From assembly GCF_006345805.1 (NCBI RefSeq), contig NC_043013.1:3534001-3598000 (forward strand): a DNA stretch of 64,000 nucleotides. The letters are read 5' to 3'. Position numbers and translations under genes: made by a program. Source of the stretch: Octopus sinensis (lineage: Eukaryota). Of the stretch, positions 1 to 64,000 are shown in pieces. How positions within the stretch are numbered: position 1 is the first letter of the stretch; the number at the start of each line of letters is the position of its first letter. Below the pieces are notes generated by a model. That model did not search any database, was not told the DNA's origin, and worked only from the letters and a program-made list of their open reading frames with translations.

Positions 1-1606
1 GTGTTCACAGGTTGCGTTTGTTCTTTTGAACATGCTCACCCGTGACGTTCTTTTCTTTATACATATTTCGCGCCCATCCTCAGAATTCCTCCACTTGCTC
101 TTGGAGCTACATTGATTTCTATTTTATTTTTACGTAGTTCTTGATAAAATTCGTTTTGGGTTAGAATCGAACTGTTTCTTTAGTTCAAAAAACCGTTATC
201 GTTTTTCCTAACGACAAGTTCTTTGCCATTATGGAGAGATATCTTATTTCGGACGTTCTTTGATTGCGAGTTCGAGTTTCCTTTTCCTTTTTTTTCCTTT
301 CCTTTCTTACCATTTGTGTTCAGTATTGATATTATTTAGAAATGAGGCATCTTTCTTTCATTTTCCATTTTTTTACGGGTTTGTTTTCCATGCTGTTTGG
401 GTTTTGATATCTCAATATAAGTAAATTCGATGGCGTATTCCCTTTCCTTTGTTATTTCTGTGCCTGTTGCTGCGTAACGAGTACTCAGACACACAACCGG
501 TCAAAACTGATTCGAAATGGTGAGAAATCAGATGAGAAAATGCATTGAAACAAAGAAAATAAAAACTCGAAGCAAAAGCAATGGATTTTCTGTAAAAATG
601 ATACGCAAAGCATGTCAGGAGCGATGGAAAATGGAAGAGTTATGTAAAAGTTTTATGAAATTTATGTAAAAATAGTGTAAAGATAAACATTCGAAACCTG
701 GCAGTCGAAAAAACTTAAGAATTCAGAGTAAATACAAGAAAATTCCAATATATTCCTAGAAATATTATTAACAGTCTTTATAAGAAGGAAGTATTAATGT
801 ATGTTACCTGTTTAGTGGAAGAGACATCGGAACTCAAAACGTCGAAGAATGCCTGCAGCAGTTCAATAAGTTAGGTTAAAACCAATTTGTTCTCAAATAG
901 ATTAAAATACTTCTCGCTGCAACACAACAGACATTTGGGGGGGATTATGGTGATAGTTACATCTCTGCGAGTTTGTTCTTTCCAAAATTGACCAGTAGAT
1001 CTCGAAAGGAGCCGAAACAGATCCTTTCAATAGCCAAAGGTATTTGGACAGACTCGTTCAGGATACGTGAAATGTGGGGAAGCGTTTCGCGAAGTTTTTC
1101 AACCTTAATAAAATTCTATATTTAACTCTTGATTCCTATTTTCTCTTCCTCTTCTGCACGCACGAATGTGTGTGGTGTGTGTGTGTGTGTGTGTGTGTGT
1201 GTTGTGTGGTCTGTGTCTGTCTGTGTATCTGTGTGTGTGTGTGTGTGTGTGTACATGCATACATTTGTGTATGTACACGCATACATTTCTATATTGTTAG
1301 GTGTCTGTTTAAAAAGCTGGAGGAACCACAATTTAAGGTTTAGCACTCATTAACATATAGGGGTCTGAACTATTTATTTAGATTATGGCACTTACAAGAC
1401 TGTTCGTGTTTCTTTTGATTTCAAACTCATCACAGTGCAAATGTGATGCTGATGCCAGTCGGGCTTTGCAAACGTGTGCGATGTAATGCAATAAGGGGCA
1501 GATGGTGTATAGGGTTTCAATATTAGCTGTTGGTCAGTATATTATGAAATACTTAAATGTATGGAGGAAGGGTGGTGGCCAATAAATCAAAATAAGCCAT
1601 TGAAAG

Positions 1607-1637
<31 letters not shown>

Positions 1638-2367
1638 TGTAAGTGTGTGTGTGTGCAACCGAACCCCGTTGCTGTCTTGGCCGACAAGGGGACGACTTTA
1701 CATCTAGCATGGGCCGCCTAAGGTGCAGGTCACTGACTACATGTTTCCAACCCGTCAGGTCTGCATGCTTCGCCACCTTCCCATCGCCGCAGGACTTCCG
1801 AATAAAGATATATATAAATATATTCGGTTGCCATAATAAAACTCCGAGTTTTGGATGGCGGGGCGGAAACCCGTTCCGGTATCTCTTCAGTTATCGAGGC
1901 AATTAAAATATGCTATGAAAATGACCGTTAAACAAAGGGGAATTACTATGTAATTGACCGTTATTAAGACGAGAGAGCTATTAGAATGACCGTTAAATAA
2001 AGGAAAAAACCGAAGGGGAGGAAGTAAAAAGTAAAGGAGTAAAAATGCTCATAGCAATCGCGTATACGCGCATGTACATACATACACATGCGCGCACGCA
2101 CACACACGTACATGTGCCTATATGCATATACTTACTCACACTCACATGAAACACATACATGCGCACCCACACATATGCCAATCAAAGCACATATATATAC
2201 AACAATGCATGTACACGTATACATATCAGCGCGCGTGCACCCACACGTGCATATACCCATACGCGCACAGTTATATTCAAATACACGTCTAAAAATACGC
2301 ACATGCATGTACACCCAGATATATATGCAACCATACCTATGTTCGATTCCGGGCAGTGACCTGAATA

Positions 2368-2423
<56 letters not shown>

Positions 2424-2472
2424 TAATAAATAACAATAATAACAACAACAACAACATCGAAAAGTACCTTAG

Positions 2473-2600
2473 GAATGAGAACCCAGGTTCGAAATTTCTC
2501 CAAGCCACCTGATGAAGGCTGGAGGGTATATCAGCCGAAACGTTGTGTGAACAACAAACAAGATGAGGACAAATATCCGTCAAATGTAAACAATGTAAAC
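2473..2600 (+). mobile_element. PLE-type terminal repeat with hammerhead-like core
   Basis: CTGATGA-A-GGCTG(loop)CAGCC-GAAAC-GTT at 2509-2544; motif typical of PLE termini. Confidence 0.55.
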
Positions 2601-3047
2601 GAGTACAATGTGTTGCATGGTCGAGCGAGCGATCTACCAGCGCAAATCAGTGAACGTTGTTGACTGTATTTTACATAAAGCTATTGCTTTATAAGTTTAT
2701 TCAGAGTTGTTTTTCTAAAGTATATCCCATTGATAAGAGCCAAGAAACTTGAGACATCAATAGATGGCAACACTGAATAAAAAGAACACACCCTTTTACC
2801 ATTACGGTAACTGCAGTTAATTTGCCTTTTAGTAGTTGAAATATGTCACAAATATATTTTAACTAACTTAAATCATATATAAGTTAGGTGTTAGTATATC
2901 TGGTTGGTAAAAAGCATTATACCAACTGAATAACCGTTTTTTCAACCAGTCTCTAACCTCTGACCTCACCCTCACTATAAAAGATCTCATTACTTCCTCC
3001 TGCCTCTCTTTTACTGACACTAGCCATATCATCCGTACCTCCTCTGT

Positions 3048-3445
3048 GAGTGGAGGCGCAATGGCCCAGTGGTTAGGGCAGCGGACTCGCGGTCATAGGA
3101 TCGCGGTTTCGATTCCCAGACCCGGCGTTGTGAGTGTTTATTGAGCGAAAACACCTAAAAAGCTCCACGAGGGCGCTGCAAGGGGATGGTGGTGACCCTG
3201 CTTGTACTCTTTCACCACACACTTTCTCTCACTCTTACTTCCTGTTTCTGTTGGTACCTGTATTTCAAAGGGCCGGCCTTGTCAACTTGCTCTGTGTCAC
3301 GCTGAATATCCCCGAGAACTACGTTAAGGGTACACATGTCTGTGGAGTGCTCAGCCACTTACACGTTAATTTCACGAGCAGGCTGTTCCGTTGATTCGGA
3401 TCAACCGGAACCCTCATCGTCGTAACCGACGGAGTGCTTCCATCC
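3048..3445 (+). mobile_element. tRNA-derived SINE (family C) with 11-bp TSD
   Basis: A box TGGCCCAGTGG and B box GGTTTCGATTCC; TSD acctcctctgt at 3037-3047 and 3446-3456. Confidence 0.85.
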
Positions 3446-3673
3446 ACCTCCTCTGTACTAACGTCTAAATGTTTTCCCTAAATTTATAAACCTAACAACT
3501 CTGGTCGCCCCTTCGTTTCCTCTTGCAATTGCTCCACTTCACTCGTTTCAAACACCTCTATAGGATTCTCCAGCCGTCCTTCCGACATTCATGAAATCAA
3601 TCAAGTTCTTTACCTCCTTAACTCTCTTCTCCTTTCCTTTCCCCTTTGCTCTACTTCACTCTGTACAAGTATC

Positions 3674-3901
3674 TGTTTCTTTATTACCCACAAGGGGCTA
3701 AACATAGAGGGGACAAACAAGGACAGACAAAGGGATTAAGTCGATTACATCAACCCCAGTGCGTAACTGGTACTTAATTTATCGACCCCGGAAGGATGAA
3801 AGGCAAAGTCGACCTCGGCGGAATTTGAACTCAGACCGTAACGGCAGACGAAATACGGCTACGCATTTCGCTCGGCGTGCTAACGTTTCTGCCAGCTCGC
3901 C
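3674..3901 (-). mobile_element. tRNA-derived SINE (family B, Nin-like central domain) with 8-bp TSD
   Basis: Reverse complement of the element at 10002-10239; B box GAGTTCAAATTCC; TSD caagtatc at 3666-3673 and 3902-3909. Confidence 0.88.
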
Positions 3902-4942
3902 CAAGTATCATTCCATACGATGACGGTCTTCTCGTCCTCAACTACTTCCAACACCGCATTCCCCAGTCTCCAACCCAGCATCCCCCACTTTCTTCTGCTT
4001 TACTCAGCTTCTCTTTCCTCTGAATTGTTTCTCTTTCTACGGAGAATTTTACCAACAAAGTTTAGTAGCTATGAGAACTAGGTTGTTAGTTACGCTGAAG
4101 CCCAAATCTTCGCCCATTTCCCTGGTCCCACTCCAGAACTGCATGATAAGTATATCAATCATTGTATCGACGCCACTCCTCTCCCTCGCGCCCAGCTCAC
4201 CCCTTCATCACTTTATCGATGCTTTCTACCTCCTCTTCTGTCAACTTTGTCCACACCTCTGTCACCACTGATTACCTAAACTTTTCTCCCTTTTTGAGTC
4301 CATTTTCAGTAAACCAACTGACTCCCACACTTACCTCACCTACGCCTCTTCCTATTTCAACCACCCCAAATCTTCTGTCCCTTACTAACAATTTCTATGC
4401 TTTTTCAGCCATAACAACAATTTTGCAATCCAGTTTCGATTTGTGTGTCGTGATTACCCTCAGACTATTACTAGCAACACCCGCATCCCAGCCTACAGTG
4501 TTGATCGCATCCTTGCCCTCATGCCCTGCACCTATTCGATTCAATTTACCTTTCTCCCTCGCCTTCCAACCTAATATCTTATTTCTTCATTTAGACCCCA
4601 CCACGTATATTCCATAAACGACCGCTTCTCTCCGTCAAACGAACCACTAAATTGCGTGACCCTTTTATTCCGTTGCTCCTCAACCCTTCCTAATACCAAT
4701 CCCTGCTCTCCAGTCCAGTGTATAACATATGCCCAGACATCCTCAACCCTACTCACTCTCATTGACCCTAACCAGTTTTCCTTCCTTATCAAGGACCGTT
4801 TCATCAGTTCCCACCAGATATGTCATAAGCTGCCTTAAGAATCATTTTTGTGGTTTCTTATACACTAAAGATTAGCAGATCATATCATGGAACATCTAAG
4901 TGATTTGCACCGCGATGTGATAATGTATTATATAGATATATA

Positions 4943-5451
4943 GGCGCAGGAGTGGCTGTGTGGTAAGTAGCTTGCTTACGAACTACATGGTTCCGGGTTC
5001 AACCCACTGCGTAGCACCTTGGGCAAGGGTCTTCTACTATAGCCTCGGGCTGACCAAAGCCCTGTGAGTGGATTTAGTAGACGGAAACTGAAAGAAGCCC
5101 GTCGTACGTATATATATATATATATATATATATAAGATATATATATATACACACACATACTATATATATATATTATTATAATATACTATATATATATATA
5201 TATATTATATATATCTGTATGTATGTATGTGTGTAGTTTGTGTGTGTGTTTGTCGCCCCAACATCGCTTAACAACCGATGCTGGTGTGTTTACGTCCCCG
5301 TAACTTAGCGGTTCGGCAAAAGAGACCGATAGAATAAGTACTAGGCTTACAAAGAATAAGCCCTGGGGTCGATGTGCTCGACTAAAGGCGGTGCTCCAGC
5401 ATGGCCGCAGTCAAATGACTGAAACAAGTAAAAGAGTAAAAGTGTAAAAGA
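4943..5451 (+). mobile_element. tRNA-derived SINE (family A) with expanded central (TA)n(TG)n
   Basis: Head GGCGCAGGAGTGGCTGTGTGGTAAGTAGC with B box GGTTCAACCC; tail GAAACAAGTAAAAGAG; more than 10 homologous copies in the window. Confidence 0.9.
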
Positions 5452-6486
5452 ATATATATGTACATACACACATACATAATTTTCATAAATAGCTGCTGTT
5501 TTACTAGAGTGACTCGCAGTTTCACATTTAGATTTCTCAGACAATAGTAACATGAAATAGAACCATCTATCCACCAATATTGTGGAAAATATTAGCATTC
5601 TTTTGTCCACCACCTCATACGACGAACATTCTTTCAACAATGTTGTAGATCGTTGTAATAATACCTTGAACGATAGCGGTTTTAAAGAGAATATTTATTA
5701 CCTACCATATAAATCATATCAGAAAAATCTTAGTAACGTGTAACGACACTCCTTTTAATTTGAATGTATACACCAATATAAACCAAAAGCTTTCCGAATT
5801 TGAAAGAGCAACATTTTCCTAAAACACATGCCTACAAAATACCTTCAACAAAAATCATAAAGAAGCATGCTGTTTCTACCGCTGAAAATCTCACCACATC
5901 TATATCTAACATTTAACAATAAAGAAAAGACTTATAAATTAGGCAGTTTCTAACTTCACTACAAAACGTAATTACGTCGATACAATAAATTCTTTTTAAA
6001 TGGAAATTGTTAAGCTAGCTTCAACGCAGTAGGATCAAGCGAAATGTGAAAATTCAAGTCATTACGGTTAAGTTTCTGCTATTTGTCATAAATTATTGCA
6101 CTCTTGTATTGAAAAATGTTCTCACATTTATATATACACTAACATGTATTCGTATTCTATATATGCATACAAATATATTTTGCTCGTTTAACATGCTCCA
6201 ACAAACACGTTCAAATATATACGCATATCCATATGTGTCTCTACGTATTCGTGTGTCTTTATATGTCCGTGCACACGTATGTATGCAGATGTATGATGTA
6301 TGTGGATGTATGTGTGTGTGTGTGTGTGTATGCATGTGGGTGCATGAATGTGTATATGTATGTGTGCGTGTGCTTGGTGATAATGCTATCGAATAAAAAA
6401 TAATTTGATAAAATATTAATGATGGCAAGAAATTATGCTAATATAGAAAAATGTAGTAGAAATATGGTAGAAAAAGGAGTTGGTGT

Positions 6487-6571
6487 CGTTCTTGCTGCTA
6501 CTGCTGCTACTGCTGCTACTGCTACTGAATGATGATGGTGATGATGATGATGATGATGATGATAATGATGA

Positions 6572-6605
<34 letters not shown>

Positions 6606-6758
6606 GGTGTGGGGTGGCGGGGTGGTGGCGGGCGGTGGTGGGGTGTTGGGTGGTGGTGTGGTGTTGGTGGTGGTGGTGGTATGATGATGATGATGATGAT
6701 GATGATGACGACGATGATGATCTCATTATTGTTGTTGTTGTTGTTGTTGTTGTTGTTT
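6487..6758. repeat. Compound trinucleotide microsatellite (GCT/GAT/GGT/GTT)
   Basis: Directly visible. Confidence 0.9.
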
Positions 6759-7479
6759 CAACCTCAGATCAGTCTTGGTTGAGACAAACCTATTATCAAA
6801 GACATTCGAGGTGATGGCCACATTACCCGTTCTTTCGGACGTACAACATCATTCAATATAAACCTCTTTATTATGATATTTTATCAACACTTTTCATTAA
6901 TGTTTTTTCCGCGTTTATTTTCCCGATATTCCATCATCTTTCTCATTTCTGGAGATGCTGACATAGTCAAAAACACCCAACAAAACATTCAATCCTAATC
7001 GAGAGAAAATAACTCAGGTCTTCCAGTTCGGCTCTAATGAGATGACCTTCACACTCGACCTGTGCAGAGATGACATTGGCGCATTACATAAAAGTGGAGT
7101 CATAGATGTTACTCCTACGACCGAAAGGTTTACACGACATTACAAATAGATACTATAACGATTCATTTCACACAGAAAGGTGAAACATCAAATAACATCC
7201 TTTTTATGCTTGTTTGTAGATTTTGTTTAGCTATAGCACATAGAAATATTCTATGATAGAGGTTTGCAGCGGGAAACATAAACATAAAAATTACGTTACA
7301 TGCAAATATGGCAGACGTTGTGGATTCAGAGTGAATCTGATCTTCGATTGGTTGCTCTTTGAACATTGAGGTAGCTTTGCATTCAGGGAATTGCATGAGC
7401 TAGCATGATGTGTGCATGTATAAAACCCTTTAATATTGTTGTCGGTGTTATATCGATGTCACCGTTCCTCGTTTATGTG

Positions 7480-7635
7480 ATTGTTGTTGTTGTTGTTGTT
7501 GTTGTTGCTGTTGCTTTTGCTGCTGTTGTTGTTGTTGTTGTTGTTCTTGCTGTTGCTTTTGCTGCTGCTGTTGTTGTTGTTGTTGTTCTTGCTGTTGCTT
7601 TTGCTGCTGCTGTTGTTGTTGTTGTTGTCGTCGTA
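7480..7635. repeat. (GTT/GCT)n microsatellite with higher-order repeat unit
   Basis: Directly visible; gctgttgcttttgctgct unit occurs three times. Confidence 0.85.
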
Positions 7636-8816
7636 GTTATCGTTTTTGTTGCCGCTGTCACTTTTGTTGTTCATGTCACTGTTGCTGCTATTTATTATAT
7701 TTTATATTATATTATATTATATTATCAATCTGGCAACATTTTAGGGTTTTATTTTATTCTATTTATTGCTGAAAATATTAAAAGTGAGGGATCGATAGAT
7801 GGCTATTCTTCGATCGAAAAAATCTCCATGAAAATTTAAATGGAAAGTAGGGAGCGGCTTTTGAAATGGGATGTAATGGCTGCCGTCGGCAAGGATCAAA
7901 AGGTTCGTTGTATTTCAGTCTATGGATGGAACCGTGGGGTTGGTGATGTGTTGTTGGCAGTGTAGCCTGAAGTATGGTCTCTCATCTATGTGTTTTTATG
8001 TGTTTGGATGCAATTATAAATAGAGTGTATGTTTGTGAGTGTGTAAATGCATGCATACGCGTATGACTGCTTATAACGTTATATGTGGATGTGCATGAAT
8101 ATAAATTTCGGAATATCCAAGTGTGTGTGTATTCCATAGGTCTATGTATTTATGTTTGTAATATTGTTTATAAGAGTGTATGGATGTGCATGATTAGTGT
8201 ATGCTGGTGTATGAATGTATAAGCATAACGTAAGTATGCTTGTTAGGCATGTCTTTGAATATGATGGCGTATGTGTATGTTTAGCACGTTCATGTCTACA
8301 TACATACATCTATATGTGTTGATATGTGTGGCATATATATATACATATATATACATATACATATATATATATTGATATATTATATATATATATTAATATA
8401 TTATATATATATAATATTATATTATATAATAATATATTATATTATAGATATATTATATATATAAATATATTATTATGAACAGTATGCATGTCTAGGAATA
8501 CATAGAAATGCATGCAGTATTCTGTGTCCGTGTGAACTGTGCCTGCACGCACGTGCGTGTGTGTGTGTGTGTGTGTGTGTGCTACATATACCTATATGCC
8601 CGCATGTATATCTGCATCCTTTCTGTTTTAAATGTATATATATGTATGCACATTCGTTATACATTTTACTCTGTGTGTACAAGTTGTGTATAAGTGAGTC
8701 TACATAAGTAAATATGCATATATATGAATATGTCGCTAATGATATATGTATATATATATACATATATATATATATGTATGTATGTATGTATGTATGCATG
8801 CATATATATATTTGCG

Positions 8817-8851
<35 letters not shown>

Positions 8852-9616
8852 TTGTGTGTGTATACACAAAATATTTGCATGCATACAGATGTAGATATAT
8901 ACACAAATACGTGTACATGCGTTTATATATTTATTGATGTATGTATGATTATATGTATTTATTATGGATTTGGGTGTATATGTATGTGTATATATGTGTG
9001 TGTGTGTACGTATGCACGCATGTGTATATGAATGTATGTAACTATTGTGTGTATATAGATATAGATATCATATATATATATATATATTATAATATTATAC
9101 AGACACACATACATGTGTGTGTGTTTGTGTTTGTATATGTGTATGTGTGTCGTATGTGTGTGTGCGTGCATGCGTGCGAGCGTGCGTACGTGCGTGCGTA
9201 CGTGCGTGTGTATATCTGTTAGTACACGAGTGCATGCGTTTATGTGTGCGCGCATTTTCGGTTCTTAATTTCGGCGTCGAATAAGATGGCTCCGCTGGCT
9301 TTAAAAGTTAATATATTCAACACGTAACGAACACGTGACTATGGTGATATGGCGAAAGATGAGGCACGGAGAGCGAGAGAGTCGGAGCTGAAGGAGTAAT
9401 TGCTAGAAATGGTGGTATAGATAGTAGTGTTGTTGTTTTAGTTTCGGGTGAAATAGAGAATGGTTATGATGGTAGGCAATGGTAGAGGTTGTGGTGGTGG
9501 GAAGCTCAAGATTGTCGTCGTCAGCATCAAAATGGTAATATCTGTTAATTGTAATGATGAGGTTGTTAATAGTAGTGTTGTTGATGATGATGGTGATGAT
9601 GATAATTTGCTGTCCA

Positions 9617-9750
9617 TTCTTCTCTTCTTCTTCTTCTTCTTCTTCTTCTCTTCTTCTTCTCTCTTCTTCTCTTCTTCTTCTTCTTCTTCTTCTTCTTCTT
9701 TCTTCTTCTTTCTTCTTTCTTCTTCTTCTCTTCTCTCCTCCTCCTCCGCC
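9617..9750. repeat. (CTT)n purine/pyrimidine tract
   Basis: Directly visible. Confidence 0.9.
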
Positions 9751-9836
9751 TCCTTCATCTCTTCCAATCAGGACTCACGCCATTAGCCACAAAGAACAAT
9801 CTCTAATCCGAACCTTACTCTAAGCTACTAGAATGC

Positions 9837-9936
9837 NNNNNNNNNNNNNNNNNNNNNNNNNNNNNNNNNNNNNNNNNNNNNNNNNNNNNNNNNNNNNNNN
9901 NNNNNNNNNNNNNNNNNNNNNNNNNNNNNNNNNNNN
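9837..9936. other. Assembly gap (100 N)
   Basis: Run of n. Confidence 1.
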
Positions 9937-10001
9937 TAGTAGTGGTGACAATGAAGGAGGCGGTAGTGGTTGTGTGATGATGATGGCACTTAGAGGGGGA
10001 T

Positions 10002-10239
10002 CTGGCACTTAGGTGGCGATCTGGCAGAAACGTTGGCACGCCGGGCGAAATGCCTATCGGTATTTCGTCTGCCGCTACGTTCTGAGTTCAAATTCCGCCG
10101 AGGTCCACTTTGCCTTTCATCCTTTCGGGGGTCGATAAATTAAGTACCAGTTACGCACTGGGGTTCGATATAATGGACTTAATCCGTTTGTCTGTCCTTG
10201 TTTGTCCCCTCTGTGTTTAGCCCCTTGTGGGTAGTAAAG
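10002..10239 (+). mobile_element. SINE family B with 14-bp TSD
   Basis: TSD acttagagggggat at 9988-10001 and 10240-10253; A/B boxes; central GTCCACTTTGCCTTTCATCCTTTCGGGG domain. Confidence 0.92.
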
Positions 10240-10253
10240 ACTTAGAGGGGGAT

Positions 10254-10289
10254 GGTGGTGGTGGTGGGGTGCTGCTGCTGCTGCTGCTG

Positions 10290-10329
<40 letters not shown>

Positions 10330-10421
10330 GATAGTGGTTGTGGAATGGTTTGCTGGCGGCGACGAATTCTGCTTCATAAACCCTCCGACGTCAACAAACC
10401 GCCAAGCGTCGAAGAGCATCC
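10254..10421 (-). other. Candidate coding exon of an unidentified gene or pseudogene
   Basis: Acceptor ctcttcatccag|GG followed by (G)MLFDAWRFVDVGGFMKQNSSPPANHSTT and poly-S/A/H; no recognisable family. Confidence 0.25.
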
Positions 10422-11980
10422 CTGGATGAAGAGGGCATACATGAGACAAATAACAATAAATGAGTCTGTGTTCGAACCAACTAGCTGCCGATATATATCA
10501 GATCTCACTTTGAAGAGTGTGCTTTTGCAATCTAGGAACAGGAAATAACACCCCAAATACCTGATCTACACAAGAAAATATAGATGTGAACACCGAGCTG
10601 TAAGAACGCATACAGTTTCCGTGGAATTAACAGCGAATGATTCACATCATAGGCAGCTTATCTCGAGTAGGATCTTCTTCATTAGTATTTTTGCCAAGAA
10701 GATCCGACTGGTTCTTATAAAGCGCATGTACTTGCGAATTTTTTTTTTATTTTGCCTTGGCTAAATTACTCTAAATTTTGTAGCTTGTGCTTATTTTGTG
10801 CAGCCCTGTTGCTGCAACAGACTGCTTCTTGTCATTCAAATTGTTGCTAGAGAGTATTTTTATCAACACCAACTCCATCAAAGGGCTTCTTTTTGGACAG
10901 AAGCGAATTAGCTACTTATGCTATGTAACGCATAACATACTTAACTAACATACAAAGGTGAGAGGCGCACATCATTAATGCTCCAGATGTGTGCTCTATA
11001 AACGGTGGTTGTCTATGTTTTTAACAAGAATATTAACTCGATATTTCAAAGACATCTTAGAATTCCTAAAATACAATACATAGTTTCATTGACTTTTTCC
11101 TTGATAAAATCCGCCAGTTGTCTGTTCGGGATTTCGTTCTGACACCTTCTCTGTTTAAGGTGTTATCGCATTGCTTTTTTCTGTTAACACCATGGAGTGA
11201 TCAGCAGATAGGTACAACTTATTTACACCGCTGTTAATCAGATCATCGATGAAGAATGAGAGCAACAGAAGAACTGGTGTATTGATGGGTGAGAGACCAG
11301 ATGATTGACTTACAGCTCCTTTGAAATCCGCGATTGTGACACATACATCTGACCTATGTCCAGGTAATTGTTCCGTGTCAAATGAGAAAATGTGTTGTAT
11401 TATAGCTTAGACGACGTTTTCTAAGCAATGCCTCCCCCCCCCACACTCCCGCAATTATTTAAGAACTATTGATTCAATTACATTACAGGTGACGTTGATA
11501 AAGAATAAATCTTAGGATTTTGAGGGATTAAATCTGCAGTTCGTCTTATGAATAGGAATTTCAAAAGTGATCTTTGACTAGTTTGGGAATACACAACAAG
11601 CGAAGCAAACGGACTGTCTTGAAGCGTACGGGGTCTATCTTGTTCTGTACAGCATTCCTTCTGGGCTCTAATTTGATGAAACCTTTATTAGGTTTGAGTT
11701 CTGCACTGTCTTAATTTCATTCTTTGCATTGAAAATAACCTCTAACGTTGTGTCAGAAAAGTGCGAAATCAATTAGTTGCTGGTTGACATTTTCTTTTGA
11801 TTCATTTCTGAAAAAAGCCAATCGAAAAACATTAGTTTTTGCCGCGGTGTGTTTAGCTGCACAACGAGAATGCGATTATAGTCTATTTTTCCAAGGAGAC
11901 TATACGAAGCTCCCCTCCTTCTTGCTGCTGGGGTTGTTGCTTATCAGATCTTTCCTTAGTCTAACATTATAATTAATTAC

Positions 11981-12161
11981 CTTTCTTTCTATCTGATAGT
12001 AGCTCTAACATGTTTTCGTAAACATCATTTGTTCTCGCGTTTAGTTTATTCTTAAATTGACACAAATAGGCGACTTCTTGAAACGAGGTTTTATCATCTG
12101 ACATTTTATTGATAATTTTGTTAGTGATGGTCTTCATCAATTAACATATAATAACTATCGC
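11981..12161 (-). other. Candidate exon of an unidentified gene or pseudogene
   Basis: Acceptor ttaattcag|, ATG at 12137, 52 open codons (MKTITNKIINKMSDDKTSFQEVAYLCQFKNKLNARTNDVYENMLELLSDRKK), strong donor AAG|gtaatt (phase 1). Confidence 0.25.
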
Positions 12162-12282
12162 CTGAATTAACATTTCTCTTTCTGTCAAAGACAACTGGCT
12201 GTCTCATATCCCAAAAGTTTTAAAGTCTTGTAGCGCCAAACCTCTTTCTTCCGGTCATTTCACTATGCTGAATCGTTAATCC

Positions 12283-12470
12283 CTACACATCTTTTTCTCT
12301 CTCGTTCTTCTCCCCCGCCCCCATCTCAAACCTTTCTGTCGAAGAGCGTAGGCTCGAAATGTCAAAAACTTTTCCATTCTTCCCGACCATCAAACTAATA
12401 CACCTGCTTGTTGTTCCTTCACTGTTTTTGTCTTGTTTTCTATAAATTTGAACTATATAATATACATCTT
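12283..12470 (+). mobile_element. PLE-type terminal repeat (GAGCGTAGGCTCGAAA family), solo diverged copy
   Basis: Homologous to 19745-19920, 61424-61585 and 61869-62004. Confidence 0.6.
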
Positions 12471-12658
12471 TCTTTCCTTCTCTGAGCGTCTCATTAATAC
12501 TACGTCCTCGCATTGTTGTTTTTTCTTGTCTTGTTTCAGTTATATATATATATATATATAGGGAGAGTTCACGAAAAAAACAAAAGACGAAGATAGGTAG
12601 TATAGAAAACTAACAGATGTAATAGTATAACGCTCAGGAATTGAAAAAGTATTTTACG

Positions 12659-12693
<35 letters not shown>

Positions 12694-13996
12694 CCTTGTA
12701 TACCAGAACATACAGTTTCACTAGCACTGGTTACAATATGAAGTGCCCACGTTTGCTAATGAGCAAGATTTGCGTTATAAAGTGTAGTTTTACTAGAATA
12801 TGATTAAAAAGTGCTGAGTACTTTTCTTGATTCAGTTTCAGTCTGCAATAAACGATACCAGTCAGTGAATTGTGAGGTAGATCGACCAACAATATCTGTT
12901 GTTTGTTTGTTGAGGACGTCCTGATGAGAGACTTTGAAAGTTTGCCAGATAATGGATTGCGTTTACTCATCTCTGTTTCTGAAGAACGTTTCGATATGTA
13001 TGCGTCATCACCGTCGTCGTCGTCGTTGTCGTCATCAACAACAACATCATCATCATCATCAGGTCGAGCTTCCTCAAATTTGTATGACTCTGATCTTCTC
13101 CTCATTGCCATCTCCTATGCTATATGATAGTTCTCCTCAACGACATCCAGTGACATCTGTTGGCTGATCAACGTTTGTCTTTGCAGCCGGACTAATGCGA
13201 TTGCAACCATTTCGAGGTGCACAAAATAGGATTCTCTAACCAGCCCTCCAAATTTCAAAGCTTTTTCGAGGAGTATCGCTTAGAGAACCGTCGTCCTAGA
13301 GAAGTAAGGAGGGACGAAAATTCATTAAAAGTTGGCAGGGATCTGTTTGGCCAGGAACTGACCACTTCTACTAATAGCCCGTATTTTTTAGTCCAATACC
13401 AAGAGCAAATACTTTCCATTCATCAAAGGAATTGAAAAACGAAGAATCCCTGTGAAATTCGGAATGTGATTTAGAAATGCTCACACCAGGCTGCACATGC
13501 GCGTATAATGTAGTATAATAGTACGAAATTTTTTGTTCCTGTTAAATCGATTAACTCCATTGGGTGAGATATCTCGGTTTGTCAACTTTCTAAGGTCTTA
13601 TAAATTGTTTATAAGATTACAATCAGGTTTTTTCGCATCTGTCTGTCTGTCACTTTGTATGAATGTATGTATATATATATGTGTTATTATAGTACGTGAC
13701 GGTGAGGGGAATTCGCATTAAATTGTTGTCGTGTGTTTTTCCAGTGTAACTTCATTCAATTCGATATTATCGAATATTATCCCTCTATCTCCAAGATTTT
13801 GTCAATACTTACTGTACCGTACATGACAATTACATAGAAATCATTGACCATAACAGGAAAACCTTACTCTTTCACAAAAACTCTTCCAGAATTAAAATCA
13901 ACAAGCTTTACCAGTTGATTTGATGTCAGAGTTTTGTGATCTTATGAGTAATAATATCAGAGAGACGCATAAGACAAAATTTAGGACTACAGATAT

Positions 13997-14314
13997 GTAT
14001 TTCTTTACTGCCCACAAGGGGCTAAACATAGAGGGGACAAACAAGGACAGACAAACGGATTAAGTCAATTACATCGACCCCAGTGCGTAACTGGTACTTT
14101 ATTTATCGACCCCGAAAGGATGAACGGCAAAGTCGACCTCGGCGGAATTTGAACTCAGAACGTAACGGCAGACGAAATACCGCAAAGCATTTTGCCCGGC
14201 GTGCTAACGTTTCTGCCAGCTCCACCTTCCTCAGCGGAATTTGAACTCAGAACGTAACGGCAGACGAAATACGGCTACGCATTTCGCCCGGTGTGCTAAC
14301 GTTTCTGCCAGCTC
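13997..14314 (-). mobile_element. SINE family B with duplicated 5' head, 11-bp TSD
   Basis: TSD actacagatat at 13986-13996 and 14315-14325; 14232-14314 repeats approx 14143-14223. Confidence 0.88.
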
Positions 14315-14800
14315 ACTACAGATATAATGCTACAAACTCCTTTTGTTGCATATCAACGCCACCTGGAAGACAAACTCAAAACAGATTTTGTTAACGTTTA
14401 TAATTTCGATCTTAAAAATGTTCACAAATATTTCCACAGTTTACTTCTTAGTTGTCATATTCAAACTAAGCGCTGATAAGCTTAAATCATGCAGGAAACC
14501 AAACAAAAATCTCGTGTACATTACTTTCTATCCCTACCACCGACAATAGCGTTTTCAAACTCTGAGTCAAAAACATTATGAGAAAAATCACTACACAGTC
14601 GTCATACACTAGCTGCAACAGTTCATAAAAATGTGATTTGCCATACCCTATCACCTGCCAAATACGATCAAGAAAGGATGTCAGAAATTAATTAGTTCAA
14701 ATCATACTTTCTCATTAAAATACCTTACGCCTTACATTTTTCGGTCAACCACCCGTAAAGAAAATTATTCAATAAAAATTGTTTGAACTTAAGCTATATA

Positions 14801-15190
14801 TTTTAGTTTTTACTTGCTTCAGGCATTAGGCTACGGCCATGCTGGGGCACCGCCTTGGAGAATTTTTAGTCAAATGAATTGACCTCAATATTTTTTTTTA
14901 AAGCTTGGTACTTATTCTATCGGCTCTTTTGCCGAACCGCTAAGTTACGGAGACGTAAACACACCAACACTGGTTGCTAAGAGGTGGTGGGGGACAGACA
15001 CAAAGACACACACGTATAGATATATGTATATATACGACGGGCTTCTTTCAGTTTCCGTCCACCAAATCCACTCACAAGGCTTTGGTCGGGCCGAGGCTAT
15101 AGTGGAAGACTCTTGCCCAAGTTCCACGCAGTGGAATTGAACATGGAACCATGTGATTAGGAAGCAAGCCTCCTACCACACAGCCACGCC
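14801..15190 (-). mobile_element. SINE family A
   Basis: Reverse complement of the family A head and tail. Confidence 0.85.
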
Positions 15191-15204
15191 CAAATTGTTT
15201 GAAC

Positions 15205-15206
<2 letters not shown>

Positions 15207-15278
<72 letters not shown>

Positions 15279-15354
15279 CTTTTTCTATTTGGCTTGCAAG
15301 ATACTTTATGTGAATTCGTGTGTTGAAGCATATTTTATTGTGTATGTATATTTT

Positions 15355-15413
<59 letters not shown>

Positions 15414-15436
15414 ATATAATATATATATTATATAAT

Positions 15437-15470
<34 letters not shown>
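15207..15470. repeat. (TA)n-rich microsatellite block
   Basis: Directly visible. Confidence 0.9.
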
Positions 15471-15471
<1 letters not shown>

Positions 15472-16017
15472 CCAAATGTAAGTGTATTTTGTTTCATTTT
15501 TATATTTACATTTTTATAATTGTACTTTATAACCTCTGACGAGGCCTTGAGATATATATATATATATATAAGTACCTCATTTTTAACTGCATATTACCTC
15601 AATACATCTGACTAATATAGACAGAATGAGATACTTTTATCTATAAGCTGAAACAGCTGTAAGGACCATTTTATGTGTATTATTCTTATGGTATTATTAT
15701 CTTGCATATTGATGTATATTGTTTTGTTCGATTTGGATGTCCCTATTTATGTAGTTAATAAATAATATGAAATGGTAATATCTGTAAGTTGATGATTGAA
15801 ATGAATTTGTTCCTCCATTTTCTTATTTGTATTATGAATTTACGGTAAAATATTTTACTTTCGCCCATCCGATACAATAAATGAATTAATTGCATTGCAA
15901 TTATAAGCATTTATATATTTGGCATTTGGGTGCTTCACCAGCAGTATATTGGATAACTGATATCCCATAGTGGGTTACCTTCATAACCCCTATCTTACTT
16001 TGTACTATATATATATA

Positions 16018-16411
16018 TATAAACAAAGGCAAAAGAAAGTTATTTCTATGCCAATATGCTGATAACACTTCTAAATCGTCAATTTCCACATATTATTATA
16101 TACCCACTACAGAAATACGTTGTGCTGAAAAAGCTTCGGCTTTTTTTTTCCATGGGCGCATGTAACTAATTCGTTTATTTCTATTCGTATTTTCTACTGA
16201 AGAGGAAAAAATCTATTATGAGATTAATTCCGAAATTGATTCAATAAAGAAATAACGAACTTTTTTTTTAAAATTCTGTTGGCTAGCTTTTTTCGATTTC
16301 AGTACTACGTATTTCTGTGGTGGGTATATAATAATATGTGGAAATTGACGATTTAAAAGTCTGTTATCAGCATATTGGCATAGAAATAATTTTCTTTTGC
16401 CCTTGTTTATA
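16018..16411. mobile_element. Foldback/MITE-like element with approx 100-bp inverted arms
   Basis: 16018-16120 is the near-exact reverse complement of 16307-16411. Confidence 0.7.
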
Positions 16412-16502
16412 AGTTGTTTATAATTTTAACCTTTAAAGGTATTTTAATATGCTGCCACTTTTTGATGAAATTTTTTTCTGTAAAAAACTTCATCTTATAT
16501 TA

Positions 16503-16557
<55 letters not shown>

Positions 16558-18184
16558 GTGTGTGTGTTTTGGACAAAAAGCCTTGTAACGTGCGTTTAAA
16601 AGCTCATGTCTCTGGTCAGCTACCACATATTAATTATATCCTGGGGTAACTCAAGGTATGGGTCTGCATGTGGAACTCCTTTCTGCTTTTATATATATAG
16701 AGAGAGAGGTGGGGAGAGGCAATTATGCGGATAAACAAATTAGATACATTAAATATATCAAATATAATAGTTTGGGGATGAAATACAAAATATGTATATT
16801 TATATGTATACATACAAAACGAGAGAAAGCAAAAGGTGGAGACTTTCAGATGATGAATTTTTAAGTATAAATATATAGATATTTGTATTAATAAGTTCAA
16901 GTTAGGGAGAGTATAAACTACAGAGAAAATTTAAAAGATGGGAAAAGGGTGTTATAAGTCCAACTGGAACAAATGCCAATAAGCGTTTTCTTCGACGCTC
17001 TTGTAGTTAGTTGGTCCAATAGCATTGAAATAATGGAACAAATGCAGCTTTGTTCGGTCTTTGACATTGTTCACTTTCAAAGTCACTCGTTATTAAGAAA
17101 CCGGAATCTGTAAAATATGTTACGCTATCAATGAAATCGATGTCGAAATAATTATGCACGCTAAAAAATGATCGTTTTTACCACGAAAATGCAGGAATGG
17201 AGGACATACAGGTCCGTTTGATACCAGTGTGAGTAACGATGGAGCTAATGAAGTGAAAATGTAGTCTATGTGCTACAGAAAATCTCTCTATATATAAACG
17301 GCAAAATGTCTATGTGTGTGTGTCCTTTATACAAATCCACAATTTTTCAGTTAGAGGGCTCACACTTTCTATGGTCATTTAAAACCGTCCAAGGATGGTC
17401 GTGCACATCTTTACATTTCCCCAGTCACCCTGCAAAGACATTTAAAAAATCAATAAAAGTGACTTTTTTGTGAATTTTCTATCCAAAACCCAATCAAAAT
17501 GCCCGAAACTCGATACGCCAACTGAATGCCAGCAAGCTGTATGTGATTGGTCGGAGATTTGGACAGTACTCGCGTGTATGTGCGCACGCACGCAGCTGTA
17601 TATGCATGCACTAGCACTATGACTCGGCGTTACCGGGTCATAGTGCTAGTATATATTAATCAAAATTATCACTAATTTAAGTATAATAATGGATAAATAT
17701 CTAAATGCTCTCTGAAAACTGGTTTTAAATGGTACATATAGAACAGTGATAGAAACACCCGAATGATTGGCCAAATGTAGACACCGAGACTAGCAAAAAC
17801 TTTACAGCAGTTTGTCTGGTAAGAAGGTGGTCGGGATTTGGATAAAAACTTTCGTCCATTTCGGAGATTCATCTTGGTGAATCATTGGAGGGAACAAAGG
17901 CGCTCAATAAAGAGTTTTTATCCAAATCCTGACTACCTTCTTTTTCTTTATATATAAAATCTGTATGCCACCTCGAACAAATTTATGTATATGCACGCAC
18001 GCACACACACACGCACACACACACACACACACTCACACATACACACAAATACACAAATGCACATATATATGTGCGTATATGTATGTATGTATGTATATGT
18101 AAATAGATAGATAATGTACGTACTGATATGTATTTGTATATATATGTATGTGTACATATATATTTATATATATATATATATATA

Positions 18185-18264
18185 TACATACATACATACA
18201 TACGTACGTACGTACGTACATACATACATACATACATACATACATACATACATACATACATACA

Positions 18265-18298
<34 letters not shown>

Positions 18299-18355
18299 CA
18301 TACATATATACATATATGTGTGTGTGTGTGTACGTGCGTGTATGTATATATATAC

Positions 18356-18387
<32 letters not shown>

Positions 18388-18430
18388 GTGTGTGTGTGCG
18401 TGTGTGTGTGCGTGTGTGTGTGTGCGTGTG
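18185..18430. repeat. (TACA)n, (GATA)n and (TG)n microsatellites
   Basis: Directly visible. Confidence 0.9.
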
Positions 18431-19744
18431 TGTGGGGGGTGTACAGACGCAGAATGTTCTGTTATATGGCGTAGTATCTGTGTGGAGGGTTTTTGTTGTT
18501 TTTTTTGTTTTCCCTCAGCTCAGCTCTCGTCTATCTGTCGAATGTCAACTTTGTTGTGTCTGGTGCGGAATATGCAAATACAGTGACATGCAAAATGAGA
18601 AAGCTCTTCATCGTACTTTGGCATTTGGTCGAAAAACAATTTCCCATTCTTAGAGACTCAATAATTTCATAATTAATGTGTTGGTGTTGGAATCGTGATA
18701 AAACGAATATGTCAATTTGTTCAGCGTTATGCGCATGCTTAATGTCAAAGGATTTTTCCCTTTTCAACAGTAAATTCTCCTAATGCATACAAATAGGTGG
18801 TTGAGAAACTCTCTCTCCGTATCCACCGGGACCATCCCAGTATCAGGGACCAAGTCTTTTGACTGGTTCCTGCCGGGTCGTTTTTATTATACACACATCC
18901 AACAAATTGTGTGTGAGAGAGAGAGAGTGTGTGTGTGTGTGTGTGGTGTGTGTGTGTGTGTGGTGTGTGTGTGTGTGTGTGTGTGTGACTTGCTGGATCT
19001 GGACAAATATATACGTATGTATATTTATATTTACAAACACTAGAAACTCTCTTAATTCAAAAAGTTTTCTCACTCCGTTAACGACCGGTTTCAACTCTAT
19101 TAAAAAGTGCTAAATTAAAATTCAAAGAAAAATATACCAATAAAAGCAGCAATCATGTGCAAACATAACATATCTGATATTGTTCTGTGGGACAGGGAAC
19201 AGAAGTCAGAAGCCTGGCGGATGTGAAAAAATTCAGAAAAAAGAGAAACATTTATGGTGAATTTTGCGTAACTCGCAGCTCTTGTACTCTAAGCCAGGTT
19301 TTTCTAAGAAAGAGCAAAAGAAATAGTAAACGTGCTTCCGCGAAATCCAATGAAAATTTGTAAGACATTCTAAAGATGATTCATATGAGACTCTTTGAAT
19401 GAATATAGGCACACGCCCAGTTGTGTGCATCGACAAGGACACGTTTGTAAATAGTAACAGTGCACACGCGCGCGCACACAAACACCTGAGCACTAAAGAG
19501 ACATGAACACACGAAATATTAATGCAGGTGTATATACACCAATGCATATGCGCACCGCATCTCAATTATTGGACAGGACCTGCCTTAACTCAAAAAGTCT
19601 TGTCACTTTGTTAGCGACTTGATTGAATCCCGTTAAGAACTTATATAAGCCTCAAAGAAAAGCATATATAATACACACATACATATATGCATGAATACAC
19701 ACACACATACACACGCGTACATACATATATAGCTCGTTAGCTCT

Positions 19745-19920
19745 TACACGCATTTTTTCTCTCCTTGTTATTTTTTCTGTGTATCTTTCTATCGAAGAGC
19801 GTAGGCTCGAAACGTAAAAGACTTGTTTTATTTATATTTCCTGAGCGCCATACTAATACAATTGTTTGTTTGTACTCCACCTGCCTTCGTCTTTTGTTTA
19901 TTTTCGTAAACTTTCCCTTT
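19745..19920 (+). mobile_element. PLE-type terminal repeat, solo copy
   Basis: Homologous to 61424-61585. Confidence 0.65.
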
Positions 19921-19931
19921 ACATACATATA

Positions 19932-20220
19932 TATATGGCTTAGTGGTTAAGGTGTTGCACTCACGATTGCGAGATCCTGAGTTCGATTCTCAGACCGGGC
20001 AGTGCGTTGTATTCTTGAGCAAAGCACTTCATTTCAGGTTGCTCTGCGATCATTTGACATGTGGCACCCAGTTGCACCTGTAGAGGTAATATCGATTTGT
20101 TAGAGGGAGTGAGCTTATGTCTACACAAGCATTTTGATCACTATAAACGAATCATCTGTGTGGTTGTTCGGTAAGAAATTGCCGAACCCTCATACGTCGT
20201 CTAATGACGGGAGAGTCCAT
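19932..20220 (+). mobile_element. tRNA-derived SINE related to family C
   Basis: A box TGGCTTAGTGG and B box GAGTTCGATTC; 3' end cc(c)tcat.cgtcgt...gacgg shared with 3048-3445. Confidence 0.75.
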
Positions 20221-20503
20221 CTCATATGTGTGTGTGTGTGTGTGTGTGTATGTGTTGATGGTGGTGATGATGATAATATCTTTCGTAGTTTGAGAAAATT
20301 TGTTGTTCTACAATTTCTTGCTGAGCAACCTGCACCAATAATTTGTTTATAGTAATCAGTTGTTTGAGCTCCTTCATTACTCAACTCACTCCATCAACTC
20401 GACATTGGCTGCAGAGGTGCAGGATGTTGCACACGTGAGGTGTGGAAGTGACTGCGCGGCAACCTGAGATGAAGTGTTTTGCACGAGAACACAACACGCA
20501 CAA

Positions 20504-20794
20504 GGCGCAGCAGTGGCTGTGTGGTAAGTTGCTTGCTAGCCAACCACATGGTTCCGGGTTCAGTCCCACTGCGTGGCACCTTGGGCAAGTGTCTTCTACT
20601 ATAGCCTCGGGCCGACCAAAGCCTTGTGAGCGAATTTGGTACACGGAAACTGAAAGAAGCCCGTCGTATATATGTATATATATATATATATGCGTGTGTG
20701 TGTGTCTGTGTTTGTCCCCCTAGCATCGCTTGACAACCGATACTGGTGTGTTTATGTCCCCGTTACTTAGTGGTTCGGCAAAATAGTAAAAGAG
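20504..20794 (+). mobile_element. SINE family A, 3'-truncated
   Basis: Homology to the other copies. Confidence 0.85.
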
Positions 20795-21807
20795 CACCAC
20801 CTGATCCAGTAACTGAAATTACGATCCTAAGTGCAACACCCTCGCACATACACACACACACACACACCACATACACACACATACGCACACATGCGCGCGC
20901 ACACACACTCGACTGGCTTCTGTGCAGTTTCCTTCAACTAAATTTCACTCACAAAGTATTAGCCAGCTAGAGACCATAATAGAAAACCCCTGCCCAATGT
21001 GCTGGGGCATGTCATTGTAAAGCGAACTTCTTCGCTACACACCAATGCCTTCGTCTCTTTTATCTTCAGAGTTCCGATCTCGTATCCGTCGGCATTCTAT
21101 TCTATACATCTCAGATCGACAAAATATAAAAGATCAACGTAGTATGCCTCTGTCGCTAATATATATTTCTTAACAAGCTAACTGGCTAATTACGACACCA
21201 GCACCACTCCTGGCGCTGATTTACTATACATTACTCGCGAGGAGATGAATTGCTACAATCTTTAGCAGTCCAGCGTCCATCATTGACAAGACCAACTGAA
21301 GGTCGAAATGATGTGATCTGGTGGTCTCGGCGCTGGAGATGGCGGGCATTTGTCTACCCGCTAGCGATATAAACAAGAGTGCATTTTGCACCGAAAAGCC
21401 AATATGAGGGCTTCTCGCATGGTATCTACTGCAGTGTAGTTTATTCTAATAGAACATCCACGTTTAAGTGAGAATAAATATTACCTAACATAGTACAGTG
21501 ATTAAATCAACGAAAACCTATCATAGAATTACGAGATTTTGTACAAGACTTCGAAATCCTTGGTCAAGCGACAGAAGTGCGTCCATTAGCGTTTCTTCAC
21601 GTTCCATTTTGACTGACTTTGCCTTCATTCTTCTGGGGGTCATTAAAATAAAGTAGGTTGATTAACTGACTGCACCAACTCTTCCTAAATCTAAAGCTTT
21701 GTGCTTATATTTCAAATCATAATTATTATTTATATCGTGTTCAGTTTCCTCGCATATCTTTTTTATTTGTAGTCTCGGAACGTATTATAATGCTCGTGTT
21801 GCCCTAA

Positions 21808-22085
21808 TCTTTATATATAAAAGTGAAGTTGTGTGAGTGTCTGTCTACTCCGATTTAGATTCCTAACTACTCCCACATTTTGCGGTGCAGTTTAACCAAA
21901 AGCGAGTATCTTATAGTCGTGATTCATATTGAGCCCTTCTGGGTATTAGCGCGCGTCTACGATGAGTCTACGATTTTTTAAAAAATTTGCCATCATTTTT
22001 CCGCATTATTAATGCATTTTTCCTCGGTTTATATAAGGGAAGTAACTCTCTAAAAATGCCGAGCAACGCCAGGCGATACTGCTAG
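21808..22085 (+). mobile_element. Non-autonomous Helitron (278 bp)
   Basis: A|TCTTTATATATAAAAG 5' end; subterminal GC hairpin gccgagcaacgccaggc; CTAG|T 3' end; no TSD. Confidence 0.8.
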
Positions 22086-22475
22086 TTGCAAATATTGGAA
22101 TTGTTATTATAGCTGTAGCAAAAATTAGATCAAGAAAAAAAGTACGACAAAAGATGTCTACACATTCTGACCTATCTTTGTCCATTTGAATGCCAGACGT
22201 GACGTGACGTCACGATATTTGACACTATTGTGCAGCGCCCTCTTACGAATGGCCTTTGGTAATACGTGTTTGGTCTGTTAAGAACATCCCGTCTATTCCG
22301 TCTCCCATGTGATTTCTTTCCAAGAACTCATTTCCTTTCTTCCCTTTTCTATTGACTTGAAGCAATAAACTTTCTTAAATTGCCTTTCCTGTCACACCAT
22401 CTCCGTCTCAAATCTAACCTACTCATATCCCATTGCTGCAGCGAAATTATTCATCAAGACACGCGTTATGCATGG

Positions 22476-22579
<104 letters not shown>

Positions 22580-23493
22580 GCGTATGTGAATATATACAAA
22601 AACAAGACTGTGTAAGACAATGAAACAAGAATCGAGAAATCAAGAATGGTTGAGAATGAAATTTTTGTTACTTAATCCCAGACCAGCCCCGATCAACTCG
22701 TTACCACCAGCGCCATCTTAAGATATGGACAACGAAGCTGTTTTTGGGAAGGCCCTACAGACCTATGATCTCAAGAATAATTTATATATGCTATAGTTGT
22801 GTGTGTAGGATTCCATTGCATTGTTTTGCCCTGGAGGCTATAATGGTTTTAATTCTAGTCATAAATATTCATCCTTTTATTTAGACATCGTACATCAAAG
22901 ATTGCATTATCCTATGTCTTTTCTTTTTTAATACAACAGAGGGTGATTTGAGGGAAATTTTGCAGTTATTTCTAGCAGAGATTCTTCGGTTAGTTTGTGA
23001 GGATGAGATATGTAGATGTCAGAGGCGAATAATACACTGATGCAGCTCGATGTTTTGTCAGTGAACAGGTCGCGGTCTCAAAGCGATGAAAATATTTTGA
23101 CAAATTAAACTTAAATGTTGAAGTGAATCGAACGGTTTTGTGTGTTTCTTAAATGGCTTACAAACACCTTCCTTCGTTCCAGCACACGATCTCAGATCAA
23201 GTCACTCGCTATGCAAGTACATCTCCAATAATACACTATTGTCAACTTAATAGAAAATAAGATGTGCTGCACGAGACGCATGACGAGGTGAACCGGTTTC
23301 GATTCTCTTTTGAGTACTTACAATTCTAAAAAGGGGAAAATATTACATTTTTAACTCGTTCCTCATCGGCAAAAAACATTATAGGGAAATCAGTATGGCT
23401 TAAGCCTGAACCCTGTTTATGGGCACTACTCAGAGAACATGTGAAACAATTGTCGTAGTTTCTATTGCAATCTGAGAAGTTAGTAAATTCCAT

Positions 23494-23876
23494 TTTCTCT
23501 CTTTTACTTGTTTCAGTCATGTGACTGTGGCCATCCTGGAGCACCGCCTTTAGTCGAGTAAATCGCCCCCAGAACTTATTCTTTGCAAGCCTAGTACTTA
23601 TTCTATCCGTCTCTTTTGCCGAACCGCTAAGTTACGGGGACGGAAACACACCATCGTCAAACGATGTTGGGGGGACAAACAAACACATACATTCATATAT
23701 ATATACATATATACGATGGGCTTCTTTCAGTTTCCGTCTACCAGATCCACTCACAAGGCTTTAGTCGGCCCGAGGCTATAGTAGAAAACACTTGCCCAAG
23801 GTGCCACGTAGTGGGACTGAACCCGGAACCATGTGGTTCGTAAGCAAGCTACTTACCACACAGCCACTCCTACGCC
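23494..23876 (-). mobile_element. SINE family A
   Basis: Full-length reverse-complement copy. Confidence 0.9.
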
Positions 23877-24344
23877 TATGAATAAAATCAATAAGGTTGT
23901 ATATCTGATTAATAAATATATGGCACAACTTCCAGGGTGGTTACTCAGACTTTGATATTATTCAGTAGCACATGTATATGTCGAGTGCAAAGGCAATACC
24001 TGTGTTCACTTTGAATGTTTATTGCAAAAAGTTTAGAAAATAAGGTAGGAACCCCAGCGTGCTGCAGTTGTGGGGAAAACAGGAGGAGCAGGAAAAGTGT
24101 TTAGAGAAGAGGCTGAAAGAGGGAAATTGTAGTGTAAGTGAGGAAGAAATACAGACGTGTTGGAATGGCCAGGATGAAAGGTCTGTTCGGATGAAAAGGT
24201 CAATTCAGAAAATAAGAGATCGCTGCAGTAGAAATAGAGACAGCGGCAATGAGAATCCCGGTTTGACAGTGATTGCAGCTTATAAGTGGATCTCTGCTCA
24301 CCAACTGACCATCCCTCATTTCGCTGGAGTTTAGAGGTCGTCGT

Positions 24345-24710
24345 CTCTTTACTCTTTTGCTTGTTTCAGTCATGTGACTGCGGCCATGCTGGAGCACCGC
24401 CTTTAGTCCAGCAAATCGACCCCGGGACTTATTCTTTGTAAGCCCAGTACTTATTCTATCGGTCTCTTTTGCCGAACCGCTAGGTTACGGGGACGTAAAC
24501 ACACCAGCATCGGTTGTCAAGCAATGCTAGGGAGACAAACACATACACACACATACATATATATATAAATATATACGACAGGCTTCTTTCAGTTTCCGTC
24601 TACCAAATCCACTCACAAGGCATTGGTCGGCCCGGGGCTATAGCAGAAGACTGAACCCGGAACCATGTGGTTGGTTAGCAAGCTACTTACTACACAGCCA
24701 CTCCTGCGTC
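24345..24710 (-). mobile_element. SINE family A (small internal deletion)
   Basis: Homology to the other copies. Confidence 0.9.
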
Positions 24711-25552
24711 TGTAGATCTTTCACGAGCTTTGTTGAGCTCCAACGGGTTTTTAAATACACTACTGGACAAAACCTTAAGACCAGTGAAAAAACTGCCGAA
24801 ATGAAATCCTCGCAGACCGATATATTCGACTATTTTTCATTATAGATTCATAATTGGCAAATAGAAGAGGATATACGAAACGCTAAAGAAATGTTTAACA
24901 CTTAAACTCAGTAGATAAAGAAGGACGCGAAATGCAGATAAGCATTCTGTCCGGCGTGCTAACGGTTTTGCCAGAATCACCTAAGGTGTGTGTGTGTGTG
25001 AGGGAAGGTAGAAAAGGAGGACACTCTAGACATATAACTGATATTCCTAGTGAACTCTGCTTTATTATCTATTAATCTACTGACATCAATTTCCAGTTAT
25101 AGTCATTTTTTTTCTTCAGCCAGAAACGTGTGTGTGTGTGTGTGTGAGACATAAATAAACTTGGTCTAGGTTTATTTATTCTTTAGACTTAGATCGGCGC
25201 TGAACACGTTCCAGATTTCGTTTTTTTTATGACTGTGTTGTTTAAATTATTGAGCACGCAAAATAGCGAAAATCAAAACAATTGTATATTGATTCTTGAC
25301 ACTTTCCGGCAGATTTGAACGATTGACTGTTAGCTTTCATCTTCGGAAAACAACTCCTTGTACACAGCATGTGTTGACAACATATACGATTCGGTAAAGT
25401 AGCAGATAGTCTGAGACGCTGTTCCTTCGGGATGCTTGTGCCTCTTCAATCAGAGACACCGCCTGGAGCTATGAATCTGAGTCAGGTTCTTATTTATAGA
25501 ATTCAGCAAACAAAATATTTGTGGATGTGTGATAATATGTCAGCCAATCATT

Positions 25553-25760
25553 AAGGCGGCGATCTGGCAAAATCGTTAGCACGCCGGGTAGAATGCTTAG
25601 CGACGTTTCGTCCGTCTCTGCGTTCCGAGTTCAAATTCCGCCGCGGTCGACTTTGCCTCTCATCCATTCGGGGTTGATAAAATAAGTACCAGTTGAACAC
25701 TGGAGTCAATGTAATAGACTGACCCCTTTCCCCGAAAGTGCTGACCTTGTGCCAGAATCT
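25553..25760 (+). mobile_element. SINE family B variant
   Basis: AAGGCGGCGATCTGGCAAAATCGTTAGCAC head, B box, Nin-like core. Confidence 0.8.
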
Positions 25761-26791
25761 GGAAACCAATATGTTCCAAATATGATATTAAGTCATTAAA
25801 GACACGCAAAACAGTTGAGAATCAAAACAATGCTTAGAATATACAATAACATATTCCAATGAATTTGAACATGAATATGCTATTCGCTGATCTCTTTTTT
25901 AAGTCCTGGGTGCTATTCAAGAACTAGTTGACAGGTATTTTCTAGTAGATCGATCGACCATGTAGAGCTTCGCGCGTTGGCTTTGATTTTAACCGTTAAG
26001 ATATAAACAAGTGGTGTTTACTGTTTGTTTTTTCTAGTTTTAATAATTATTTTACAGATATAGTATATCTAATAACTCAAGCTTTATAATACACTTTCTT
26101 GCAGAGTAAACTAACTTTACAATCAATAATACCATCGGTCCAAAATCAGTATTTTCCTTTTTAGTCTACAACTCTCTGCATTTGACATTTTCATCAACAC
26201 GAATTGCTTCAGCTGATATCGTATTTTTTCCTTTAAAAAAAAATCATATCTATTTCTATTATTTCAGTTTTATCTTTCTTAATATGTTAAGTGTATTTTC
26301 CTTAATTAGACAGGAAACAAAATTGATGGGGAACCTTCCTAACAAGTGTAGTATACAGAATAAATACAGCCTTCCTAAATGGCTATATCCGATTCACAAA
26401 TCTGATAAGTAGTATCTTGGGTATCTTTTTGCCAGTTTTCGCTCGACCCACCCTTATAAATGAAACGGAGTGGAAACCTGTCGGGTGGCCTGTACGAAGT
26501 CGCGTACGTTCCATTTGTGGATTAGGTTCAGGGTACACCTGTCCGTAGAAACTAATAAGCAGAATTGATCAAATAACTGAATACTTGTCGTCGAAGTCGA
26601 CGGAGATTGTTTTGCTTCAATATTTTAATTATAAGTTTTGTTATGTAGTAGCATGTTTTATTTCGATTGGAAATTTATTCCATACCATTCGTCTGTGAAG
26701 TTCACTTGCAGAGTATATCAACACCCAGATACTAATAAGGATTCGGCTTCGACATGCCGTCGAAATGACAATGTTTAAGAGTATTTTCGAG

Positions 26792-26987
26792 CATTAGACT
26801 GCGGCCATGCTGGGGCACCGCCTTGAAGAAATTTTAGTCCAATGAACCGCCCCAGTACTTTATTTTCTTAAACCTGGTACTTATCTTATTGGTCTTTTTG
26901 TCAGACCGCTAAGCTATGGGGACGTAAACACACTAACATCGGTTCTCAAGCGAAGGGGTGAGGGCAAACATTGACACAAAGACACAC

Positions 26988-27025
<38 letters not shown>

Positions 27026-27187
27026 CGGGCTTCTTTCATTCCGTCTACCAAATCCTCTCACAAGGCTCTTGGTCGACCTGAGGTTATCGTAGAAAAAGAA
27101 ACTGATATAAAGTGATACGCAGTGGAGCTGAACCCGGAACCATGAGGTTGGAAAGCAAGCTTCTTACCACACAGCCACGCCTGCGCC
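26792..27187 (-). mobile_element. SINE family A, diverged
   Basis: Homology to the other copies. Confidence 0.8.
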
Positions 27188-27482
27188 TATATATATTCAT
27201 GCACAGAACTGAAGAGTCGTCGCACAACAGTATCCTCACCTATGGTCAGTTTGAGTTGTTACTAAGTCATTACACCGTCTTGCACATGGACGAAACAATT
27301 GACACAACCTGAGCGCGTTCGTTGCGTACACTTAAGCTAAATGTCGCAGCCAAATCTCCCTAAAATAAATTGTCTTAAATAAAAGACCGCAGACAATAAA
27401 GTTCTATATACATAGATCTGCCTTGCACTTCAGACATAACTGATCCGAGTTATAATAAGTTAATCTGTAATTTAATGATATA

Positions 27483-27848
27483 GGCGTAGGAGTGGAGGGG
27501 TCAGTCCCACTGCGTGGCACCTTAGGCAAGTGTCTTCTACTATAGCCTCGGGCCGACCAAAGCCTTGTGAGTAGATTTGGTAGACGGAAACTGGAAGAAG
27601 CCCCTCGTGTATATATATATGTATATATGTATGTGAATGCATTTGTGTGTCTGTCTGTCTCCCCAACATCGCTTGACAACCGATGGTGGTGTGTTATGTC
27701 CCCGTAACTTAGCGGTTCGGCAAAAAGAAACCGATAGAATAAGTACTAGGCTTACAAAGAATAAGTCCTGGGTTCGATTTGCTCGAATAAAGGCGGTGCT
27801 CCAGCATGGCCACAGTCAAATGAGTGAAACAAGTAAAAGAGAGAGAGA
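27483..27848 (+). mobile_element. SINE family A (deletion in head)
   Basis: Homology to the other copies. Confidence 0.85.
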
Positions 27849-30800
27849 CTGAACCTAATGTCTCAGCTTGGTACTTACGTTCCTAGGCACCAATTAGTTG
27901 CAGCTATTGGTAGGTCATGTAAATCGTTGGGCTCCAGAATACACCTTTCACAGACGATATGACGCAGAGGAATGAGTGAAAATATATGTAAAGCCCTCCG
28001 CCTGGTAACTGCAACAGAATCTGGGTAAGCTTCTTGATCAACGGTCGAGCAGGATAACGATTTGATGGTCTCGGCGCTAGAGATGGCGGGGATTTACCTC
28101 CCCGCTAGCGATATAAACAAGGGTGCACTTTACACCAAAAGCTAATATGAGAGTTCCTCTCGTCGCATCTACTGCAGTAAAGTTTGTTCTGACAACGGGA
28201 TAAACATAGCCTTCCAGTACGTTTCTAAACAGATTAATTACTAGACTTAATGGTTTTAAATCTTCAATGCAATTTGTAGGACAATCATGAGTCCTACGCT
28301 ACGAGACTGGAAACCAAGCAACGTGTTCTCAACAACCTGCAATACGAAAATTTCCATAATCCAAGCAGTTATGGAAATTCCGAGGTTCGAGACTAATCTA
28401 CGGATTACACGCAATTCTAGCTTTTCCAGTATTCCTGACCACTGTATTTGCTATAATATAATGGTGATGTCTATTCTGCTTCAAAATGTTTTAAGGAATA
28501 ATCTATAATACAACAGTGAGGTAGAATCTAAAAAATGATACTTTGGAAGAAATTTCTACGTCTCAAGATGCCACCTGTTTCCCCTATCGCAGTAAGGAGC
28601 ATGCTGTGATTCAATGGCATCAAGAGCGCTCCGGGTTGGAAAAATGCACTTTACTTGAAAGACATTTCTCAGCACTTTCACGTGTTAGTTGGTTCAGCGA
28701 CATACTCATCTTGATCTTTGCTTCAACATCCACAGAATAGTGACCAGGTATCTTTAGAATTGATAATCCCACTTTGGATAAAATGGTTTGTTGTTCACTT
28801 CGTTATAGGTGCGTGGTTTTATTTTACTAGTATAACATGCTCACGCTAGGAAACGCGGTACACAAAACCAAACCCATTTTAATATCAGTAAACTGGAGTT
28901 TTATGTAAGCTAGTTGAGAATATAGGAAATGACGAATGGTCGCGGCATTTTCTGACATCTTTCCCATTAAGCCAATTTCACGTTCACTTCCAGACTCGCT
29001 GACTAGTTTTAAAAATCAATGCAAAACTAGTTTGCTGCTAGAGTAGCCTCCCCTGATTTGAATGCGAACGAATACAAGATTATACCAATACATTTTTGAA
29101 ATCGTTAAAATTTCGTGCAAATGCCTAACTCTAAATCAGTTCATTGATTTCACAATTTAACCGACAAATTGTAAACATGAAGATTTTTTCATTTTCTTGC
29201 GTAATTTGGGAAAACCCAGTCCTAAACCTTTAACGATCAAATCAACGAAATGTGCACAATATTCCTTAAAATCTTGGGGGGGGGGATATCAACCATCTCC
29301 AATAGAACAGCGATGGCTTCAGTTTTATTGGAGCTGATTGAATTCTATTATGTCGTGTTATTTAAACCTATCGTTAACATCGCGAAATTTGTCCAGGCCC
29401 AAACTGCGATCCCTCAAGAGCAAATCGCCTTTTAGGCCTCAGCTCCTAGCAGCTATCTTTTTTTTTTTTCTTTTCTTTTTACTACCAAATCATTTGCTAT
29501 CTCGAGTTCGTATTTCAGGACTGCCATTTATAAAAGCCATCCCTACACATGTGACGCAAGTTACTAAAGATTTCGCGCGATAACTCAAAACACTTCAATG
29601 TCGAGCTGGGAAATTTAGTGAAAAGGCTTTGTAGTGTTTGTAGGACGGAGCAGCTAGTTAAAGGGGAATAAACCATGGTGGAGACGAGTTATCTACCGTA
29701 GACAGCCTTTTACAATATTATACCTTTAAAGGAATTACAACAGTGGCTTTTCAGAGAGATGCGAAACTATTTTGAAGTTGTAATTCAGGCACTCATGACC
29801 ACACATTCACGAAAAAGTAACAAGAACACAAGTTTTTTATGAGGTAATTTATTTTGAAAAATTACCACCGAGTATACTACAAAATTTAGCCAAACTTCAA
29901 CTCACCATGGTTACTTTTTACACTTATGTGCTATTATTTCTTAATGGCATTTTGGTGCCTTGTTTAGTACTTCAGAAATTAAGTTTTAAATTTTCTCTAG
30001 TATGATTTATTAATGTTCCCCGTCAATTTTTTTTTTGCTCTCTCTCTCTTACTGCAAAAAAATTAAACGTCATTTATTTAAAATATGACACGTCCATTTT
30101 CTCCCGCTTTCTCCACCAAAAGATTCCAGGAGATGTTTTGAGTTGAAAACTCCCCCCACCACATGGATACTCACCTTGTACAACTTACCAATAAGCAATG
30201 CATCATCAGCCAAGTGACTGGCATTTCTTAACGCTTAAATGGCTTTCACCTTGTAAAAGTTGAGATAAGGATTAAGTTTTGATCGGTCTCATTTAAAATG
30301 CTTGTTGCTATGGTTATTAGTTATTCTTATGCAGAGGACCAATTAGGGTCTGTAAACCCCTGTGAAGAGTGCTCCTGAGTGATAAACAAGCGAAAACGAA
30401 GTGCATGCACCAACAGCAAATTTGACTTGGAGCCTTGTTAGTGTCTTAACATTGGGATCTTTAGAGTACTTTAGAAGCAGTGGCCAATACAGATTAGCCT
30501 GTAAATTCTTACATGCAATCGAGATTTTATCAGCGATTATGTGGTCTACTAAAAAGCAATAAATAATAGGTGGCTTGACCCAAACCCCGTCATGCTGAAA
30601 TTATGTGCAAGCAAAGCGAAACTTCTTAGTTTCCAGTCCAACACAGGTGCTCGTGTTCTTCTCTAGTTGCTCCAAGCACTAATCTATTGGATGCAAAGCA
30701 AACCTACCTGAATTTTGTGTGTAATAAGGAAACAGGAAAATTAAAAACATGCAAGGAAATTTTGAAATACAAACCTTATTCTGAGAAACACAGCTTGTGA

Positions 30801-33143
30801 GGTTACGTAACTGCCTGCAAACGTCTCCAACACTGACAATGGAAAAACTCTACAAGCATAGACTTCCTCCATCTGGCTTTCAAATTTTCCACATTTACAT
30901 GTAAGGAGCAACTTGTTCTGAACAAAGCTAAGATGAAACACTGCTACAAAATCAGCTTTCCTAGTCCTTTAAACATAACTGAACAGTCAATAGCTGTTAA
31001 TATCAATCAATTATTCAGTTGCTTTGTTAGCTCTATGCTATACTTCATATAGTGATCAGCTTATTTTGTATCAAATTAATTACATCTAATTAATAGAAAG
31101 GAAACTTTCTTTTACGATTAGAATCACCTTCTCTACTTCATTAGTTACTCTCTTTTATAATTGTTGTCAATTCTAAAATTAAGACTTGCTGTTGAACTTC
31201 CTGGTTTCTGTCCTGGCAGTGTTGAAACAACATAAAATAAAATATACAACCCAAATCATTAGTACAATAAATGTCTAGTGCTTTGGGGAGAGCAGAAAGA
31301 TCAATGGCAACTTTTCCAAGGCCAATGACCAAAGTGACTTACCTGTGAGTGTGTTTACCTGACATATCAATGGAAGAGGAATTGGCAAAAGATAATATCA
31401 ATAAAAGCTTATGCTTACTAAATCCCCATTATCCAAGAGTTACTTTTCAACTGCAAACTTACTAAGCTAAAAGGGACCATAGTGGCAATTTAATTTAGTA
31501 CTAAATTGATTCAAATTTAATAAAGCAACTTAACATTTGTTATATTTGCACACATAAAACACAATGACTTCATCTTCACTCAAACAAAACTTGTAATAGT
31601 GTTTAAAAAGATCTAGTAGTTAAGTCATTGACTAACACTTATTCCACAAACAGTTACAAGCCAGATATTCTACACAGAACCACCTTCTGCTTTCACCTGA
31701 GTGAACGCCATGTAAAAACTAGTTTCATTTGTCAGCCACTTCACCAAACTCACAATTCATACTTTGCGGAGTGCTGCCATATGCCATGGTAGAAAAGGGA
31801 AAAGTTAGGTAGCCTCAGGTTACCCTAACAAATCCTAACTCAGGTATAGGATTCCTGCTGTGACAAATTTTAAATATTAAGATTTATAAACTTTTGGCTG
31901 CATTGACTGGCACAAGATAGCTACATATGCATATTCAGAGTGGAGCAAGTATTTTTTTTTTTTTTTACTGGTGATACTCTTTCAAATGAAAATATTTAAC
32001 ACTAAGAAACTCATCTGAACCTTAGCTATATGTGTGTGTGTGTGTGTGTGCATGTGTATATAAGTTGTGCAAGTAAAACTCAGTACAACCTTTCTCGTGA
32101 ATTGAGATATCACATTAGGTTAGTCTTACCTCTATGAAGTTCATTACAAACTTTACATTAGCTTATAAATTCAACAGTTCCTACACATTATATTGGGGGT
32201 ACTTCTATATTAGGGTTTAACATAAAATTGATTAACACCCTAATATCATAAATTCAGTACATAGATATTTTCAGAGTATAGTCAAGTAAGTGGTTAAACT
32301 TGCATAAGCATTTATCTTATACATTAATCATTCTGCTATTGCATGTATTTTGCTTTGATATTTCATTTGCTGTGGAGTCAGTGGCAACACACGCATAACC
32401 AATGACAATTACTGGATTCTGTAGAACTAAGGAACCAATAATAATCACAGAAATTTCTAATTCATTATAAATTGACTTACTTTATATAAATCCATATTTA
32501 CTTTATATAAATCCTACTCTATTCAGCAGAACTAAAATTTATGCAAATTTCACAATAACCAAGTGTGTTACATAAACTTATGTGTGTGTGTCGTATGTAA
32601 GTAATTTAAATCCATCCCAGTTTCACTTCGGTGGATATAAAACTGACTTAAATACGGTGCAGGGGATAGACACACAAACCTATTATATACACACACTTAT
32701 TTCTTAAGGAACTGATAAAAAGGACCATATATAATGGTAATCATTCTAGTAAAAAATCAAACTGAATAATTTAATCCTTATACCACTATGATCTCTTGGG
32801 TTAATGACAGAAGTTAGCAATAAGGGAAGATTTTTTACAGTTTGATCGCAAAGTGGGAGGGAGGAAAATGTTAATGATGAAATCTAGCAATTCCAAAGTA
32901 ATAAATAGAATAAGGGTTTGGCACAGCTATTGAATACAGTAAGTACTATACATACTTTCATTTTAGGGTTTTGTTTTTCTGTTTTGTTTTCCTCGTCCAA
33001 GCCAACTTCGACACCAGACACATTGTGCCTCCATCTTGACCTGCTCTCCTCCATTCGTCCGTCAGGCAAACACATTACAGTAACAGCTATACAAACTAGC
33101 AAATGATCTCACACACAACAACAGTGCAAGCATACACGTCATA

Positions 33144-33149
33144 TTTATT
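33144..33149 (-). terminator. Candidate proximal poly(A) signal of TDP-43
   Basis: AATAAA on the minus strand about 490 nt after the stop, followed by GU-rich GTGTATGCTTGCACTGTTGTTGTGTGTG. Confidence 0.5.
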
Positions 33150-33638
33150 TCCTTATACAAACGGCATTCAACCATACTGCAGACATTAAGAGACACACCC
33201 TAAGACAGCCATTCCGTGTTCATCAGCATCAGATAATCCGGTGAATCTATCTCATCAAGTCTGTCGAATACACTCAATGTCATGCACTCAGCCAAATGAC
33301 GCTGGATATACGATGAGTAGTGTTCCCACTTGTCACTGCTGCTATAATGATCCACAGCAGAAACCACACATTAAATGGAGCCAATGAAGAGAAAATAATA
33401 ATCATAATGGGGTGGAAGGAACTCTCACATCTAACACTTGCAGCACTAAGCACAGGAGTTGGAACTTGGAGATTTAGGGTTGGTTGCTTTTTTTTTTTTT
33501 TGATTTTTTTTTTGCTTTTTTCACTTTTCTGGTTGGGAGTGGGAGGGGCTTTCTTTAAAAATAAGTTTATCTGGAACATCATGATTAAATACTGAAATCT
33601 GCATACCTCCAACACTTCATTTTAAAACAAATTGTCCT

Positions 33639-34298
33639 TCAGTTCCAACCACCACCTGGTTTGCTATGCTGACCCCAGCCACCTGCCTGTGCTGAGCCGC
33701 TGTCTGAGGTCTGGCCACCCCAACCAAGGAAGCTATTGTTATTAGCACCTTGACCACTAGTATTAAAACTACTTAAGCTCTGATTGCTGTTTTGGTTTGA
33801 GGTATCACCTGCTCCTTGGCCAAGCCCTAAAGGGCCCCATCCACCTTGGCTACTAAGCATGGCCTGAGCAGCAGCCAGCATTGCAGGGTTCAACTGGAAA
33901 GCACTCAAGTTCAATCCCCCCATATTATTCATATTACTGCCCATATTTTGACCTCCACGTTGGTTTCCCTGTCCCCAACCACCTTGACCATATCCCTGGT
34001 TATACGGAGGCTGAACTTGATTTTGACCTTTCTTATCTCCAAACTTGTCGTAGTTTTTTGGGACTGCGCTACTGATATGGACACTGATTCCCTTAACAAT
34101 ATGGTCCTCCCCACAAAGACTTTGAGCGACTTCTGGATTAGAGAAAGTTACAAATGCAAAAGCTCGAAAAGGCTTGGGAATGAAAACATCAATGACCTCT
34201 CCAAATTTGCCAAAGTGGCTACGCAGATCATCGGCGGTCATATCTTCAGTGCATCGACCAATGAAAACTTTGCGATTCATCGTTTGTTGACCTCCATC
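33639..34298 (-). CDS. TARDBP: TDP-43 coding exon 4 (RRM2 and Gly/Gln/Asn-rich low-complexity C-terminus, stop TGA)
   Basis: Acceptor tttcag|GAT. Translates DGGQQTMNRKVFIGRC...RAFAFVTF...AQSLCGED...PAMLAAAQAMLSSQGGWG...GGGWN*. Agrees with ORF-track entry 33639..34280. Confidence 0.97.
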   Translation of the reverse strand, partial: DGGQQTMNRKVFIGRCTEDMTADDLRSHFGKFGEVIDVFIPKPFRAFAFVTFSNPEVAQSLCGEDHIVKGISVHISSAVPKNYDKFGDKKGQNQVQPPYNQGYGQGGWGQGNQRGGQNMGSNMNNMGGLNLSAFQLNPAMLAAAQAMLSSQGGWGPLGLGQGAGDTSNQNSNQSLSSFNTSGQGANNNSFLGWGGQTSDSGSAQAGGWGQHSKPGGGWN

Positions 34299-34414
34299 CT
34301 GAAATAGAGAAGAAAGGAATCTGTAATAAATTTACATACTTTTTATCTCATGTAAACTAATGGATATTTATGAAATAACAGTTCAAATAGCATTTTGTGA
34401 GATTATGAAAATAC

Positions 34415-34555
34415 CTTTGAATTTGGGATTCTGACATCACACCATCTTCCATCAATCATGTGCCGTTGGGAAATGCATTTCAACTGAGCCTCATAATCAA
34501 CAAAACGAACAAAGCCAAATCCCTTGGACTGGCCACTTTTAAGGTCTTTCTTCAC
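34415..34555 (-). CDS. TARDBP: TDP-43 coding exon 3 (second half of RRM1)
   Basis: Acceptor tgcag|GTG. Translates [47 protein letters not shown], with RNP1 KGFGFVRF. Donor AAG|gtatt at 34414; 141 nt, phase 0. Confidence 0.97.
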
Positions 34556-34730
34556 CTGCAAATGTAAGGAAAAACCAACATATTAAGTTTCCAGCAATAT
34601 TTTTAAAAACTTTACATACTACAATCAAACATTTTATTACAGAAACCGTTAATAGATATTAAAACATAAATTCTAAGAGAAGTTCATTTATTTATAAACT
34701 AGATACAATGGAGTAAAACAGACAACATAC

Positions 34731-34897
34731 CTGCACCATTAGAAGTTCTCCATACTGAGAGAAGTAATTCCTCAAGTCCTCTTCTGTACTTTTCCATGGC
34801 AAACCAAGCACTATCAAGTCACTACACTTCTGCATATCAAGACGTTTAGTTTTAGCAGTAGGATTTTCTAAGCCATCATCCCCTTTACGCTTGTTAT
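34731..34897 (-). CDS. TARDBP: TDP-43 coding exon 2 (bipartite NLS and first half of RRM1)
   Basis: Acceptor ttcag|AT is phase 1 and completes GAT. Translates [56 protein letters not shown]. Donor CAG|gtatg at 34730; 167 nt. Confidence 0.97.
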
Positions 34898-37800
34898 CTG
34901 AATTGGAAACAAAAAATTTACAGAAAAACTAATGAGTAAACTCAGTTTATTGCCAAAGCACAACTAATTATAAAAATTTACATTAAAATTGAATATTTGG
35001 CTAAGATCATAAAATTGTTGTTTTACATTAATAATGCAAATATAACAGTTCTGAAATAAATTAATCAAGCAAATTACAAAATAATAATCTTGAAACTACT
35101 TTAGCACACAAAGTTTCAAGAATATTGAACTGTGTATGAAGTTACAGTACATACTTTCAAGCGAAATTTATTAAATACTTTAAAATAAAAAGCCCTACAA
35201 AAAGTATGAATTGGTAAAATAAATAATTTTATGACAAATACAATTGGTTCTAACACTGACAAAAAGTTATAAACTTCAGAAGATTAGTCAAATTGACCCA
35301 ATATACAACTGGTACTTGATCACAACAGGTTTTGAACACAGATTGTTAAGAACCTAAATAACTACCACAAAGCATTTAATAAACACTAACAATGCTGCCA
35401 AATCATTCCACTAGACAGGAGTGTAATGAAATAAAAACTTATCAAATCACTCCATAAAGAAGAATATTCTCCAGACTTAGAATCCAATAACCAATAAATA
35501 AATATTCAATACATGCACTAACACACACACACACACACACACCACCATCTTCATTCTCTTAACATCCAATTTTCTGTATATGCACCAGAAGAAAATGGTG
35601 CTCTTCCTATTACCAACTTTTGAAAATGACCTTAGTTTTAGAGTATTGCTAACAAGCATCAATATATATAGGATGGTTGCTTTAGTCAAAGTAGGGGGAA
35701 ATAAATACATAGACATACATACAACTTCTTAAAGACACCATCATATGTATGCTTCCAAATATCATATCTATGTATGCGATTACCATACCTACGTAAATAC
35801 AATGTTACCATGTGCACATATATACACAAACACGCATATACATAAATACATGACAGGATACTATTTATATACATAATACATATAGATTAGTACAGGACAG
35901 CACACTATTGCGTGTGTGTATGTATGTATGTATGTATATATATATGAAAGAGAGACAGACAGACATTTGTATATATCTTGTATACATATACATAGGTATA
36001 TCTAAGTCTACATACATAAACGTGCATACACAAATAAGCATATGGATGCAACATGTGCATACACACACACACACACACACACATACATGTACACATACGT
36101 TAAGGCACTTTGGGCAAGTGTCTTTAGTATAAAGCAACTGATATCATTTGAAGGTCGTCGTGCACAGAGAGAGGAGAGAGAGAGAGAGGGGGGAAAAAAG
36201 AGAAATATGTACACACATGGTTGTCTTCCCAAAAGCAGTTAAAAATCAATTATTTGTTGGTATTCCTTGCAAAAAAAATCATCATCACATACTGTACTTG
36301 AGAAAGGTATAGATTAGCAACAAGTATCCAGCTGTAATACAATGCTTTAGAATGTTTGTCCATTCACAGAAAAACAAACAAAATAATTGAAATTCACACT
36401 TAAAAATACATATGCATTATCTAAGTGCAAGCACATGTAATTGTTTCATCCAAGTATTTGTGTGTGCAACTATACACATGCAGAATACACAACTCGTCAC
36501 TTGAGTATGGCTTTTACTGCAATATAGCTAATTACTAAAGAAAGCCTTAATATTCACAAGCATCTCTTAATCCCATTTCAAAATGAGTATTAAATCTATC
36601 TGGTTTGTAATAGGCCAGAGTGGTGGGTAATCAGGTGGATGAAACGTTTTCTGAAGTGAGTGTTGCATTTTCTGAAACATTTCACTAGGGACAAAAACTG
36701 GATATCAGCTTCATGTTGTCAAGCAGCAAGTTTGAATTGAAAGTATTTTTGAAAGAAGACCTTGAAAAATCTATGAAAATATGTGGCAAACATAAAAACC
36801 ACACATATGATTATGAAATAGATATTTCTATTTCCGAAAGTGAAACAATGCTAACAGTTCCAATAATGATAAAAGTTAATTTACACCTGAATATAATAAG
36901 AATTTTAAAACTTCAGTTATTTTTAAGAAACTACATGCAGCCAGTGTCTCCAAAGGAAACAAAACCATTAGATTTTTTTTTTTTTTCACATTTTTCTTTG
37001 AAGCAATTACTGTGGAAACAAATCATTTTTCAGAACATAAAGAGAAAAAACAGTTTGAAGTTTCCACATGCTTGGAAGAAAGTGAGAAAACAGATAATTT
37101 TTAATGTGTGAGTGTGTGTGTGCATGCACATGCATACATATATAAATTTGATTTATAAACATTTTTTTTCAAATTTACTTCATTATCTCTATCTATCTTA
37201 TGTGTGTGACAAATTTCAATTAATTTGTATTACAAATCATTAAATGGGTTTGTATTTGTGTATGAGTTTATTTCATTTAGTTAATGACATCTATTTCATT
37301 TCCTAGTTTTCTTCAAAGACAAATTCCAGAATTTTCTTCTGCTTTACCTTTCTTATGCGCAATCAGGTTTGACCAATAGATAATCCAGTAATTTGCACAA
37401 TTTCTCTAGATTAAAATTTTGTAGTCTAAGGAGGGTCATCATGCCAATATTAACACATGCACTGGTTCAATTCCACTCCTTTATTCTTAGTCAGTTGGCT
37501 AATCGATTGTTTGTTTAATTTGGTTAAAGTCATTTGTTTGGTTTTTGTTTGTCAAAGCTCTTGTAACCTTTCCAATGACTTTTAAAATTTGGTTTCAGTC
37601 TGATGTGGCTTGGTCTCTTACGGCTGAATGCCCTTCCTAACACCAACCACTTTACAGTGTGTGCTGGGTGCTTTTAACATACCACTGGCACAGTGGTATG
37701 CATATGCCTATCTACAACTATACACACACACACATTGTATGATGCTCATTTAGAATCTGCAATGCTATACGGTGGTTGAGAATTTGGGCCTGAATGCAGA

Positions 37801-40388
37801 CCCTACAAAGACTGGAAAGAAATAAAGCAAACATTTTGTTGGATCTGCAGTGCCAGAGTACATGAACAACACTACAACTGTGCCAAGAGAAACTAGGAAT
37901 AACAGGAATCAGATTTAGTGTGCAAGAGAAACAAGTGCACTGGTGTTGGTTCATAATGCATACAGAAATGGCTTATTGTATAACAAGGGCCAATCACAGT
38001 CGGTGGAACTTGTGGAAGATGTAGAATGAGGTAATAAAGGCCAATGTCAGGAACCTGAACCTCATGAAGGACATGATTGGTTGTATGTAGTGTTCAAGAC
38101 CCATCCAGCACTACAGGATCTGGAGTTCAAAAAGCATAATGCACACAAGTTCTGGGAGTAATGTTTAAGCAAACAAGTGGGTCACTCACCAATGTCCTTA
38201 ACAAGTCAAAATGCAGACTCCACACAACTGGGTCCCTCCTTCAAATCACCCCTCATTTTTACCATCCTTACTCTCCCACTGATGATTATCATCTACTTTA
38301 TACTAGTTTAAATCCATTCCTTACTCTTACCACACTCTTGCAATCATACAACCAACTCTCCTGATTCTTCCATTCTCCTTCTTGGACAAGCTGCCTCAAG
38401 GATAGATTCACTCACTCCATTACCACTAGTTATTTCTCTTACCTGCATCATTTAAATTACCCCCACACACCTACATAAAATGTGAGGTGTTCATTTATCT
38501 CCTCGATAAACTTCCAACCAGACTTTAACCTTTCAAATCCTTACATAAAGCACATACCGTATCTCAACTCCTTAGATACATGGTCATATCCTTAGTGCTG
38601 ATGCCATAAAAAGATCACCTACACCCAGCAAAGTAGGATGGGCACCGAACTGTAGAAATTATGCCAAAACTAAGACACTGGAGCAAAATATATTTCTCCA
38701 ACCTGCAGGATCCACTTAAAACATCCCATCTCTTAGCATAAAAAAACCAAGAATATATACTGAAACAGGCACGTGTGAAGATTCGTGTATGTATGTATAT
38801 ATATATATATATAAAATTTGTATATTATTTTACTGTCCAATTTTCTATGTTCTCATGGGTTGGATGGAATTAGTTGAAGCAGATTTTTCTGCAAACAGAT
38901 GAATTCCTGGCATCAAGCCTGCCTCAGCTGTTTCTAAGGTAATATTTTCCCATGACCAGACATTTTCGAATATTGAAAACAGCATCACAGTAACACTTGC
39001 TTATAATTATCACAGTCAAGGAAAGGATACAGGAACACTAGCACACGTGCGTACACACACTAACCAATTGTAGTTAGTGTGTACACACGCACGTGGCTGG
39101 ATTCTTTTAGTTTCAGTCTGTCAAACCTACTCAGGCTTTAGTCAGCCCAGAGCTATAGTAGAAAACATTTGCCCAAGGTGCCATGAAGTGGGACAGAACG
39201 CAAAACCAACACAGGCCTGTCTGTGTATACACATATATGCATTAGGTGTGTGTTTGCTGTGGAAATATTTCATCAGCATGTAAGAAATTTCTTTCTCTAC
39301 AGATAAACAGTTAACTATTTAGGGTATTGTAAAGAAAAAAGAAAAATGAAATGTCTTAAACTATGAACTATTTTTTTTGTTTTTGTATGAATCTTTAACT
39401 TTGTCCAACCAAGAAGAGGTTCTCTCCCCTTTAATAGCAATTTCATCAGGGGCAAACCGTGGTTTTTATATACAGTAATCCCCTGTTACGTTTCAAACCC
39501 CCACCCCAAGATAGGTGAAAATCCGAAGTAGAAACTGTACTGTATATTATTTTTATTGTCTTGATAATTTGAATACATATATTTTATTATAAATGTAAAA
39601 CAGCAGAGGAATAGACGTAAGCTTAAATAATAGGTGAACTGCAATATGGCAAGGGATTACTTTGTGTGTGTGTATACATATATTCATATTTAGTGATTCA
39701 AGGGCTGAGAGTTTCGTGTGCATTAACTTTTATATGTACCTATTATCCTTAATCTCTCCTGTTCACCTTGTACTTTCTCTCTCTTACCTGGGGGAGTCGT
39801 GTATTCAACTCTCCAACAAGACAACTCTTCCCATACCTCAATCATATTTTCACTTTCAATACTTATACCACACTCAGTTGAGGGGGACTTGTCTTCGAAG
39901 TAATTAATGACCTCGCTAGTGCCCCCCTCCACTACCGCCCCCCCAAAAAAGCAGACACTGTCCAACCATGCCACATGGAGAAAGGGATGTCAAATAATAA
40001 TAATTATGCATATACTTGTGTATGAACATATACATATGCATATGTGCGTATCTATATATATATATATATATACATACATACATACATATATATACACACA
40101 CAGTGTACAATTCAGTTCAATCAACTGAATAACCCATTCCAAATTCACATGCAAGCTGTCAACCATTCCAGATATACTCAACATAATTCTCAGGAATAAT
40201 CAGCATGCTAGTGTGTGAAACAAGGTTGTGCCTTTCAAATTACTGGTACAATCCACACAATTCTGTCAATCCACTTTTACAAGATTCAGATTAAACTGAA
40301 ACTACAGAAAATGACCTCTAAGATGCCAAGCACTGAATTAAAGTTAGGATTTTGTCGTTATGAAGGGAACATAACCATTTGGCCTTAT

Positions 40389-40439
<51 letters not shown>

Positions 40440-40440
40440 A

Positions 40441-40729
40441 TAAACATTACGTTGTATAATTAGGGTTCAGTAAAAAAATTTACTTTACCACACACCGAAC
40501 TTTTAGAAATAGCAGCCAAAAATTTTTAGCTATTTCCTCTACTATAAGAAAAGTCTCCCAGACAATTTCCCTCTATACCTACATGAATTATTTTTGAGTA
40601 TACATTGTCTGGGAGACTTTTCTTATAGTAGAGGAAATAGCTAAAATTTTTTGGCTGCTATTTCTAAAAGTTCGGTGTGTGGTAAAGTAAATTTTTTTAC
40701 TGAACCCTAATTAAACAACGTAATGTTTT
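40441..40729. mobile_element. Foldback/MITE-like element: 126-bp inverted arms, 37-nt spacer
   Basis: 40441-40566 vs 40604-40729 reverse complement, about 2 mismatches by eye. Confidence 0.8.
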
Positions 40730-40820
40730 AAATATACCGTAAATGGTCTTTTTACATACTGAACACTACTTAGTAAAATTATTAATTAATAATTAATTAA
40801 TTTTACCCTTTTATTATTGA

Positions 40821-40918
<98 letters not shown>

Positions 40919-41675
40919 ATACACACACACATTTACATAACCACAGGCACAGCTGCATGGTTACGCAATCCACCCCCCAACTACATTTTCAATTTGGTCA
41001 AGTGTCTTGAGCAGAACAAAATATTAACTGGATTTGGTAGATGTAAACCAGAGAAAGAAACCATCAGGTATGTCTTGACACCATAGAAAAGTTAACATAA
41101 ACCATCATCATCATCATCATACAACCAGTCTCTTACTTCCCAGCCACAGGGAAATAAAATATTACCTCTCTTACAAATGAGGGGGTTGGGTAACATGAGC
41201 ATCAGGCTGCAAAGAATTTTGCCTCTGCATTCCGAAACATGGGTGGGTTGAGATTAAAATGACAAATGTTATATATACATGTATATGAATATAAATATTA
41301 CCTCCCATAAAAACAAGGGCATCCAGATATAGAGAATTCCGTGTGATCCAAGCATAAAGAAGAACATTAAAATAATAATCACTACATAAATACATTATAC
41401 AAACATATATATAAGACCAAATATGCACAACCACCGCTACATACCCAAGAGGTATACTTCAGAAGTAGGATGGCACAAAATGTGACATGGATAGAGCTGG
41501 CACATAGAAGGCACTGAGAAAACCTCTACCCAATTTTTATCCACTTAATTTTATTTACAAGGCTGAGGATGACTTCAAACTTTGGTAAATGAGACATTCA
41601 CAACCATCAAATATCATGTCTATGGTGCAAACAACTTTGCCACTTCAAAATGCAAATCTCATACATTATATATAT

Positions 41676-42013
41676 GCTCAGGAGTGGCTGGTGTGGTATG
41701 AAGCTTGCTTCCTAACCACATGGTTTCGGGTTCAATCTCATTGCATGGCACTTTGGGTGTTGACTATAGCCTCGGGCCAACCAAAGCCTTGAATGGATTT
41801 GGTAGACGGAAACAAAGAAGCCTGTAGTGTATGTGTGTCTGTACCCTCACCCCACCATCACTTGTCAACTGATTTTCGAGTGTTTACATCCCTTGGCAGT
41901 TTGGCAAAAGAGATTGATTGAATGAGTATCAGGCTTACAATAAGTTCTAGGGTTGATTATTTTGACTCAAGGCGGTACATCAGCATGACCACAGTCAACT
42001 AGCTGAAACAAGT
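41676..42013 (+). mobile_element. SINE family A, diverged
   Basis: Homology to the other copies. Confidence 0.75.
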
Positions 42014-42221
42014 ATATATATAGGTGTGTGTGTGTGTGAATCTACAACTTTATGCACATGTCTGCACAGATTTACAGAAAAATGTATATCACAGGTATCT
42101 ATGCACATTCACATCTGCATTCACCTGTGAATGTACAGATGCGAATGTGTTCACGTGTGTATATATATGCATATGTTCACATGTATGTATATATATATAT
42201 ATATGCACATTTTCACGTGTA

Positions 42222-43622
42222 CATCATCATCATCGTTTAACGTCCGTTCTCCATGCTAGCATGGGTTGGACGGTTCGACCGGGGATCTGGGAAGCCAGAA
42301 GGCTGCACCAGGCTCCAGTGTTATCTGGCAATGTTTCTACAGCTGGATGCCTTTCCTAACGCCAACCACTCCGTGAGTGTAGTGGGTGCTTTTTACGTGC
42401 CACCTGCACAGGGGCCAGGCGAGGCTGGCAACGGCCACGTTCGGATTGGTGTATTTTACATGCCACCGGCACGGAAGCCAGTCGAGGCGGTGCTGGCATC
42501 GGCCACGAGTCGGATAGTGCTTTTTACGTACCACCAGACCAGGGATCCTGGCTGGTTTAATTCGATTTCGATTTCGCTTGCCCCAACATGTCTTCGCAAG
42601 CAAAGGGGGTTGGCATGGGTGCCTGTCGTCGGATGAGGTTCTATATCGACTTCGCTTGCCTCAACAGGTCTTTGTGTCCAAGGGAGGAAAGGCATTCATA
42701 AGTGGGCTGGGCTCACTTGTCCTGCCTGGTCTTCTCACGTACAGCATATTTCCAAAGGTCTCGGTCGCTGGTCATTTCCTCAGTGAGGCCTAAAGTTCGA
42801 AGGTCGTGCTTCACCACCTCGTCCCAGGTTTTCCTGGGTCTACCTCTTCCACAGGTTCCCTCAACTGCTAGGGATTGGCACTTTCTCACACACCTATCTT
42901 CATCCATTCTCGCCACATGACCATACCAGCGCAAACGTCTCTCTTGCACACCACAACTGATGCTTCTTAGGTACAACATTTCTCTCAAGGTACTAACGCT
43001 CTGTCAAGTAAGTACACTGACATTACACATCCATCGGAGCATACTGGCTTCATTCCTCACGAGCTTACGCATGTCCTCAGCAGTCACGGCCCATGTTTCA
43101 TTGCCCTGTAGCATGGCTGTTTGTACACATGCATCATAGTCTGCCTTTTACTCTGAGCGAGAGGCAGCAGAGTCACCAGCAGAGGTAAGAGCTCCCTAAA
43201 CTTTGCCCAGGCTATTCTTATTCTAGCAGTTACACTTTCAGCGCACCCACCCCCACTACTGACTTGGTCACCTAGATAACGGAAGCTATCAACTACTTCT
43301 AGTTTCTCCCCCTGGAAAGTGACGGAAGTTGTTTTCTGCAGATTTTCGGAGGTTAATGCTCCCGAGCATCTGCCACATACAAAAACTATCTTCCCAGTTA
43401 GCCTACCTTTGACATTGCTGCACCTCCTATGTGTCCATAGCTTACACTGGGTACTCTTCAGATCGAGCAGGGCCATCTTCCTGAAGACATTTGTGGATTG
43501 TCTACCTTCCTACTTATTAGTACTTTGGTTTTAGCTAGGTTGATTCTAAGGCTCCTCGATTCTAAACCCTCCTTCCACACCTGGAACTTCTCCTCCAGCT
43601 CTGATAGTGACTCAGCAATTAG
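42222..43622 (-). mobile_element. 5'-truncated RTE-clade LINE (RT C-terminal remnant, 3'UTR and (GAT)n tail)
   Basis: Frameshifted RTE motifs IAESLSELEEKFQVWKEGLES, VDSFRYLGDQVSSGGGC..SVTARIRIAWAKFRELLPLL, RRLRWYGHVARM, RGRPRKTWDEVV; tail TTAAACGATGATGATG. Confidence 0.9.
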
Positions 43623-43992
43623 AGCAAATAATGATAGTTAAATTTCATTTTACATTGAAGTAGCTATGTTTAATAACATTTTTAGACTTAATCTGCAGAC
43701 AATTTAAGATTAACTGTATCTTGGGACTCTTTAGCAGAGTTCACTTTGTTACAAGTATTTAGGCCAGGTTTCTAGAGTGATGCTAAATTTTGCTCTTCCC
43801 CTTCCAACTAGACCTTAAAAAGCCTGCATTTATGAAAACAACAATTCAATACAAGTGAGAGACAATCTCTAGTTTTAAAGTTCATTAAAAAACAGATATA
43901 TTTACCGAGTTGTCTTTCACAAGTTTCCCCATGGTTTATCTCAATGCTTGTAAGAGCCACTAAAAAATAGGATGGTCACAGTGGAAATGTTT

Positions 43993-44010
43993 TTGGTCAT
44001 AAGTCAGCAT

Positions 44011-44042
<32 letters not shown>

Positions 44043-44680
44043 TGTTCACGTGTATATATATATGCACATGTTCACGTGTATATATATATATATATGCATA
44101 TATTCAGGTATTTATATATGCACATATTCACGTTTATATATATGCACATTGATGTATATATATTCACACAAGTACATATTCACATATATGCACAGATCCA
44201 CATGTATAAATGCACTCACATGCACATGTATATATGCAATTCATATGTACATATTCACACGGACATGCGTGCATATTCACACATACACTCGCATGTATTG
44301 ACATATGCACATACATACACATTCACATGTACAGACATTTACGCATACCTATATATGCACATATTTACATATAAAAACATACATATATATACACATATAT
44401 ATTTACACACACAAGTACATTTTTACACACCTGCATATGCACATATTTACACACACACATACATATGTATATTTACATACACATACATACACATGTACAT
44501 ATGCATATATCTATATACATATTTATGTTTATATGCACATATTTACATATACATACATGTATATATGCACATATTTACACATGCATTATATATATATATA
44601 TATGCACATTTTACACATATAGATGTACAATGTAACGTATGCACACATATGTATAAATATACAGGCATTAGTTAGTTATG
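43993..44680. repeat. Long degenerate (CA/TA) minisatellite-like tract
   Basis: Repeating atatgcacatattcac-like units over approx 690 bp. Confidence 0.85.
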
Positions 44681-46589
44681 TTAGTTAGTTAATTTGGCTC
44701 AAAAGCAAATAGCAAGGCCATGTAGGGGGACATGGAGTTAAGTACAGGGTGGTGTTCATGTAAAGAGTTCAGGCCACTTGAGGTCAAGGGAGGCTTTGAA
44801 CACAGACATGCACTCACAAGCATAAATACACTCTTGCATTCACCTCCCATATTATCCATTGCATCTCCCCACCACTTTTCTCACTATCCAGAACCAACTC
44901 TGTGGCTGTCCCCTCACTAGAACCACTGAATTATTTTTCCTCGTGCATTATGCCCATTTTATCACTCCACTCCTGCAACCTACCCAAAGGTCTTCTCTCC
45001 CTCTCTTTCTTTCCTGCCACCACCGTCAACAGTGTTACCATATTGGTAGCAACCCAAACTCAGGCACCCTTCTCCCCTCAATCCCAACAGATGTCGCCAA
45101 CGTTCCTTCTTCCATTTCTTCCCCTACACGCTTTTGCAAACCTCTATTCTCCCCACCCACTACTGAACTTGCTGAGGTGCCACTCATTTTACTCTTTTAA
45201 ATGTGAACAGCCATGTAGTTCCTCTACAAAAAAACTGCACTACAACCTCTTCCTCTATACCTTAAACCCTATCTAACAGGGGCAACATCTACTCGCTAAG
45301 TTCGTTGATTTGCAAGCTACGTGGTGGCACGTGGCATGAATAAGGCTCCCAAGACACACTGTAAAGTGGTCAATATAAGAAAGTGTATCCAGCCACAGAA
45401 ATCATACCAAAGACATTTGTATACGATGCAGTCCTCGTCAAACCATCCAACCAATGTTCCATGAAGGCATGGAATATGGGCATTTGATGATGATATAACC
45501 TGTGTGAAGACCAGAGTCGCAAGAGACTGATTCTACCAAAATAATATATCATTCACCTCTATTATGGTACTGAATACTTCGTTGACAGCCAACACTAAAC
45601 AGATTATGTATATGTGTGTGTGTAAAACTATACATATATATACACACACAATTATATGCACATATACACTTACATAGCAATATAAATGAATATATACATG
45701 TGTAATATCACAATACATCTCTGATTATATATATAAAATACACACATACCATCATCATTTAACATCCATCTCCATGGTGGCATGGGTTGGACAGTTAAAG
45801 TGAAGCTGGCTAACCAGATTGTGCCAGCCTTTGTCTGTTTCGGTATGGCTTCTATGGCTAGATGCCCTTCCTCTGGATGCTTTTCACATGGCACTAACAT
45901 CAATCAGGTCACCAAGTAACTCACAAGACAAAGACACCTTCGACAGGAAAGTAGAGTAGTATGGGGGGGGGGTTGTGTCAATTGATGAGAACAGAGGGAT
46001 GGGTGTCTTGCTATAGAGACTAAATGGATACTCCAGATGGAGTGAGTAGGTAGAGAATACAGAGAAAGGTTTCATTAGAATATGGAGCAGAGAGTGTGAG
46101 GCAGAAGAGGTGACTAGAGCAAGTGATGGTAAAATATAGGAGTGGCTAGTGGGGGGGAGGGGTTATGACAGGCAGCAAGATAAGCAGGACCAGGATGGAG
46201 TGTAGCAAAGGGGAGAGAGCAAGGACTGAAGGTATAGAAAGGGAATGATTGGTGCAAATAGCGGAGGGGGGGGGTGAGAAATAGAAGTGGTTCCAGAGAA
46301 GTGGGATCAAAAGAGATGTTACGAGATGGGGCAGTACCCCCAGTCCTCACACATACAAGAATACTCAAGTATTTTAAGATATCACGTCTACTGTGGTAGG
46401 TATCTTCTCCATAAGGATCAGTATACTGAGATCAGCTTTCAACAATACTTCATCCAATATCTTCTTGGGTCTCCCTCATCTCTAAGTTCCATTCAGTGAG
46501 TGATTAGCACATCTTTATGCAACTATATCCTCGTCCATATGCATCACATGAACTAGTGGTCTTCTCTTGCACACATATATAACGCACAC

Positions 46590-46634
<45 letters not shown>

Positions 46635-46825
46635 GCGCATGCACACAGTCAACAGCTGAGATTCAGAGATGCTCCATATAGAAAACACGTATTAGTGCTC
46701 AAATAATTTGAGTTTACACTCCAAAACCTTTATTGAGGACTATGTCCATAGAACAAAGAGTGGCTACAAAAGGATTCCAAATGAGCTGATATGGAGATGA
46801 TGTAAATAAACAATACTTACACGGG

Positions 46826-47253
46826 TGGTATTCTTTTGATATGACTCCACAAAATCAAAATAATTCAATGTGGCTGTTTCTGTGTCTCGTCAATGGGAGG
46901 AGGAGAAGAAAGCTAAGGGGTTGTACTTGTGAGTGCGTGCTTGTTCTCATGTTTGTGTGTGTCCTGCTCTGTTTTTATGTATTTATGTGTTGTGGAACAT
47001 AGATATAACGAAATTATGCCAGCAATGTCTCATTTTAAACTTGAAGAAAGCCTTGTTATTTTCAACAGAGACAATACTTTTATGAATCTCATAAAATGCG
47101 TGAGGCAGTCCCTCTTTTTCTCCATGCATGTAGCTTTCTTCGCCTCCTCCTCCCATTTCGTCAACTGACAGTTGACAAGACAGACACGTGCTTTCACGGA
47201 AACAGCCGAATTAAAGTGTTTTGACTTTGTCGAGTCATATCGAAAGAATACCA
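46826..47253. mobile_element. MITE with approx 35-bp TIRs
   Basis: tggtattcttttgatatgactccacaaaatcaaaa ... ttttgactttgtcgagtcatatcgaaagaatacca. Confidence 0.7.
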
Positions 47254-49011
47254 TAAATTTTAAATATAGGGTAAAAATTAAATATCAATTTTTTACCAGT
47301 GGCCAGCGCGAGTAAAACTGTCCGTAGACTACAAATATTATATTATATGTGTGTATAAAAGAAATGGAAGTCCAATCCCAATAGCTTTCCGTGGTTTGGG
47401 ATTCAACTCCCATTCCTAGTGTGATGGAAAACCACTTAGTGGCTTTCATCAGTGTATAACTCTTATACACACACATATATGGGGTTATATATATACACAC
47501 ACACACACACAGATATATATATATAAATACAATAGGTATAAATATACAAATATTAACACATTTTCAAATATATCTATACATATATACACACACCTGTATA
47601 TAAATTTAACAGGTATAAATATACAAATATATTAATATATATTCACAAATATATCTATACATACACACACGTGTATGTGTGTGTGTGTATACATACTACA
47701 CTGGTGGCAAACCATTGCCAAATGCATTTTGATTTCGCAAACTGTCGTGCGATTTCATGTTCGCTTTGGTAGCCAGCTTTTGACAGAAAGATGTCGGTCG
47801 CAAAGATTGCATTTCCAACTCTTAATCTGTCTGATACATTCACAAAACCTCTTTTTTCAAGTTCGTTTTAACTGTGCTGAACGCTAGAAATACCTTCCTT
47901 CACCAAAGACTACCGTCCATCTCGACTATCAGACAATCTATCTTCCCAGAACTGAGCATCTTTTCAACACAAATGCACAGCTATACACATACAAATACAT
48001 TTAGACATATATAAATGTATGCACACACTCGTATATACACATATTAATGCATAACCATAAATGTATATATATATAAACATGTATACCCATATATAAGCAT
48101 ATACAGGTGTGTGTGTGTATGTATTATTCATATATACATACATAGGCGAGCGTCCGTATCTATTCCTACATTTTAACGCTACGCAAATGTTGTGATCGCA
48201 ACCAATAGTGAAACTAGATTTCGATACGTTTCTGATGGCATCAAAGACTCACTGATTTCAGCAGCGAACACATTTCAGCAAGAAATATTTATTTAGAGCA
48301 TTAATTGCATGTAATAATTATGCCCAGCTTCGCATAGAAGACCTTTTCAGAATTTTCTTCTCAGAACAAAATGCGTTTTATCTGCCATCCAATACGGAAA
48401 TAATATTATCGATACCCGATTGATTTGTTAAACCTACCCACATACGCTCTCCACTCAGGCCCCTCCCTCCCCGGCTACTTTGTTTCGTCATAACTTTTTT
48501 AAAAGTGCGTACTTTAAAACGAAAATTTCAAACACATTTTTGATTGTGGAGATTAGGATTATACCAACATTATTTTTTTTTTTCCTCATTGAAATTGTTT
48601 CGGATCATTCTGTTTCTTATAATTATCTTTAAATTACATTTTTCAGAAATGTATAGTTCTTCAGGAGTGCAGATTAGATTAGGGTTTAATATTAAACGGT
48701 TCGTTTGCTTTCACTTTTGTGAAGTACGTCGAATAGGAAATCAATAAGGATTTGAATTATTTCAAGTTTTGTGTCGTTTTAGGGGGTTTTTGTTTCTTTT
48801 TTATTAGAGTCAGAATTTATATAATGCTAATTATATTTTTGTTTTTCTTTTTGTTGGGTTTTTCTATGCCGGCAGCAAAAAAAAAGGGGCTTGCAACAAA
48901 ATGAAGAAAATGCACCTTTTGAGGAAACTTATAATTAAGGCCCTGAAAGAAGATTCACTTGTAACAATTCTTTCATTTGCACCAAAGTGATGCTGTAAAC
49001 TCGAAATCGCC

Positions 49012-49052
<41 letters not shown>

Positions 49053-49780
49053 CGTGTGTGTATGTGTGTGCGTGTGTGTGTATATATATGTGCATGTAAT
49101 CTACATTTGTTTTAATGTGCAAATTATTCTTCGATCTTATTTCTATGTTCTCGTGATTTTAATATGATAATTATTTGCCAAATATAAGAAATATAAAATT
49201 TGCTCAATAATTTTTCTACCTTTAAAATATTTGATCAGTTTCGTGTTTAATATATGAAAATATATAAATTACACAGAAGAAAATTTCATCTAGAAAATTA
49301 AAACTTTGTCTTGTCTTGTATGAAAATGAGGAGAAAGGTCAAAAGTAGGCAATAATTTGGGAGAAAAGTGTCTTTTTCGATTTATTTTGTCAACCGTTGA
49401 ATGCGATTACAAGATTAGTCGTAAGGTGTAAAGGGGTTTATTGTTGTAGCCATGGTAGGTAGGTTGGTCCTTTAGCGGTGGAGAAGGCAAACAAAAGGGT
49501 TTCGTGAGCGGAAAAGAGAAAGAATGGCGGACAAAGACGAAGAAGAAGGAAATAAATTAGGAGGGAAAAAAGAAAAAATGATCAGACACAGAAAAATCTT
49601 GTAATTTAACGACGAAAAATGGTGAAAGAAACTATGTTAGCGAATTAAGAACATATAAGAAGAGGTTTTTTAAGAAAAAACTTGTGGGATTCGTCGAAAA
49701 AAGTGAGAAAAAAGACGTAAAAAAAGGCGAAGGTGAGAAAATGGTGAGGAGGAAGAAGAATGTATTTAAGGGTTTCATAC

Positions 49781-50018
49781 CTTTAGGGAATACGGAGATA
49801 TAGACAAGGTTTCCCCATCCCTCATCTGGCGGGTGAAGACGGCCGTCGGTGAGCCGGACCCCGCGCATGCCACATGTTTCGGGGTTTCGATATTTGAGGC
49901 CGCAGGCTCCGGGGAACTGAGCGACCAGAGTGGTGAGCAGCAATGCCCCATCTTCTTCGGTTGGGACTTCGATCGGTTCGTCGTTCTCATCTTCAGCAAC
50001 TTGGATGTACTGGCTCAT
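49781..50018 (-). CDS. TARDBP: TDP-43 coding exon 1 (N-terminal domain, aa 1-79 plus first base of D80)
   Basis: Translates [79 protein letters not shown], an unmistakable TDP-43 NTD. Acceptor ttcag|G lies 1 nt before the ATG and the donor is AAG|gtatg at 49780. The 238 coding nt match my recollection of human exon 2. Confidence 0.97.
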
Positions 50019-50118
50019 CCTGAAGAGTTTAAGCAACACAAATATATATATATATATATATATCAAGTACTGAAGAAATTTAAGTTTAGGGGGTCTTTTT
50101 TTTGGCTATTCTTTTTAC

Positions 50119-50235
50119 CTCGGGATGTCGTTAGTTGCGATCAAAAAAGATAGAGAAACCAACGAAGACGGTCGCACGAGTGGAAATATGGCGGAATGCT
50201 CTTCAACGATTCTCCTGGTCTCGCGCTACGCTGAC
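50119..50235 (-). other. TARDBP: Probable non-coding 5'UTR exon of TDP-43
   Basis: Donor GAG|gtaaaa at 50118 gives a 99-nt intron to the acceptor at 50020. A pyrimidine-rich acceptor ttttttcttttgaaatcag| precedes 50235. CpG-rich; contains CCGCCATATTT. Confidence 0.6.
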
Positions 50236-50421
50236 CTGATTTCAAAAGAAAAAATTAAATTTTCACACACATAATTATCTTACGTATACAAAATTACTTT
50301 TAAATAATCAAAACTTAACGATTAAATATATTTAAATGTAAAAACTTGACGTAATAATTATATTTACCGAAGCTGCGAGAGAAACGACGCGTTTTGATTG
50401 GTTGATTTTTCGAAATCCCGC
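50184..50421 (-). promoter_or_regulatory. Putative TDP-43 core promoter / first-exon region
   Basis: YY1-type CCGCCATNTT at 50194-50184; CCAAT at 50401-50397; CHR-like TTCGAA at 50409-50414; E2F-like GCGGGA at 50421-50416; donor TCG|gtaaat at 50367; locally CpG-rich. Confidence 0.5.
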
Positions 50422-51375
50422 TGTTCTTCTTTTATTTCTTCCTCCTCTCCAACGGTTTCCAGGCTGTTCAAAGGTCAACCGTCTCCCCCCTCCTTCCTCC
50501 TCCAATGTCTCCCTAAAATACTTCGTCATTTTTCTTTTTCTAATTCCTTGCAATATTCAGATATTAAAAATAAGAATCTTTATACTTAAAATGTAGTTTT
50601 ATAATAGAATCAACACTGATTTTTTTTCTAAAGATATTTTATACTATGCTCAACCCCCTTAAATACCCGCCCTTTTTTTTTTCTTCCTTTACATGAAGAA
50701 TTTATAAATTATGCAATTAATTAAAATTTTACTTCACAAAAATATCAGATTAATTACTCAGTTAAATATTTTATTTCATATTAATATAAGGAAATAAGCC
50801 TCAACTTTTCTCAGTTTACGCATTTAAATTTTATTCCATAAACGCATCATCTAAAAAATGTTCTCTAAAACCGTTTTCTCTCTCAGATTCCCAAGTGCTG
50901 AGGTGAATTTTAAAATTCTAACGTCTACCGGAGGACGGTTTTACCATAATTTTCGTTATGCCATGGAAAATAAAATATATTTCGAGTCTTTATATTGCGT
51001 TTAAATTAGAAAATTGAGAAATATTTGATAATTTCTTTTACACACATTTAGTACAATTTAGTGGGATTTCGTTTTAAGAGTATCTACGGCTGGCAGCAAT
51101 AAGCCAGGAATTCTTGTCTGCTACTACTGATTAGAATAATGTCAGTTGATCAACGAATCTCAACTGGGAACACCACATCAGGCTCACCTTGTCTCTATTT
51201 AGAGTGCTTGCCCGAGGTATTTTCCCTCAGCCATATTGTTGAGTCATCATACTCACCATATTACCTGTTTCAACACATATATATACATATATATATATAT
51301 ACGGGAGAGAGGGAAATTATACATATATATACTGTATATTTATATACGCACATACATATCTGTGTGTGCGTGTAA

Positions 51376-51415
<40 letters not shown>

Positions 51416-51424
51416 TTGTATTAA

Positions 51425-51630
51425 ATCGTTGGACTGCGGCCATGCTGCAGCACCGGCTTGAAGGGGTTTAGTCGGCGTCATCGACCCTAGTACTTATTTA
51501 TTTATTTTTAAGCCTGCAACTTATTATATTAGTCTTTCGGCCGAAACACTAGATTAAGTTACAGGGACGTAAACACACCAACACCTGTTGTTAGGCGGTA
51601 AGGTGGGGACAAACACCGACAAAAAGACAT
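51425..51630 (-). mobile_element. SINE family A, 3' half
   Basis: Homology to the other copies. Confidence 0.7.
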
Positions 51631-51753
51631 ACAAAGACACATGCAGATGTATACATGTATATATGTATATCTATATATGTGTGTGTGCGTTTCTTTATAT
51701 ATATATATATATATACACATACATACATGTATATATCTGTATGTGTATACAGA

Positions 51754-51789
<36 letters not shown>

Positions 51790-51812
51790 TATATATATAT
51801 ATAATATATATA

Positions 51813-51872
<60 letters not shown>

Positions 51873-52081
51873 CAGATATATATATATATATATTATATAT
51901 ACAGATCTATAAATATATATATATATATATACCGTATTTTAACGTATAAGAGGAACCCTATTTCATCAAAAATTATGTTTAAAAGTATGGGAGTTTCTTA
52001 TACATGGATATTATTATAATCCCTTACAAAACTGTTTTTCGAAATTTTAAGCCCAAAAATACAATATATATATATACTCAT

Positions 52082-52275
52082 TACTCTTTTACTTGTTTCA
52101 CTCCTTTGACTGTGGCCATGCTGGAGCACCGCCTTTGGTCGAGCAAATCGACCCCAGGACTTATTCTTTGTAAGCCGAGTACTCATTCTATCGGTCTCTT
52201 TTGTCGAACGGGGACGTAAACACACCGGCTTCGGTTGTCAAGCGATGTTGGGCGGGGGGACAAACACATACATTC

Positions 52276-52306
<31 letters not shown>

Positions 52307-52380
52307 CATACATATATACGACGGGCTTCTTTCAGTTTCCGTCTACGAAATGCACTCACAAGGCTTTGGTCGACCCGGGG

Positions 52381-52385
<5 letters not shown>
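52082..52385 (-). mobile_element. SINE family A, 5'-truncated
   Basis: Homology to the other copies. Confidence 0.85.
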
Positions 52386-52413
<28 letters not shown>

Positions 52414-52578
52414 AAAAAAGCATATATATATACGTGTGTATTTATGTGTGTACTTTATATATATATATATATATAATTAATAGATATAAGGGTAGCAAAA
52501 AAATTCTCCGCTACCAGCGGTCTAGTGAGAAAGAAAAGATAGTCAAAGACTATATAATATACATTGAACAACATAAGG

Positions 52579-52748
52579 AATGGCCCTGATAGGCCATTCG
52601 ACTCACTAGAAAGAGCAGCCAAACTCAAACCGCTAAATAGTTGTAATTCTGAAATTGGAAGAGAAATAAAAACATTTCTCTTCCAATTTCAGAATTACAA
52701 CTATTTGGCTGCTCTTTCTAGTGAGTCGAATGGCCTATCAGGGCCATT
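52579..52748. repeat. Long palindrome: 75-bp paired arms, 6-nt loop, one 14-nt bulge
   Basis: 52579-52667 vs 52674-52748 reverse complement. Confidence 0.85.
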
Positions 52749-53384
52749 TTTTATATTGTTGAATATATATATATATATATTGTACTTGGGGATGGTCATT
52801 TTATTTTTTGTTTCCTTGCCAAATAAACACACACACACTCGTTTATTACTTTTATTTTATTTTTTGAATGCCTGTCCATTGTCAGGAAATCTTTCATCAC
52901 ACATCTGTGACCTCTTCAGCGACTTCGTTTCGGTGTGTGTTCTTGCACCCACTCCATTCTGTTCTTCTATGATGTGTATCTTTATGTGCGTATGCGTTTG
53001 TGTCCCTGTGTGTGTGCGCGTCCGTGTGTGTTTGCGTGTATGTGTATGGGTGTGTATACTTGTGTGTGTGTCACAGCTTTTAGGAGCAGTGTGGCCTACC
53101 CCTCAACCCCAACCTCTCACCGCATAGTGCTGCTGCTGTTTCTAAGACCCCAGAAAAAAAAGGGAAGATACAGTTCCTGTGTTCCTCTCCGTATGTGTGT
53201 TTGTCCATGGTGTTGCTATCGTGGTAGTTGTTGTTGTTATTGCCATCTTTGGTACTGCTACTGACCATGTTAGTTGTGTTGTTGACAGCATGCAGCTGTC
53301 CATGAGGTTTCATGGTCGTGTGTGTTTGGGTTTGCTTTGTGTGTATCCATGCCCTTTATATAGTTTTAATTATTTTACCTATCT

Positions 53385-53802
53385 CAGATCTTTTCGGTTT
53401 GAACGGCAGTTTTTTTCTAGCGGTGTCATATGAAATTGTCACCCATAATTATGACCCTAGTATCGATCTATTGCATTTCAATATGTTTTAGGGTTAGGCT
53501 TAGGGGTTGGGGGAAGGGTATCTTTTTTCTTCAGAAATGTAAATAAACCCAATCTGTTTTTTAAACGAGGGACATATTCATACGGCACAGAATGTTTTTT
53601 ACCTCAATGGACGTCATCGATTGGTTGAAATTGCAGAAATTGAAGAAAAAAACAACAAATATCTTACAAACTATAGAATTTTCTCAATAAAGCCAAGAGA
53701 AAAAAATGCTTTATAAACACATTCTACCAGTATACGAAGTTTTAAATTTTTTAGTTACCTAGAAATTATGTTAAAAACTGCCATTCAAACCGAAAAGATC
53801 TG
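53385..53802. mobile_element. MITE with approx 30-bp TIRs
   Basis: cagatcttttcggtttgaacggcagttttt ... aaaaactgccattcaaaccgaaaagatctg (1 mismatch). Confidence 0.8.
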
Positions 53803-53850
53803 TTTTCTTTATTCTTCCTTCTTGCCTCTCTCTTCAAATCATTACTGTCT

Positions 53851-54243
53851 TTAGTCATGTGGTGTGATGTGGTGAAGGGTGTTACTGTTCCATTCATGCT
53901 TTCTACTGAGGCTCTGTCTGTCTACTGTTATGTGTGTAGCCTCTGTGATCTGTCTAAGTGTCGTGTCAGTTCTATGTGTCGATAGTGCTTCAACCTCTAT
54001 GTTATTAATTGAACCGACATGCTCTACCTGAGCATGTTGGTAGAGCACTGACGAGCTTTTCCCTTTTCTGAGCTCTGGCCAATGTTCACCTGTACACTCC
54101 CCTATGCTGTGTGCAGTCTTTCCTATGTAGGTAGTTATGTTTCTGCACCGGCTGCCAGTAAATCGTAAGCTATACACTATATTCCTAACCTTATAGTTAA
54201 CCTGTGGCTTCATCCTACATGCAACACAATTGTACAGGGGCAC
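53851..54243 (-). mobile_element. GIY-YIG endonuclease remnant of a Penelope-like element
   Basis: ORF contains NIVY...YIGKT...GEH...SSVLYQH...EH...IEVEAL...RQITEATHI...SLSRKHEW, the PLE Uri/GIY-YIG pattern. Confidence 0.75.
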
Positions 54244-54601
54244 CGGGCCTCTCCACTACTTTAATTCATAGATTAGCCTTAATGTTTTTCTAAACAGGTG
54301 TGCAAGTTCGCCGCCAAGGGTAGCATCGACGAACATGACACTCAGGTATTTTTTGCTGTCATACCAAGTGTTGGCCCTATTTATCTTATTACTGGTCCTT
54401 TCCATGCTGATCCTGGATTTACTCCTGTACAGTGGGCAGATCTCCTAAGCATCACTCTCTATGATGGCTCCTTTGTACTTAGTCCCTGGCTCCTTTGTAC
54501 ACTCTAATCCTGTTCCTTTGCCTGTAGCCAGACAACTGCATGCGGTGGATGAAGCATTGTATGAGTCTTTCCAATTCCATAGGGTCGCACACATGAGACA
54601 C

Positions 54602-54658
<57 letters not shown>

Positions 54659-54694
54659 GTTTATATATATATACATATACATATATATATCAGA

Positions 54695-54941
54695 GGCATG
54701 TAAAAAGCACCATTCGAGCGTGGTTGATGCCAGTGTCGCCTGACTGGCCCCCATGCCAGTGACACATAAAAAGCACCTGCTACACTTTTGAATTGGTTGG
54801 CATTAGGAAGGGCATCCAGCTGTAGAAACTCTGCCAGATGAGATTGGAGTCTGGTGCAGCCATCTGGTTCGCCAGACCTCAGTCAAATCGTCCAACCCAT
54901 GCTAGCATGGAAAGTGGACGTTAAACGATGATGATGATGAT
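54695..54941 (+). mobile_element. RTE 3'-tail fragment
   Basis: Same tail as 42222-42400; ends (GAT)n. Confidence 0.85.
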
Positions 54942-55744
54942 AGCAATAATAAATCTCTGAGCGAGATGTAAATAGTAGCAGCACAGCCAGTGCCCAATCA
55001 GTATTTGTGAAGGGAAATCATGGTTCCCATCTCTAGCCTTACGTGATACACACGGACTCGAGTTTCACTACTCAGAAATCCAGGTCCATGTGTATCACAT
55101 AAGACTAGAGATGGGATCGGACACAAACAGTATGTTGTTAGCCAGCTGGAGAAGATGTCATCCTGGGGCTATAAACTATAGTAGCATCGTCCCATATGGG
55201 TCAGCCACATTTAGATGACAAATATACTTCACGATAAATATATATATATAAAATAATCCAGGTGGCCAGCAGCAATTTAAAACCAACAAGGAAATAATTC
55301 ACAGTCACTAAGAGTGACAAGGGTGCAGTGAGCACAAGCATTGCTAGAAATAGGAGTCGTAAGCTCCTTAGCCACAAAAGCACATAGTCTCTTTGTATGG
55401 ATAGAGGAGATGCATTAGATTAGCATGTTAATTTTGTATAGGAAATTAATACTCATCAGTAATGCTCACTCCATCACAGCTGGTAGAGACCAACACACCC
55501 TGTCAATGTTATGGAGGATGCCATTGGAATCAGAGACTGATTTCACAAAATGTGGAAATTATAAAATAATCAAGGTGACTAGCAGTAATTTAAAACCAAG
55601 GAGATAATTCACCGTCACTATATATAAACTGACACAGAGTATGATCTAAAAAAAAGAAAAAAAGAAAACAACTAGCCTCTCATCTGCATCTTCACAAAAA
55701 CTGCAATGGTTTTTTATGAGCATGTGGTTTGTATAATTTTTTGT

Positions 55745-56158
55745 GGGTAGGAGTGGCTGTGTAGTAAGTAGCTTGCTTACCAACCACATGGTTCCGGGTT
55801 CAGTCCCACTGCGTGGCATCTTGGGCAAGTGTGTTCTGCTATAGCCTCGGGCCGACCAATGCCTTGTGAGTGGATTTGGTAGACGGAAACTGAAAGAAGC
55901 CTGTCGTATATATGTATATATATATATGTATGTGTGTGTATATGTTTGTGTGTCTGTGTTTGTCCCTCTAGCATTGCTTGACAACCGATGCTGGTGTGTT
56001 TACGTCACCGTCACTTAGCAGTTCGGCAAAAAGAGACCGATAGAATGAGTACTGGGCTTACAAAGAATAAGTCCTGGGGTCGATTTGCTCGACTAAAGGC
56101 GGTGCTCCAGCATGGCCACAGTCAAATGACTGAAACAAGTAAGAGTAAAAAGAGAGAG
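55745..56158 (+). mobile_element. SINE family A, full length
   Basis: Complete head, central microsatellite and tail. Confidence 0.92.
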
Positions 56159-56496
56159 GAAGGAGGCAGGACATTTGATCACAGTGTAACCATATTTTGT
56201 TTATAGAAATCTCACAGATTGTAGTTTAACATTTGTTACTAGGCTGTTCTAAATTCATGGAAATATTGCTTATAATTTAAAGCATTGTTATTAAACTTTT
56301 GAAAATAGTGACACTACCCTGGTAGGAGATGTATTGATGGGGTGATGAATAACCGAGAGGAAGGATGGAATGATGGTCAGAATTTGGTAAGTTCAGAACT
56401 TAAAGTTCATTTATTCGTTATTTCATTAAAGACTGCTACTTTGGCTGTGCAGACTTAATCATGAGTGGAATATATATATATATATATATATATATA

Positions 56497-56669
56497 CGTA
56501 AAAAGCACCCACTACACTCGCGGAGTGGTTGGCGTTAGGAAGGGCATCCAGCCGTAGAAACTCTGCCAGATCAGACTGGAGCCTGGAGCAGCCCCTGGCT
56601 TCCCAGACCCCGGTCGAACCGTCCAACCCGTGCTAGCGCGGAAAATAGACGTTAAACGATGATGATGAT
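56497..56669 (+). mobile_element. RTE 3'-tail fragment
   Basis: Homology; (GAT)n end. Confidence 0.85.
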
Positions 56670-57008
56670 ATATATATATACCGTTATTTTATATATTATG
56701 ACATTTATTTCAATTAGGCTATTATACATTTTATTATGTTTATTTAATAGATAATTAAATTACATTAAGAAAATATGAAGTATGCCATAATGATAATTTA
56801 ACAATCTTGAATAATTTTAATTCATAAATACCTTGCATGATACTCCTCCGGCTGTTTATGGTTGGCCAAGATCATCCTGCCCAGAGTGCGGAAGGACATC
56901 GACATCTTGTTGGGGTTCAGTGTCTTGATCTGCCTGACCATGCTAATTAGCTGTTAGCAGATTAGTGAAACTGTGCTCACCATTGTGTATATATGTGTAT
57001 GTGTGTAA

Positions 57009-57298
57009 ATATCAAATGGAAATAGTAGTTGTGATACCTGTGCCGGTGGGACGTAAAAAGCACCATCTGAACGTGGCTGATGCCAGCGCCGCCTTGACTG
57101 GCTTCTGTGCCGGTGGCACGTAAAAAGCACCCACTACACTCACGGAGTGGTTGGCATTAGGAAGGGCATCCAGCTGTAGAAACACTGCCAGATCAGACTG
57201 GAGCCTGGTGCAACCTCCTGGCTTCCCAGACCCCGGTCGAACCGTCCAACCCATGCTAGCACAGAAAACGGATGTTAAATGATGATGATGATGATGAT
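57009..57298 (+). mobile_element. RTE 3'-tail fragment
   Basis: Homology; (GAT)n end. Confidence 0.85.
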
Positions 57299-57479
57299 AC
57301 ACACACACACGTTTTTATATAATTGTTTTGCAAGATTTTTGATGTGAACAGGAGGAGACACATGGGATGGAGGGTCACAGGTGTATGATGAAAGATTTCA
57401 GACATTGGGAACTACATGCAGTGGTAGCATGTTGTCAACAAATAGGTCTACAATCTTTCTGTCCACCATAGACTGATGG

Positions 57480-58140
57480 ATGTCAGTGCCAGAGGTTTGG
57501 GCAAACGCTTCGCCAATCCTGGGCTGGCATAATTCCTTTGTTCATGTGATAACTAGCTACTGGCACTGCTACCAGAAGATTGCCTGTGTTTCGCATGAGA
57601 AGAGCCGGCCTTGATCCTCTTCTCAAACTAGATGGTATGTGCTTGGTGTTTCCTCGACATGTGACTTCAAGTTGTAGAGGCTCGCTGCTTGTCCCCTGAT
57701 AGTGGTCACTTTGGGCTGGTACATGATGCACTGGAAGTACAGGATTTTGGCATTCCTCTTATCCCTTAATAAGAGGTGGGGCCATGGCTTCTGAGATGCC
57801 TGGGTCTCAACCTGAGTGGCTTCTGCCTCACCCACAGCCGTTGCAGACTCCTCAACAGGCCCTTCATCCTCAGGCCCAACAAAAACGTTTTCACCTTCCA
57901 TAATGATAAGTGATAACTTGATGAGTTAATAATGTACACTGCTGTTGCTGATACCAAAAGACTGTCAGCAATGGGACAACGTCGTAAGTGAACACAGCTC
58001 AAAACAGCAGAATTACACAATACTGCTCAGCTGACTATCTGTATGCATGACAAGATGTGATTGGTTGATGCAACAGCAGCCAGCTGAGCAGCATTGTGTA
58101 ATTCTGCAGTTTTGAGTTATGTTATTCTTCCTACTACCGT
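57480..58140 (-). mobile_element. Possible hAT-like DNA transposon remnant
   Basis: Decayed frame with a BED-finger-like pattern (YFQCIMYQPK...NLKSHV) and a 36-bp inverted repeat upstream. Confidence 0.35.
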
Positions 58141-58466
58141 CTGCTCATAACAATAAAGCTATTTCATTGAACAAGAGGGTTCTCTTTCATTTTGCAAGCT
58201 AGAAATTGAGCTTCACACATACTGGTGCTATAGAATAAAGCAGAAATAAAGTGGAATTTAAGAGAGCTGATAACAAGGCACTTCTTCTATAGTGTTGGTG
58301 CTATAAAAAATGCACCTTGTAATCTCTGTAAAGTGGTTGACATTAAGAATGGCATCCAATCATAGAATGCATGCTTGAACTGAGACACTGGAGCAAAACA
58401 TTAACCTCTGGTCTGTTGGTTTCTGTTGAACCAGCATGGAAAACAGACATAAACTGCTGCTGCTGT

Positions 58467-59495
58467 ATCATCATCATCATCATCATCATCATTTAACGTC
58501 CGCTTTCCATGCTAGCATGGGTTGGACGGTTCAACTGGGGTCTGGGGAGCCCGAAAGCTGCACCAGTCCAGTCAGATCTGGCAGTGTTTCTACAGCTGGA
58601 TGCCCTTCCTAACGCCAACCACTCCGAGAGTGTAGTGGGTGATTTTATGTGCCACCGACACAGGTGCCAGACGAGGCTGGCAAACGGCCACGCTTGGATG
58701 GTGTTTTTTATGTGCCACCGACACAGGTGCCAGACGAGGCTGGCAGACGGCCACGCTCGGATGGTGTTTTTTATGTGCCACCGACACAGGTGCCAGACGA
58801 GGCTGGCAGACAGCCACGCTCGGATGGTGTTTTTTATGTGCCACCACACAGGTGCCAGACGAGGCTGGCAGACGGCCACGCTCGGATGGTGTTTTTTATG
58901 TGCCACCGACACAGGTGCCAGATGAGGCTGGCAAAAGGCCACGATCGGATGGTGCTTGTTACGTGCCCACAGCACGGAGGCCAGTCGATGTGGTACTGGC
59001 TACGGCCACGTTCTGATGGTTTTCTTATGTGCCCCGTGCCACCGGCACTGGTACCACAAGATACAAATTCCATTGATGTTCATCTATTTTGATTTGTTTT
59101 GATTTTCACTTGCCTCAGCAGGTCTTCACAAGTGTCACAAGAAGGAAGGTATGCACAGGTGGACTGACTACGTCCCAGGTAGGGGCCATGGGTTATGGCC
59201 TGACTAGTCTTGCCGGGTCTTCGGATGGTGTTTTTTATGTGCCACCGACACAGGTGCTAGATGAGGCTGGCGAACGGCCACGATCGGATGGTGTTTGTCA
59301 TGTGCCCACCGCACTGACTACAGCACTGATGAATTTCTTGTGTGCCACAGGCACTGGTACCACAAGATACAAATTCCATTGATGTTCATCTATTTTGTCT
59401 ATTTTGATTTCATTTGATTTTCACTTGCCTCAACTGGTCTTCACAAGTGTCACAAGAAGGAAGGTATGCACAGGTGGACTGACTAGTCTTGCCGG
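58467..59495 (-). mobile_element. RTE 3'UTR fragment with internal 63-bp tandem array and approx 310-bp duplication
   Basis: (ATC)n tail at 58467; units start at 58647, 58710, 58773, 58836 and 58898; 59048-59175 repeated at approx 59353-59485. Confidence 0.85.
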
Positions 59496-60018
59496 ACAGA
59501 TGAGATCCAGAGATTATCCATATATTCCATCTTTTAACTACACTACATTAAGATCTGCAACATAAGATCTTCTCTACCCTAGTGACGGAGGCTCATCTTA
59601 TCCAATGTTGATTGTGTCCATTACAGCCACATATTGTGATGAACTAAATCTACCATCATTGTTATGGATTGCCGACCTCCCAGAAATGGCTGTCAGAGTT
59701 ATAACACCTTTCTTCCACTCAATTAATTTTCTCTTTGTTTGTATTCTGTGTAAGCTGGACATATTATAAAATATCTATATATTTACATTTAAAAATTCAG
59801 CAACTGAAAGTCTCCACCTTTTGCATGTATACATAGATAGGTATATTGTTGACAGCATAAGAATAAACTTTCAAGACAACACGAAATAATTTTTTTTGAA
59901 ATAGTATATGCATCTTGAAACACCCAGCGTTTCCATACTATTATTTATAGTTTTACATGATCACTTTAAGATATATTATTCCCAAAAGAAAATATATATA
60001 TACACACACACATATATA

Positions 60019-60885
60019 CAGCGTGCTATGGGTAGATTGTTACCGTTTTATATTTTCAATTTCACGTATGTGCATTGTTTGTTTTTGATTTTGTTGACTA
60101 CACAGTATAGTAGGGTCAGTTGGATAACATTTGTGAGAAAAACAGCACCATGACACAATTTACTCTGCCAGAAATTTGGAAATGTCATGCTCTACTGCTT
60201 GGCATTCACACTGGAATCTCCACTACAAACATTTCAGTTTTTGGGTGTCAATTTGAGGATATGTACTGAGGGTGATACAAATCAAACATCCATTCACCAT
60301 CATGTTGTTTGTAGTGACCACTAGTGATGGTGGCGTTATGCCTCCATTCATCTTCCCACATGGCCTCAGACTCAACACGGAGATCTTTATAAAGTTCCCA
60401 GTGGAGGTAGTGCTGCTCTGGGTCAAGAGGGTGGCTGCTGGAACACCCTATGTCTAGCAACGGGACTCTGCACTATGCTACACAAGCAGGAGAACCCAAT
60501 CATGGATGTCAAACAATTTCTGCGACCACATCACCCCTAACATGTGGCAACCTAACTCCCCAGACTGCAACCCCCTTGATAATTATGCATGGGGTGCTGC
60601 TGAGCAAGAGACCAACAAAAGTTCTTGTAACACCAAAGATGAAGGCAAGGATTATGGCAGCATTCATCAACTTAAACAAGGAGACCGTCCAGAAGAGTTG
60701 CAGGAGATTCCAAAGTTGTCTGGAAGCTGTGATTGAAGCCAATAGTAATTTTATTGAATAGATTTACTCTTTAGTATTTCAAGACATTTTTTTTGTAATT
60801 TTGGTAAATATTTCTGTTAAAATGACATGTCAGCATTATTTTCATTTTCGCATAATTTAGACGACAATTTATTCACTGCACCCTG
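60019..60885 (+). mobile_element. Internally deleted Tc1/mariner-superfamily DD37D (maT-type) transposon
   Basis: Transposase C-terminus with DSA(x)...PNSPDCNPLD, 37 residues between the two Asp; TA|CAGCGTG left end and CACCCTG|TA right end; stops and frameshifts. Confidence 0.85.
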
Positions 60886-60904
60886 TACATTAGACACTGG
60901 CACC

Positions 60905-61250
60905 GGTGTAGCAGTGTGGTAAGTAGCTTGCTTCCCAACCACATGCTTCTGGGTTTAGTCCCACTACATGGTACCTTGGTGTCTTCTACTAACAGCCTTG
61001 TGAGTTGACTTGGTTGGCGGAGATTGAAAGAATTCCATTATATATATATATGTGTATGTGTTTGTCTTTGTGCCAGTGGTTGCCCCTCACCAGCGCTTGA
61101 TGACAGGTATTGCTTTGTTTACAAGCCCATTAGTTAGCAGTTTGGCAAGAAGACCAATGGAATAAGTACTAGGGGTCAATTCATTCAACTGGAAATTTTT
61201 CAAGGCAGTACCCCAGCATGGCCACAGTCTAATAACTGAATCAGATAAAT
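60905..61250 (+). mobile_element. SINE family A, old diverged copy
   Basis: Homology to the other copies. Confidence 0.7.
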
Positions 61251-61423
61251 GATAAATCTGAGCTATATGTATGTACATATGTGTATATATATATATATAC
61301 TAGCAGAGATACCTGGCGTTGCCTGTATTATATGTGATTGAAGAATTAGGCTTTTCTGTAATGAACTGGAATACCTATAATTCGAATTTCATCAAAATTG
61401 CGGATGAGGGTTCTTTCCCTCTG

Positions 61424-62002
61424 TACACACATTTTTTTTCTCTCCTTATTTTCTGTGTCCCTTTCTGTAGAAGAGCGTAGGCTCGAAACGTAAAAGACTT
61501 TTTCTATTCCTGAGCGTTATACTAATACATGTTTCTTTTGTACACCTCCTGTCTTCATCTTTTGTTTTTTCGTAAACTCTCCCTACGTATATCACACACT
61601 CACGTGGTCGCACATGTTGATCCTGTCATTTCTTACCACTATGAACTTCTCCACTGGACTCTTTATCTACCCTTTACGGATTCTCGTTTGGATATTTACC
61701 CTCCGGCTGCACCTCTCCTACCTACGGATCACTGTGGACTCTACTTTTGATGAGAAATCCTTGCAACACACCTCGACGTCAAAAAACCTTTGAACTTTAC
61801 GTAAAACTGTTATTATTGTCATTACTTTATTTTTATACTTTCTAAACTTCCCTGTGATCGTTAGCCACTACACACATTTTTTTTCTCTCCTTGTTTTTTC
61901 TGTGTCCCTTTCTGTAGAAGAGCATAGGCTCGAAACGTAAAAGACTTTTTCTATTCCTGAGTGTTATACTAATACATCTTTTGTTTTTTCGTAAACTCTC
62001 CC

Positions 62003-62004
<2 letters not shown>
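61424..62004 (+). mobile_element. Direct-repeat element (two PLE-type termini flanking approx 280 bp), each repeat with a hammerhead-like motif
   Basis: 61424-61585 and 61869-62004 are near-identical direct repeats. Confidence 0.75.
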
Positions 62005-62034
<30 letters not shown>

Positions 62035-62038
62035 ATAT

Positions 62039-62070
<32 letters not shown>

Positions 62071-62134
62071 CATAGACACACACACAAAATGATAAATTGA
62101 TAGATACATCTGAATGGACAAACAAAAGTATGAG

Positions 62135-62472
62135 ACACTGCCTAGTGCTTTTTTTTTTATTTTGATAAACCTGGTAGTTATTCTATTAGTTTCTTCTTGT
62201 GAAACCACTAAGTTATGGGGATGTAAATAAACAAACAGCAGTTGTGAAGCAGTGATGAGGGAGAAACACAGAGACAAAGACACACGCATACACTTACATA
62301 TATATATATACGATTGATTTCTTTCAATTTCTGTCTACAAAATCAACTGACAAGGCTCTGCTTGGTCTGAGGCTATAGCAGAAGACACATGCCAAGTCAC
62401 CACACAGTGGGACTGAATCCAGGACCATGTGTTTTGGAACCAAGTTTGTTACCACATAGCCACATCTGCACC
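62135..62472 (-). mobile_element. SINE family A, diverged
   Basis: Homology to the other copies. Confidence 0.7.
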
Positions 62473-64000
62473 TATGTACATATTACATATACATCTACAC
62501 ATATATATATATATATACACATTTGTGCAGATGTATAATATATATATATGTATGTATGCCTGTATATAAATGAGATAATAGTTTCAGTAATAATCTGACA
62601 TTACAATAGAGAGATGTTTCTCTTTTGACATGTAATACTGAAATAGTGGAGAAGATATGATATTGCTGTGGGCTCGCACTAGGCAAAAAGTTGAAAACTT
62701 TTTTGGCCTATGACACTACATGGACCCTAAGTAAGCCTTGTGTAAAATTTGAATGAAATCGGTTGAGTAGTTCTGAAGTTTTAGGGATTCACACAGACAT
62801 TCTCATCTTTATATATATATATATAGATATACAACAGGCCCATGCATTTGCATACACACACAAATCCCCTTGTTAGGTTACTGGTATACACACACATAAT
62901 TTTAAGCTGCCCACACACACGCTTGAGCACCTTAGTTCAGCCAGGTCATCACTATTATCTCCCCTTCACTCAACATCTTTCTTCCAGTCATTTCATCATG
63001 TTGAACTGTTCATCCTTTTACATTTTTTTCTCTCTTTGCCTTTTTTCGCCCTCAGTCCTTTCTATCAAAACGCATTGGCTCGCAACGTCACAGACTTTTC
63101 CACTTTTATCAAGTATGAAACTAATACATCTGCTTGCTGATTTTTCACCCGTTTTCTGTAAATCTGAACTCTATATATAAATATATATTAGTTTGTCCTT
63201 CAAATTTAATAATGCCCTAGCAACTCCCAAAACTAAATAGATACATTATAACCTAGTTAGTGACCAGGTCACAACTGATGCAATGAAAATTTTGATATCA
63301 AATAATAATGTTTAACCCTTTAGTATTTAAACCAGCCAAAATAGCTAATCTGTTTTATGTTCAAACTGACCAGATCCAGGCCCTCACACCTACCCTACAA
63401 TGTTATTCTACATTAAGTAATTACACCATCAAGATCTTGAAGATATGAGATAATGCATGATTAATTCAAATCAATGGGAATTAATAGGCATTATGTTTGA
63501 TTGAATAATCTGAACACTAAAAGGTTAAGGAAACGTTTTGTATAGTTTTGAATGGTTTATATGCCCTCCATGCTGTAATTGTTTTACTTTTAATACAAAG
63601 ATTCAGATGAAATCCCTTGTTGGACAAGTATATCTCTTGAAATTTAAATAAAAAATGTGAAAAAGAAATAAAGAAGAAAAAACAGAAGCTGCCCAAAGTT
63701 ATTTTTGTATGTTGGTGATCAGTGAAGTCAATGATTTGGTGCCTCAACAGGTGAGCATGTATCCATGCAGGGAATCAAAGAACCACGGCTGCTACACTTA
63801 CACTACACCTTCAATATACCTCAATGTATAGTGCATTGTTGCAAATGTGATACCCTCCAAACTCACACACTATTACAATAACAGTCTTGCTGATTGTTGT
63901 ACCATATTTAGCCATCCATAATAGAATTATGACCATAACTGACCATACGGTGCTTCAACAAGGGCTGCAGTCATTCTGTAGTGAAACAGAAAAGTGCAAC

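What the first reader, a model, noticed from the sequence alone, without database searches (positions are those of the whole stretch)
32130..33610. Predicted 3'UTR intron that would excise the proximal poly(A) signal: a cephalopod parallel of vertebrate TARDBP autoregulation
Seen: donor GAG|GTATGC at 33606, only 32 nt after the TGA; a strong acceptor ttattattggttccttagttctacag| at 32419, giving a 1188-nt intron; AATAAA plus a GU-rich downstream element (33149-33100) inside that intron; and a following 289-nt exon ending in GAG|GTAAGA (32129). Established: human TDP-43 limits its own level by binding its 3'UTR, suppressing the proximal poly(A) site and promoting splicing of a roughly 1-kb 3'UTR intron that contains it. 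Inference: the same logic may operate here. The first junction alone is under 50 nt from the stop (NMD-immune), whereas the downstream junctions (32129, 31342, 30188/30174) would make NMD targets, giving a graded switch. I am not aware of such a circuit being described in molluscs, but cannot check the literature.
Basis: partly seen in the sequence, partly recalled or inferred. Interest (0 to 1): 0.8.

Follow-up and report, generated by a model that had tools for sequence, protein, structure and literature searches.

The report
Octopus TDP-43 gene 3' end
This is the tail of the octopus TDP-43 gene: its first poly(A) site is real, used and extremely conserved, but the intron predicted to cut that site out has no support, while better-conserved splice-donor signals further downstream hint at a related, still untested, self-regulation switch.

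Summary
The gene is TARDBP (TDP-43) on the minus strand; its 401-aa product is identical to Octopus sinensis XP_029646682.1. The proximal AATAAA (33149-33144) is a real poly(A) site: a related octopod's cDNA carries a poly(A) tail 17 nt after it (about 33127).

The 1188-nt intron (33606-32419) is not supported:
- All five cDNA contigs from species with an intact donor run unspliced through it, although their coding introns are removed.
- Two contigs read past the poly(A) site and still keep the "intron".
- The donor is mutated in one octopod lineage.
- The acceptor and the 289-nt "exon" lie in the only stretch with no similarity to Argonauta or a third lineage.
- An equally good donor/acceptor pair arises by chance in about 1 of 5 placements.

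What is conserved across three octopod lineages is:
- UG-rich blocks flanking the proximal site.
- Two tandem consensus 5' splice-site modules (31358/31342 and 30188/30174).

A distal AATAAA (29853) is conserved between Octopus and Argonauta only; it was not found in the third lineage.

Best reading: alternative polyadenylation, with read-through RNAs made unproductive by the downstream donor modules. This resembles vertebrate TARDBP feedback, but TDP-43 dependence is untested. Interest is moderate.

The parts
33639..34298 (-). Last coding exon of TARDBP (RRM2 plus Gly/Asn/Gln-rich C-terminus); stop TGA at 33641-33639
   Evidence: Translation; spliced CDS of 401 aa identical to P0236, O. sinensis XP_029646682.1; Pfam TDP-43_N, RRM_1 x2, TDP-43_C
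33601..33609 (-).
   Evidence: Sequence; PWM score 7.8. Present in O. bimaculoides, L014, L011, L001, L015, L018 and Argonauta; replaced by GAAATCTGC in the L002 species. Unspliced in 5/5 cDNA contigs from donor-intact species
33127..33638 (-). Proximal 3'UTR, 512 nt, unspliced in all assembled cDNAs; holds invariant blocks such as ATTATTTTCTCTTCATTGGCTCCA (33399-33376) and UG-rich blocks (GUUAGAUGUGAG, AAUGUGUGG, GGGUGUGUC)
   Evidence: cDNA contigs L001, L011-L013 and L018 are colinear with the genome; five-lineage invariance
33144..33149 (-). Proximal poly(A) signal AATAAA, inside the invariant block CGTTTGTATAAGGAAATAA
   Evidence: used in the L001 cDNA
33127..33127 (-). Inferred cleavage/polyadenylation site, 17 nt after the AATAAA
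   Evidence: L001 ends ...GTGTATGCTTG followed by more than 40 A; its alignment to the window stops at 33127
33000..33126 (-). Post-cleavage conserved block, GU/UG-rich (CACUGUUGUUGUGUGUGAG, UAGUUUGUAUA, AUGUGUUUGCCUGAC); absent from the short mRNA yet 71% invariant across five octopod lineages
   Evidence: 100% identical between O. sinensis and O. bimaculoides over 33400-33001
32419..32444 (-).
   Evidence: Sequence; PWM 5.1. Kept in O. bimaculoides. In L014 a 22-nt deletion removes the AG, the last 20 nt before it and the first 2 nt after it. No similarity in Argonauta or L015
32130..32418 (-).
   Evidence: 32400-32201 is the least conserved 200-nt stretch inside the conserved block between O. 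sinensis and O. bimaculoides (83.5%); no similarity in Argonauta or L015; no transcript covers it
32121..32132 (-). Donor-like GAG|GTAAGA (G of GT = 32129)
   Evidence: Sequence; PWM 9.9; GT kept in O. bimaculoides and L014 only
31343..31780 (-). Conserved non-coding block (possible 3'UTR exon). Conservation starts at a pyrimidine tract and ends exactly at a consensus donor
   Evidence: 71% identity to Argonauta over 472 nt; the last 71 nt are 87% identical to L015; no minus-strand ORF of 40 aa or more
31337..31361 (-). Tandem 5' splice-site module 1: CAG|GTAAAC (31358) and CAG|GTAAGT (31342)
   Evidence: Part of a run of about 44 nt that is invariant except for two adjacent positions in Octopus, O. 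bimaculoides, Argonauta and L015; similarity stops after GTAAGT; PWM 12.6
30702..30710 (-). CAG|GTAGGT 5'ss-like motif (GTAAGT in Argonauta) followed by conserved UUUGCUUUGCAUCC
30169..30191 (-). Tandem 5' splice-site module 2: TTG|GTAAGT (30188) and AAG|GTGAGT (30174)
   Evidence: Conserved in O. bimaculoides, Argonauta and L015 while the flanks diverge; PWM 8.3 and 12.2
29800..29853 (-). Predicted distal poly(A) signal AATAAA (29853-29848) plus a GU-rich downstream element
   Evidence: Conserved in Argonauta but not found in the L015 lineage by pattern or blastn. O. sinensis / O. bimaculoides identity falls from about 95% to about 65% some 250 nt further on. Usage not shown

Best explanation
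This is the 3' end of the octopus TDP-43 gene.

Shown:
- The main mRNA ends at a deeply conserved proximal poly(A) site (AATAAA 33149-33144, cleavage about 33127), giving an unspliced 512-nt 3'UTR.
- Some RNA reads through that site.
- The next 3.3 kb is unusually conserved.
- That stretch carries two tandem consensus 5' splice-site modules (31358/31342 and 30188/30174), conserved in three octopod lineages. It also carries a further 5'ss-like site (30707) and a distal poly(A) signal (29853), both conserved in Argonauta.

Inferred:
- TDP-43 binds the conserved UG-rich blocks on both sides of the proximal cleavage site and lowers its use.
- Read-through RNAs are then made unproductive by the downstream donor modules. 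This could happen through 3'UTR splicing far from the stop codon followed by NMD, or through U1-snRNP-dependent nuclear retention or decay, or through suppression of nearby poly(A) sites.
- The result would be negative feedback that works like vertebrate TARDBP autoregulation.

At most it is a minor cryptic splice.
For: - Gene identity.
- Proximal site in use: poly(A)-tailed cDNA L001.
- No splicing at 33606: L001, L018, L011, L012 and L013 all have their coding introns removed but are colinear through the donor.
- Read-through: L011 continues unspliced to 32712. L002 continues at least 270 nt past the site and is colinear with the genome of a related species.
- Conservation: 33400-33001 is 100% identical between O. 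sinensis and O. bimaculoides. 33600-29600 is mostly 92-98% identical, against 81-89% for the flanking non-coding DNA.
- Across five lineages, 71% of the positions just after the cleavage site are invariant, and the invariant blocks there are UG-rich.
- The tandem 5'ss modules occur in the same order in Octopus, Argonauta and L015, with sharp conservation boundaries.
- Two of the only three sites scoring 12 or more in 128 kb of both strands lie in this region. The chance of four or more donors scoring 10 or more in 3.9 kb is 0.024.
- The distal AATAAA and its GU-rich element are conserved in Argonauta.
- No other protein-coding gene is called within 10 kb downstream in O. bimaculoides or Argonauta.
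- The human mechanism was checked in PMC3950720 and PMC4937342.
Against: - No transcript was obtained that covers 32712-29800, so it is not shown that the conserved modules belong to TARDBP RNA or are ever spliced.
- The read-through parts of L011 and L002 could be nascent pre-mRNA appended by the assembler.
- The distal AATAAA was not found in the L015 lineage, and its use is not shown in any species.
- UG-rich sequence just after a cleavage site is also what an ordinary CstF-binding downstream element looks like.
- TDP-43 binding and any dependence on its dose are untested.
- Assembled contigs show only dominant isoforms, so a rare regulated splice of 33606-32419 cannot be excluded.
- The donor-like GAGGTATGC is retained in most octopods, including Argonauta.
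Confidence: 0.45

Rival explanations
1. One reading: a normally silent 1188-nt intron (33606-32419) is spliced when TDP-43 is high. This removes the proximal poly(A) site, and further junctions downstream then trigger NMD.
For: - The motifs are present and similar in strength to the gene's real sites.
- 32419 is the first acceptor scoring 5 or more after the poly(A) site.
- The donor-like motif is retained in Argonauta, L015, L001, L018, L014 and O. bimaculoides.
- Human intron 7 is also silent in the steady state, so its absence from assembled contigs is not decisive.
Against: - 5/5 cDNA contigs from donor-intact species are unspliced, and the read-through contig L011 retains the interval.
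- The donor is destroyed by three clustered substitutions in the L002 species while its flanks stay conserved.
- The acceptor AG and the 20 nt before it are deleted in L014.
- The acceptor and the exon lie in the only unconserved stretch.
- The motif pair is expected by chance in 21% of placements.
Confidence: 0.1
2. A different intron excises the proximal site: the donor at 33606 pairs with an acceptor at the start of the conserved block (about 31768 in Octopus; CTTAG| about 10 nt earlier in Argonauta). That would make 31767-31343 a conserved 3'UTR exon ending at the CAG|GTAAGT donor.
For: - The donor motif is kept in most lineages.
- Conservation with Argonauta begins at a branch-point-like CTAAC plus a pyrimidine tract, and ends exactly at a perfect donor. 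That pattern is what a conserved exon looks like.
Against: - No transcript shows it.
- The AG is separated from the pyrimidine tract and scores poorly.
- Only the last 71 nt of the block are conserved in L015.
- The donor is absent in the L002 species.
Confidence: 0.12
3. There is no TDP-43 feedback here. The gene has a single constitutive poly(A) site. The conserved downstream islands belong to something else, such as an independent non-coding RNA on the same strand or transcriptional enhancers, and the 5'ss motifs are that RNA's real splice donors.
For: - No transcript links the islands to TARDBP.
- The only poly(A)-tailed cDNA ends at the proximal site, and none of the others is known to extend beyond 32712.
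- The region has no coding potential.
- Rfam finds nothing.
Against: - High conservation is continuous from the stop codon to about 29600 between the two Octopus species.
- About 130 nt just past the cleavage site is as invariant as the UTR itself.
- The contigs do read through.
- Conserved 3'UTRs coupled to unproductive processing are typical of autoregulated RNA-binding proteins (PMC4937342).
Confidence: 0.25

Closest known systems
Vertebrate TARDBP 3'UTR autoregulation (TDPBR, silent intron 7 containing pA1, distal pA2/pA4, introns 6 and 8): PMC3950720, PMC4937342
   Same: - An orthologous gene.
- A dominant proximal poly(A) site.
- A very conserved 3' region rich in UG motifs around that site.
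- RNA that extends past the proximal site.
- Splice signals and a further poly(A) signal downstream.
   Different: - No evidence for an intron that brackets the proximal site; the region is unspliced in all the cDNAs.
- The deeply conserved donors lie downstream of the proximal site.
- The proximal 3'UTR is only 512 nt.
- No sequence similarity to vertebrate 3'UTRs was tested or expected.
- TDP-43 binding and dose response are untested.
Unproductive splicing of SR and hnRNP genes tied to ultraconserved 3' elements (Lareau 2007 and Ni 2007, as cited in PMC4937342)
   Same: An RNA-binding-protein gene with non-coding 3' sequence as conserved as its coding sequence, and with conserved splice signals beyond the stop codon.
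   Different: Splicing of these signals is not demonstrated here. EJC-dependent NMD is not established in molluscs (own knowledge).
U1 snRNP-binding 5' splice-site motifs in terminal exons that inhibit nearby polyadenylation or cause nuclear retention or decay (own knowledge; not checked in the library)
   Same: Perfect, conserved 5'ss motifs in tandem pairs, with no obviously conserved partner acceptor. Module 2 lies 100-330 nt upstream of AATAAA hexamers.
   Different: This is purely a sequence resemblance. U1 binding, and whether the motifs sit in a terminal exon at all, are unknown.

Membership tests
TARDBP-type 3'UTR autoregulatory module (vertebrate model) | The gene encodes a TDP-43 orthologue | tested here: met
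   TDP-43_N, two RRMs and TDP-43_C; 53-55% identity to vertebrate TDP-43 over almost the full length
TARDBP-type 3'UTR autoregulatory module (vertebrate model) | A dominant proximal poly(A) site (pA1) in the 3'UTR | tested here: met
   Poly(A)-tailed cDNA L001 ends 17 nt after the conserved AATAAA. The signal is invariant in five lineages. Shown in a related octopod, not in the window's own species
TARDBP-type 3'UTR autoregulatory module (vertebrate model) | More distal poly(A) sites used by read-through RNA | tested here: inconclusive
   There are read-through contigs and a distal AATAAA plus GU-rich element conserved in Argonauta but not found in L015. No 3' end has been mapped there
TARDBP-type 3'UTR autoregulatory module (vertebrate model) | A normally silent 3'UTR intron with functional splice sites that contains pA1 | tested here: inconclusive
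   The motifs are present. Against that: 5/5 cDNAs are unspliced, the donor is lost in one lineage, the acceptor is not conserved, and the pair is at chance level. A rare event cannot be excluded without read-level data
TARDBP-type 3'UTR autoregulatory module (vertebrate model) | A TDP-43 binding region (UG-rich) around pA1 | tested here: inconclusive
   Conserved UG-rich blocks lie on both sides of the cleavage site. Binding cannot be tested here, and part of the signal is what an ordinary downstream element looks like
TARDBP-type 3'UTR autoregulatory module (vertebrate model) | Poly(A) choice or splicing responds to TDP-43 level, and the products are degraded or retained | not testable with these tools
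   Needs expression experiments
   The junction is in none of the 12 cDNA contigs that cover the donor position (L001-L008, L011-L013, L018). Five of them come from species with an intact GT
   The donor is absent in the L002 species. The acceptor AG is deleted in L014, and the region cannot be aligned in Argonauta or L015

The most novel reading that the evidence does not exclude
Octopods may keep TDP-43 in check with a 3'-end switch that works like the vertebrate one but is wired differently. TDP-43 would bind the invariant UG-rich blocks around the proximal poly(A) site and cause read-through. Two deeply conserved tandem 5' splice-site modules downstream would then mark the long RNA for splicing-dependent decay or for U1-dependent nuclear retention. 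That would make pA1-bypass feedback an ancient or convergent property of TARDBP across bilaterians.
Probability: 0.3. Interest if true: 0.65.

Novelty: new member of a known kind. Interest (0 to 1): 0.4.

Why it matters
TDP-43 dosage control is central to ALS/FTD biology, and its mechanism has been worked out only in mammals. My literature searches found no description of the endogenous mechanism in a mollusc.

The octopod TARDBP 3' end would offer an independent, comparative handle on which parts of the circuit are essential. It has a validated proximal site, invariant UG-rich blocks and conserved downstream donor modules. The candidate essentials are blocking of the poly(A) site, spliceosome or U1 recruitment, and NMD.

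It also matters as a caution. The eye-catching intron that would mirror human intron 7 is at chance level and is contradicted by the available cDNAs.

Tried and rejected
- Exact-product look-ups of window ORFs to reach O. sinensis/vulgaris transcript contigs (the 213-aa last-exon ORF; the 72-aa ORF just past pA1): nothing on record.
- Two metagenome-collection scans, one for the conserved module-1 sequence and one for the end of the CDS: no matches. That collection does not even hold L001.
- A last protein search with a composite of all 3'-region ORFs, meant to fish out any contig covering 33615-29500: no hits.
- Rfam scan of 29000-34500: nothing near any gathering score, so no known RNA family explains the conserved islands.
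- Cuttlefish (Acanthosepion pharaonis) locus L017: no nucleotide similarity to the octopus 3' region. Its gene models splice out of the Gly-rich coding region into downstream sequence, which resembles human intron 6. They are unverifiable predictions and I did not use them as evidence.
- A coding role for the downstream blocks: rejected. There is no minus-strand ORF of 40 aa or more, and the indels are not multiples of three.
- Pfam on two intronic ORFs that looked like a retroelement: no hit, so I dropped the idea.
Full report
**What is there**

The finding lies at the 3' end of a minus-strand gene.
- Its coding exons are 50018-49781, 34897-34731, 34555-34415 and 34298-33639.
- They encode a 401-aa protein with TDP-43_N, two RRMs and TDP-43_C.
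- The protein is identical to Octopus sinensis TDP-43 isoform X2 and differs by one residue from the O. bimaculoides protein.
- So the window comes from O. sinensis or O. vulgaris, and the gene is TARDBP.

**Checking the observation**

- TGA at 33641-33639.
- GAG|GTATGC, with the G of GT at 33606, 32 nt after the stop.
- A pyrimidine-rich stretch ending ...ttctacag| at 32419, which makes the interval 1188 nt.
- AATAAA at 33149-33144, followed by UGUUGUUGUGUGUGAG.
- GAG|GTAAGA at 32129, which closes a 289-nt segment.

I scored the splice motifs with an approximate splice-site weight matrix whose frequencies come from general knowledge.
- The donor scores 7.8, within the range of this gene's real donors (3.7-9.7).
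- The acceptor scores 5.1, against 4.4-12.8 for the real acceptors.
- Such donors occur about once per kb on either strand of this AT-rich window.
- A donor this good within 489 nt, followed by an acceptor this good within the next 1.5 kb, turns up in 21% of random placements.

The motifs are therefore real, but as a pair they carry no statistical weight.

**The proximal poly(A) site is real**

L001 is a metatranscriptome cDNA contig from a related octopod whose protein is 96% identical.
- Its coding introns have been removed.
- It runs colinear with the genome through the whole proximal 3'UTR.
- It ends in a long poly(A) tail right after ...AATAAATATGAAGTGTATGCTTG. That corresponds to window position 33127, 17 nt after the hexamer.

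**RNA evidence on the predicted intron**

I recovered cDNA contigs from several octopods: L001 and L018 (two metatranscriptomes), L011, L012 and L013 (three sequencing runs with the O. bimaculoides-type protein), and L002-L009 (one further species).
- All of them have the coding introns spliced out, including the 15-kb one.
- All 12 contigs that reach the donor position are colinear with the genome across it.
- Five of those (L001, L018, L011, L012, L013) come from species whose GAGGTATGC is intact. All five are unspliced.
- L011 continues unspliced past the poly(A) site to 32712, well inside the proposed intron.
- L002 also reads past the site, and its tail is colinear with the genome of a related species.

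Two caveats apply. Assemblies report the dominant path, so a rare regulated splice cannot be excluded. The read-through tails could also be nascent RNA appended by the assembler.

**Comparative evidence on the predicted intron**

- Donor. The donor-like motif sits in a conserved patch and is kept in O. bimaculoides, L014, L015, L001, L018 and Argonauta hians. In the L002 species three clustered substitutions turn it into GAAATCTGC, while the flanking sequence stays conserved.
- Acceptor. The acceptor is kept only in the very close O. bimaculoides. In another Octopus-like species (L014, 88% identical) a 22-nt deletion removes the AG and the last 20 nt before it. A CCAG just downstream remains.
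- Exon. Against Argonauta and the L015 lineage, similarity runs from the last exon to about 32970 and then vanishes until 31780.
- Even between O. sinensis and O. bimaculoides, 32400-32201 is the least conserved 200-nt stretch inside the conserved block, at 83.5%.

**What is conserved instead**

Between the two Octopus species, 33400-33001 is 100% identical. The stretch 33600-29600 is mostly 92-98% identical, against 81-89% for the surrounding non-coding DNA. Identity collapses near 29600.

Across five lineages the longest invariant blocks are:
- ATTATTTTCTCTTCATTGGCTCCA.
- CGTTTGTATAAGGAAATAA, which contains the poly(A) signal.
- GTGTATGCTTGCACTGTTGTTGTG, which spans the cleavage site.

The 127 nt after the cleavage site are 71% invariant, as high as any part of the UTR, even though the short mRNA lacks them. 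They are UG-rich.

Further downstream, Argonauta shares colinear islands at 31780-31324, 30790-30667 and 29884-29784. Within them:
- TCCTCTTCCATTGATATGTCAG|GTAAACACACTCACAG|GTAAGT is invariant apart from two adjacent positions in Octopus, Argonauta and L015. Similarity ends right after GTAAGT.
- G|GTAAGT...CAAG|GTGAGTA is likewise kept in all three lineages while its flanks diverge.
- CAG|GTAGGT at 30707 is GTAAGT in Argonauta.
- The AATAAA at 29853 and its GU-rich tail are conserved in Argonauta. They were not found in the L015 lineage.

Two of the only three sites in the whole window (both strands) that score 12 or more as donors lie here. No other protein-coding gene is called within 10 kb downstream in O. 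bimaculoides or Argonauta, and Rfam finds nothing.

**Most likely mechanism**

Shown: a dominant, conserved proximal poly(A) site gives an unspliced 512-nt 3'UTR; some RNA extends past it; and the conserved 3.3-kb extension carries tandem consensus 5' splice sites and a distal poly(A) signal.

Inferred: TDP-43 binds the UG-rich blocks around the proximal site and reduces cleavage there, as shown for the human gene (PMC3950720 and PMC4937342). Read-through RNAs then meet the conserved donor modules and become unproductive. That could happen by splicing far downstream of the stop codon, with NMD if molluscs have EJC-dependent NMD. It could also happen by U1-dependent retention or decay.

I put this at about 0.45. 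The rivals are:
- a different intron from 33606 to the start of the conserved block near 31768 (0.12);
- no feedback at all, with the downstream islands belonging to another transcript or to enhancers (0.25).

**Comparison with what is known**

The locus works like vertebrate TARDBP in having a major pA1, a conserved UG-rich neighbourhood, read-through and downstream processing signals. It fails, or leaves open, the defining feature of the vertebrate module, which is a silent intron that contains pA1. I therefore do not file it as a member of that module.

I found no paper describing TDP-43 autoregulation in a mollusc. For Drosophila I found only a hypothesis about the endogenous 3'UTR.

Its validity in molluscs is unknown (own knowledge).

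**Verdict**

Novelty: a probable new member of the known class of RNA-binding-protein genes with conserved regulatory 3' ends. Interest is moderate (0.4). Read-level RNA-seq or long reads would settle the question quickly.

Noticed in passing
window 31337-31361 and 30169-30191 (minus strand); L016 16757 and 17961; L015 13206 and 15171: Two tandem pairs of consensus 5' splice sites (CAG|GTAAAC..CAG|GTAAGT and G|GTAAGT..AAG|GTGAGT) are conserved in the same order downstream of the TARDBP proximal poly(A) site in Octopus, Argonauta and a third octopod lineage. Their flanks diverge, and no clearly conserved partner acceptor was found.
   Followed up: partly
window 50144-50248 (minus strand): The last 35 residues of the O. 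vulgaris model of the neighbouring TARDBP-like paralogue (P0124, CAI9735501.1) are a translation of this gene's first, 5'UTR, exon. That model leaves the paralogue's Gly-rich coding region at an internal donor and runs into TARDBP. It is either a conjoined read-through transcript or an annotation artefact.
   Followed up: partly
L016 1-1673 and 10001-14945; protein clusters: Octopods have two tandem TARDBP genes on the same strand, about 70% identical in protein, with the paralogue upstream. The cuttlefish also has two copies on one contig. The paralogue's coding exons are not inside this window.
   Followed up: partly
window 43906-43959 (minus strand): A 54-nt cassette exon (VALTSIEINHGETCERQL) with a strong acceptor (ttttttag|) and donor (G|GTAAAT) lies in the 15-kb first coding intron. 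It accounts for the annotated 419-aa isoform X1. It inserts 18 residues between the N-terminal domain and the NLS region.
   Followed up: partly
L017 23270-24090 (Acanthosepion pharaonis): The cuttlefish TARDBP gene models (P0018, P0089) splice from inside the Gly-rich coding region to an acceptor about 630 nt past the natural GGWN* stop. This is reminiscent of human intron 6. The basis of the models is unknown.
   Followed up: partly
window 33575-33592 and 33376-33399 (minus strand): GTATTTAATCATGATGTT and ATTATTTTCTCTTCATTGGCTCCA in the proximal 3'UTR are invariant across five octopod lineages. They are not UG-rich, so they are candidate binding sites for some other factor or a microRNA.
   Followed up: no
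window 9837-9936: A run of 100 N, which is an assembly gap.
   Followed up: no
window 50020-50110 (minus strand): A candidate short intron in the 5'UTR (cccgag|gtaaaa ... ttcag|gATG) lies just before the start codon. In the cDNA contigs L011-L013 the window alignment runs straight across it, at 79-85% identity, so it appears to be retained.
   Followed up: no
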